DNA of 58,469 nucleotides, counting the filler, from Squatina squatina (Eukaryota): NCBI GenBank assembly GCA_031763465.1. It is 3 parts of 3 records of this genome, joined end to end, with 100 filler letters (N's around TTAATTAATTAA, not from the genome) between each part and the next. Parts side by side here need not be neighbours in the genome. Positions count along the whole stretch, not along the records: positions 1 to 13,626 come from JARFOE010000234.1; 2 more parts are not named here. One strand, 5' to 3'. Below are positions 1 to 58,469 of the stretch, piece after piece. Numbering within the stretch: the stretch's first letter is position 1; every line of letters starts with the position of its first letter. The notes below the pieces were generated by a model, which had not been told where the DNA came from, made no database searches, and saw only the letters and a program-made list of their open reading frames with translations. Made by a program: the position numbers and the translations under genes.

Positions 1-205
1 CTGGAGTTGGTTACAGGGTTAGGGAGGGGGCGAGGTCCTGGAGGGATTGGAAAACAAGGATGTGAATTTTAAAATTGAGGCGCTGCCGGACTGAGAGCTA
101 ATGTAGGTCAGCGAGTGCTGGAGTGATGGGTGATTGGGATTAGGTGCGAATTAGGATACGGGCAGCAGGGTTTTGGATGACCTCAAGTTTACATAGGGTG
201 GAAGA
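1..205 (-). mobile_element. L2-clade LINE 3' fragment
   Basis: The reverse complement matches the L2 copy at 740-1285 (ctcgctgacctacatt...gcgcctcaattttaaaatt; LADLHWLP-type RT C-terminus). Confidence 0.8.
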
Positions 206-418
206 TGAGATTCCCCGACCAGTGGGCGCTGGAGCAGCAGGAGTACTTAGTCGACACGGATAATAATTATTCATAAAATATTCTGATTTCATTTGCTTTG
301 TTTTATTTATAATGTGAGTGTTTATTGTTTGTGCCCCTTTAAAAAGGGGGCCATTTCTGTTTAATTATCTTTGATTTGAGTTGATGAGACAGAGTGTCAG
401 CCTAATTGGCAATTAAGA

Positions 419-739
419 TTATGATTGGGTAGACGTGAAAAAGATGTTTCCACTTGTTGGGGGGAGACCAGAACGAGGGGCCGTAACTATAAGATAGTCA
501 CTAATAAGTCCAATCGGGAAATCAGGAGAAACTTCTTTACCCCAGAGAGTGGCGAGAATGTGGAACTCACTACCACAAGGAGTGGTTGAGACGAATAGCA
601 AAGAGGCATTTAAGGGGAAGCTCGATAAACACATAAGGGAGAAAGGAATAGAAGGATATGGTGATCGGGTGAGATGAAGTAAGGCGGGACGAGGCTCGTG
701 TGGAGCAGAAACACCAGCATAGACCAGTTGGGCCGAATG
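419..739 (+). mobile_element. CR1-clade LINE 3' end, interrupted by an L2 insertion
   Basis: Typical CR1 ORF2 tail (aggagaaacttctttacccagagagtgg...tggaactcactacca) and 3' UTR ending gggccgaatg. The tail resumes at 1286 (gaatggcctgtttctgtg). Confidence 0.85.
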
Positions 740-1285
740 CACTCCAGGCTGGCCTTCCACATTCCATCCTACGTAAACTTGAGGTCATCCAAAACTCGAC
801 AGCCCGTGTCCTAACTCACACCAAGTCCCGTTCACCCATCAGCCCCGTGCTCGCTGACCTACATTGGCTCCCGGTTAAGCAGCGCCTCGATTTAAAAATT
901 CTCATCCTTGTTTACAAATCCCTCCATGGCCTCGCCCCTCCCTATCTCTAGTCTCCCCCAGCCCCACAACCCCCCGAGATATCTGTGTCCCTCTAATTCT
1001 GCCCTCTTGACCATCCCTGATTATAATCGCTCAACCATTGGTGGCCGTGCCTTCAGCTGCCTAGGCCCTAAGCTCTCTAATTCCCCGCATAAACCTCTCC
1101 GCCTCTCTTTCCTCCTTTAAGACACTCCTTAAAACCTGCCTCTTTGACAAAGTTTTTGGTCGCCTGTGCTAATTTCTCCTTATGCGGCTCGGTGTGAAAT
1201 CTTTTGTCTTATAACTCTCCTGTGAAGCACCTTGCGATGTTTCACTGTAACAAAAACGCTATAGTGTTAATGGCAAGTTGTTATT
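740..1285 (+). mobile_element. 5'-truncated L2-clade LINE
   Basis: Encodes LRKLEVIQNSTARVLT...LADLHWLPVKQRLDLKILILVYKSLHGLAPPYL and GGRAFSCLGPKL. Ends in an L2 tail (...cgctata...gcaagttgttattg). Confidence 0.9.
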
Positions 1286-1565
1286 GAATGGCCTGTTTCT
1301 GTGTGGCACATTCTATGTAATAAAGTAAATGTTTCAACGGGTGCTTTTAATTCCATGGGGAGCAGTAAGAGAAATCACCAACAAAAGATGAGAAAGATAG
1401 ATAAGTAAAGCCCACCCCACCCCTCCTCCCCTCACACGAGGAACACATCAACAAGCTGCATGAAGATCAAGATTCCAGCATTATTGGGAACATTTGGATC
1501 TGTGTTTAATGTGGGGGGGAAACCAAATGGGAAAAACTACTATTCTGAAATGCTCTGCATCAACT

Positions 1566-1718
1566 CCTTATTTGGTAGCCTGCTGAAGCTGTACTCTTGT
1601 CTTGTTCAAACATTCTGGACTATCCCCCAAAGTCTGGCTTTGGGAGGTCAGCCTGACTCAGCCTCCCTTGTTTTTCTTTGTCATAACTCGATCCTACAAC
1701 GCTCCTGCCCTTTTAAGG
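1566..1718. promoter_or_regulatory. Paired SRF CArG boxes flanking an AP-1 site
   Basis: CCTTATTTGG (1566-1575) and CCTTTTAAGG (1709-1718) both fit CC(A/T)6GG. TGACTCA lies at 1654-1660. The surrounding sequence is non-repetitive. Confidence 0.45.
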
Positions 1719-2105
1719 AGTGCCTTTCCTTTTTGCAGACTGCGAGTTGTTTTTTTCACCCCCCACCCTCCTCCTTTCCCTCCTCCTCCTCCTTCCCCTT
1801 TCAGCTTCGACTGAACTTCTGCCTCTCGCTGTGAAACTTTAAAAAAAAAAGGCTGCAAAATCCTAAATCAGCCACTGCCTCTCGCACTCCATGTTTGAGT
1901 GCCTCGCTACGTGTCACATTATTTAACCTGTTTGATTGCCTTCACTGTGCCAAAGGTCATATTTGAGGCTTTTTTTAAAAAAAAGTGTTAACTTGCAATC
2001 TGCTCNNNNNNNNNNNNNNNNNNNNNNNNNNNNNNNNNNNNNNNNNNNNNNNNNNNNNNNNNNNNNNNNNNNNNNNNNNNNNNNNNNNNNNNNNNNNNNN
2101 NNNNN

Positions 2106-2850
2106 CCATCGCTTCTTTCCAGGAGGTCACAGAGGCTCTGTACTCCAGGAGAAGGGACTTCATTTTCTGCTCTTTGAACAGAGAGAAGCAGGAGGAGTGC
2201 ACCGGTGGCTTTACCAGGATATCAGGCTTCACCATGGTGCAGGGCGCCATCGATTGCACGTGTGGCTTTGTGGGCACCACATATCAATCCTGAGATGTAC
2301 CTCAACCACAAAGGCTACTACACACTGAATGTGCAACCCAGCACATCATGATGGTGAATGCCCAGTATCTTGGCAGCAGTCATGATGCCTTCATCTTGCG
2401 CCAGTCCAGTGTGCCTGCAGTCTTCCAGCCATCACGTCAAACCCGATGTTGGCTGCTCTGTGACAAGGGATATCCACTCTACACCTGGCTCATGACTCCC
2501 CTCCTCAATCCCACCGCTCGTGGCCAGCAATCATATAATGACAGTCATGCTACAACGTGGTACGTCATTGAGCAGACCGTTCGAGTTCTAAAGCAATGGT
2601 TCCGCTGCCTTGACCGCCCGGGAGGAGTCCTCCAGTACTCGCCGGAGCGTGTGTCCCATTTCGTGGTGGTCTGCTGCATCCTCCACAACTTGGCCATCAT
2701 AAGGGCGCAGCCCTAGCCACCACAGGTTCCGCGACCACCTCAGGAGGAGGATGAGGAAGAGGAGGAGGAGGAAGGGAGGAGACAGGCAACAGATCTCCAT
2801 TCCGGATGGGATGTCTGTGAGCACTCCATCAGACTCTGGTTCCAATGAAT
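2106..2850 (+). mobile_element. Degenerate PIF/Harbinger DDE transposase (HARBI1-like)
   Basis: Motifs VQGAIDCT, NHKGYYTLNVQ, YLGSSHDAFIL, LLCDKGYPL..WLMTP, VIEQT...LKQWFRCL and CCILHNL, interrupted by frameshifts and stops, followed by an acidic tail. Confidence 0.9.
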
Positions 2851-3361
2851 GATAGCCCAGATCCTCACTGTGCAACACTTCCCCAACTTGCCATCCCTCA
2901 TCACAGTGGCAACAAAGCTGAAATGAGAGCCACCACAAAACAAACGTTCCAAACATAATTTATAAATTTGTCAATCCAAAGTCAACTAATCACTCTTGTG
3001 AATTCCTTTCATGCTTGTCTTCAATGTTTCTTTGCCTGTTGTAGTGCTTGTACAAAGCGCTATCCCAGTGTCTGCAGCATGGCTGGTGGAAGGCTGCTGA
3101 CTTTCAGTGGGGGAGACTGCGAATGGCCTTGCAGGATGACCTTGAAGGCCCGGCTGCGGGCTGCACCATCTCGGCATGGGAGGCAGCAGTCTGAGCTGGC
3201 TGGCTGACAGGCAACAGCAAGGGCACCGGCGGACTGGCAAAGGGTGGGAACACAAATGCTGTCTTCTTGAGAGAGGACAGCAGGTTCATGCTCCATGGAG
3301 CCACTGCCACTCGCCCCCCTGGATGGCACCTCAGCAACCCGAGTAATCAGTTGGAGGACAG

Positions 3362-3486
3362 ACTCGCTGCGGAGGCGGGGGAGGCGTTTGCTAGTGCTGT
3401 TAGGGAGGGTTTAAACTAGCTTGGCAGAGGGATGGGAACCTGAGAGTAGATTCAGAAGGGAGAGAAGCAAAGCTGGAAATGGAAGG
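3362..3486 (+). mobile_element. CR1 ORF1 end / inter-ORF fragment
   Basis: tttgctagtgctgttagggagggtttaaactag followed by ttggcagagggatgggaacc is characteristic of the end of the CR1 ORF1 esterase domain. Confidence 0.6.
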
Positions 3487-3724
3487 NNNNNNNNNNNNNN
3501 NNNNNNNNNNNNNNNNNNNNNNNNNNNNNNNNNNNNNNNNNNNNNNNNNNNNNNNNNNNNNNNNNNNNNNNNNNNNNNNNNNNNNNGAGCAGGCTCGAGG
3601 GGCCGAATGGCCTACTCCTGTTCCTACTTCTTCTTATTGTCTAATAGCCCATCCGATCCCAGAGTGGAGCCATAGCGGAGAGCATCCAACAGTTACTTCA
3701 ACGAAATAAATGTTGGACACCTAC

Positions 3725-3900
3725 CTTCAATATAGACCTCAGCGGATGTGGTGTCTGATCCAAAGCAGTTGGTGGCTGTACACGTGTATCGACCCGTGTC
3801 GTCCTCGAAAGCTTCGGCAATGGCTAAAGTATCGAGATCACCATCCTGGAATATCTGGATGTCCGGGGAGTTTTCCAGCTCTTTCCCCTCACAGAACCAT
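3725..3900 (-). CDS. PALLD: Palladin (myotilin/palladin/myopalladin family) first Ig domain, internal exon
   Basis: Acceptor ccacag|A and donor G|gtagg; 176 nt, phase 2 to 1. Encodes (R)WFCEGKELENSPDIQIFQDGDLDTLAIAEAFEDDTGRYTCTATNCFGSDTTSAEVYIE(G). WFCEG, EDDTGRYTC and DTTSAEV favour PALLD over MYPN. Confidence 0.8.
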
Positions 3901-4713
3901 CTGTGGATTTGGTCAAACAGAAATAGAGGTTGTTATTTCTCTCCTTTTTTTTTTACATACCAGCAGCCAGAGGAAAACTTTGACAAGCGAGTTTGAAGCA
4001 AAGTCAATAGCGTGCCCGAGTTTAGACAGCTCGTTGAAAGGGCAAGGAGAAGCCTTGACTGCTTCAGCCGACAACCTTTACGATAGCAGGTGCAAATTCC
4101 AGTGAGAATAAAAAAGCTCCAGTCTTACAGCTGTCCTGCTTAACTTGCCAGAGCCCTGCAGTATTCTCTTCAAGCCACGCCTTTCTGCATATTAATGACA
4201 TGCAAATGCACTTTATGTTAATGACGGGTTGCGCTATGTAACTAAAGCCAACTCATCTGGCCAGTTCGTTCAAAAGAGCTAGTTGACAAATAAAATGAAT
4301 GAGGCTGATTCCAATTGATGTGATACTACAGGAAGAAAGGGCCGATTAGATAATAGATGTACTAAAGTACAGCATAGAGCAATACTATTAGTTGCCTAAT
4401 TGGTGCAAACTAAGAGCTAGTGTCAGGGTTTAATGCTCTCAGACTGCAATATTCCGCATTTTTTCATGGGGAGGGGTTGCTCAGCCAGTTGACTGAAACC
4501 AAACCCTAAACAAGAGAGAACTGCGCACAACAAGAGTTTTCCTTTGTCTGATATCTCTGTAATCTCCTCCAGGCCTGCAACAACAACTTGTACTTGTATA
4601 GCGCCTTTAACGTNNNNNNNNNNNNNNNNNNNNNNNNNNNNNNNNNNNNNNNNNNNNNNNNNNNNNNNNNNNNNNNNNNNNNNNNNNNNNNNNNNNNNNN
4701 NNNNNNNNNNNNN

Positions 4714-4822
4714 CACCTTAAATCTGTGTCCTCTGGTTCTCGACCCTTCCACCAATGGGAACAGTTTCTCTCGATCTACTCTGTCCAGACGCCTCATGGT
4801 TTTGAACACCGCTATCAAACCT
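4714..4822 (-). mobile_element. CR1 ORF2 C-terminal fragment
   Basis: Translates to IAVFKTMRRLDRVDREKLFPLVEGSRTRGHRFKV, a CR1 C-terminal motif. Confidence 0.85.
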
Positions 4823-4939
4823 CTTCATATATACACATGCATTCGATATATATAATATATTCAAACCCAATCAATTTATTCATGTTAGAATAGCAAAAAG
4901 TAGAATAATGATGACACTGGCTAAAGAGGTGAGATTGAA

Positions 4940-6235
4940 TTAAAAGGTTCTTTTCTTGCTTTTACAGATGATCTTCTGAAAGGCTCGCCTGAAGCCCTGG
5001 TTGAAGATGGTGTTGCTGACAGGGTTCAGGGATCTGTTGCAGTAGCCGATCCAGAAAAAGAACTTGACGAGAGTCTCGGGGATCTCGCAAACCTCCCGGC
5101 AGATCCCGTACAGGCTGTAACTGAAAAAGAAAGGGAACCAGCAGAGCACGAAGATGCTCATCACCACAGCCAGAGTGAAGGAGAGCCTCTTCTCCCTGGC
5201 CTGGGAAGCTTTGCTCTTGGACATGGTGTGGCCCCGCCGCTTCCTCCGCGTGGAGAACACGTCGAAGGACCTGTTGCTGGAGCGGGAGATGCGGCTGGAC
5301 CTCTTGGCGAAGGAGTCTTTCCGGGCAGCCACCCTGCCCCTCTTCCTCTGCTTCTTGGAGGCTCCCCCCTTCTTGCGCCCCTTGTCCTCCGAGGTCGAGC
5401 TCTCCTCCAGCTCGATGTCCTCCGGCTGGGTCGGCGGCTGGCGGCCGGGGCTGGCGGTGCAGTGGCCGTTCTCCTTCTCCCCTTCTTCCTTGAAGGAGGT
5501 GGCCCGGCTGGGACCTTCCTCGGTCTGGGAGGAGCCCTCGGGGCCGTTCCTCTTCACCGACTGGCTCCTGGTCCGGTGCTTGGCCACCTGGTAGATCCGG
5601 ATGTACACCAGGATCATGATGAGGCAGGGGGTGAAGAAGGAGCCAATGAAGGAGAGCAGAATGTAGCCACTGTCGTTGCTGAGCTTGCAGGCTGAGTAGG
5701 TCTCATCCTCAATCTCCCGCTCCATGGATATCAAGGGTGGGAAGGAAATCACCGCCGAGATAAGCCAGACCGTGACAATGGCGCACTTGATCCTCCTGGG
5801 GGTCCTCTTGAGGTTGTACTCTACGGCTTTGATGATGGACCAATACCTGTCCAGGCTTATGGTGCACAGGCGTACGATGGAGGAGGTGCAGAACAGCATG
5901 GCCAGAGACAGATAGATGTCGCACCACACCGTCCCGAAGTACCAGTAGCCCATCAGCTCGTTGGCCAGGGAGAAGGGCATCACCAAGGTGGCCACCAGGA
6001 TGTCCGCACTGGCCAGGGACACCAGGAACAGGTTCTGGGGAGGTCGCAGGGCTCGGCTGGTGAACACGGCGATGATGACCAGGACATTCCCCACGATGGT
6101 GAAGAGGATGAGAAAGCCCACCAGGGCGGACAGCCCGGCGATGGCCCCCAGCGAGTACTGGCCAATGTCGGGCGCAGGGTCGACGGAGAAGAGGCGGGAG
6201 GTGTTGATTGCGGTCGCGTTCGCCGATAGCTCCAT
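4940..6235 (-). CDS. ADRA2C: Alpha-2C adrenergic receptor-like GPCR, intronless, 431 aa, with key residues substituted (possibly a young pseudogene)
   Basis: Strong Kozak gccgggATGG at 6233-6235 and seven TM segments. [60 protein letters not shown] and [10 protein letters not shown] are subtype-C signatures. The ORF is open to TAA at 4940. Confidence 0.9.
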
Positions 6236-7054
6236 CCCGGCGAGAGGGCTACAGCCCTGTCGGCATGACCAACACCCAGCTCCCACCACACCCCCCCAAA
6301 AAAAACACAGCAACCAAAAAATAGATTGAAAAATCGGACAGTTACTTTGCGATGGACCTCCTCCTTCTGCCCAACTCCCCCAACTTTTCCAGGGGACAAT
6401 TGGGGCTTTCACCCAGACTCTGATCTGAAGAGTTGCATTTCCTTCTCATTTTCAGATGCGGAGAGAGTCGAGCATGAGCCAGTCTGCTGGAATTCTCACA
6501 CCCAGTCAAGATTTGCTCATTGCTGCCAGAGTAACAGATGCTTCAGTCCCAGATAGATGCCAGTTGGAGATCCAACGAATATCTTCAGCCTCCAGACCCA
6601 TCAGTGGGATGGGTAGATGGTGGAGATGGGAGGGCGAGATGGGGCGTTCGTGCACCCCCGACTCCTGCTGTATCTCGGTCCAGGCGCTTGCTCTCATTCA
6701 CCTTTTTTGGGGGAAGGTTTCTTTGTTCTCTCTCTCTTCCTCAATCCCTCTCTCCTTCCCTTTCTCCCTCTCTTCCTCCTCTCTTTCCTCCCTCCCTCCT
6801 TCTCCTTCCCTCCTCTTCGCGCTCCACCATTTTGAGGATGCGCCGATTCAACTCTGTTACAGCTCCCAAACGGGGTGCTGGGCAATTTCGTGCTGAAAGA
6901 GTCTGCAAAGGGATATAGACAGGTTAGGTGAGTGGGCAATAAGGTGGCAGATGGNNNNNNNNNNNNNNNNNNNNNNNNNNNNNNNNNNNNNNNNNNNNNN
7001 NNNNNNNNNNNNNNNNNNNNNNNNNNNNNNNNNNNNNNNNNNNNNNNNNNNNNN

Positions 7055-8040
7055 CCTCTTCCCCACCCTCAGTTTCCCCTCTTCCCCACTCTCGGTTTCC
7101 CCTCTTCCCCGCTCTTGGTTTCTCCTCTTCCCCACTCTCGGTTTTTCCTCTTTCCCATTCTTGGTTTCCATTCTTCCCCGCTCTCGGTTACCCTCTTCTC
7201 CGGTTTCGGTTTCCCCTCTCCCCTACTCTCGGTTTCTCCGCTTTCGGTTTCTCTTCTTCTCCGCTCTCAGTTTCCTTCATCCCCACTCTCGGTTTCTCCT
7301 CTTCCCCGCCCTCGGTTTCCCCTCTTCCACTCTCTCGGTTTCCCCGCTCTCAGTTTCCCCTCTTGCCTGTTCTCGGTTTCCCCTCTTTCCCGCTCTTGGT
7401 TTCCCCTCTTCCCCACCCTCGGTTTCCACTCTTTCCCGCCCTCAGTTTCCCCTCTTCCCCTCTTTCAGTTTCCGCTCTTCCCCGCCCTCGGTTCACTTCT
7501 TCTTCGCTCACGGTTTCCTGTCTTCCCCGCTCTCGGTTTCCCCTCTTCCCCGCTCTCGGTTTCCCCTCTTCCCCGCTCTCGGTTTCCCCTCTTCCCCACC
7601 CTCAGTTTCCCCTCTTCCCCACTCTCGATTTTTCCTCTTTCCCACTCTTGGTTTCCCCTCTTCCCCGCTCTCGGTTTCCCCTCTTCCCCTCTCTCGGTTT
7701 CCCGTCTTCTCCACCATCAGTTTCCCCTCTTGCCTGCCCTCAGTTCCCCTCTTCCACACTCTCGGTTTCCTCTCTTCTCCGCTCTCGGTTTCCCCTCTTC
7801 CACTCTCTCGGTTTCCCCGCTCTCAGTTTCCCCTCTTGCCTGTTCTCGGTTTCCCCTATTTCCTGCTCTTGGTTTCCCCTCTTCCCCACCCGCGGGTTCC
7901 CCTCTTCCCCACCCTCGGGTTCCCCTTTTCCCCACCCTCTGTTTCCTCTCCTCCCAACCCTCGGGTTCCCCTCTTCCCCACCCTCTGTTTCCCCTCCTCC
8001 CCACCTTCGGGTTCCCCTCTTCCCCCGCCCTCGGGTTCCC
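7055..8040. repeat. Pyrimidine-rich minisatellite, ~23-bp unit CTCTCGGTTTCCCCTCTTCCCCG, about 40 copies
   Basis: Tandem units are directly visible. The array begins at a gap edge, so it is truncated. Confidence 0.95.
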
Positions 8041-9820
8041 TGAATCTGCAGGGTCCTGTGACTCTCCTTGTCTTGCTACACGTTCGCTCCTCCTCTGCAG
8101 TACTGTGTATTTTTCCATTTTGAGTGGGGATAATTTTTAAAAGCAAAGATTTTTATCTTTTAGTTAATTTTGAAAGGGCTCATATAATAGAGAAGCTGCA
8201 TAATATTCTTCATTGTATCATGTGACCGCTCCAGATGTGCCTGGCTGAATATCTCATCAGCAAGATATGATTAATAACCATTTACAGTGGCATCTCAAAC
8301 CTGAAGCTTGCAAATATTTCTGCAGTTAGGAAGACCAGCATGAATCTTTAGCTGAGTATAAGCATTAAAATGTTTAATGTATTGTTGCAATCACCACTAT
8401 ATGACTTTTACCTCTTCAGTTCTGCACAACAGGTTGAAAATGCAGCTGTTTTTTCTCAGCAATGGGAAGAAATGATGTCCTAGATTTAATACTGTCACAC
8501 ACAGGTGGGATATGTTTCTTATCACTTTTCTGGGTAATGACAAGTATTATCGCAAATAAACATATATATATCACATCTACAACTAAACTAGGAGATAGAA
8601 AATCCATAACACTTTCTGTTTAGCCCTTGTTTGTCATCAGTCACATCACTGTAAATTCTTCAAGTTCTGTTAAAATGTGCTTCAAAAAAAAATCTAATCC
8701 TCTTTCCGTGGGTGGTTTTCTGTAATCCGTGCAGCTATATCCAGACTGCCTATCAAACAACCTGTTTAGTTATTACATACATACTATGAACCTGCCTAAG
8801 ACGTCCATATTTGCCATTATTTTCACTTGGAACCGAGGTTTTCTATGTTGCACCGTGATTTTTAATGACACTGAGATGTCCTGATTCTCTGTTCAGATGT
8901 GATCTACTCGCTTGCTAATTCTCTTAAAAACATTTGTGCACATATAATAAAAAGGGTCTTCCTCTTTCATCAGGCACATCAGATACCAGTTTGAATTCTG
9001 AGATGCTTGGGAGTGATGGCATTTTTTTGTTCTGAAACAGTGGACCAGATTACTGTAAAAGTAACACTGAGGCTAACAGCACTCATCATTATTTATACGC
9101 AAATGGTGACTTCAGGTGAAAATCCTGAAGTTGCTGTAAAAGATGCACCACTCTGTTGCTTGCTTCACGAAAACAGCATCTCGTTGCCTGCCTCTCTATT
9201 CAAATGTACTGAACAGCGTGATGGTCCTGTACTGACATCGCAGTTATGGACTAAACTTGCCACAGAAAGTTAGAGCTTGTCCATTTCAATCTAAGTACAC
9301 TTTTTAATGGTGTGATAAGTCTTAATTACCGCCAAACAACCTTTCTGGCACTGTGTGTGGAGTCTCCTTCAGATTTTAGTTGTTGAAGATAAAATTAATA
9401 GTGACCTAGGTGCTCAAGATACTTTAACAGAGTATAACAAGAAGCAGGATGTTCCATTTTTGGTGGGAGGAGGGTTATTTGCATCTCTGGGGGATGGAGA
9501 GAATGTAAATATTTCATTACTCAGTGTGTTGCCTCAGTACATGCTGAGACATTTAACTTGTGTTGAGAGGAATTAAACAGCAGTTTTAAAAAAGCTTGTT
9601 GGCCACTTTGTATACTTNNNNNNNNNNNNNNNNNNNNNNNNNNNNNNNNNNNNNNNNNNNNNNNNNNNNNNNNNNNNNNNNNNNNNNNNNNNNNNNNNNN
9701 NNNNNNNNNNNNNNNNNAAACATCTGAACTGTAACAGTGGAATATAATCGTTACCCCACCCTTTCCATTCACATGGGGCTATCAAACGGTTAACAATCCC
9801 ACAAACTCTGCATTACTCAC

Positions 9821-9985
9821 TCTCCGAGTCATCGATTCCACTGTCACCAGCGCTGATAGCACCCAGCCTCTTCATTTGGTTCAAGTGCTCCTCGTACTGA
9901 GCACCAGTGTTCGCAGAGCAGGAGAGGTCTTCGATGACCAAGTTGAATTCATTCAGGACAGCATCAAATTCATCCTCATTCCACA
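9821..9985 (-). CDS. RGCC: RGCC (RGC-32)-like internal exon
   Basis: Acceptor tttcag| and donor A|gtgagt; 165 nt, phase 1 to 1. Encodes WNEDEFDAVLNEFNLVIEDLSCSANTGAQYEEHLNQMKRLGAISAGDSGIDDSE, matching the RGCC motifs L.EF..V..D, YEEHL..MKR and DSG..DSE. Confidence 0.75.
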
Positions 9986-10159
9986 CTGAAAGTTATTTTT
10001 TAAAGTCACATTTGGTTAAGTTATTTTGCTAAAATGTAATAGTCATAACATGCTCACACTGACATTTAAAAAAAATCCCTCTGCCATTTAATATCAAACA
10101 ATTGAACTGTACTTTGTAGGTTTTGTGATTCACTCCATACAGTCATTTCCTAGCTTAGG

Positions 10160-10368
10160 GGGTCAGCCGTAGCTCTGTGGGTAGCACTATCACTTCTGAG
10201 TCAGAAGGTTGTGGGTTCAAGTCCCACTCCAGACACACCAGCACATAATCCAGGCTGACATTCAGTGCAGTACTGATGGAGAGCTGCACTGTCGGAGGTG
10301 CCATCTTTCAGATGGGATGTTAAACCGAGGTCATGTCTGCTCTCTCAGTGGACATAAAAGATCCCATG
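10160..10368 (+). mobile_element. tRNA-derived Deu-domain SINE (SacSINE1-like), 5' part
   Basis: Pol III A/B-box head (ggttcaagtccc) followed by the Deu core (tctttcagatgggatgttaaaccgagg...taaaagatcccatg). Truncated by a gap. Confidence 0.8.
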
Positions 10369-10699
10369 NNNNNNNNNNNNNNNNNNNNNNNNNNNNNNNN
10401 NNNNNNNNNNNNNNNNNNNNNNNNNNNNNNNNNNNNNNNNNNNNNNNNNNNNNNNNNNNNNNNNNNNNAGTTTAATAGTTGTTTATATGTTTTAACTTGA
10501 TTTCTCTCAAAAGAGTTCCTGACTGCTCACTTCAGTCAGTTCACAGCAGAAACATAACAGCATACAGTCCCTGCTCACAGCTCCCTTTTTACTGCTCACA
10601 GCCTCTCAGCTCACTGCACAAAGTCTCTCAGCCCCTGTTCACTGCGGGCTTGACTGTTACTGTTGTGACTCGGCTCACACAATTCCATCCATCCGTCCG

Positions 10700-11240
10700 T
10701 CCATCCATCATCCTTGACCCTTGCACCAGGGAGCTCATTTGCGGCCACAGAAACGCCTATCTATTCCCCTTATAATAGAATCCCCTATCACTATAGCTCT
10801 CCTGTTCTTGTTCCTTCCCTCCTGTGCAGCAGNNNNNNNNNNGTGCCATGAACTTGGCTGCTGCTGCGTTCCCCTGATAAGCCATCTCCCCCAACAATAT
10901 CCCAAGCATATATCTGTTTGAGAGCAGGATGACCACAGGGGACTACTGCACTACCTGCCTTCTTCTGCTGTACCTAGCGGCCACCTGCCTGTGCAGTCTT
11001 TACCTGCGGTGTGACCAACTCACTAAACGTGCTATCCACAAAGTCCTCAGCATCACGGATGCTCAATTGTATATCCATTCGCAGCTCTAGCGCCGCAATG
11101 CAGTCTGCCAGTTGCTGCAGCTGGATACACTTCTTGCACACATTGTTGTCAGGGACACTGGAAGTGTCCCTGATTTCCCACATAGCGCAGGAGGAACATT
11201 CCACGGGGCTGAGCTGTGCTGCCATGAGTTACCCTTTAAT
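10700..11240 (-). mobile_element. CR1 ORF1 remnant (Zn finger / leucine zipper leading into esterase)
   Basis: MAAQLSPVECSSCAMWE...VCKKCIQLQQL...IAALELRMD is the CR1 ORF1 N-terminus. A downstream RGIDRRFCG fragment matches the esterase domain. Confidence 0.8.
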
Positions 11241-11715
11241 TAACTTAAATTGAATTAAATCAAATCAAAGCCCACTAATTATACTACTATTAAATGATAT
11301 TAATTACTCAAGGGCCCTTGTTTACTAGACTCATCACTTACATCAGTGAGGGGAAGGTCGACAGAGTTTTCTGCTTCATTCGCCTGGCCGAAGCAGAATT
11401 CCGGAATATCTATCACCACCAAAACCGAGGTAACAAAGAGAAGGGAAAGAGACACAACAGCTTCCATCTTTGATGGCCATCAACATGTCCTGATACCCCA
11501 CCATTCATCTCATGCACCAGGAACCACTGGAGCATGAGACTGGGATCAGCCCTGTGGATTGAGCAGAATTCCCCATATGCACTACTGGCTTCTATTTTCA
11601 ATTTTACAAACATANNNNNNNNNNNNNNNNNNNNNNNNNNNNNNNNNNNNNNNNNNNNNNNNNNNNNNNNNNNNNNNNNNNNNNNNNNNNNNNNNNNNNN
11701 NNNNNNNNNNNNNNC

Positions 11716-11815
11716 AGGGTACTGAATTTGGATGATCAGCTATGATCATATTGAATGGCGGAGCAGGCTCAAAGGGCCGAATGGCCTACTCATGCTCTTA
11801 TTTTCTATGTTTCTA
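11716..11815 (+). mobile_element. CR1 3' tail
   Basis: gatcagctatgatcatattgaatggcggagcaggctcaaagggccgaatggcctactc followed by a ttctatgt-type tail. The same tail occurs at 3587-3630, 17027-17085 and, reversed, at 18334-18434. Confidence 0.8.
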
Positions 11816-11942
11816 TATAATGCGGGGGCTATCAATATAAAACTGTTACTAAGGGACTGAGGGAAGGGGTTAGGAGAAATTTCTACCCAGAGGGTTTCTG
11901 TAGCTTAGAATGTTTTGCCAGTGTTTAAAAAAAAAATCATCA

Positions 11943-12311
11943 TCAATAATATCTTCTTGGTCTCCAGGGACCCTGGTATAGGGGTAACTCTGCTGCCACG
12001 CTGCTCCAGTACTCCACAGACTTGAGCTGCGAGTTGCTCTTGTAGTGTGGGTTCTCGGACAGCATGTCCTCAATGAAAATGTCCTCTGGCACGGGCAGGA
12101 ACACGCAGGAGTTGGGGCCGATCTTGCTGAATTTGGAGGCGTTTGGCCGCCGGTGCCGGAAGCCCAGGCTGTCCCCATCCTCGTCACTTGCCGAGCTGGT
12201 GTTCCACTTCTGCTTGGGGGTCCGGCGGTGGTACTTCCTCCTGGCGGCCACCACCTTCTTCCGGCTCTTGACCTTCTCGGCCCTCTTCAGCGACGGCTTG
12301 GAAAGGTGTGT
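11943..12311 (-). CDS. Putative terminal coding exon of an unidentified gene (122 aa, basic then acidic)
   Basis: Acceptor ctcttttgtcatttgccag| followed by an open frame with strong GC3 bias: THLSKPSLKRAEKVKSRKK...ENPHYKSNSQLKSVEYWSSV...RRYY*. The protein is not recognised. Confidence 0.55.
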   Translation of the reverse strand, partial: THLSKPSLKRAEKVKSRKKVVAARRKYHRRTPKQKWNTSSASDEDGDSLGFRHRRPNASKFSKIGPNSCVFLPVPEDIFIEDMLSENPHYKSNSQLKSVEYWSSVAAELPLYQGPWRPRRYY

Positions 12312-12370
12312 CTGGCAAATGACAAAAGAGTCAGTATGTCAGATCTTCCGATAGACCTTGTCCCCAAACT

Positions 12371-12588
12371 TACAGCACTGTACAAGGTGTGTAGATACAC
12401 CGTACCCTGGGTACAGCACTGTACAAGGTGTGTAGATACACCATACCCTGGGTACAACACTGTACAAGGTGTGTAGATACACCATACCCTGGGTACAACA
12501 CTGTACAAGGTGTGTAGATACACTGTACCCTGGGTACCGCACTGTACCAGGGGTGTCGATACACTGTACCCTGGGTACAACACTGTAC
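12371..12588. repeat. 41-bp minisatellite (TACAGCACTGTACAAGGTGTGTAGATACACCGTACCCTGGG), about 5.3 copies to the gap
   Basis: Units start at 12371, 12412, 12453 and onward. The array runs into the gap. Confidence 0.95.
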
Positions 12589-13028
12589 NNNNNNNNNNNN
12601 NNNNNNNNNNNNNNNNNNNNNNNNNNNNNNNNNNNNNNNNNNNNNNNNNNNNNNNNNNNNNNNNNNNNNNNNNNNNNNNNNNNNNNNNGTCTCTCCCCCG
12701 TGTTTCCCCTGCCTTCCACTTTTGCTTTCTACTGTTCTTACTTTCATTTCTGTCCTTGTTTCCCTTTCCTTTGCCTCCCTGCTTAGGTTCCCACCCCCCT
12801 GCCATTCTAGTTTAATTTCTCCCCGACAGCATGCCACAGTTGTGAAAAGGCTGTGGGGGAAAGGGGTGTTAGTCCTTCAGTTACACGGGCTAAAAAAGCT
12901 AACGGGGCAAGTTTTCTAATGACCGGTAGCTGAAGTTACAATCTTCTCATACAAGTATGGAAACTTTGAAGATAAGTCCCACAGAGGACAAGTACATGTC
13001 GTACCACTTATAACTGTTGGCACCTTAC

Positions 13029-13137
13029 TTGGACTTCTTGATAGGCAACAACATCTGGGAAATTTAACGATGATGAGGTTCGAAAACTGCGCCGTGAGTT
13101 CCAGCATCACCAGGACAAGGTTGAGGAATATCACATC
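13029..13137 (-). CDS. Candidate exon of an unidentified gene (hydrophobic stretch followed by CCC)
   Basis: Acceptor ctgacggtctctctcag| and donor A|gtaagg. Only one frame is open: DVIFLNLVLVMLELTAQFSNLIIVKFPRCCCLSRSP. Read-through would stop at 12916. Confidence 0.4.
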
Positions 13138-13670
13138 CTGAGAGAGACCGTCAGCAGGAATGAAGGTATTACAGTTAAAACCACTGTCTGAAGTAATTCA
13201 GACAGACTTTTATAGAACAATAATTGTGTTCTCATCAATTAAAAAAAAATGATTTCAAAGTTACTGTGGGCTTGTAGTCACGGTCCTGAGCAAGTTGTGC
13301 ATGATAATTGGATATTCTTTGCAGATTGATGGAGATTTGCATATTCACTTGAGGGGCAAAAGCATCTGTCCTTAAAATTTGGATCAAGAATTTCAAACTT
13401 ACCACTCGGTCCATGCGATCACCAAGTCTGGTTTCGATCGTCTGAGGGGGTTGGAGAGGAATTTTCCAGAGTATTTTTTCCCTTATTGGCCCAGGGTTTC
13501 TGCTGCTCCAAGGATTTTATGTGACTGCGGGGGAGGAAGTAGGAAGTGTCTAGTCATGATGCTCTGACCATCATGGTGTGGGGAAGGCTAGATTGAACAG
13601 CTGATCTTTTCCTGCCTGTCAATTGTNNNNNNNNNNNNNNNNNNNNNNNNNNNNNNNNNNNNNNNNNNNN

Positions 13671-13682
13671 TTAATTAATTAA
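13671..13682. other. Artificial scaffold linker TTAATTAATTAA inside a 100-base gap
   Basis: Exactly 44 N on each side. The 12-mer places stop codons in all six frames. Confidence 0.95.
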
Positions 13683-14305
13683 NNNNNNNNNNNNNNNNNN
13701 NNNNNNNNNNNNNNNNNNNNNNNNNNAGCACAGGCTTCCTCGTCCTAATTTCTAATTGCGTATATCTATTGATGCTATTGTGATAAGGAAACCAGTTTGC
13801 TAACACAGAAGAGTGCTGCTGACCAACCGAGACCAGGTCACCCGCCAGCAGTGATGTTCACGTAGTGGAAAAGCCAGCTATGCTTTGTGAGTTTGAGGGA
13901 TTGAAGTGGATTACTGAAATTAACAGGATTGACTTGAAATTATTACAGGCATTTTAACAAGATCCATGTGTTTCTCTTTAAACTACCACCATTTCAATTC
14001 ATTAGATCAATGGATTTTGCCAAGACTCCCACTAATGTCCATTATTGTTAGATTATGGGCTGTTTGTCCAGTATACTGGCACCCATTGGAATCAGGCTTG
14101 AGGCCTTCCATACTCATTTTAGTTAAGATCTTTCAAAGGGTAAATCGCAGAGGAGACTTTCATTGCATGCATTTGGGCTGGGCATGAGCCCAGGTGCCAA
14201 GTGGATAAATGACCATGACTTAGTCCACAGTCACCTACTAAATCATACAAAGAAATCCTAATTTTATTTTTTTTTACCTTTTTCATGTCTGTTTTTAATT
14301 TGCAG

Positions 14306-14493
14306 TTGTTAAGTAAACAGCGTTCTATTGGAGTGAATCACTTGAGCAGTAGTGGCGAGACGCCACTTCACATCGCTTGTCGACTGGGGAAAACTGATGT
14401 AGCCAAATCCCTACTCCATTGCCAAGCCAGTTGTAATATTGTTGGATCGCAGGGTTATCCAATCCATACATCCATGAAGTTCATCCAGGCTGG
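14306..14493 (+). CDS. PLA2G6: Calcium-independent phospholipase A2 beta, ankyrin-repeat exon
   Basis: Acceptor ttgcag| and donor GG|gtaag; 188 nt. Encodes LLSKQRSIGVNHLSSSGETPLHIACRLGK...ASCNIVGSQGYPIHTSMKF, matching iPLA2b (TPLHLACQLGK...ARCNIMGPNGYPIHSAMKF). Confidence 0.9.
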
Positions 14494-15113
14494 GTAAGGG
14501 CAAGAAATGTTTTAACCCCCTGCTCCTTAATCTTTTTCCTCTTTCAGGTGCTGTCCCGCCTTCTCATTTCTTCCTGCTCCCTTTCCTCTGCTGGAGATGG
14601 CAGTTCGTGCTTGGCCGNNNNNNNNNNNNNNNNNNNNNNNNNNNNNNNNNNNNNNNNNNNNNNNNNNNNNNNNNNNNNNNNNNNNNNNNNNNNNNNNNNN
14701 NNNNNNNNNNNNNNNNNGAATTTGCATGATCAGATTCTCATGCCAGAGTGAGAAATTACCAAAATACGACAGAAATCTACTGGGCATTAAACAAAGAAGT
14801 CATACTTGACAAACCTGCCTCACCCCCATGAAACTCTTCCTCCTCTCTCTATTGCCCCCAACCCCCGATAAAAGGAGATAAAGAGGAGGAACAGGTTTCA
14901 TAAATTCTCGTCCTCGAGAAAGAGACAAAAATGGTCATCTCAAATATTGCAGTTCAGTTTGAAAGTTTATAATTTTAGTGGTTTTGTGCATTAATAGTAA
15001 ATAGCCATTAACAGTTAAGCCTGCATGTGATAAATGTGTTTATTTCTGGTTCTGAATTAAGATCGTGCCTTGCCTGTTAATGTCCCGGTACTAACTGTTT
15101 GATGCCCTCAAAG

Positions 15114-15251
15114 GCAATAACCGGAAGGTGATGCTGAACCTACTGTATAGTATAGGGGCTGAACGCTGTTATCCGCCTTCTCCTGACTCCCCCACACCGT
15201 CACCCAGCCACACTGCAAGACCACCCCCTGTGAAAACCAACCACGGATTAG
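15114..15251 (+). CDS. PLA2G6: PLA2G6 proline-rich insert exon (homologue of the mammalian alternatively spliced exon)
   Basis: TACTAAC branch point at 15089-15095, acceptor aag| and donor G|gtaacc; 138 nt, phase 1 to 1. Encodes NNRKVMLNLLYSIGAERCYPPSPDSP...; compare human RKAILTLLRTVGAEYCFPP. Confidence 0.8.
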
Positions 15252-16269
15252 GTAACCTCAGCCATTGGCTCCCTTTTGCTACATCCTCGCTTCTCTAACC
15301 TGGATTTCTGTCCTGCTTTCTGGGTGGGTGGGGGTGGGGGTTAGGGCGGGGGTTGGGGGTGTTGTTGGGGTGGTGGGGTGCCAGGAAGAATCTTGCTTCT
15401 TCTAAAATAAATATTTATCAAAAGAATTACAGACTCAGCTGCTCTGCAAAATGTGTTTTTCCTTTGTCTTCATGTTTCCTTATTCCTAATCTTGCTTTTT
15501 GCTTATTATAGAGTTACTCTGAAGTTTTGATGTGTAAAATTGCTTACATATGGATCGTAAACCTCACATTAAAATCTGTAGGGAGGCGACTGCGAGAGGG
15601 AGATGAGGTCATTTTGTTCTTAAATTGAAGAGAGCTGATAATTTTTGTTTATTAGCCCGTGAACTCACAAATACAACAGCATTCACAGACACTTTCTCAA
15701 AATCCTGGATGTGAATGCAGTTTATATGTGTTTTCCTGCCTGATTAGCTACTGTAGGCACATTCCGTTTTAACCTTCTCACCTGAAGGTGTTGGCTCGTG
15801 CTGGGATATGGCTGCATATGTGCTGACTGCCCCCAGTATCTTGCCCAGTTGGCCTTTCGTCTTGTACGAGCCTAAGCATCGAGTGTCGAGCAGCTATTTG
15901 ATTTACTAAGCCTGATTCTCCGCGCACCAGTTTGCTGGATAGCAATCAGGAGCGGGCTAGCTAATTATTGTTCCCCGCATCCCTCCCTTCCCTAATCTCG
16001 GGGTGAAGAAACCAACTATACCACACTTAGTGCCTCTCCCCTGTGAATCAGTTAATTCAGTGCAGACTGGGGAATGAAGCCAGGACCTTATTGAAGTCTA
16101 TGGCTTGGTCCCACCTACAACTGTATCTTAGACTACCTCCTGTGAGGTTTTCAATGTTCAGTTGAGTGTTGACAGTAGGTACTCGTGGCCCTAATGCATC
16201 TTTTATTTTACATTACCTGTTGGGCACCATTGGATATCCAGTAAGTGGACCTTTTTTAAAAAAAAAAAA

Positions 16270-16650
16270 TTCATTCTCGGGATATGGACGGGCTGGCAAA
16301 GGCTGCCTTTTATTTCCCATCCCTGGTTGAGAAGCTGGTGGTGGGCCGCCTTCTTGAACTGCTGGTAGTGGTTTGATTCAAATGAGTGGCTTGCTGGGCC
16401 ACTTCAGAGGGCAATTAAGGAGTCAACCACCTTGTTCGGACTGGAGTCACATATAGGCCAGACCTACGGCAGGTTTCTCGAGGACATTAGTGAACCAGTC
16501 AATCCGATAGCTCCATGGTGACTGATGCCTCCAGATTTTTGAACTGAATTGGAATTCTGAAACTGCCATGGTGGGATTTGACTTGTGTTCCATGGATTAT
16601 TGTCCAAGCCTCTCGATCACTAATCCAGTAACAAAACCACTATACTACCT
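16270..16650. repeat. Degenerate interspersed repeat (LINE/SINE-derived, family not assigned)
   Basis: Contains gggccacttcagagggcaattaag..gtcaaccac..ggactggagtcacatataggccagacc, which I recognise as a common shark repeat. Non-coding. Confidence 0.5.
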
Positions 16651-16777
16651 TACCCCTAATCAAATAACAAAGGCTGCTGGAAAACGAGAAATCCGTGTGG
16701 GAGTTCACCCTGTAAATAGAAGGGTGGAGTCGCTTACAGTAACTTTAAAAAAAAAACAAAGTGCCTTCTGTTTTCAG

Positions 16778-16868
16778 GATTTGATGATATCATAGCGATT
16801 GCCACTGTGGTCGGGTCCTTGTCAAAAGGGCTGGATGCTACAGACTCTGATGGATATATGCACCGGAG
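16778..16868 (+). CDS. PLA2G6: PLA2G6 linker exon preceding the patatin domain
   Basis: Acceptor ctgttttcag| and donor AG|gtgaga; 91 nt, phase 1 to 2, compatible with the previous exon on the same contig. Encodes (G)FDDIIAIATVVGSLSKGLDATDSDGYMHR. Confidence 0.65.
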
Positions 16869-17387
16869 GTGAGAAAGCAAATTGAACAGAGTTTCTTAAA
16901 TGGAATCAAACTACATTTTTGCAGGGNNNNNNNNNNNNNNNNNNNNNNNNNNNNNNNNNNNNNNNNNNNNNNNNNNNNNNNNNNNNNNNNNNNNNNNNNN
17001 NNNNNNNNNNNNNNNNNNNNNNNNNNAGTTGAATGGCGGTGCAGGCTCGAAGGGCTGAATGGCCTACACCTGCACCTATTTTCTATCTCCAGTATTTCTG
17101 TATTAATGCCTTAAGTTTGAGAGCAATAGATGAGCCAAACGTACAATGCAACTTCCCCCTTTTTGGAAGCCAGCAGGTCCCGATATTGTAGAGCAGAAAC
17201 TCACTGTTCGCCACACCTGTTTAGCACGAGGCAGGACCAACTAACACTCAATACTGCACAGAACGCACATGTTTCTCAGTCCTCGGGCACAACACTTCGC
17301 GGAACCGTTAGAGATGGGTCGGCGCCCGAGAGTATTGAGTAAATCAGCTCTTATTTATGCAACAGGGCTGCTTGGTGTCGCTTTCAG

Positions 17388-17529
17388 GCTTTCCAATGGA
17401 CCTAATCCAAGAGTTCCTGATACCTCCCTGGGTGATTCCTCTGGTCAGTTCTGAGTCCTGGCTATTTCTGTGCGACATCACGTCAAACCCCTGGTTATGG
17501 AGAGTGCTGATGCTGTTACTACTTGTAGC
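17388..17529 (+). CDS. Candidate exon of an unidentified membrane or secreted protein
   Basis: Acceptor gctttcag| and donor |gtaagt. One open frame: FPMDLIQEFLIPPWVIPLVSSESWLFLCDITSNPWLWRVLMLLLLV. Confidence 0.35.
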
Positions 17530-18157
17530 GTAAGTATTGGCCCATGGCTCCTTGCATTTTTCTCGCTCTCTTTCTCTGCCTCCTAACTTTTAGATTTCTT
17601 TTTCTTTCATCTGTTCGCTTCCACTTTCCCACATTCTACTTTTGTNNNNNNNNNNNNNNNNNNNNNNNNNNNNNNNNNNNNNNNNNNNNNNNNNNNNNNN
17701 NNNNNNNNNNNNNNNNNNNNNNNNNNNNNNNNNNNNNNNNNNNNNCACTACACCCTTGGAGAGGTGAAGCACCTAGCTTACTGCTTCCAGTCTCTTAACA
17801 CTAGACAGGGCAAGCAAAGTTTGCGATCCATTAGTTGTGCTGCTGGATTTTTTAGCTTATGATTAAATTACTCGCCCTCAGCATTTAGGAGCAAGTGAGG
17901 CCCAGACTGAATCTCTCGCACATGTCTGGTAATGGTTAAACCAGATGTACCGTGAGAATTGGGAACAGGTGTTTAATGTCAGTGTCCCTCCAGATATGCA
18001 AACAGTATCTCATTTGTTCCTTTCNNNNNNNNNNCCTTTCTTCATCTGCAAATTTAGGCCTAAGCTATCTTTAGATCAAGGGTTTTTCTTTCCTGTTCAA
18101 TCTTGAATGGTGCTTTTAATTATTTAATTACCCAGCGCTTTAGCTCTGTTTGTTTAG

Positions 18158-18333
18158 TGTCAGTCGATGGATCAGTGGGCAGCACACTTGCCTTCTGGGT
18201 CAAAAGGTCGTGGGTTCGAGTCTCCCTCTCCAGAGATTTGAGCGCATAAATTCTAGGCCGACGCTCCAGGGGAGTGCTGTGCTGTCGGAGGTGGTGTCTC
18301 TTGGATGAGATGTTAAAACTGAGGCCCCGTCTG
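18158..18333 (+). mobile_element. SacSINE1-like SINE 5' half, followed directly by an inverted CR1 tail (18334-18434)
   Basis: Head ggttcgagtc and Deu core ggatgagatgttaaaactgaggccccgtctg, then aacataagaa...ggccattcggcccctcgagcctgc. Confidence 0.75.
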
Positions 18334-18825
18334 AACATAAGAAATGGGAGCAGGAGTCGGCCATTCGGCCCCTCGAGCCTGCTCCGCCATTCAACGAGAT
18401 CATGGCTGATCCGATTCTACCTCAACTCCACTTTNNNNNNNNNNNNNNNNNNNNNNNNNNNNNNNNNNNNNNNNNNNNNNNNNNNNNNNNNNNNNNNNNN
18501 NNNNNNNNNNNNNNNNNNNNNNNNNNNNNNNNNNGCAAAGTCGATTTCTGCAGCGGGATGGAAGCAACAACGGGGTCGTGACCTGCCAGGCAGACTGCCC
18601 GCACTCGACCTGACCAGGTAATGAAAATTCCGGCCACACTTTCCAAGACTGCTATGCTTCACCTCAATCAGTACTTTTTAAAATTATGTTTCTACCTCAT
18701 TTTTCTTTAACTACGTAAGTGCCCCATATAACCACATATAGAAGAGCTCCATATATCTTTTGATTGTCCTGTACTAAACTAAGATGTCAAGTGAATGAAT
18801 ACTGATTTTTCATCAGCAACTCTCT

Positions 18826-19285
18826 CAACAACAAGATCAACTTGCATTTATATAGCGCCTTTATAACATAATTAAACATCCCAAGGCGCTGCACAGGAGC
18901 GTAATCAAATAAAATTTGACACCAAACCACAAAAGGAGATATTAAGGCAGGTGACCAAAAGCTTGATCAAAGAGGTAGGTTTTAAGGAGAATATAAACAA
19001 AAAATGCCAGCAGGTCAGGCAACATCTGTGGAGAGAGAAAGAGGTTTTAATGAGCGTCTTAAAGGAGGAGAGAAAGGTAGAGAGGCAGAAAGGTTTAGCG
19101 AGGGAATTCCAGAACTTAGGCTCCAGGCAGCTGAAGGCACGGTTGCCAATGGCGGAGTGGTTAAAATTGGGAACGCTCAAGAGGCCAGAATTGGAGGAGG
19201 GCAGAGATCTTGGAGGGTGCTAGGGCTGGAGGAGATTACAAAGGTAGGGAGGGGTGAGGCCATGGAGGGATTTGAAAACAAGGAA
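18826..19285 (-). mobile_element. L2 LINE 3' end with a short Penelope-type insert (~18990-19040)
   Basis: L2 tail caacttgcatttatatagcgcc and coding remnant IGNRAFSCLEPKFWNSL. The insert cagcaggtcaggcaacatctgtggagagagaaa matches 26876-26971. Confidence 0.8.
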
Positions 19286-20428
19286 GTGCACAGGAGGAGA
19301 TGTTGCCAGAATCACACTGCTTATGAAGGTGCTGCACTAGAAATCTTGGGACTGGGACAATACGAGGGAAACAGGGAAGGCAAAACCCAGAGGCCTGTTC
19401 CCAGATGAGGAAGTGTGTACAACTTTTCCATTTTAACAGTCACAACAGTTCTGATTATTAATTCGGTGAAGAAAAACAAATGACGGCGACCCAGCATGTA
19501 GCTGTTATGATGTGGTTCAGAGGACCTGCTAGCAAAGCGTGAAATCAAAGCAAAAGAGTTAATTGAGTGCAGGTAACTCCGACTAATTTCACATAATGAG
19601 AAGCAAAAGAATTGGCCTTGAGCTTGGAAAACATGACATCCAGCTTCATGACTTTGCTTTAGATCTTGAGGTACTCCTTCGTTTGGTTTAAATCCTTATG
19701 TCCGAAAACATTGGCTCAGTTTTTTTTATTGCACAAATAGCAACCAGGTTCACCACCACAGGGATTGGCAGATCCAGTCCTGACCGACGGTATAAGAGTC
19801 TCTGGTCTCCCAATTCGCGATTTTTGCGTTTCTAGCACTAAGCGCGTTTTAGTGCTGANNNNNNNNNNNNNNNNNNNNNNNNNNNNNNNNNNNNNNNNNN
19901 NNNNNNNNNNNNNNNNNNNNNNNNNNNNNNNNNNNNNNNNNNNNNNNNNNNNNNNNNNCCTGTTTTTCTCCTGAAGACCAGGACCTCGAACAGCCTTGAC
20001 CAGCAGGTCCATGTCGGTGGAACTGTACCCCAGAGAGTCAGTGCTGGGGTGTAAGTTAGTGGCTGGGGGTCGCTGCTGCTCGCGGCCCTGCTGCCCAGGT
20101 CCTTGATGCCCAATTTTCCGGTGGTGCGGCACAAGACCTTGCGGGAACCTTGGCAATCAAGCCCTGGTTGACTTTTGCCCCTCCCTAGCCTCAGGGCCAC
20201 TGAGGGCTTTTGCAGCATCTCCCCTACCCCCAACCCCATCACCACCCTTCGACACAGACCAGAGTTCAAAAAAAGGAACCTCTCCTGATCTGTATGGTTC
20301 AATTCCATATTGGGCAGTGCAATTCCCATTGAGGCAACTGACCTAGAAGGTTTAATAAATTCAGGTCTATTCAGCTATAGAGAAAAAAAAGATGGACAGT
20401 CACAGCCTTAGGAACTTTCCGCAATGGT

Positions 20429-21242
20429 TTACAAGTCACTCATCTCCAATGTCCCATTTTTACTTGGTAAGACTTCATTGGGAACCTTCTGCTCAGAGCT
20501 TCTGCCCAGCAGGCTGTCTTGTACCTGCGCCTTTTGGGTGATATTGTTAACGTGGCACATCTCCACATAGGTGTTGCCCGTGCCCCTGCTGCCCAGGCTC
20601 TTGTTGTCCACTTTCCTGGTGGCGCGGCACAGGGTCTTGCGGAAGCCTTGCTTGAAGTTGTCCGAGAGGAAGCCGTAGATGATGGGGTTGGCGCAGCTGT
20701 TGGTGTATGACAGGACCACCACAAAGAAGTAGACCCTCATCAGGGCGGGCTCCATGGACACGGAGGACACCAGGTTGACTATGTTCATCACGTAGAATGG
20801 CAGCCAGCAGAAGACGAACACGGCCACCACGGTGACCACCATCCAGGTCAACCGGCGCTCCGATTTCTTCCGCTTGGTGGATGTGGCCCTCACCTTCCTG
20901 CCAGAGGACTTCACTTTGATCACAATGAGAAGGTAGCAGAGGCAAATCACCAGCAGCGGAGCAAAGAAGCCCAGGGTGGCTGTATAAATGATGAAGGCCG
21001 TAGACCAGACGATAACGGGCTCCGGCCAGTTGATGTTGCAGGTGTGCATGCCGATCTTCACGTCTGAGAAGATGACAACTGGAAGGGCCACCACGAAGGA
21101 AATGGCCCAGACCATTGTATTGATGATCTTAACCACGCGGGGCTTGCGCCACTTAATGGACTTCACTGGGCGGACCACCGCAAAGTACCTGTCGATGCTC
21201 ATTGCAGTGAGGCAGAAGATGCTGGTGAACTGGTTGATGCTG
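20429..21242 (-). CDS. SSTR3: Somatostatin receptor 3, TM3 to C-terminus (5' part lost in gap)
   Basis: [22 protein letters not shown]...[47 protein letters not shown]. Neighbouring CDC42EP1, GGA1 and PLA2G6 fit the SSTR3 locus. Confidence 0.88.
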
Positions 21243-21342
21243 NNNNNNNNNNNNNNNNNNNNNNNNNNNNNNNNNNNNNNNNNNNNNNNNNNNNNNNNNN
21301 NNNNNNNNNNNNNNNNNNNNNNNNNNNNNNNNNNNNNNNNNN

Positions 21343-21545
21343 TCTGAGGGGTCAAGGACAGAATCAATCGCAGCTTTCAAAAGGGAGTTATATAAGTACC
21401 TGAAGGAAAAAAAAATTGCAGGGTTACGGGGAAAGGGCGGGGGGAGTGGGACGTGCTGACGTGCTCTTGCAGAGAGCCGGTACGGGCTGGACGGGCCGAA
21501 GGGCCTCCTTCTGTGCTGTAACCACTCTATTCTATTCTATTTTTA
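21343..21545 (+). mobile_element. CR1 3' end
   Basis: gcagctttcaaaagggagtta...gcagggttacggggaaagggcgggg...gggccgaagggcctccttctgtgctgtaacc followed by an (attct)n tail. Confidence 0.75.
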
Positions 21546-22007
21546 ATGAAAGCTGTAAAGTCTTTCTTTTCAGCTCAAACTGGGTTTCCATTCACTCATC
21601 GATGACGCCTGCAGCCAAAATAAACTTGCCTGTCGCACTTTGAAGGGTTGAAAGTAATTGTTTTCACCTCCGGGTCCTCGGTTCAACCTCTGCCCAGAGT
21701 GCACTTGACTTATATTTTAGGAAATCTGGTTGGTGTTTGCACAACAGAAAGGCCTCTGGCTAGTCGGAGGAATATGGTAATTTCCAGCGTAAGGTTAGAA
21801 ATATGTTCCACATGGTTCAGTATTTTGTCAGGAAGTGGGTTCCCAGGAATGTCACTGCACTGACCACAGACTGAAAGACTCTTTGTAAGACCTCAGATCC
21901 CAAAGTCAACAAGAAAACAACTGAGACAAAATGTCCGGCAGACTCCTTCAAAACAAAAAAAAATTGAAAAAGTGCCTCCTGCAAAAAAAAATGGGCAGCA
22001 AAATAGG

Positions 22008-22355
22008 AAGAAAGAAGAACTTGCATTTATATAGCGCTTGTCACAACCTATAGACGTCCCAAAACGCTTTACAGCCAATGAAGTACTTTTTGGAGTGCAG
22101 TCACTGCTGTGATGGGGGAAACGCGGCAGCCAATTTGCGCACAGCAAGCTCCCACAGACAGCAATGTGACGATGACCAGATAATGTGTGTTTTTGGTGAT
22201 TGAGGGATAAATATTGGCCGGGACACCGGGGAGAACTCTCCTGCTCTTCTCCAAATAGTGCCAAAGGATCTTTTACTTCCACCCCAGAGGACAGAGGGAG
22301 CCTCGGTTTAACATCTCATCTGAAAGACGACACCTCTGACAGTGAAGCACTCCCT
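22008..22355 (-). mobile_element. SacSINE1-like SINE
   Basis: Reverse complement of the 28552-29010 element, covering the Deu core and L2-like tail. Confidence 0.85.
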
Positions 22356-22919
22356 NNNNNNNNNNNNNNNNNNNNNNNNNNNNNNNNNNNNNNNNNNNNN
22401 NNNNNNNNNNNNNNNNNNNNNNNNNNNNNNNNNNNNNNNNNNNNNNNNNNNNNNNAGATCGGAGAGAGGAAAAAAGATATCTCTAAACTTTTTTTGACAA
22501 GCCCAAGTTTTTTTTTATATTGAAAGAATAATACTACCTGTGAAATAATTCACCACACTTTTTAAAAAAAAAAACTACATAGAAAATGTGTTCCTTCAAA
22601 CTGAACACCTGTTTTGTCTCTGCTCGCAGAATATCAGCATCTGAACCCTGAATTATGTTAAATTAATTCTTTCCTTTTTCAAATTGTATCTCTCGTCACT
22701 ACAAGTTATTTGAGATTTTTTTCATTTTCACAAGACTAATTTTAGACCAGAAATACTGAGGGGACATTGGTTTACGTTCAGATTCATTTGCCACTCCGGG
22801 AGTAGGTTCCTGGTGTTCAGGTTCGAGTTGTACGGATGTATTTAGCTTTATTCGAGCCTCTGTGTTGTGTGGAAAACTCATTTCAGTAGGTAAGGGTTAG
22901 GAGATACAGAGGAAGGAAA

Positions 22920-23343
22920 ATGAGTTTGGGAAAGTTGCCCGTCTTCAAGAACCTGGTGTCCAACTCCCACGGCAAGCGCAGGTTCAAGTCAGAGCTGACC
23001 CCTGACATGATCAGCTCGCCGCTGGGCGACTTCCGCCACACCATGCACGTGGGCCGGGGCGGCGACGTGTTTGGCGACACCTCCTTCCTCAGCGACCACG
23101 GCGGGGAGAAGGCGCGCGAGAGCGCCAAGTCCAACCTGCTGGTCCGCGCACTGAGGAACGTCAGGAAGGTGCCGATGAGGAGCCGGAACAGCAGCCGTGA
23201 GATGTCCCCACCGCCGGTAGTCTCTCCCATCATCAAGAACGCCGTCTCTTTGCCACATCTGTTGGAGGCAAAGAATGGGTCCGTGGAACGGCTCAATTTC
23301 AAAAGCGTGGTGTCAAGTCCAGGTGTGATGGATGGATCATATG
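22920..23343 (+). CDS. CDC42EP1: Cdc42 effector protein 1 (Borg5), first coding exon
   Basis: MSLGKL start, CRIB motif ISSPLGDFRHTMHVGRGGDVFGDTSFL and BH motif SPIIKNAVSLP. Donor TAT G|gtaaat lies at the conserved SY(G) junction. Confidence 0.9.
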
Positions 23344-24002
23344 GTAAATTCAATTAAAAATGTNNNNNNNNNNNNNNNNNNNNNNNNNNNNNNNNNNNNN
23401 NNNNNNNNNNNNNNNNNNNNNNNNNNNNNNNNNNNNNNNNNNNNNNNNNNNNNNNNNNNNNNNGAGCACGTGCCACAGATTTTCCGAGTCTACTGTGGCC
23501 TAACCAGCGGTGGAGGCCGTGGGCAAAAAGATAAGTTACATTTTATTCACTTATGTGGAGCCAAGATCTATCTACGGGCCAACTCACCATCGGAGTCGGC
23601 AAATTTCCCTGAGGACCCAACTGCTGAGCTGCATGAGGACACCCAATTGACATTTGCAGCTCACTTTTTTTTTAAATGCTGCCGAGGCCCCAGACCCAGT
23701 TTCCAGCCAGCTTCTGGCCAATGTCTTTGGGTGAGCGTTACCTTCATGATGACCATTCTGTACTGCTTTCCGTATTCCAATTTCTCAGCTATAATTGCTT
23801 GTGCTCAGTTAAATACAATCAAACAGCAGCAAGATTTCCCTTGTAGTTTGAGAACAGGTAATGAAATGGAACAGCTCAACTTGACAATCTCACCATTCAA
23901 CCCAATAATTTATAATTAATTTCCCAGTATGGCATACAAGGGTGTGTTCTGCTGTTTGCAGTGAGTTTCCTGTTTGATATTCTGTCTCCCACTATTCCGC
24001 AG

Positions 24003-24103
24003 GAATTATAAAACAGGATCCGGTGTTACCTGATGACGAGCCGCTTCCTCCACCCCCTCCTCGATCGAAAAATGCTATGTTTGAAGATGAGGAAAAATCG
24101 AAG
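24003..24103 (+). CDS. GGA1: GGA1 exon (VHS-GAT linker)
   Basis: Acceptor ccgcag| and donor AAG|gtaact; 101 nt. Encodes (G)IIKQDPVLPDDEPLPPPPPRSKNAMFEDEEKSK; compare human GIVKSDPKLPDD...PPPRPKNVIFEDEEKSK. Syntenic with CDC42EP1. Confidence 0.85.
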
Positions 24104-26204
24104 GTAACTCGTTGATCTCCCGTGGCATTGTCCACAGGGAGGCGAGACCAGTGGTAGTCTTCAGGTGAAGTAGGGGTAGAGGACATGGGCTAGTTGGACC
24201 ATGTTGTGGAGACGTAATTCAGTCTCCATTTTAAAGTGCTGATTTCATATCACTATTATTTTTATTATAGTTAAGTAGCAAAACATAAATAGTTTGGGAA
24301 GTAGAGTTGGTTGGAGCACTGGAATTTCTATACATTACCTGAAAAACATTGGCCCAAAACTGTACCTGCAAATGCGCACCAGCGTAAGATTTTTAACATA
24401 TAGATATGTAGGACTGTGGTACTATGTCAAGAACTGAAACTCTTGAGCAGGCCCACTGCTCAGCGGTGACTGAATAAGTCAAAATTAATTTTTATTACAT
24501 GTGGTTCCAGGATTTTTAATGGTATTTTAGTTTCTGTTCATTTTGCCTTGGACATGAAAAGCCAGCGGGCTTGNNNNNNNNNNNNNNNNNNNNNNNNNNN
24601 NNNNNNNNNNNNNNNNNNNNNNNNNNNNNNNNNNNNNNNNNNNNNNNNNNNNNNNNNNNNNNNNNNNNNNNNNTCCAATTTCTCAGCCTTTAAGTCACTT
24701 GCAAATTACCAGTCTTCAATTTTCGCAAAGTAGCTGCAGCAGCATTGTCACTGGTGTGAGATGGCTCCTGGATTATATTCATTTTACATATGTCGCCAGA
24801 TGGTGCCCATTGTCCAGTTGATTCCGAGGACCCTCATTACAACACTGTCTTCATTTTGCCTGTACAGAATGTGATGTGCGCTTCAGTGGCTGTATATCAC
24901 GGGGCAAAATCAGGTGAGGTACGCTGTAATAATGTGTAAGGAAGTGTTAATCAAGTGAACACGCTGACGAGATGAAAAATGTTGCTGTTCGATGATTTAA
25001 CAAATGTCCAACAGCTAAATCCCCAACTGTATAGGCCATTGCTGAGGTGAATATGGCGCTTCAACAGCAATTGGCTTTTACTATGCCATTTTATATTGCC
25101 CCTTGCACAATGATGCTAAGCTGAGACTTTAGGAGTGCCACTCCTCCGCTATTTCATCTTGCAGTGTGTCCTCAGTATTTCTGAGGCTCTTGGAGGCCTG
25201 AAAGAATCACAGCTTCATTGGCCCCCAACAGCAGCTCTCGGGTCCCACAAAGAGTGGATAGGGCTAGAAAGCAACGGAGATATGGGCTTGATCTCCTCTT
25301 ATGAGTGTCGGCAGCGAAGAGTATCACCTGTACGGCACGCTACCAAGTGAAACCTTTCCATTCTGAACGGGAAACATAGCCAATATGTTCAAAGTGGAGG
25401 ACTTGCCCAGGTTGTGTTTGATCTGCCTCAGAAAGTGGAAATGTGTTTAGTCTGACCACAGATGTGCTGTTTCCTTATCCTAACACTGCATATCTATTTG
25501 TTCCAATAAATTTTCATTGTCTCCCCTGCTTGGGATCTGTCGAGCTGACTTGTGTATATATTTATATGGTGTTTCAGAATTATGTACATTAGAGCAAAGA
25601 TGTATTTATGGGAATTAAAGTTTTCTTTTCCCGGGATTGTGAGCGTCACAGTGATGTGTGCACTAGGCCTACTTTTCTTTTGTGTATATTTTTCCAATAA
25701 ATCGCTCAGAGTCAGTTTTAGTTTTATTTTTATTTTTATGTTAGATTTAGAGATGCTGGGCCTCATCACAATGGGTTAAAACGTGAATCTTTTACAGCTA
25801 GTAAACAGGGATGACTTACATCCCATCTGCCTGGGCTGGACTAGAACCCGGGTTCCAGAAGTGAAACACATATGAGTAATCAGTAGCATCGNNNNNNNNN
25901 NNNNNNNNNNNNNNNNNNNNNNNNNNNNNNNNNNNNNNNNNNNNNNNNNNNNNNNNNNNNNNNNNNNNNNNNNNNNNNNNNNNNNNNNNNNATTCCACCC
26001 TCTAATCTTTAACTTGGGCCCAAAACAGGCACAAAATCAGTGGTGTCTCTGCGGTGCCTGCCCAAAACCATCTTTGGGACACCTGAATTATTTTCCGGTT
26101 TGGAACTCAATTGAATTTAACCTGCGAGCTTCCAAACAGGTGCTCTGCTGCAGCTCGGCAGTTTTCGAAGGCTGAAAGTTGTCAGTATTCTCGACAGACC
26201 CCAA

Positions 26205-26440
26205 GGGAACTCCACTTTTCTTCTTCAGATAGTACCATGGAATATTTTACAATCCCCTGAGAGGGCAGTCAGGGCTTTAATTTAACTTCTCATCTGAGAG
26301 ACAGCACCTTTGACAATTCAGCACTCAGTACTGCACTGAACCATCAGGCCAGGTTATAGTGTTCAAGTCTGCAGCATGGGACTTGGACCCACAACCATCT
26401 GGCTTGAAGTCAAGGGAGATACCTGAGCCAAGGCTGACAT
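26205..26440 (-). mobile_element. Degenerate SacSINE1-like SINE
   Basis: ctcatctgagagacagcacctttgaca...cagtactgcactg...gggacttggacccacaacc. Confidence 0.65.
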
Positions 26441-26875
26441 TAATATGGCACTATGATAAAACTTTCAAATGAACTGATAATTTGCTCAATTCCCCCAGTG
26501 GTGCTGTTGACAAATTCACCATGAATACTGACCCAAGGGTCCGCTTTGATTTAGGTTCTGTGTTGAGTTAGCTGATCTCAACCAGGTTGGAGCACAGCAA
26601 TCATCTCAGTAAGTTCAGCCAGAGTTTTGCTCCTGATTGTTATACAATGACCCTGTTGGAAAGTGTGTGACAGCTGACATCAGGTGAAGATGGGATTAAC
26701 CACAATACCCATGGGTATGACTCACACATGAAAAATACCACTTGGATGAGGTGCCAGTGGGCTGTCAGGGCCTGTGTAATGGTATAGCAGTGCAAATGAG
26801 TAGCTTTAGGAGTGGAGAAGTGAAAAAGAGAGAAAATTTTAAAGCAACCAAAAAATTTAGCTGGTGTAAAATCAT

Positions 26876-26971
26876 AACAGAAAATGTTGGAAACACTCAG
26901 CAGGTCAGGCAGCATCTGTGCAGAGAGAAACAGAGTTAACGTTTCAGGTCGATGACCTTTCATCAGAACTG
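26876..26971 (+). mobile_element. Penelope-like element terminal fragment
   Basis: acagaaaatgttggaaacactcagcaggtcaggcagcatctgtg...gagttaacgtttcaggtcgatgacctttcatcagaactg. An inverted copy lies at ~44112-44210. Confidence 0.6.
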
Positions 26972-27552
26972 AAGGTGAATTAGATGTGCTGCTTTCATGT
27001 ATGACTGTAATGAAATGTATCCAATGTACATCTCAAATGGTCTTTGACAAGGCCACAGAGAGCCTTTTCAAAATGAAAATATTTAGTGGTAGAATTTGTA
27101 TTGGTTGTATACAGTGGTTTTGTTACCCATTTACTGCTTAGAAATAATAATTTTGCATGGTATGTGCACACCATTTGTATCCTCTTTTAGTAAGGCAATC
27201 TCATAGCCCTTTAAGCAAAAAACATTAATATTGTGAGATGTGTGTGTGCACAGGGACTCATTGACTCTCTGACATTTTGTACCAAATTCAGCAGATAAAC
27301 TGGGAAATGATATTATCTTTGACTGACAAATAGACAACATATTTTATTGATTGGATGAATACACTCTGAGAAATCGAGTTATGGAATGATGTGCTGATTG
27401 AAATGGATCTTCTTTATTGAATGTTCACAATAGAAATGAACTTGCAAGGGTTTTGAATTATTGGCAACAATGAAAAAAAGAAATATAAATACATTTACAT
27501 TATATGGTAATTTATAATTACAGGATATAAATACCAGGTCAGTGCTGGTCAC

Positions 27553-27955
27553 TACAACAACAGCAACAACTTGTGTTTATGTAGCACCTTTAATGTAGTA
27601 AAACATCCTAAGGTGCTTCATAGGAGCATTATCAAACAAAATTTGACACTGAGCCAAATAAGGAGGTATTAGGGCAGATGACCAAAAGCTTAGTCAAAGA
27701 GATAGGTTTTACGGTGCACCTTACAGGGGGAAAGAGAGGTAGAGAAGTGGAGAAGGTTAGGGAGGGAATTCAAGAGCTTAGAGTCTCGGCAGCTGAAGGC
27801 ACATTCATCAATGGTGGAGTGATTAAAATCGTGGACGTGCAAGACGCCAGCATTGGAGGAGCCCAGAGATCTCGGAGTGTTGTAGGGCTGGAGGAAGTTA
27901 TTGTTTTAAGGAGCGTTTTAAAGGGCTAGAGCGGTATAGGGAGGGAGTTCCAGAG
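27553..27955 (-). mobile_element. L2 LINE 3' end
   Basis: (caa)n tail and body homologous to 18826-19285 and 740-1285. Confidence 0.8.
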
Positions 27956-28114
27956 ACATCACATCTATGAGTGGAAGCTCACGGCAGAGAGCATGAAGTT
28001 GTGTTCTACCGCTCTGCAACACAGGGTATCGGCACTTCAGTACATTGCACGACTGGCCTGCTGTTTTGTGTTTCACGTCCGTCTCGTATTTCTCTTTCTT
28101 TTCTTTGCTGACAG

Positions 28115-28251
28115 TTTGTTCCGACTGAAGGCGACCGGGCGTGTGTCAAAGTACTTCGAGACGTTGAGCCCGGAGATGAGATCACCTGTTACTACGGTGA
28201 CAGTTTTTTTGGTGAAAACAATGAGCTGTGCGAATGCTACACATGTGAAAG
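28115..28251 (+). CDS. KMT5C: H4K20 methyltransferase SUV4-20H2, SET/post-SET exon
   Basis: Acceptor gacag| and donor AG|gtgagg; 137 nt. Encodes [45 protein letters not shown](R). FVP..G, KVLRD and PGDE favour KMT5C over KMT5B. Confidence 0.85.
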
Positions 28252-28551
28252 GTGAGGGGTTAAAGTAACCCTGTGTTTTCCCCCAGACCACCTCCTCCGG
28301 TGTTAGTAACTTTACGTTGAAGGCCACGATTACAGTGGTTTTTGCCATAACAAACATTTTAGGCTGGGCGTTTGACGTTATATTGAAGGGCTTTGCCAGC
28401 ACCCATTGAACCATACACCAGCAACAATCAGCACCTTCGTGAGAGGACAGAGAAATGTGGGTGGGCAGGGATATAGTGAATGATCAGAATTCCAGTAATG
28501 AAGACCCATTTTTTATTTAAAAACAAGAGTTGACATTTACTGTTTTCATAT

Positions 28552-29010
28552 CAGCTGTGGCTCAGTAGGTAGCACCCTCGCCTCTAAGTCAGAAGGTTGT
28601 GGGTTCAAGTCCCTCTCCAGGGACTTGAGCACGTACGTTTAGGCTGACCCTCCAGTGCTGTACTGAGGGAGTGCTGCAGTGCTGCAGGTGCCGTCTTTCG
28701 GATGAGACGTTAAACCGAGACCCCGCCTGCCTCTCAGGTGGATGTAAAAGATCCCATGGCAATATTTCGAAGAGGAGCAGGGGGAGTTATCCCCAGTGTC
28801 CTGGGCCAATATTTATCCCTCAATCAATATCACTAAATTATCTGGTTATTATCGCAGATAATTTGCGAGGGCTTGCTGTGCGTAAATTGGCTGCCGTGTT
28901 TCCTGCATTGCAACAGTGACTACACTTCAAAAAGTACTTTATTGGCTTTAAAGTGCTTTGGGAATTCCGGTGGTCGTGAAAGGCGCTATAGAAATGCAAG
29001 TCTCTTTTTT
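28552..29010 (+). mobile_element. Full-length SacSINE1-like Deu-domain SINE
   Basis: tRNA-type head (tggctcagtagg; ggttcaagtcc), Deu core (gccgtctttcggatgagacgttaaaccgag...taaaagatcccatggc) and L2-type tail (gtgaaaggcgctatagaaatgcaagtc). Confidence 0.9.
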
Positions 29011-29024
29011 AATTTTTTTTCCAG

Positions 29025-29206
29025 ACGAGGAGAAGGAGCCTTCAGGATGAAGAAGCGTGACATTGAGATGGACGCCCTCTGTAGGTATGGACTGAGAGAG
29101 ACCGACAGTCGCTTGAGTCGTATGAAAGAGAAATGCAAAGGAAGACGGCCCAAGGCAGCGCATGTTGATTTGTACCAGAAAACCCTGGAAAGGCCGTTGT
29201 GGCAAA
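29025..29206 (+). CDS. KMT5C: KMT5C exon following post-SET
   Basis: Acceptor ccag| and donor A|gtgagt; 182 nt, phase 2 to 1. Encodes RGEGAFRMKKRDIEMDALCRYGLRETDSRLSR, matching the GEGAFR and Y.LRET..RL motifs. Confidence 0.85.
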
Positions 29207-30162
29207 GTGAGTACCGTCACAGAAGAAGTTTATGCTTCTATTATTGTGGGCGGGGGGGCCGCGATCAGGATATATCGATTATGGCTTTGTTGTTGGGGTA
29301 GGGGTAGGTAATGCAACATTCAAAAAGGTTCTCTGAATCGGGAATCTTCTTTCAGCAATAGTTGAGCACATTAAAATTGGTCAGCGAGTTGAAATGTTAC
29401 TGTTCACAAGATAAATACGATGAGGAAAATCATTTGGCTCATCTTAGCTCGTCCGTCCAGAATGATTTTGCAACATCCAAATGATTCTTTAATGTTTTCC
29501 AGGGTTTTGATCTCCACCACTTTTCCTGGAAGTCCATTTGTTACATTGAGTCCTAAATTTGCCTTTTACTAATTTCAGCCTGTGTCCCCATTGTCCTAAT
29601 CTAAGCTTAATTTAGTGTAACCTTCTGGCTTTATCTTTCCCATACTGTACACTCTTGTAGAACACAATCAGTTCAACTTGGCATTGGCCTCTCTTCAAGG
29701 CAGCAAAGCTCATGTTTATTCTCACCTCAGACTAGGGGTCAGCCTTATTGCTCATCTTTGCACGCTCTCCAACCTTTGACTGTCTCCTCTGTCTCTTGGT
29801 GACCAGAACTGGACACAGCACTCAAGATGTGGACTGACCACCGTGTTATAAAGTTTCGACTAAGGCCATTGACAGCAGCCTGGGAGGCTGCATGCCCTTC
29901 ACCGTTGAGCAAGCACACAAAGGCAGATAATGGTTGTAAATGCCAACAAGGTGAATGGGGAACTTGCCCCAAGTATCTCCTACTCCCGCGTTTTAAAAAA
30001 AAAACTGGGTTTGTTAAGTGTTTCCTCTTTTTTGGGGTCGCGTGGCCCATTCACAATAACGTGCATGGGCGGTTTTTCGCATTGAAAAGCCAGCGAGCCA
30101 ACTGCATAGGAGATCCCGAGAGCTATGCGGCCACGCGGCTTAAAGGGACATTCGTTGTGAGA

Positions 30163-30248
30163 TAACAACAACTTGTACTTACATAGCGCCTTTAACGGAG
30201 TAAAACATCCCAGGAGCGTTGTCCAAAAAAAAGATTTTGACACCGAGC
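30163..30248 (-). mobile_element. L2 LINE 3' tail
   Basis: aacaacaacttgtacttacatagcgcctttaacggagtaaaacatccc. A similar tail lies at 4578-4613. Confidence 0.7.
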
Positions 30249-30292
30249 NNNNNNNNNNNNNNNNNNNNNNNNNNNNNNNNNNNNNNNNNNNN

Positions 30293-30304
30293 TTAATTAA
30301 TTAA
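30293..30304. other. Artificial scaffold linker TTAATTAATTAA inside a 100-base gap
   Basis: 44 N + 12-mer + 44 N, identical to the linker at 13671. Confidence 0.95.
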
Positions 30305-31965
30305 NNNNNNNNNNNNNNNNNNNNNNNNNNNNNNNNNNNNNNNNNNNNTTCTATTAACACATGAATGAGGCCTCAGAGTTGTTCTCCTTCTGCCTGTCAA
30401 ATTAAAAACGCATAATTAATCAGAAATTGGTAATTAAGTAGATCCCCTCCCTGTTTACAACACTTCCTTTGGAAGCCCTCCAATCTTTTTTATAAAAGGC
30501 ATTTTTTTTGTGAAAGGAGTGCTTTATGTGAGTTCTGTTTCATGAGAGCTGTAAACAGTGGAAGTTTAACCACAGCTCGTGGAACCTCATAGAGCATTAT
30601 AAACCATGGCTCAAGGTGTATTGAGTATGCGTTAATCAGCTATCAGTAGTGAGGGAATCAACAATTGTGTCCCCATTCTCTTGCACGCAAGGATGAATTT
30701 TCAACACATTTTCGTTCACAGTGGTGTACACAATGTAACAGGATATGTAAATATTGTAAATGCTGGCAGATCTCTCGAGGCGTTGATCACGGGCAGTCTG
30801 GGGATATGTTGGTTTGAAAACGAGAGGCTCCCCGAGCAACAAACCAGAAGTCTGAGCTACCGCCAAAAACAGTTGGTCAATAAGTGGGAAGTGGGCANNN
30901 NNNNNNNNNNNNNNNNNNNNNNNNNNNNNNNNNNNNNNNNNNNNNNNNNNNNNNNNNNNNNNNNNNNNNNNNNNNNNNNNNNNNNNNNNNNNNNNNNTAG
31001 TTACTCATAGCCGATTGAAAACAGGCAAACTTTGAGCAAAAGATTCCGTGGACTGCAATATGCAGCTGACCTCATTGCTACTAACACAGCAGGCATATCT
31101 CTCTGACAACAATCCCTTGAAAATTCAATTGCACAGAAATAATTAACAGCAGGCATAAATTGTTATAACAAACATAAACATTGCTCGTAATGTAAGCATC
31201 ATTAGTTCGGTTGATTTAATACTTATAGCACAAAGTGTCCCCACTAAAAGAAATTCATTTAAAATCTGAAGATGTATTTAATATCTGTATTTATTGGTAG
31301 AATTTGAACTGTAGATTTAGTAGTATGTTGTGTAGTTTTTGGCAAACATCCATTGAGTTTTTGGCAAAATATCCATGCTAGATGGGACAGGCTCCACGGT
31401 GTTTAACAGCATTTGATGAATAGCTGTTTTATGGTCATCAGTATTTTTTTAAGGCTTACTCCATCCACCCATGGAGTGAGAAATCTTATACTGCTCTTAT
31501 TTGCCAAAGATTAGGATTGGGAAAACGATAATTGCTCCAGACTGANNNNNNNNNNNNNNNNNNNNNNNNNNNNNNNNNNNNNNNNNNNNNNNNNNNNNNN
31601 NNNNNNNNNNNNNNNNNNNNNNNNNNNNNNNNNNNNNNNNNNNNNGGCGGCATGATACAGATACTAACTTTGAGGGTCCTTTACAGCTATATAATTGGCT
31701 GGGGTAACTGGTCAGTGAGGTCAAAATCTTTTCACTCTCAGTGGTCTCAGGTTACAAAGGGCAGGGCAACAGGCCTCGTCAGACGTTAGGGCAGCGCTTT
31801 ACTTGGTACCTAACTGGAGTAACGAGTTCGATAAAAGTGGAGATCTATCTGTTCACAGATTGGCCAAAGGGTCCCTTTGGTTGTGGGGGCTTGGGATGGA
31901 CAAGCAGGAAAGGAGGCCCATCGTTCCTGATGCTTTCCTCACTCTAGGTACAGCCAGTGTATCAC

Positions 31966-32579
31966 TTGTTCACCTTGGGAGAGGTCCCACATTCATACAT
32001 GGTAAGGTATAAACTAAGTTCCACAGCACTATAGTATGGCTTAGTTAGAGGAAGCAAATATGTTGATGTAAAACTTATCAAACCAACTTAACAACCAACA
32101 TTGTCTGGGAACAGAATAGTTGCGCTTGTATTCCATTTTGTTATAGGGATGTGGCTGTAATATCAGGAAAATTCAATACTGATAATCTTGCTGGCATACA
32201 GATATCAAAGATTCCTTCAAAGGATTGAAGAGATCACTGCCCTCAATACTTGTTTAGTGTTACAGGAGAAACAGAACCAAATATAAACCACCCGTATGTA
32301 ATACAGAGACCACACAGATGAGCAAGGAAGTCTTGTGACTGACTTGTGAGAATTGCTTTGAAATCCTCCTTGTACAACAGAGGACCAATTACATTGTGGC
32401 AATGTATGATTTTCTTTGAATAATACAGTATGACATTTCAAAGCTTTTCGCGCAGTAAAAGTAATTTGTTCACCTTGGCAGAGGTCCCACATTCATACAT
32501 GGTAAGGTATAAACTAAGTTCCACAGCACTATAGTATGGCTTAGTTAGGGGAAGCAAATATGTTGATGTAAAACTTATC
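31966..32579. repeat. Near-identical 114-bp direct repeat, copies 500 bp apart
   Basis: 31966-32079 versus 32466-32579; two mismatches by eye. Confidence 0.9.
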
Positions 32580-35500
32580 TATCAGACCAACTTAACAAGA
32601 CTTTGCAATANNNNNNNNNNNNNNNNNNNNNNNNNNNNNNNNNNNNNNNNNNNNNNNNNNNNNNNNNNNNNNNNNNNNNNNNNNNNNNNNNNNNNNNNNN
32701 NNNNNNNNNNTTCCAAAAATCACAAAGTGAGCGTGGTGTGATGTCTGGCCTGCAGATTACTAGTATCTTGCTGCTTAACTTTATCCCTTTAGTTTGTTCA
32801 AAGTGAGTACAAGAGAAGCACGTTTGTTGAACAGAATTGTCACTTATGCCCAGGTCAGTTTGTTCAGAATCACTTTGCAGAATTGTCCTCTCAATACAAT
32901 ACCCAGCCACATCTATTTGATGTTGTATTAGTTGATGTTCTCTCCACCAGCTACGTTTGTTCAAGCTACACGTGAAAAGAAAGCTCACTCATTGTGGAGC
33001 ATTCCTCTTGCATGGCAAAACACAAGAGAATTTAGTATAAATGACATGTTTTGAGTGGAAGATCTTGGCAGCAGCTCTTTGTGCTGCACTATCGTGATAC
33101 AACATTTGGGTACGTTTGTGTTGCAGCAATGAGCTGATTCTACTTTGATAATAAAAGACTGAATTCAATAGACACTGCGTCACTCCAGACTCTCACACAG
33201 GTGCTGCTTGATGGTCCTGTAAACATCAGTGTAGTTGACAGGAATCCAATGTACATTCAGCCTCCTTGACCTGAACATGAATCATTGTACTGAAGCAATA
33301 TTGATGCTGCGCCTACAAATCTGGACTTGTTCTAAACTCACTGCTAGAAAACCACCATATCAGCCTTTATAAATGTGCACACTTTGACATAATGTAANNN
33401 NNNNNNNNNNNNNNNNNNNNNNNNNNNNNNNNNNNNNNNNNNNNNNNNNNNNNNNNNNNNNNNNNNNNNNNNNNNNNNNNNNNNNNNNNNNNNNNNNTGT
33501 TGCTTGAGCGTCAACTGTGAAATTCTTGCTGTGCAGCACCATTTTCACACAACACAGCCCATTGTCCTCCCGACACAGCCAGGCTTCCCTGTGATGTGGG
33601 CTTGTCACTCCAACCCTCGCCCCTGTCCCTGCTCTCTCCACAGCTGGGCTGATAACGGACAGCAAACTCCAAGCATTCCAAGGACCACCTCACAATCAGC
33701 ATTCCTGGAGACAGGAGGAGCCGACTGGAGCAGATTGGCTCACAATCACAGTGTGGAGTGGGACAGGGATCCACTGGGATTCTGCTGAAATTAGTTTACA
33801 CAGCAACAGACAATACTGGGGGTGATGGGAACAGGCAGTGCAGTATCAGCGTAATGGTATCTTATATCCCTCTGTAAAGTCTCCTCTGAGACTTTGCTTT
33901 CTGACGCAAAAGAACCTGAGCTTAACCATTCATTACCTATTGTTCATCCTGCTCACATTGGGGATCAGCCAAATGCTCTCCTCTTCAACCCCTCCAGTAA
34001 CACGGCAACCCCCTCACATCATGGCCCAGAAATGTACTTACCCAACAAGAAATGAGGCATGAGCTGCAGGTTAGGCAGGTGCAGCACGATCTGGGTAGTG
34101 AGCATATGGTTTCAGAGTATTACAGAAAATATTACAGCGCTTGTTCTGTTAGAGTCCGCTATTATTATCTATTTAAGGGTGTCCTGACTGAATAAAGTTT
34201 CCTCTTAGAGAATCCATAGTAATGAAGGCTTTAAGTCTATTTTAAAAGAAAATTATGATCTCTCAGATTCTACCAACTACAGGAATTCCCTTACACAGAT
34301 ACACGGTACAGCAAAAGCACACAATGATTACAGGCAGACAGTCAGAATTAAAAGTATTTTTCAAACCAGGGAAGCTGCTTTGTGCCATGTCTGCTGTCAT
34401 TTATCGTGCTTTATGGGCTCTGAAGATTAGGAGCCTTGTAAATAAAATGCACTCAGTATCGTATTGTAATCCAAAACTATTAATGTGCAAGATTGATGGT
34501 GTATGTTTTTGTACAGCTGCCTCTGTTCTGTGCGCTAACTACTTTCCCCCTGCGAAAACCACTCCTTCTATATTACTGACTATAAGCTATTACTATTACA
34601 CTGCTTTTCTCGTACAAAAGGAACCCTTTGAATAAAGAATCAAAATGGCCTTCTGCCAGATGATAAGAAGCCCTGTTGCCAAGCTAATGATGTCATTGAT
34701 AGGCTATTATCTCTTAAAAAGCTAATGATGTCACAGACTCTTTTTAGTTTGCTTCGGGCTCTTTGACTATTACAAGTATCCAGGGTACCAGTAGATAAAG
34801 GTTTAATTTGACTGTTGCTTGTAATCATTATTCTTTGAAACTGGAAATATCACCATTAATACATATGCTCATTGGTGTAAGTGGGCTACAGACAGGCTTT
34901 GCTAAATGTGAGCAGGTTAAGTATAGTGTTGACATTCAGACTACAATGGCTCCTGTATTTGCTGTTATGAAAACAGGACTGAGCCCCTCATTCATTTACA
35001 TCTGGCGATGGTAGTGATTAAGGGCTTGGTGCCGTCAGGAAACTCTGTCATGTGAGCCAAACAAAGTTATGTTGACTAAATATTAGTGCGTGACAGCATC
35101 ACTGGTTAAATAAAATGAAAGATTTATTCATTGAGAAATCTAAGCGAAGGGCTACAGTACACAATACCACCATTATTGAAAACTGTCGGAGAGAATGGGT
35201 AAATCAGATAGCAGTGGTGAGGTGATGTCAAGCTGGTCAAACTGAGGTTTTAAAAGTCTGTAGACTGCAGGAAGACCGAGGGAGGTAGGGAATTCCTCAG
35301 TTCTGAGGTCTTAGAGGAAAATGAATTAGTTCTTGACTTCAACACAGTGCGAATGGAGAAAAGAGGAAAAGTGCCTATTTTTTAAATTTAACTTATTTTT
35401 TCATCACCCAGTCAGATTTTAATTAAGCAAGAAGTTTCTTGAAGGCTAAAGAGGTGACATCTGATTGGCTGTGGATGAAAAGAGGATATAGAATTCTACT

Positions 35501-35625
35501 TATGTGAAATGTGTGATTGAAATGANNNNNNNNNNNNNNNNNNNNNNNNNNNNNNNNNNNNNNNNNNNNNNNNNNNNNNNNNNNNNNNNNNNNNNNNNNN
35601 NNNNNNNNNNNNNNNNNNNNNNNNN

Positions 35626-35974
35626 ACGCCCTCGCCTCTAAGAGGCCTGTTGCAGAGACAAGATTTACTGTTGCTGCAATCGCCCTGCGCTGTGGCCGCC
35701 TCCCGCAGATGAATTTCACCAGCGGGACGCAAACGGAGGGGCGAGGGCGTTGCTGCTGCATGGTGTGGGTCGGCGCGCGTCTTGATGATGTCATGCGCCA
35801 ACCTGCTGTGAAATTCAGCTGGGCAGGCACAAAGGCCTTTGCGCCCCAGCTGAATTTTGGGGAAGGTGAGATGGCCGCCCCCTCACCACCCACCGACGTC
35901 ATTTTTTATTTATTGTCCCATTAGCGCCTCTTGGAGATGCTAATGGGACACTAAAAGAGGCCAATTTCAGCCCC
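35626..35974. mobile_element. GC-rich DNA transposon end (probable Harbinger/MITE family)
   Basis: CpG-rich block ending CAATTTCAGCCCC, similar to the termini at 42035-42046 and 52085-52099. Confidence 0.55.
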
Positions 35975-36521
35975 ATTATGTTATATAGATTCCCTCGTCA
36001 CTTCGGAATGTTGCCTCCTCTAAACAATTTGTAGTCAGACAAGATTTGTCTTTCTGAAATCATATAGGATGTCATTATCTAGTTCATTGTCACATAGGTA
36101 CTCTTCCATTTTGTTTCTGATGATTGATTCAATTAGTTGTCTGATTATTCATGTCAAGCTAAAGGGTCTGTAGTTGCTAAATTTTGTTTTCTTGAAACAT
36201 AAGCTTGGCATTAGCTTGTTTCCAATCAATGGGACCTCCTGCATAATCACTGACTCCCTTCTGGTGACTCTTAGCACTTTGTAGTCAGTGTACCCAGTCT
36301 CACTTAGCACACTCAGGCATATAGCATTAGTTCATGGGGATTTCCTAGTTTTGAATCATCAAGCTTGTCTAGCTATCAAAGTCATTAAGATTAGGTGTAG
36401 AGCCTCCTGCGAAGAGTGGCATGCTACTGGTATCTTCACCAGTGAATACTTACAGGTAGTAATAATTTAGTACGTGTTAAATAAATATCTTTCTGACAAA
36501 GCGTTTGGTCCTCTGTCGTAA

Positions 36522-36935
36522 GTGTGGGTTCCAGTCCCACTCCAGAGATTTGAGCACAAAAATTTAGGCTGACACTCCAGTGCAGTAGTGAGGAAGTGCT
36601 GCGCTGTCGGAGGTGCTGTCTTTCGGATGAGACATTAAACCGAGGCCTCATCTGCTCTCTCAAGTGGATGTAAAAGATCCTATGGCATTATTTTGAAGAA
36701 GAGCAGGGGAGTTATCCCTGGTGGCCTGGCCAATATTTATTCCTCAATCAACATAACGAAAATAGATTATTAGGTCATTATCACATTGCTGTTTGTGGGA
36801 CCTTGCTGTGCGCAAATTGGCTGCCGTGTTTCCTACATTACAACAGCGACTACATTTCCAAAAGTAAATTGGCTGTAAAGAGCTTTGAGATGTCCAGTTG
36901 TTGTGAAAGGCACTATATAAATGCAATTCCTTCTT
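36522..36935 (+). mobile_element. SacSINE1-like SINE
   Basis: Colinear with 28552-29010 from the B box to the tail. Confidence 0.88.
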
Positions 36936-37357
36936 CTGTTCTTTAAAACATGTTCCTTTGCTGTGGATTCTCTCCCACCCTCAGATCGTAAGGTCAAGCA
37001 ACAGCTTCTGGCGCCTAAAACCTTCATTTGGATGATTTTTTATCATAATCGTCCTACTTGCTAAATGGCAAATAATCTATTAAAACCTTCCTCCAGTTTG
37101 TTTCATTCACAAGCACGGATTGCCAATTTCTGTTGGCACTAAATCGCCCCTCCTTTGTTGTGCTGCTTTGCTATTTTGTTTTTGTTTTGTGTGGGTTAGT
37201 GAAGCTGAAACCGTAAAAAGCTATTGAACAGTAAATGCTCTTTGTTGTCGCCTGTCAGCTAAAAATAAGCATGGAGCTAACAATGTGTTTCAGCTGTGTT
37301 TATTCATCGTGCCCGCTGTCAATCACAACTGACGGGGCTCTTGTGTTATTGATGCAG

Positions 37358-37602
37358 GTTCCCTGAACCTGATCCAAGCCACACACTGGAGGAACGGGTC
37401 GTGCACTGGTACTTTGGTCAGCTGGACAAAAACGGCAGCAACAACATCCACAAGAAGGAAATGAAGCCGTTTAAGCGTTTCTTGAGGAAGAAAGCCAAGC
37501 CAAAGAAATGTGGACGGAAATTCACCGATTATTGTGACTTGAATGAGGACAAAACCATTTCACTGCATGAGCTGAAAGGATGCTTGGGAGTAAAAGAAGG
37601 AG
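37358..37602 (+). CDS. SMOC1: SPARC-related modular calcium-binding protein 1, second EF-hand (EC) domain exon
   Basis: Acceptor gatgcag| and donor G|gtacgt; 245 nt. Encodes (R)FPEPDPSHTLEERVVHWYFGQLD...EMKPFKRF...KKKAKPKKC...FTDYCDLN.DK.ISL.ELKGCLGV-type sequence. COX16 in the same block supports SMOC1 over SMOC2. Confidence 0.9.
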
Positions 37603-38580
37603 GTACGTGGCTATTATAATTAAAACGATCAATTAACCACTGCAGATTAGACAGAAACACAGCAATACCGACAGAACCATTACCATTTGTACCTTTCAGC
37701 ATTGGCAAAATATTTAACATGGGTGAGTTACATTTTAGTCAAATGGAAAAAGGCATTCTAACTAAAATGAGCTGCCATCTCTCGGGCCCATAGATTTTCT
37801 GTCTCTCTCCTCTCTATTGAAGGCACTGACTCATTTATGTGCATCAACTATCCAATCTTTCATTGAATCTGAAGACCTTTTTCAGACAATATTTACAAGT
37901 ATGTTTCAGTACTGTTGTCTCTTATGGATTCGTTAGAATATCTGAAGTCCATTCATTCCATAATCCTGTAACACTCAGTCTAAAAATGTACATAGATCAT
38001 CTAGTAACTCTTGATAAGCAAGCTACATGACGACTTTACCTGAACAGCAGCTCTCAACCTTGGTTGAAACTAGAGAAGGAAGCTGCTTTCCCTCTGCCTC
38101 AGCGCTGCCTTCTTGTGCCTTCAGCTATCCTTNNNNNNNNNNNNNNNNNNNNNNNNNNNNNNNNNNNNNNNNNNNNNNNNNNNNNNNNNNNNNNNNNNNN
38201 NNNNNNNNNNNNNNNNNNNNNNNNNNNNNNNNATCCCCCCCCCCCCACCCCCAGAGAACCACTCTGTTTTCCATTGTTTTTCTTGCCAATTTTCTCTCTT
38301 TCTCTTCTCTTGCTGGGTGCAGTTTCCATGGTTACTGATATCTTGCCCAAGTGGCCATTCTTCATGTGCGAGCCTGACAATGATTGTCAGCAAACTGTTT
38401 AACTATGGTGGCTGGCATAAGCCTTGGAAGATTTCCCATCTATCTAGCCCAAGGTCTACACTTGGTCGCACTCCNNNNNNNNNNGCACTCCTTTCCGATC
38501 ATCAATCTAAATGCTTACATCTCTCTGCCATTGGCAAGGCAACTAAACTAACCTTTGACCCTTTTGTCTTTTCTCCGCAG

Positions 38581-38634
38581 GTAGCAGTGCTGGTGGCCTC
38601 TCAAATGGAAGAAGACAAGGAGCGAACCCTTTCA
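38581..38634 (+). CDS. SMOC1: Probable SMOC1 short C-terminal exon (54 nt)
   Basis: Strong acceptor ttttgtcttttctccgcag| and donor A|gtaagg; phase 1 to 1, compatible with the previous exon. Encodes (G)SSAGGLSNGRRQGANPF. Confidence 0.6.
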
Positions 38635-40780
38635 GTAAGGCTTTGCTTCTCTCACTGCTTGCTATCACTGACTGGGATCTGACTCCCGGGGGATGGGGTG
38701 ATTGACAGGTGCAGCTGGAGAATGGTGCAGAGTAGAATCCTCAAAATTAAAGCATAAAGGTTAATTTTTTCACATTCTTAGCCCACTCCTCCTTCTCCAG
38801 AAAGATATCATTTCAGGATCATGTGGCTCCCGCTAAATCTCTCTGCACTGTTGGAGCCTGTGGGCTTTTAGACAGGCAGGATACATTTTTCCCCACTAAA
38901 GTCTGAAGAGGAAAGCATTAGCCCCAAGCTAGTTGTATACAATACTTTGCATTGAAGATGTAATGGCTTGCATTTCTCTAGCATCTGTCATGTGGAAGAA
39001 CATTTCAGATCACTTTACAAGGGGGATAAAAGGAGACAGTGAGCAAGAGGTGGGAAAGATTCGGAGAGAGGGAACCAAACTCGCGATCAAAGAGCAGTGT
39101 GTTTAGAAGCCTTGTGAAGGAAAGGAGAAAAGTAGTAAGGTGCANNNNNNNNNNNNNNNNNNNNNNNNNNNNNNNNNNNNNNNNNNNNNNNNNNNNNNNN
39201 NNNNNNNNNNNNNNNNNNNNNNNNNNNNNNNNNNNNNNNNNNNNTACATGTGAATCAAAATACAGTCGGATGGTATAGGATCGCTACTGAAAATGGTGTA
39301 TAAAACACTTTGAACTGGGGAGAGGTAATCAATGGGCGTTTAGCTTTAATTGGAAGTGTTGGTATATTTAAGGAGCTGTTGTCTAGACTGGGATATTCTC
39401 ATTTCTTTTTGTTTATAGTAGGGCGTTTGGTGTGAAGAACAAAGTGGAGCCTTGAGGGGAGGTAGTGGATAGAACCAGTGCTTGTATAAGTGGGCACGAC
39501 AAAATGGCAATAACCTGAATGCAAGAAGTGTCGCCAAAAGTTTGCACTTTTTTTTTTTTTAAATGTATTCCATTATAGATTGATTATAGAAGAAAGATGC
39601 AAGTTTCTAAACAGCTACTGATTTTTTTTTTTTAAAGTTAAACCTTAGTGGTTTGGACAGAACAAAACTTGAGGAGATATTTAATTGTACAGTTCTGATG
39701 TACAGTTGGTTGCATCACTGCGTCTGTGGCATTTAGTGCTGCCCTTGTCCTTAATCACATACAATGTATGTGTGGTTTCTATAATCAACAGGTTTTTCAT
39801 TGGCAGATTCTTTGTTGCTAATTTTAGTCACAACCTAAGGAATAAAGTATGACTAGTGAAAAAGACCACTCGAACAGAAGAGAGCCCTACTCCAATGGCT
39901 AATGGAACCAATGTCTCGTAGATGTCAAAGCTTACAAAAAATATTCAACCTTCTGGTTTTTGTTTTTCCATTACAGATAAAATGCATGTTGTTTTCCAAC
40001 ACAGTGCATAACTGATTTACTAATAAAACTCTATAGAATTAAGATCTTGTATGTTTTATTATTTATATCATTGTCTGTAGGGTACCTTATTCCAAAGTCT
40101 CAAAGCTTTATTGGACCAAAATGGCTCAATTTTGAAAGAAGGGGTGCAAAGACATGTGGCGAAATTCTGATTTGCCCCCCTTCCCCCAAATCAGACAACT
40201 AGTAGGGCTAACTCCTCGATGAACTNNNNNNNNNNNNNNNNNNNNNNNNNNNNNNNNNNNNNNNNNNNNNNNNNNNNNNNNNNNNNNNNNNNNNNNNNNN
40301 NNNNNNNNNNNNNNNNNNNNNNNNNGAAGGGTGCACTCCCCCCTCTCCTTACCCACTGAAGGGTGCCCTCCCCCTGTCCTAACCCACCGTGTGTGCTCTC
40401 TCAGGCACTTTTACACTCCTGGATGTTCCTAACATTCGGTACTACAGACTGAGAGCTTGGCCCTAATCTGAGCTCCTGTAAAGCTCACAGGAAAGCTCTA
40501 CTTCATCCAAAGCCAAGAATAGTTCCTCCAGCTATACCTTTCTCCAAACCTCCCCGTCAAGCCTCCCAGGCTGCTGTGCAGCTCTTTTCCGAGCTGCATT
40601 ATTACAACCAAGTTACCGCAATTCTCCCCTGCTAAAAGTCCCAACTTTTCTCAGCTCAACTACATGGAGCACAGTCTTAGATTGCCTACAATTGTACTCT
40701 GAATGAAATATAGGACTTGTCATTTTTGTCAGAACTGCTAGAACCTAAAGATAAGCAAAATTCTGCACATTATGCAATAG

Positions 40781-41100
40781 AAAATGATAAAATCTTGCAC
40801 CATTTTGATCAAAGGATACAGATCTAAAAAACGTACAGCAATCTGCTCAAATGCACCACTTTCAATAGGAATGATAAAAATCTTGTACAATTCTGATCAA
40901 AGACCCCAGATCTGAAACGTCGTGAGTGGACTGCTGCGTGTACATTATTAGATTAGTCTACTGTTTTACTGAATATGAAATATAGGCTTTGACATTTTTG
41001 TCAAAACTGGCAGATTCAAGACTGGGAAATAAGGCAAAAATGTACCATTTTCAGTGGAAAATGATAAACATCTTGCACAATTTTGATCAAAGGTTCAAAG
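40781..41100. repeat. Three degenerate ~45-bp repeats (AATGATAAAATCTTGCACAATTTTGATCAAAG)
   Basis: Copies at about 40781, 40870 and 41058. Confidence 0.75.
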
Positions 41101-41384
41101 ATTGTACCCTTGAGTCTCGTTTGATTTGGAGCTTGCCTTTAATTGGAAGATGCACTTTCGGCTTTTTGAGAACTGAAGGAGGCTCTGAATTTCAAACACG
41201 ATCCCGTTATAATTTACTGGAACGTGAAGTTCCACCAAAAAGTTCAACTGGGCAAGTTCTAGTTGAGATTCAGGGCTGATGTGCNNNNNNNNNNNNNNNN
41301 NNNNNNNNNNNNNNNNNNNNNNNNNNNNNNNNNNNNNNNNNNNNNNNNNNNNNNNNNNNNNNNNNNNNNNNNNNNNNNNNNNNN

Positions 41385-42046
41385 GGGTGGTGGGGAGCAC
41401 TACCACCTCCCAGGAAATTTCCTGGGAGGTTGCGGAGAGGCTGGGCAGTTAGCGCCGCGCCCCGGGCCGACGCGCAACTGACAATGACGTCATCACCATG
41501 CACGCCAACCCCTCACCACCCCGCGCTGACCCCTTTGTGCCCCATGGGGGAAATTGCCAGCGGTGCATGAAGCTGGCACACATCGGCTCCTGGGGCGCCC
41601 CTTAAAGGGGAGGCCTTTAGCACCCGGGGCCGCCATATTTATTTGTTGGCCGACTGATGGCAGCCCTTGTGTCGACCGGGCCGCCATCCTATAGCCCGCC
41701 ACATCGACTTGCGTGCCGAGCTGCTGGCCCAGTCGCACCATCCCCTGGTGGCCCAGTGGTGGCCATCAGCGGCCGGTGCAGAGTGCGCAGCGCCCCTCCC
41801 CTTTAACTCAAGGCGTTTGTAGCGCATCAGCACGACGTGGAGCTTTGCATAGCGCCTGACACAGCGCCCTAGCAGCGCTCCAACACCGCCCCCAAATGAA
41901 TCGGCGCGCCAGAGACAGCATTCCGCTTCATTTCCGGGGCGGGAAGCCAAATTCCACGTTGGGGGCGGTACTTCCGGGCCGGGCGCTAAAAGTCCCGGCC
42001 CTGCAGACTTACCGCCCCCAGACAGGGTGCAGGGCAATTTCACCCC
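41385..42046. mobile_element. CpG-rich non-autonomous DNA transposon end (probable Harbinger family)
   Basis: Abrupt GC-rich block ending GGGCAATTTCACCCC, followed by AT-rich flank. Shares subterminal motifs (tgacgtcatc, cccttaaagggg) with the other GC blocks. Confidence 0.6.
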
Positions 42047-43439
42047 ATAATATATAATATAATCAGTGCATGCTCAACAACATAACAATGCAACTTCAGG
42101 AGAAAAGATTATTTACTTTACATTGATTTACCACATGAATCAAGTCAAACCACAGGCCTATTTCCACAATGCGTGCCTTTACCTTTCTATGGCCTTCCAG
42201 CCAAACATTCCTGGACCATCCAGGAGTACATTAACGTGACACTCCCAATTCTGTGGCACTCACACCGAGATTGCGAAATCGAGGTGCCAATCACTGCGCT
42301 ATTTGTTCTGCTGTGGACTAATTTCGCTTGTGATATTTAACAGCCATTTTAAAGAGAGAGGAAAACACAAGTAGTGGCGACACAGAATGACCTTATTCCT
42401 TTCTCTGTGGGTTAGATGCAATTAAAAAGTATTTGTTTTGAAGGTATTAAATATAACTACAGCGACGCCACCACAGAAACAAACTGACTGGGTTTTATTA
42501 GGTGTATGAACTACACCATCATCACAATCCTTCTGAAGTACTTGCGTAACAATATTAAATGTGAAGAATAAATAGGTTTCATTTATTTGTCTGCATTTGC
42601 CTCCCCATCTGTTCTGCTACTGTTACTGGCGCCATTACATATCAACTCTGTTTGAAGACTCCCTGCATGCAATCTAGTTTGGCAAATTCTACTACACCTA
42701 CCTGGCAAACAAACTGTATAGTATTTGACTATTAAAAAGGGCACATCTGTTGAACATTATAAAGTACTAATTCACAACAGCAGAACCCATAACTTTTAAC
42801 AGACAGAAGGCTCTGTAAGTAATACATTTTTAATTACATAATGCATGAAATATTGCATTTTTAAGCATGTATAAATTCTGGACGAAAGAATTGATTAATA
42901 ATAATATTGATGTTTTGTTTAACAGCCGACCATCCATAGACCTGTATCGTCAACATGGAGGTTCAGGAGAAACATCAGAAGTGTCACAGCGACAGGGCAA
43001 TTTAATTATAAGCTCTCTACATTGCATGAAAGCAGTTGACAGCCACTCACCTATTGCTCAGCAGACTTATCCAGTGAGTGCCGGGGTATACAGGGCAAGA
43101 AGGTCCCTGGTTCCATCCCCGGGGTCTGTGCTAAGTTAGATGATCTCTACTGAGGTGCTAGAACAATAAGTGCTTTAATTGGTCTCTGCAGCCATGACAT
43201 TAGGATGGGGAAAATATGCCAGGATGGGCAGACCTAATTGTTATTCAGTGAGTCCTGTTGAAAATTAGGACAGGAGTGGGTTGGCTGTTATGTCCTCCCA
43301 AGTTTGACAAGCTTGTCGAAGCTAGCACCTTCCGAAACGGACATTTACATCGATGGAACATACTGCAGTTTTCAGAGGATATATTGAGTTTGTAGAATAT
43401 TTAGCAGAAGTTAGTCATACAACTGGTACTGAAGTTACT

Positions 43440-44060
43440 TAAACTTAAGTTAGACCAATTCTAGCAAGCTGTGAATCTTAATCTCGGGAGGGAGAAGCGA
43501 GGGTAACCAATAGGAGGTGCTGACTAATTTTCCAAAATTCTGTGGGAAGGAAAATTGTTGGAGAGGACCAGAAGGTGGAAAATGTGACTTAAAGCATGGA
43601 TAAGATTCCAAATCAAAGGCAAGGTATTGTCGAGTTGTTGGTAAACCACTGGAACTGATAATGTGGGATGAAATTACTGACCAGTTGGAAAATGAGGGCT
43701 CGTCAGCATTGAATTCTAAAAGAGAGAAGAGATAAATGAGAAAAGATCAAGGAAATACTGTAGGTGTGATTTCAATGGATTTTAAAAATGCATTTGATCA
43801 ACTACCATGTAGCAGACTTGTGGTGAAGATATTGGCACATGGAGTTAAGGGGAATATCGTCACATCTGAGAGATTTGTTGGAGAGCTGAAAGTAAATGCC
43901 TGGGCTATAAATATTCCATAGACTGGAAAGATGGCTGAGTGGTGCTTCACAATAAATGGCCTGTTGGACTGCTCTCACTTAGCATAGATCACCTATTGAT
44001 ATACTTGGGATTGGAGGGAATAATATTGAAATTTGATGAGACTAAATTGAGTGGGGTAGC
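43440..44060 (+). mobile_element. Highly degenerate CR1 reverse transcriptase fragment
   Basis: DQGNTVGVISMDFKNAFDQLPCSRLVVKILAHGVKG resembles the CR1 motif YLDFxKAFDKVPH. An ILKFDETKL remnant corresponds to KFADDTKL. Confidence 0.75.
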
Positions 44061-44704
44061 AGCTGGGGGAGGTAAGAGTATGATAAGTTTGGGATCGCAA
44101 GTGTCAGCCTTGGTTCTGACAAAATGTCATAGGCCTGAAACATGAACCCAACGTCCCCTCCACACAGATGCTGCCTGACCTGTTGAGTGTTTACAGCATT
44201 TTCTGTTTTGATTTCAGGAAAAGTGCTTTTTTATCACAGAAAAAGGCTGAAATAAGAACAAAGGGGAGATAGAGAGGCACAGCATGCACGTGTGGCTCAC
44301 TTGCACATTTATTTTATGAGCAAATTTCTTAATTTTCATAAATCCCCCTGCCAAAATTATTTTTTGCATTCTCAGTGATTGAAATATATGCTGCTGAAAA
44401 TATTATTTCTAACATTAATACATGCATTCTTCCCAGGAACTTAACTTAACTTACCTATAGAATTGTTTTCCTTGTCCTTTGAGTACCATCATTAGCATTT
44501 TAACTTGGAAACCTCAGCTTTTCTGAAAAGCATAGTTAGTAGGCCAGAACTTCTGGGTGCTCGTAGGGACCCCGCAAGCCCCTAAATCNNNNNNNNNNNN
44601 NNNNNNNNNNNNNNNNNNNNNNNNNNNNNNNNNNNNNNNNNNNNNNNNNNNNNNNNNNNNNNNNNNNNNNNNNNNNNNNNNNNNNNNNTTGTGCTTTTTT
44701 GCAG

Positions 44705-44826
44705 GACAAGTGGTGCAGGCTGATAGCGGAGGGGGCGCCCTCACTGGAGATGTTTGAGCACGTCAGTCTGATGACTCTGGACAGTCTATTGACATGCACC
44801 TTCAGCTACGACAGCAACTGCCAGCT
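44705..44826 (+). CDS. Cytochrome P450 family 4 (CYP4F-like) internal exon
   Basis: Acceptor gtgcttttttgcag| and donor CT|gtgagt; 122 nt, phase 0 to 2. Encodes [40 protein letters not shown]; compare CYP4F KW..L..EG...[25 protein letters not shown]. Confidence 0.85.
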
Positions 44827-46172
44827 GTGAGTGGGCAACACCGTAGGATGGAGCGATTCCGTGGCCCGCTGTGTGGGGGTTTGTGCCATCTGGAAGGACA
44901 GGTCTCCGTGTCACTCTGCCTGTCACTGTCAACAGTAGTATTCAGTGCTGTGGGTTCTGACGGGGTGAAGACATTGACCAATGTATATTTTAATATATGA
45001 AGCAGGCCCGTAATCTGATGACTGGCACAATGTAAATACATCAGCCTCCATCAGCCTCATGTTACCGGATTCAATCCTGGCCATTAGGTTAAATGTTTTT
45101 AAAGCAGACAGCTACAGGAACCACAATTTTTTTCCATAAAATTCCCTTTGTCTTATACATAAGAAAAATGTAAGTATGGAACACTGCGACTGTAATAAAT
45201 GAGAGGTTCAGACAGCTTAGCTGAAAGTGCATGTTTCTGTCTCTGCTGTGTCTGCAAAAACCCATGAACATTTCCTATTGTTATGGAGATAATTTTTCTT
45301 TTTATTACCTCTCCCTGAACTGAATTCAGACTTCATTATGTAATACAAGCCACTGGGTCTTAAATTATATCGTATTGCTTGGTCTCTTTTGTTTTTGCTG
45401 AACTTGGTAGTTCCATCTAAAAAAAGAAATAATTGTAGAGAATTGATCTTTCCATATTAAGAGAGGCTTGTTGGTTTCTGTGTGTTCTTAGAACTAATCT
45501 ATGCTAATATGGAAAGCATCATTTGTTGATTTTATTACTGTTTAAAATGTATAATGTTTTAGTAAAAGTGCTCATAATTTGCAAATCCAACTTTAAGACT
45601 AAATGGGACTAAAGCTTTCTCGAAAATGCCGTTAGCAAAATTATTTGACGGTATGAGCCTAGTTCATAGTGGGTGTAAGCCCACAAGACAATCCTGCTCT
45701 TAATTCACAGGGTGGCTTGCATTTAAAGGGATGCACCTACCTGGGTGCCCAATTCGAGGTAAAACTTTTAGCGCAAAATCGGCGCAAAACTGGCGTAAAG
45801 GCACTTTAGGTGTGAAACGTGGGTGCAAAATTCAGCTCCCGTTTGCGCTGTTGCAAAACGGGCGCAAGGCCCATAAGGCTTGAGGCACTGGCTATAGGGT
45901 TATCGTGGCGTTGTGACATCATAAGTGCGCGGACCGCCCAAAATGGCCACCCATCCAGAATTACACAGTGGACACGGGTCTCAGATAATCCAGTGCAAGT
46001 GAGAGAAGTCAGATTGGGTTCCATTGTATTTCTCTGTGAATCGCCCCTACTGGTGGAAGGAAGAATTGTATTNNNNNNNNNNNNNNNNNNNNNNNNNNNN
46101 NNNNNNNNNNNNNNNNNNNNNNNNNNNNNNNNNNNNNNNNNNNNNNNNNNNNNNNNNNNNNNNNNNNNNNNN

Positions 46173-46357
46173 AACATCACTAAAATGGATTATCTGGTCA
46201 TTATCTCATTGCTGTTTTTGAGACCTTACTGTGCGCAAATTGGCTGCCACATTCCCTACATTACAACAGTGGCTACACATCAAAAGTACTTCATTGGTTG
46301 TAAAGTGCTTTGGGACATCCTGAGGTCATGGACAGTGCTATATAAATGCAAGTCTTT
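46173..46357 (+). mobile_element. SacSINE1-like SINE 3' part
   Basis: gattatctggtcattatc...gtgcgcaaattggctgcc...gctatataaatgcaagtc. Confidence 0.85.
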
Positions 46358-49300
46358 CGTTTTTTATTGTCCTGTGGCTGCTAATACTGTCTCCATATTA
46401 CAAACAATGCAGTCACCTCATATGCTCTTTTTAAAAAAAAATCTGTTTTGAGAATTCCAAAAAAGGCACATCATTTATCAATTTTTAATGCACAAATTAT
46501 TTTTCTTGCAATCATTTTGTGAGAAAACAAAATTTACAATTGGAAAATAATTTTTTGTCAGCTAGAAAATAATTTGACTAGCGGAACCTTGCACATTTTT
46601 AAATACTTTGAAGCTTACATAAAAGACCTTAATAGACCTTTTCAAGTTTAATGGATGAGCCAAATAAATCAAAGAACTGGAGCTAATCCTGATCAGTAAA
46701 TCAAAAGCATATACATTATCAACACTTGATGATGTAAATCCCAGCAAGCCACCAGCAGGCTAAAGGTTAAGTGGCAACTGGAGCATTCACCCATATGAGC
46801 AACGTTAGTTTTAACCTCTTCAGATTTTGTACGAGTAATAAACCACTATAAATCACCATAGGGACTGTAGCATACAGNNNNNNNNNNNNNNNNNNNNNNN
46901 NNNNNNNNNNNNNNNNNNNNNNNNNNNNNNNNNNNNNNNNNNNNNNNNNNNNNNNNNNNNNNNNNNNNNNNNNNNNNCAGCAAGGAGTTAGCACCCTTTA
47001 GGGAGAAAAGGGGAGAAAATTGGGGGAGAAGACCTACAGTGAAAGCTTATTGCTCAGCATGAACAGCCAGTGCCCACATACATCCAACACTTCTAATGAT
47101 TTAATGGCAATGAGGAATTCCACAGCAGGCCTATACTGGGGATTTTACCAAACTGACCATTATTTTAGCAGTCAGGTTATCGTAGACTTGGTACAAATCC
47201 CAGTGTGAGCACTTCTTTAATGTCCAGTGATATTCCATATACGCACCTATGCTTTTTAAAGTTTCTTCACTTAGGAATTACACAATAATATAAGTCAGTA
47301 ATAGACAAGGGCCTGCTCCAAACAGAAATAATGGTATTAATTCAGCAGAGTCCTGCCCACCAACGTGACATAGGTTAAGTGTTGTCAATGAAAAGTTCCC
47401 AAAGGTCCAGAATTCACCATCCTAAAATCGCTTCCATCGCAAAGCTACACTGTTATCCGTGTCCCTATCTTCCCCTTCTCCCAACTCAGGCTTTTAAAAT
47501 TCAAACTTGGTTTCATCTGGTCATTTCGTCCTGGCCTTCTCTCCTACTGTTTTCAATCTTGGCAAAGTCCTGTCATGGCCCTGCACCTAGGTTTCTCAAT
47601 TAATAAAAACCTTCCTTTGGTCTTACCCCCACCCACCCAGGACTTACAGGTAAAATGTTGCCTTTATACCACATCTTTGGTGTAAATACTATAAAAAAAA
47701 GTCTTTATGAAGCTTCAAACACAGGCAGATATTGCTGCAAGCGCGATCACTCTCAGGAGGTCGTCTCATATAATTTATACACCAGTGGGAAGTGTTCCTG
47801 CAACTCAGCACAGATTGTTTGTTGACTTCTAGTAGTTTGTTTTTAAATAACCTCAGGACGGGGGGTGGGGGTGGGGTAGGGGTGGTGGGGAGCGGGGGTG
47901 GGAAAGCAGATCACTTTTTGAATTCCAGCACATGAAAATGATGTGCAAGAAAAGACCAGCTGGTCAATCAAGCCTACCTGGAGTATCCTGACTAGACACT
48001 TCCAAGCGCACCCCTCCCCCCAGCCATGTAATCTCCTGAGAGAGGTAAGAAAGGGGCAAGAAAAGTGGAAAAACTCCCCATTAGCACTTCTCAACCAAAA
48101 TAAATTGATTGATGCCACAGCACAGTTGTTGGGCTCTGTGGTGGTATCTGAATTTACATATTCAGAGCTTTGACTTCCCTCACTCCCTCGTGATGTAAAC
48201 CTGCAGTCCAACTGAAGATGCTCGCTCACATCGATGTCGCAATATTGTTAGGTGCAGTATGTGCAGTGTAAAGACAATATAGTTATCTTGCCTGACTTAA
48301 CAGTCACACAAGGACCATAAATTTACCTCAGATTTCAAGCGAGTTTGTAATTTAAAATGAGCGCACTGGCATTTTTGGTGGTGGACTGTGGGGCAGGACT
48401 CGTTTCCATTGAGATTCCGCCTGTAATGACAGCACTGTAGTCTTGGTCCTTGAATATATGCACTCCATTGCAATCTTGGTCCTTCCATATGTGCACTCGA
48501 CAATACTGCTGGGACACATTTTCAGGCTCATTACACTTAATTGCTACATGAATTAAAGACTGCTGATTAATCCCATTTAGGAAAGAAAGAAAATTCCTAG
48601 ACAGAACTCCCGACTTCAAATTAGCTGTGACAGTCTGCAAAGTTTAAGAAACCACTTTGTAAACATAATTATCTGAATTGTGATCTTCCTTTACCAGTCA
48701 TGGATGGAATTTCATTTAAATCTAATTATATTAAAAGCTGAATATTGATGTAACAGATTAAAGCAGGAGTCATGTGGGTAGTTTTGAATTTGTGCGATAA
48801 AGGAACCTTTGAGGAGGAAACATCAGCAGGCTAGCGATGGGGTCACATGGGTGGGTGAAGTCCTGCCCCAGCCCCACCGCTAACCTGCCAATCAGAGGAA
48901 CATCCTGCCCACACTGCACTAAGGGCTGTCCTTTTTCGAGGTGTGATACTTCACTTCCTCCACTTCTGTGAGGTGTCCCAGTTAGCAGCTGAGAACTGCT
49001 GAAACTCCTGACATGTGTGGCTGGCAGATTGGAGTGTCAGCCACAGATGGGGCTCGAACCTGTGACTGCTGCAGTGTGAAATAAATGCTCAAATGTTTTG
49101 ATTGATAATTAAGTTTGTATTTTCCTTGAAGGTTGTTTGGGTCTCGATATGAACTCCTGAAGGTAAAGCTTTGGTATGAATATATTTCTGTCGATGATAA
49201 ATAAATTCTGCTAACTTTTTGCAAAAATAAAAAAAAACATAAACTTCTTGTTAACTGAGATTGGTCTTATTAAGAATTCATCTTCCCACTGTTAAAAATT

Positions 49301-49604
49301 GGTTTAAAGCTGGTGGATTGGTGAGAATTGCTCTTCAGTGAAGCAAACAGCCACATCTGCTTGTTCTCGTTTTATAATGGGGCAGACCAGAGGTTGAAAG
49401 GTCACCTCAGATCACTGGGGTCACTGGAGTTGCAAATATATTGGCCCAGAAATCGTGACCTCCCCGGGCGGGTACGATGTTCTCACACGCCCGGGGAGAC
49501 ATCGNNNNNNNNNNNNNNNNNNNNNNNNNNNNNNNNNNNNNNNNNNNNNNNNNNNNNNNNNNNNNNNNNNNNNNNNNNNNNNNNNNNNNNNNNNNNNNNN
49601 NNNN

Positions 49605-49792
49605 TGGGATCTATTACACCCACCTGAGAGGGAAGATGGGGCCTCCTTTTCACATCTCATCTGAAAGACGGCACCTCTGACAGTGCAGCGCTCCCTCAGT
49701 ACTGCACTGGAGTGTCAGCCTAGACTATGTGCTCAAGTGGGACTTGAAACTATGACCTCTGGCTCAGAGATGAGAGTGCAACCCACTGAGCT
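49605..49792 (-). mobile_element. SacSINE1-like SINE 5' part
   Basis: catctcatctgaaagacggcacctctgacagtgcagcgctccctcagtactgcactgg...cccactgagc. Confidence 0.8.
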
Positions 49793-50996
49793 GTCACCTA
49801 AAAAGGGGAATGTCTCTTTAAAAGGGCATGAGAAAAAGAAATGAGACATCACCTCATTGTTATATCATAAGCAACATTGGCAGACACCTGGAAGGAGATC
49901 ACTGTCCACCTTTTCACCAATGCAATCATGTGTGGGTCTGGAGGGGCTGAGGGAGACAAACAAAATACAACCAAAATGATGAAATAATGGGCTAATACCC
50001 CATGACTTCTCATCAAAGGAGAAAGCTTTTATTTAATACACATTTACATTCCTTACATGAAATGATAGCAAAAGGATTGATCAGTCTGTACAGTACGAAC
50101 AACCTGTGAGAGCAGTGTTGCCAATTTCACTTGCATACAAGACAGTGCAGAGTAGCCAAATCCACAGATCCTCTTACCGGCTTTAAATGGAAGCAGCTGA
50201 CTTCCTGTCTGAAGGGTAACATTGCCAACTTGTAATGATGAAATGTCTGAATTGGCGCATCATTATGAAATCAAATATCTTTTGTAAACCCTTCGACTTT
50301 ATGTCCTGCAAATTTAGCGGTCTTGTAAAACCAGACTGTTTGGCGCTTCTTAATCAGGCATTTGTAAAACTGATTCCAGGCACATTTTTCCTCTTTGTTT
50401 TAGTGAAATTATTTTAAAATACCAAATATATGACTTTCCTCTGTGCGCAGCCTGACATATTAACAAGAAGAAAAGACAATTTGCTTCTCCGACTCGGAGC
50501 AAAGCAAACTGCTCACAGATCAACTTGTTTCATCTTAAAGATAAGGCCCGATTTTAACCCTATGCACCCGCGGGAATGCGGCGAGCGAGTGCTTAATGTA
50601 GTGGTAAGGCGATACTTACTGCATTCCTGCCCACTACCGTTTTACCCGTGCTGCTTTTGGCTGTGAGAAAGTTGCCTGCCACAGGCAGGTGAGGGCATAA
50701 TTAACACGTAAAAGTCACGGTCCCATGATTTAATTAGGACGTGATTTTAACTCAAAATGCCAGAAGTCCCGCCCACTGCCCGAATTGCCAGTAGAACCTG
50801 GCAGGTTTGGTGTATCAGAGCCACTGAAGCGGTAGAGAAAGGGACACTCAACTAAGGTCAGAGTATCAGAGGATCTTTTTGCTCTCTGCTTTGTCANNNN
50901 NNNNNNNNNNNNNNNNNNNNNNNNNNNNNNNNNNNNNNNNNNNNNNNNNNNNNNNNNNNNNNNNNNNNNNNNNNNNNNNNNNNNNNNNNNNNNNNN

Positions 50997-52099
50997 CTGC
51001 CCGAATGAGTGCTGAATGTAGTGGACGACTCATCTGCAGGGAGAAAAAGCAGAGGCTTCAGATGGTTGCAGGGGACGAGCACACAATTGGAGAGCGCAGG
51101 ATGCCGATGCAGCTTCAGGGAATGAGAGAGCATTGGCTTCTTACCCTTGTGGTGCACTTGCCACTGTCGCCCGTGCCCCCATCTGCCTCGCTGTGGCCGA
51201 TTGGCTCAGTGACCTGGGTTCAGAGAAGCTTGAGCACCCTCTCCTCCAGGGCAGTGAATGGCACCTCGGTTGAGGGCCCTCCCCCCATCCCCTGTTGGGA
51301 GGCCCGATTCCTTGCCAACTTAGCCTGCAGGGGAAAGGGCATAGTTTTAAGCCCATGATAGGTCATTCTCTGCATGGTTATCTTTCAGTACAGAAGGAGG
51401 CGTTAGTAGCAGTAGCTGAGAGCAGAAGAAAGAGTTAAAGAGAAAGGGCTGAGGACTGCACTTCAAGTAAATCTCTTCATCAAAAGAGCAATGAGATGCT
51501 TCAGTGGAACACAGCAAGTGGCACTCACCCAAACCAAATGAGTGAGGTCATTGAACTTCTTCCGGCATTGAGTTGAGTTTCTGGGCTCCACATCAGAAGC
51601 TGAGACTTATTGGGCAATTGCAGCCTAGGTGTCCCAGTGGACAGCTGGGCCAGCCCTTCTCCCTGATGCAGAGAATAGCTGCGCCCTCCTTGCTTCAGCT
51701 CCTGAGACGAGCACCTCCAGAGCCTCGTCGGTGAACCTACAACTCCTTGTTACAGCAGCCATGCTCAGCATTCAGTGTGGCCAAAGAAGCATCAGAAGTG
51801 TAAGTATCCATGCTTTTATATGAATGAAGGCAGTGGTAATGTGATTGAACAATGAGCTGTGTCACCTGAAAGAGTTTTCAAGAGTGTTCTCTGTCAGCGC
51901 CTCCACTCACTCAACCATCATTGCTTCCAGTCAGCTGTCAGTGCCTCCAGTCAGCTGTCAGCGCCTCCGAACAGTGCCACGCCTGGAAAATGCAAAACGC
52001 TACCGAATTTCACCTCTAAAAGCCATTATAAACTGGTGCGGTTTCGGCGCTAAACAGTGGTGCACCATTTCTGGAGTGGTGCCGCCCAATTTTAGCCCC
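50997..52099 (-). mobile_element. Harbinger transposon end carrying a decayed, intron-containing Myb/SANT-like ORF
   Basis: Terminus GGGGCTAAAATTGGG at 52099. Exon 51529-51762 encodes RSCRFTDEALEVLV...*AAIAQ*VSA...PRNSTQCRKKFNDLT with donor |gtgagt. Exon 51145-51324 encodes AKLARNR...GMGGGP...TALEERVLKLL*. Both contain in-frame stops. Confidence 0.8.
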
Positions 52100-52395
52100 A
52101 CTAACTTTGACACAGAATGAGATAATAGGGTAGAAATTAATCAATAAATGCCAATAGTAATGACATTTTCAATAATCCGTCAATGCATTACATAAGATAA
52201 ATGGCATATGTACAGGGCCGGCATAAGGACTGTGCAACCGATTTAATTGTACAGGGCTTGGAGATAGTCAAGGGCCCTGAGTGAAAGAACACCTACGCAA
52301 TTGGGATCCCTGAACATCCAACTTCTTTCTCCCCAATCACATCCAGTTAAGCCACAAGGATGAAAAAAGCCAATTTTTCGAACTGACACAAATTA

Positions 52396-52745
52396 TTAGA
52401 CAGGGGACAGGAAGAACCTATTTCCCCAAGTGGAGAGGTCAAGAGCCAGAGGACATAGATTTAAGCTGATTGGTAGAAGGACAAGAGGGGACATGAGGAA
52501 AATCTTTTTTACCCAGAGGGTGGTGGGTGTCTGGAATTCGCTGCCCGAATTGGTGGTGGAAGCAGAAACCCCCAACTCTTTTAAAAGGTACATGGACCTG
52601 CACCTAAAGTGCTGTAAGCTGCAGGGCTACGGACCGGGTGCTAGAAGGTAGGATTAGAATGGGCACCTAGTTGTTCTTCGAACCGGCACGGATGCGATGG
52701 GCCGAATGGCCTCCTTCTGTGCTGTTTCTTTTCTATGGTTCTATC
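52396..52745 (+). mobile_element. CR1 3' end
   Basis: Encodes RARGHRFKL...MRKIFFTQRVVGVWNSLP and has the tail gggccgaatggcctccttctgtgctg followed by ttctatg repeats. Confidence 0.88.
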
Positions 52746-52991
52746 AAGAATAGCATTGTAACTAGAGAGGTGGTAATAAGAGTTAACTGCTTTTTTGGAA
52801 GGGGCGGAGTCTTTAACATTTGTAAAAATTGCTTGTTACGGCCTTCAAACTACTGCTTTACTGCCATTTACATTATCCCATCGGTTTTCAATAGCCTATA
52901 TGATTTTTTTGGTTTGTTCAAGAACATAATGCATTGGTTATGTTTATATGAGACAGTGAGAAGGTACAACTTTTTTTTGGAAAAAAAACAG

Positions 52992-53126
52992 AAACTACAA
53001 GAGCGTAACTTGGATGACTGGGTAAACATCCGAGGACCACGTCCCTGGGAAGATTCTAAAACTCACCAAGAGCAGCAACGGAAGACTCAGAATGCAAACA
53101 AACTCAATATTAACATGAAGCACTGA
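52992..53126 (+). CDS. COX16: Cytochrome c oxidase assembly factor COX16, last exon
   Basis: cag|AAA, phase 0. Encodes KLQERNLDDWVNIRGPRPWEDSK...*, containing the COX16 hallmark DDW.NIRGPRPWED. AATAAA at 53329-53334. Confidence 0.88.
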   Translation, partial: KLQERNLDDWVNIRGPRPWEDSKTHQEQQRKTQNANKLNINMKH

Positions 53127-53965
53127 TTCTTGTACCTGGATATCGAGCTGAGCTGGTGGGTTTACTGGAAAATGTAAAAATGTTTGTATTTTTGAATTGA
53201 TTTAATAACAACAGGATTGTTAATGAAACATTGTAATTTAAAATGGCAGATCAGAGAAAATGTAAAAGAGGCTCTGCTGATTATATTACAAATCTGTTCC
53301 AAGATATGAAATCAGTTTTTTATTTTTTAATAAAATTGTCCTAGAAGGTTTCATCAGTAGTGCAAAGTGCATTTTAACCTATTGCTGTAACAAATTACAG
53401 CCAAATGCTATGTCTTTATTTATTTCTCCAGTAAGTATTAGTACACCGCTCTCAAGCAGCAGCCTTCCTCTGTTTCCTAGCAACCAGTTCCAGTAGCTCT
53501 AAATTAACATGGCACTGGACCTGTGCAAGGTGCTTTTTTTCCTGAGCTTGTTCGTGTCGGCTTTCAGTATGGAGCCCCGGAATCAGACAATGTGTCTGTT
53601 TGCTGCATTTGTATATAACTATTTCTATAATTGCACATCCCTAGAGATTCTCTGAATACCTTTTCAGGAATTTTCACTGAATAGACTGGGTTTGTTCAGT
53701 TAACAGTTTGTTAAAGCAGAACCCCAGAGAAAACCTGTTTGTCATTTTGCTATTTTAGGTATCCCACTTCATTTTCTTTGGGGGTGGGGGGAAAGAATGT
53801 AACTTTGATGCTAACAATTAAATTAAATTAAACAATGGAAGGATGTGCCCATCTCATTTTGCCTCTCCCCTTCAATGTCCAAAATAGCCTTGGCCCTATC
53901 TAGTAGCTTGTGAACATAGACTTGCATTGCTATAAGAAGAAATGGTAACTTCAGCAAATTGCATG

Positions 53966-54723
53966 CCAATATCCCGGTAAATGATGGCGAGACCCAGTGA
54001 TTCCAACAGTGAAGCATTATTCAGTACAGCAGCTACTGGAGTGCATCACATGCTGTCATGTGCATCTCCTCTCTTCAAAAAGCAGGCTGAATATGCACTC
54101 TGCAAGACTAAGACTAAGGCTCAGGCTCTAAACTAATGGACAGTTTATTTTATTCATTCTTCTGGCCCAAACAGTTTTGAGTGCTTGATGCACTTGATTT
54201 ACATATATCCTCAGCCAGCATCTGAGAATTTTTTAATGGAAAAACAGTAAAGTGTAAATTTTTTTTAAAAACTGCCTGATGCAGTTAAATCCTGACTCCT
54301 GATAAACATTCTGTTTGCGGGGTGTCGTGGTTTAATACCCTACTGTACCTACAGTAGTGGTCCTCATGATGAACTGGCCACCTCGGCTAAGCCATTTGAT
54401 GAAGAGGCCATGCAGAAGCCAGGTAAGCAGGCGCTTAAATATTTTTGAACGTGATGGTTCCAGGCCTGTTGGCAAGATGGGTGACCTGTGAGAGATGTTC
54501 TTGGGTTCAGCATCACCGTAAACAGATTTTGTGCCTCCTACAAGCTGGAGTGTACTTTTACCTGCCCAATATCCTGGTAAATGATGGCGAGACCCAGTGA
54601 TTGTAACAGAGAAGCATTACTCAGTACAACAGCTACTGCAATGCATCACATGCTGCCATGTGCATCTCCTCTCTTTGAAAAGCAGGCTGAATATACACTC
54701 TATAAGACCAAGGCTCAGGCTCT
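53966..54723. repeat. ~160-bp diverged direct repeat, copies 600 bp apart
   Basis: 53966-54129 versus 54566-54723 (ccaatatcc.ggtaaatgatggcgagacccagtgatt...aaggctcaggctct). Confidence 0.9.
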
Positions 54724-56180
54724 GATTGGTCAGATTTGATTGAGAATTTTTTGGAATGACTGAGGATACTTCAAAAACAGCAGCTTTCAGACAAGACAAG
54801 ATTACTTCTCTGTACTTCTNNNNNNNNNNNNNNNNNNNNNNNNNNNNNNNNNNNNNNNNNNNNNNNNNNNNNNNNNNNNNNNNNNNNNNNNNNNNNNNNN
54901 NNNNNNNNNNNNNNNNNNNAGATTTTCTACTCAAGTCTCCGGAGTGAACCCACAACCTTCTGACTCAGAGTCGAGAGTGCTACCCACTGAGTCAGCTGTT
55001 CTGATGAAGCGCCCACGTTTGAGATGCCAGCTGACCTGTTCCCTGCACTGAGGCTGCCTGACTTAGAGTGTTTCCAGCATCTTTTGTTGTTGATTCTTGG
55101 TCTGTGCTAAGTTGTTTGCTGGCAATCTGGGACATACCATTGACCTCAGGCAGCCTGCATTAAGAAGGGGGAAAATAAATCATCCAGGATTCTTGCACCA
55201 TGCTGGTATTCACACTTACCTGCACTGGAAGTGTGGGCGTGTGGCTTTCTGGTGAGGACAGGATTGGGTTTGGCTGCGATACCACACGCAGTCAGATAGC
55301 TTGCAAACACTGCCTGGGCTCACACATAAAGAATGGTGAGATGCTAGATGGTGCGCAGCCCACTGTGGGACTCTACCCCAATACTGCCAAAAGAACGCAT
55401 TCAGCCTTTAGAGGGTATAAGGTCACTGGGAAATTTTGCCAGATACCACAGGTAGCCTTGTGATTTTTTTTTTGCAGATTTATAGCAACTTTTCATTTCC
55501 TTGTGACAAGATCCCATTGCTCTGCAAATCTGATCGTGTTAATCAAAGGTTTATAGATGTGGCATAAAATATATAGCAATACATAACAATATTAACTGCC
55601 ATTCAAAAAGTAATTCATCGCGTAAAGGGCTTCAAGATGTTTCTGTTTGAAAGATGTCATGTAAATGCAATTATTTATATTATAACAATTTTTAATATTC
55701 TGAAGTGGTGAGCAGAGTGGATCATTTGCATAAGCATCACCAGCAGTTTGACATGTACTCCCAACAGATGAATTTAATGACATGGGTGTCTGTTGAATTA
55801 GCCTGAAGCTGGTGCTATTTTTAGTTGTGTTCATATTTCAGCAACAGAAGAGTTTCTTAATGACCAACTTCCCATCATCCCTTGCCTTGGCACATCAGTG
55901 TCTGCGGAGAATCAAACCAAGATTCTCTATGTTGAAAACTCTATATACTTCACAACTGGAGATAATAGTGTGAGAATCCTCAAATATTTAATTCTCAAGT
56001 TGACATAAATATTCAGCAATGTCTTGAGGAACTTTTGAAGTTTTTTTTCTGGCCACTCTTTGAAAAGACCATAATGCCGTAAATTCTGTCTGTGGCTGTT
56101 TTAAAAAAAAACGGCATTGTCTTCATACTACGCGTAATGTCAGTCTGGATTGTGCTGAGATTTGAGGCTCTATGGTTGAC

Positions 56181-56212
56181 GTGTATGTGTGTGTATGTGT
56201 GTGTGTGTGTGT
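56181..56212. repeat. Imperfect (TG)n microsatellite
   Basis: gtgtatgtgtgtgtatgtgtgtgtgtgtgtgt. Confidence 0.9.
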
Positions 56213-56269
56213 GGTCATGCATGAAGAATAGTCATGTGGGTGCTGTACTCCCAGTTCACTTGGAAGTCA

Positions 56270-56625
56270 GAGACTTAAGCACATAATCCAGGCTAACACT
56301 TCAGTGCAGTACTCGGAGTGCTGCACTGTCAGCGGTGCCATTTTTCGGCTGAGGTGTTAAACTGAGGCTCCATCTGCCATGTTAAAAAAAAAAAAATCAA
56401 ATTGCACTGTTTGAGGAAGAGCAGGGTAGTTTTCCTGGCATCCTGGCCAACATTTATCCCTCAACCAATGCCACAAAAAAACAGATTAATTTATTACATT
56501 ACTGTGTGCAAGTTGGCTGTTGTGTTTTCTGACAACACTTCAAAAGTACTTCATTGCCTGTGAAGGACTTTGAGGCATCCTGAGGCCCTGAAAGTCGCCA
56601 TTATAAAGGCAAGCTTTTTCTTTCT
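56270..56625 (+). mobile_element. Degenerate SacSINE1-like SINE
   Basis: gacttaagcacataatccaggctaacacttcagtgcagtac...gttaaactgagg...caaaagtacttcattg...aggcaagc. Confidence 0.75.
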
Positions 56626-58469
56626 TAACTGATTATCGCTGCGCTAACTAGCAGNNNNNNNNNNNNNNNNNNNNNNNNNNNNNNNNNNNNNNNNNNNNNN
56701 NNNNNNNNNNNNNNNNNNNNNNNNNNNNNNNNNNNNNNNNNNNNNNNNNNNNNNCTGCCAGTGCCCATAGAACAGTGCCTTGAGAATCGAACATACAATA
56801 AAGACTGGAACAAATTGATCATAGACAAGGCAATAAATTTGAGAAAATAAATGTTAATATAATTGGGAGTAGAGTAAAAAAGAATAACAATTAGGAGTGT
56901 GTGCGATAAAATTGAAGCATGGAGTTAAATAGTAAACAGGAAAATGAAAACGAGAAGAATGGAGAAAGAGAAAGGAAAGGAAACAGTTGCATTACGAGGC
57001 TGTTCACTTTAAAAAGAAAATCTATACATTACAAAATTATTGCGAAGCATAACAGAGGCAATTGAAGGCCAGAAGAGTTACAGATAGAGGAAGAGAGGGA
57101 AAGATGAGGGTGAATTGTAGATAGAGTGAGAGCGGATGAGTTGAAGATAGTGGAAGAGAGAAAACAGGAAGAGATGAAGAAGATAACAGCAGCTATCGAT
57201 GGAGGAACAGTACAGCAGTTTTAGCTCTCGGCTGATGAAATCTAGGAGCCAATGTCTTCTTAAAAGTTCCAAGTTCTCTCTCTGGTGAAGTCTGTTTACT
57301 AAAGTTTTCCAATTTACAGAAGTCAGACCCACACAATGCAATCGCTGAAATTACAGTTGCACTTTTAAAATTTACACACAGCAGATGGATTTAATTCAGA
57401 CAAAGCCTTTTCCTCAGGTTGCCACATCCTGTTGCATGTGAGTTGCAAATTGCAAGGTTCAAAGAGAGGAACAGTAATGATTTACCACATGCAATGAAAT
57501 ACATTGGCTCTGTTTCAGAATTTTGATTTCAATGCAGGTTGTTTTATGGAATGAGTTTATGGATAAAGATAATCCTCAGTGTGGCTGAAAGTAGGACACT
57601 GAAGGCATCATTTAGTTGGTGTCTCTGATTTGAAGGTAATATTCTTTCCTGGTTAGATGTGGAGATGAATAGCAATGAGCTTGAGAAAATTAAATAGATA
57701 ACTTTGAGATGTGCACACAATGCAGTATGGTGCATTTGATACTTGCGTTAACAAGGGNNNNNNNNNNNNNNNNNNNNNNNNNNNNNNNNNNNNNNNNNNN
57801 NNNNNNNNNNNNNNNNNNNNNNNNNNNNNNNNNNNNNNNNNNNNNNNNNNNNNNNNNTTGATACAATGTTCCTGTCTCTTTCCAATTTATATGTAAATGA
57901 AATTGAAATCGCTCGGATTGATCAGCTGGATGTACAAACCTCCGTTTCCTCCTCACTGCCTCTTCAACAGCTTTCACTGCACAGCAGCCATTAATTATAA
58001 GATTGTGGATAGACCCACATCTCAGACACTTGGAGAATGTCAACAGGCATCCTGACGAGAATTGCAGGCCTGAATGAAAATGCACAGCACCAGGAAATAT
58101 GAGACTGGTTGTTATCTGGGTATCACATTCTAATGTAAGGGTTAAATCTGAGAATTGGAGCAATTTCTACTCCCCTCACGTTCCAAGCATGAAGTCTTGA
58201 ATGTCAAAAACTAGCCCCTTTTTGTCCTCATTCTGTCAGCTTTCTACTTCTCTCCTAGAAGTGCTATGAGCTTAATAAATTAAAGTGTCTTCTTCTAAAG
58301 GGAGAGGCAAAGTCTGTTGCTTTTTTGTTTATCCTGTTTTTGTTTACAGTCTTGTTTACCCTCTAATGAAACCTATAACATGTACTGTACCATATTCTTA
58401 CACGCACGTTCAACACTGACATGCTCCTTTTTTAGATGACGCTCTGCCATTTGGTAAGCTCACAGCTTG

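Follow-up and report, generated by a model that had tools for sequence, protein, structure and literature searches.

The ADRA2C-like gene of Squatina squatina (assembly GCA_031763465.1) encodes an uninterrupted α2C adrenoceptor that lacks both Asp3.32 and Tyr7.53, and its changes are confined to four or five short tracts, a pattern that is new here. Our preferred reading, held tentatively at a probability of about 0.45, is that the gene is a decaying duplicate whose sequence forms a patchwork with an intact copy, through either gene conversion or merging of the copies during assembly. The window that we analyzed, 58,469 nt including filler, consists of three parts of three records joined by 100 Ns, and adjoining parts need not be genomic neighbors. 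Positions 1–13,626, which carry the gene, derive from JARFOE010000234.1.

The open reading frame (ORF) lies at 4940–6235 on the minus strand and comprises 431 codons plus a stop in an intron-free coding region (PF00001, E = 2e-63). As the original prediction had described it, the frame is uninterrupted and begins in a strong Kozak context, with G at both −3 and +4 of the ATG. It contains no stop or frameshift over its 431 codons and so lacks the disablement by which pseudogenes are recognized. The assignment to ADRA2C is borne out by the best solved chain, which is human α2C (PDB 6kuw), by the best 120 of 2109 protein matches, which are α2C, or α2, wherever a subtype is named, and by a quick tree, with partial sequences as outgroups, that places the ORF inside the cartilaginous-fish ADRA2C clade (SH-aLRT 95). 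Judged by sequence, the gene is an elasmobranch ADRA2C by descent, apart from ADRA2A, B, and D. For its place within the elasmobranchs, five topologies fall inside 2.8 log-likelihood units, and we lean toward a squalomorph origin.

Best local alignments with the ADRA2C proteins of Heterodontus francisci (XP_067885090.1), Heptranchias perlo (XP_067838198.1), and Pristiophorus japonicus (UPI00398ED6E4) give 76 to 81% identity, and the Heterodontus protein, which is among the best 120 of 2109 matches, is 77% identical over the full length. No identical protein was present in the collection searched. The ORF shares its length, N terminus, TM1–TM2, ICL2–TM4, ICL3 motifs, and C-terminal tail with elasmobranch ADRA2C and human α2C. 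An AlphaFold2 model built on a 16-row alignment was uninformative (pLDDT 39.6). Around the frame, an AATAAA signal lies ≈55 bases past the stop within 4714–4885, followed by an AT-rich run and then what we take to be a LINE fragment, and the 719 bases before the start contain eight upstream ATGs, none of which lengthens the ORF.

Every substitution named in the original prediction is present in the assembled sequence exactly where it had been placed, and together with those that we add, the changes fall into clusters, all on the minus strand. The TM3 cluster (5861–5908) consists of A3.30S, D3.32A (GCC, 5900–5902), V3.33M (5897–5899), H3.42R (5870–5872), and A3.45T (5861–5863). In ECL2–TM5 (5630–5722) we find D172E, P181S, N186S, D187N, T5.36S, W5.37G, C5.43F, and A5.49T, with Ser5.42 and Ser5.46 kept; T5.36S and W5.37G could reflect one small compensated frame slip. 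The TM6 cluster (5153–5185) contains F6.33L, T6.34S, V6.36T, G6.42S, and V6.43I. The changes in TM7–helix 8 (4994–5068) are F7.35V, S7.46R (5033–5035), I7.52S (5015–5017), Y7.53N (AAC, 5012–5014), and D8.49G, so that the ORF reads NPVSN in place of NPxxY and carries Arg7.46 besides. Eleven of these, namely A3.30S, N186S, D187N, A5.49T, F6.33L, T6.34S, V6.36T, G6.42S, V6.43I, F7.35V, and D8.49G, had gone unlisted before. The contrast originally drawn for TM5 stands in part: the changes in that helix are real, but Leu5.41 is not private to this gene, being the normal residue in elasmobranchs (17 of 17 rows). The residues reported as retained, D2.50, DRY, CWFP, S5.42, S5.46, and Y7.43, are all in place, as are N1.50, W4.50, P5.50, Y5.58, P6.50, P7.50, and both disulfide cysteines. 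All seven x.50 anchors, the TM3–ECL2 disulfide, DRY, and CWxP are therefore kept, and the catechol-side residues S5.42, S5.46, F6.51, F6.52, Y6.55, F7.39, and Y7.43 are unchanged.

Our comparison set consisted of 126 other ADRA2C rows, namely the best 120 of 2109 matches and six cluster members. The ORF departs from this set at 14 of 140 invariant columns, as against a maximum of 4 and a mean of 0.23 when each of the others is left out in turn, and at 20 of 206 columns that are 95% conserved. Where the ORF has Ala3.32, Asp is found in 126 of 126 rows and in 105 of 105 fragments spanning the site; where it has Asn7.53, Tyr is found in 126 of 126 rows and 16 of 16 covering fragments. These fragments came from a shorter-length search, of which 120 of 197 matches were listed. 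Neither key change was seen in a relative (0 of 126 full-length rows, 0 of 105 fragments for 3.32, and 0 of 16 for 7.53), and no listed match was named as dogfish or angel shark. Unlike elasmobranch ADRA2C, then, the ORF lacks Asp3.32, Tyr7.53, Ser7.46, Trp5.37, Phe7.35, and a further 15 highly conserved residues, each retained in all or almost all of the 126 rows. Its overall pace is ordinary (36:33 against Pristiophorus, p = 0.81; 32 changes in 302 positions versus 33 for Narcine and 29 for Hemiscyllium). What is odd about the ORF is the location of its changes, not their overall speed. Among the relatives themselves, ADRA2C of Narcine bancroftii and Mustelus asterias reads CWSP in TM6, and the Narcine protein has eight changes at 95%-conserved sites, six of them within the same helices, with Asp3.32 and NPVIY kept.

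Between the altered clusters lie tracts with no conserved-site change at all, also on the minus strand: codons 26–109, covering TM1, ICL1, TM2, ECL1, and the start of TM3 (5909–6160), and codons 126–171, covering DRY, ICL2, and TM4 (5723–5860). ICL3 (5207–5569) is likewise unchanged at its 18 highly conserved sites and evolves at a rate resembling that of related sharks. Under a grouping of helices that tracks the known pocket and activation helices but was chosen post hoc, conserved-site changes number 20 of 116 in TM3, ECL2, TM5, TM6, TM7, and helix 8 versus 0 of 90 in TM1, ICL1, TM2, ECL1, ICL2, TM4, and ICL3 (p = 5e-6, or 2e-5 when the two sites that first drew attention are excluded). Clustering tests that need no grouping are weaker, with p values of 0.0004 (10 of 19 neighbors ≤3 residues apart), 0.007, 0.011, and 0.05. 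The opposite tendency is seen among the 126 comparison rows, whose infrequent changes split 85 to 64. As a protein-level proxy, in which rates are counts among living sequences, these figures describe constraint that is relaxed in TM3, ECL2, TM5–7, and helix 8 and normal elsewhere; compared with Pristiophorus, the spared parts are no faster (1:3, 0:3, and 6:12).

The CpG signature noted in the original prediction is real: 6 of the 20 changes are G>A after C. Within the altered helices, 6 of 12 CpG targets have changed versus 14 of 104 other sites (p = 0.006), whereas in the spared parts none of 17 has. Residues shared with somatostatin receptors and residues found in ADRA2C only are affected about equally (5 of 36 and 13 of 69), and the substitutions cannot be called clearly more conservative than random ones (BLOSUM mean −0.10 versus about −0.6; p = 0.07–0.13). 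From their sequence pattern, the changes within the altered helices look mutation-driven and unselected. With one choice of tracts, third codon positions also appear decayed (A/T-ending, 18 of 102 versus 27 of 281, p = 0.047; NNT-G, 6 of 11 versus 4 of 28, p = 0.017). This co-occurrence with amino acid changes is absent from five control α2 loci, which were drawn from a metagenome scan (5 of 234 stretches, 45–66% identity) and serve as a codon-position control only. The synonymous signal is fragile, with 2 of 30 distance-based tests at p < 0.05 and, after exclusion of ICL3, 0 of 12; third-position decay tied to the altered tracts is a hint, not proof. GC-biased conversion was considered and set aside, as the weak-to-strong and strong-to-weak changes inferred from codon reading are about even.

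Loss of the Asp3.32 carboxylate removes the salt bridge to the amine, and without Tyr7.53 the active-state bridge between Y5.58 and Y7.53 cannot form. Ser7.46 is presumably a residue of the sodium pocket. Because D3.32 and Y7.53 are lost along with S7.46, F7.35, W5.37, and five TM6 residues, the ORF product is predicted neither to bind catecholamines nor to signal in response to them, and to be a poor activator. Engineered receptors altered at the same positions support the original prediction that a normal catecholamine response would be missing: agonist activity is notably reduced by D128(3.32)A in human α2A, while surface expression stays normal (PMC8896805), and the active state of β1 requires both Y5.58 and Y7.53 (PMC7200737). 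Those mutants carry single designed changes in other subtypes, whereas the ORF combines more than 20 natural ones. Among the residues expected of a working α2 receptor, Asp3.32, Tyr7.53, and Ser7.46 are missing, and the catechol-side set, DRY, CWxP, D2.50, Y5.58, and the disulfide are present.

A receptor that still signals with a shifted, non-catecholamine ligand, another suggestion of the original prediction, fares poorly, and we consider it distinctly improbable. The changes do line the pocket (3.32, 3.33, ECL2, 5.43, and 7.35), and a study of teleost clade III TAARs describes aminergic-type receptors that, like the ORF, lack Asp3.32 and nevertheless bind amines (PMC4695389). As described there, however, those TAARs gained Asp5.42 (84 of 85), whereas the ORF has Ser5.42 and has lost three acids with none gained in the pocket; the absence of a compensating acid argues against a new amine ligand. 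The catechol-side residues are moreover unchanged, and the activation switches Y7.53 and S7.46 and the G protein face of TM6 are altered too.

The local context of the gene bears on its origin. It sits on a contig of 2241 bases (4714–6954) with a 100-N gap on each side, in a window that 42 N-runs, most of them exactly 100 bases, divide into 43 pieces. Because the contig spans just 2.2 kb between gaps, its neighbors and order are unreliable. Elasmobranch ADRA2C lies on a large chromosome, unlike the ORF, which stands beside an SSTR3-like block in the joined stretch; and because, among the matches listed, 16 of 16 elasmobranchs that have both genes carry the ADRA2C and SSTR3-like orthologs on records that differ in length, the contig appears to be misplaced or transposed. 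The SSTR3-like ORF itself, 14 kb off in the joined stretch, is the 3′ part of a control gene (20429–21241, minus strand) whose 5′ part is lost at a gap and whose shark orthologs are labeled SSTR5-like in databases. It is changed at 10 of 153 invariant columns, whereas 20 other elasmobranch rows average 0.8 and reach at most 6, and a second fast receptor suggests that the cause lies in the region, the lineage, or the assembly. Its 21 changes in 221 positions compare with 21 in Narcine, 29 in Rhinoraja, and 4 to 9 in sharks; against all 120 SSTR matches listed it is no outlier (2 of 52, others maximum 2), its changes are unclustered (p = 0.32–0.38), and its frame would survive neutral decay 8 to 29% of the time. 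The private changes of this ORF at near-invariant sites are H>R after DRY, A>V in TM4, and G>R and P>S near ECL3, and six changes fall within ten residues at ECL3 and the top of TM7. A second control, a SPARC-type EF-hand exon that is presumably from SMOC (about 37358–37604, plus strand), is changed at 1 of 43 to 48 conserved sites when compared with all 55 rows; against the 26 closest rows, none of them a known shark, it shows 3 to 5 changes away from the exon end.

The original prediction raised the possibility of a young pseudogene, a view that is not supported as stated. Its plain form, a sole copy or duplicate decaying uniformly with its frame open by luck, draws on the CpG-type, unselected-looking changes, on redundancy among the four α2 paralogs, of which ADRA2D has been lost twice according to a vertebrate survey (10.1101/106526), and on the often dominant-negative action of truncated GPCRs, by which the appearance of stops could be postponed (PMC3477067). 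Simulations seeded with the ORF's own coding sequence and calibrated to 20 conserved-site changes count against it. Under uniform decay, ≈5% divergence is needed, at which the probability of an open frame is 0.0002 to 0.034 with indel ratios set between 1:8 and 1:30 (the ratio seen among repeat copies in the window is 1:11), and the probability that the spared parts show no change is about 1e-5. Because the open frame and the 0 of 90 spared sites are both improbable under uniform neutral decay, a plain young pseudogene fits badly and is very unlikely. When the altered helices alone are allowed to decay, divergence reaches 9 to 10% and the frame stays open with a probability of 0.005 to 0.06. 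Two explanations are left for such low values: selection has preserved both the open frame and the spared parts, or a decayed and an intact copy are pieced together in the sequence.

In the patchwork that we prefer, a lineage-specific duplication would have been followed by loss of constraint on one copy, in which mutation-driven changes would have accumulated, beginning with CpG transitions. Codons 26–109, 126–171, and most of 203–350 would then have been restored by gene conversion, with the intact copy as donor, or substituted when a short-read assembler merged both copies. Conversion or merging would explain the patchiness and make the open frame less unlikely. Consistent with this, the altered helices look unselected in both their CpG bias and the equal involvement of class-wide residues; binding and activation residues are lost together with no new Asp or Glu in the pocket; third-position decay accompanies the amino acid changes under one tract choice; and the second fast receptor, the odd position of the contig, and the gappy 43-piece assembly suit such an origin. 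A Greenland shark preprint reports lineage-specific duplicates and retrocopies, and the 81 duplicated genes that it lists may be relevant to the number of ADRA2C copies (10.1101/2024.09.09.611499). Against the patchwork, the 58,469-nt window holds no second ADRA2C copy, decay of the altered helices alone still leaves the frame open just 0.5 to 6% of the time, tract borders must coincide with the pocket and activation helices by chance, and the synonymous signal is fragile. Moreover, the SSTR3-like changes are unclustered and no faster than in some rays, the SMOC-like exon is normal, and polyploidy in sharks found no support in one study (PMC11024215).

A ligand-blind, activation-dead α2C kept by selection as a heterodimer partner or scaffold, a reading also raised in the original prediction, is a close rival, though we hold it to be somewhat less likely. 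Selection would have ceased to constrain the pocket and activation but continued to preserve the frame, TM1, TM2, TM4, and the inner loops, and the protein would tune intact α2A, α2C, or β2 receptors as GPR50 does MT1. This account draws strength from the contrast between 0 of 90 and 20 of 116 conserved sites while rare changes in the 126 rows go the other way, from the 17 unchanged CpG targets in spared parts that are no faster than in Pristiophorus, from an open frame that is improbable under every neutral model run, and from the retention of the x.50 anchors, disulfide, DRY, and CWxP. There is also a precedent: GPR50, the mammalian ortholog of Mel1c and likewise of class A, lost its ligand through relaxed selection on part of its sites (≈28% neutral), kept its frame, binds no melatonin, and suppresses MT1 in heterodimers (PMC2323367). 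GPR50, a model for this alternative only, differs in being fixed across mammals, expressed, tested, endowed with a new long C-terminal tail, and a member of another family, whereas the ORF is known from sequence alone. A review offers a handle in α2A/α2C heterodimers, which blunt GRK and arrestin action at α2A, and in spinophilin, which binds ICL3 (PMC3290771). Set against these points are the post hoc helix grouping, with grouping-free p values of 0.0004 to 0.05, core class A residues changed as often as others within TM3–7, Arg3.42 and Arg7.46, which may harm folding, changes shared by 0 of 126 rows and by 0 of 105 (3.32) and 0 of 16 (7.53) fragments, and the second fast GPCR in the window, which demands a separate cause. 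That a normal ADRA2C is hidden by consensus errors or DNA damage in an assembly of low-coverage short reads is unlikely. The assembly is highly fragmented, every cluster is shorter than a read, and the ORF is GC-rich (59% versus about 40% for most of the window). However, the density of at least 22 base changes far exceeds that of usual consensus error; they come with no indel or stop and with strong CpG enrichment, the equally GC-rich TM1–TM2 and ICL3 tracts have none, and the SMOC-like exon is clean.

The vertebrate α2 survey describes four paralogs with only ADRA2D lost (10.1101/106526), and the open-access literature yielded no report of an ADRA2C pseudogene or an Asp3.32-less α2 receptor in cartilaginous fish. 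If kept by selection, the gene would be an example, in a vertebrate, of a naturally occurring adrenoceptor that has no amine-binding Asp, of which we found none in the open-access literature. It would then also offer a direct test of hormone-independent α2C jobs through dimers or loop partners, with evolution mapping the helices and surfaces that those jobs need (TM1, TM2, TM4, and the inner loops). If it is instead a patchwork duplicate, it would be of modest interest for gene turnover in sharks and would serve as a warning that paralogs can be merged in gappy assemblies.

Other features of the window include an Ig I-set exon (about 3700–3880, minus strand), an ankyrin exon matching PLA2G6 (14306–14493, plus), a CRIB exon (22920–23340, plus), and a GGA1 exon (24003–24103, plus). 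We take the Ig I-set exon to belong to palladin/myopalladin and the CRIB exon to CDC42EP1, and we assume that human 22q13 joins PLA2G6, SSTR3, CDC42EP1, and GGA1. Contig order over 3587–37616 looks reference-guided, with chromosomes mixed. Exon-like open stretches occur at about 11950–12310 (minus), 16778–16868 (plus), 28115–28251 (plus), and 29025–29206 (plus); Pfam gave no match for six candidate exons, and ESM Atlas returned nothing usable for the exon at about 11.9–12.3 kb. A fragment of a DDE_Tnp_4 (Harbinger-type) transposase lies at 2294–2713 on the plus strand (E = 7e-20), and the contig adjoining the 5′ end of ADRA2C carries a purine/pyrimidine-skewed tandem array of ≈40 units of 23 bases (7055–8040).
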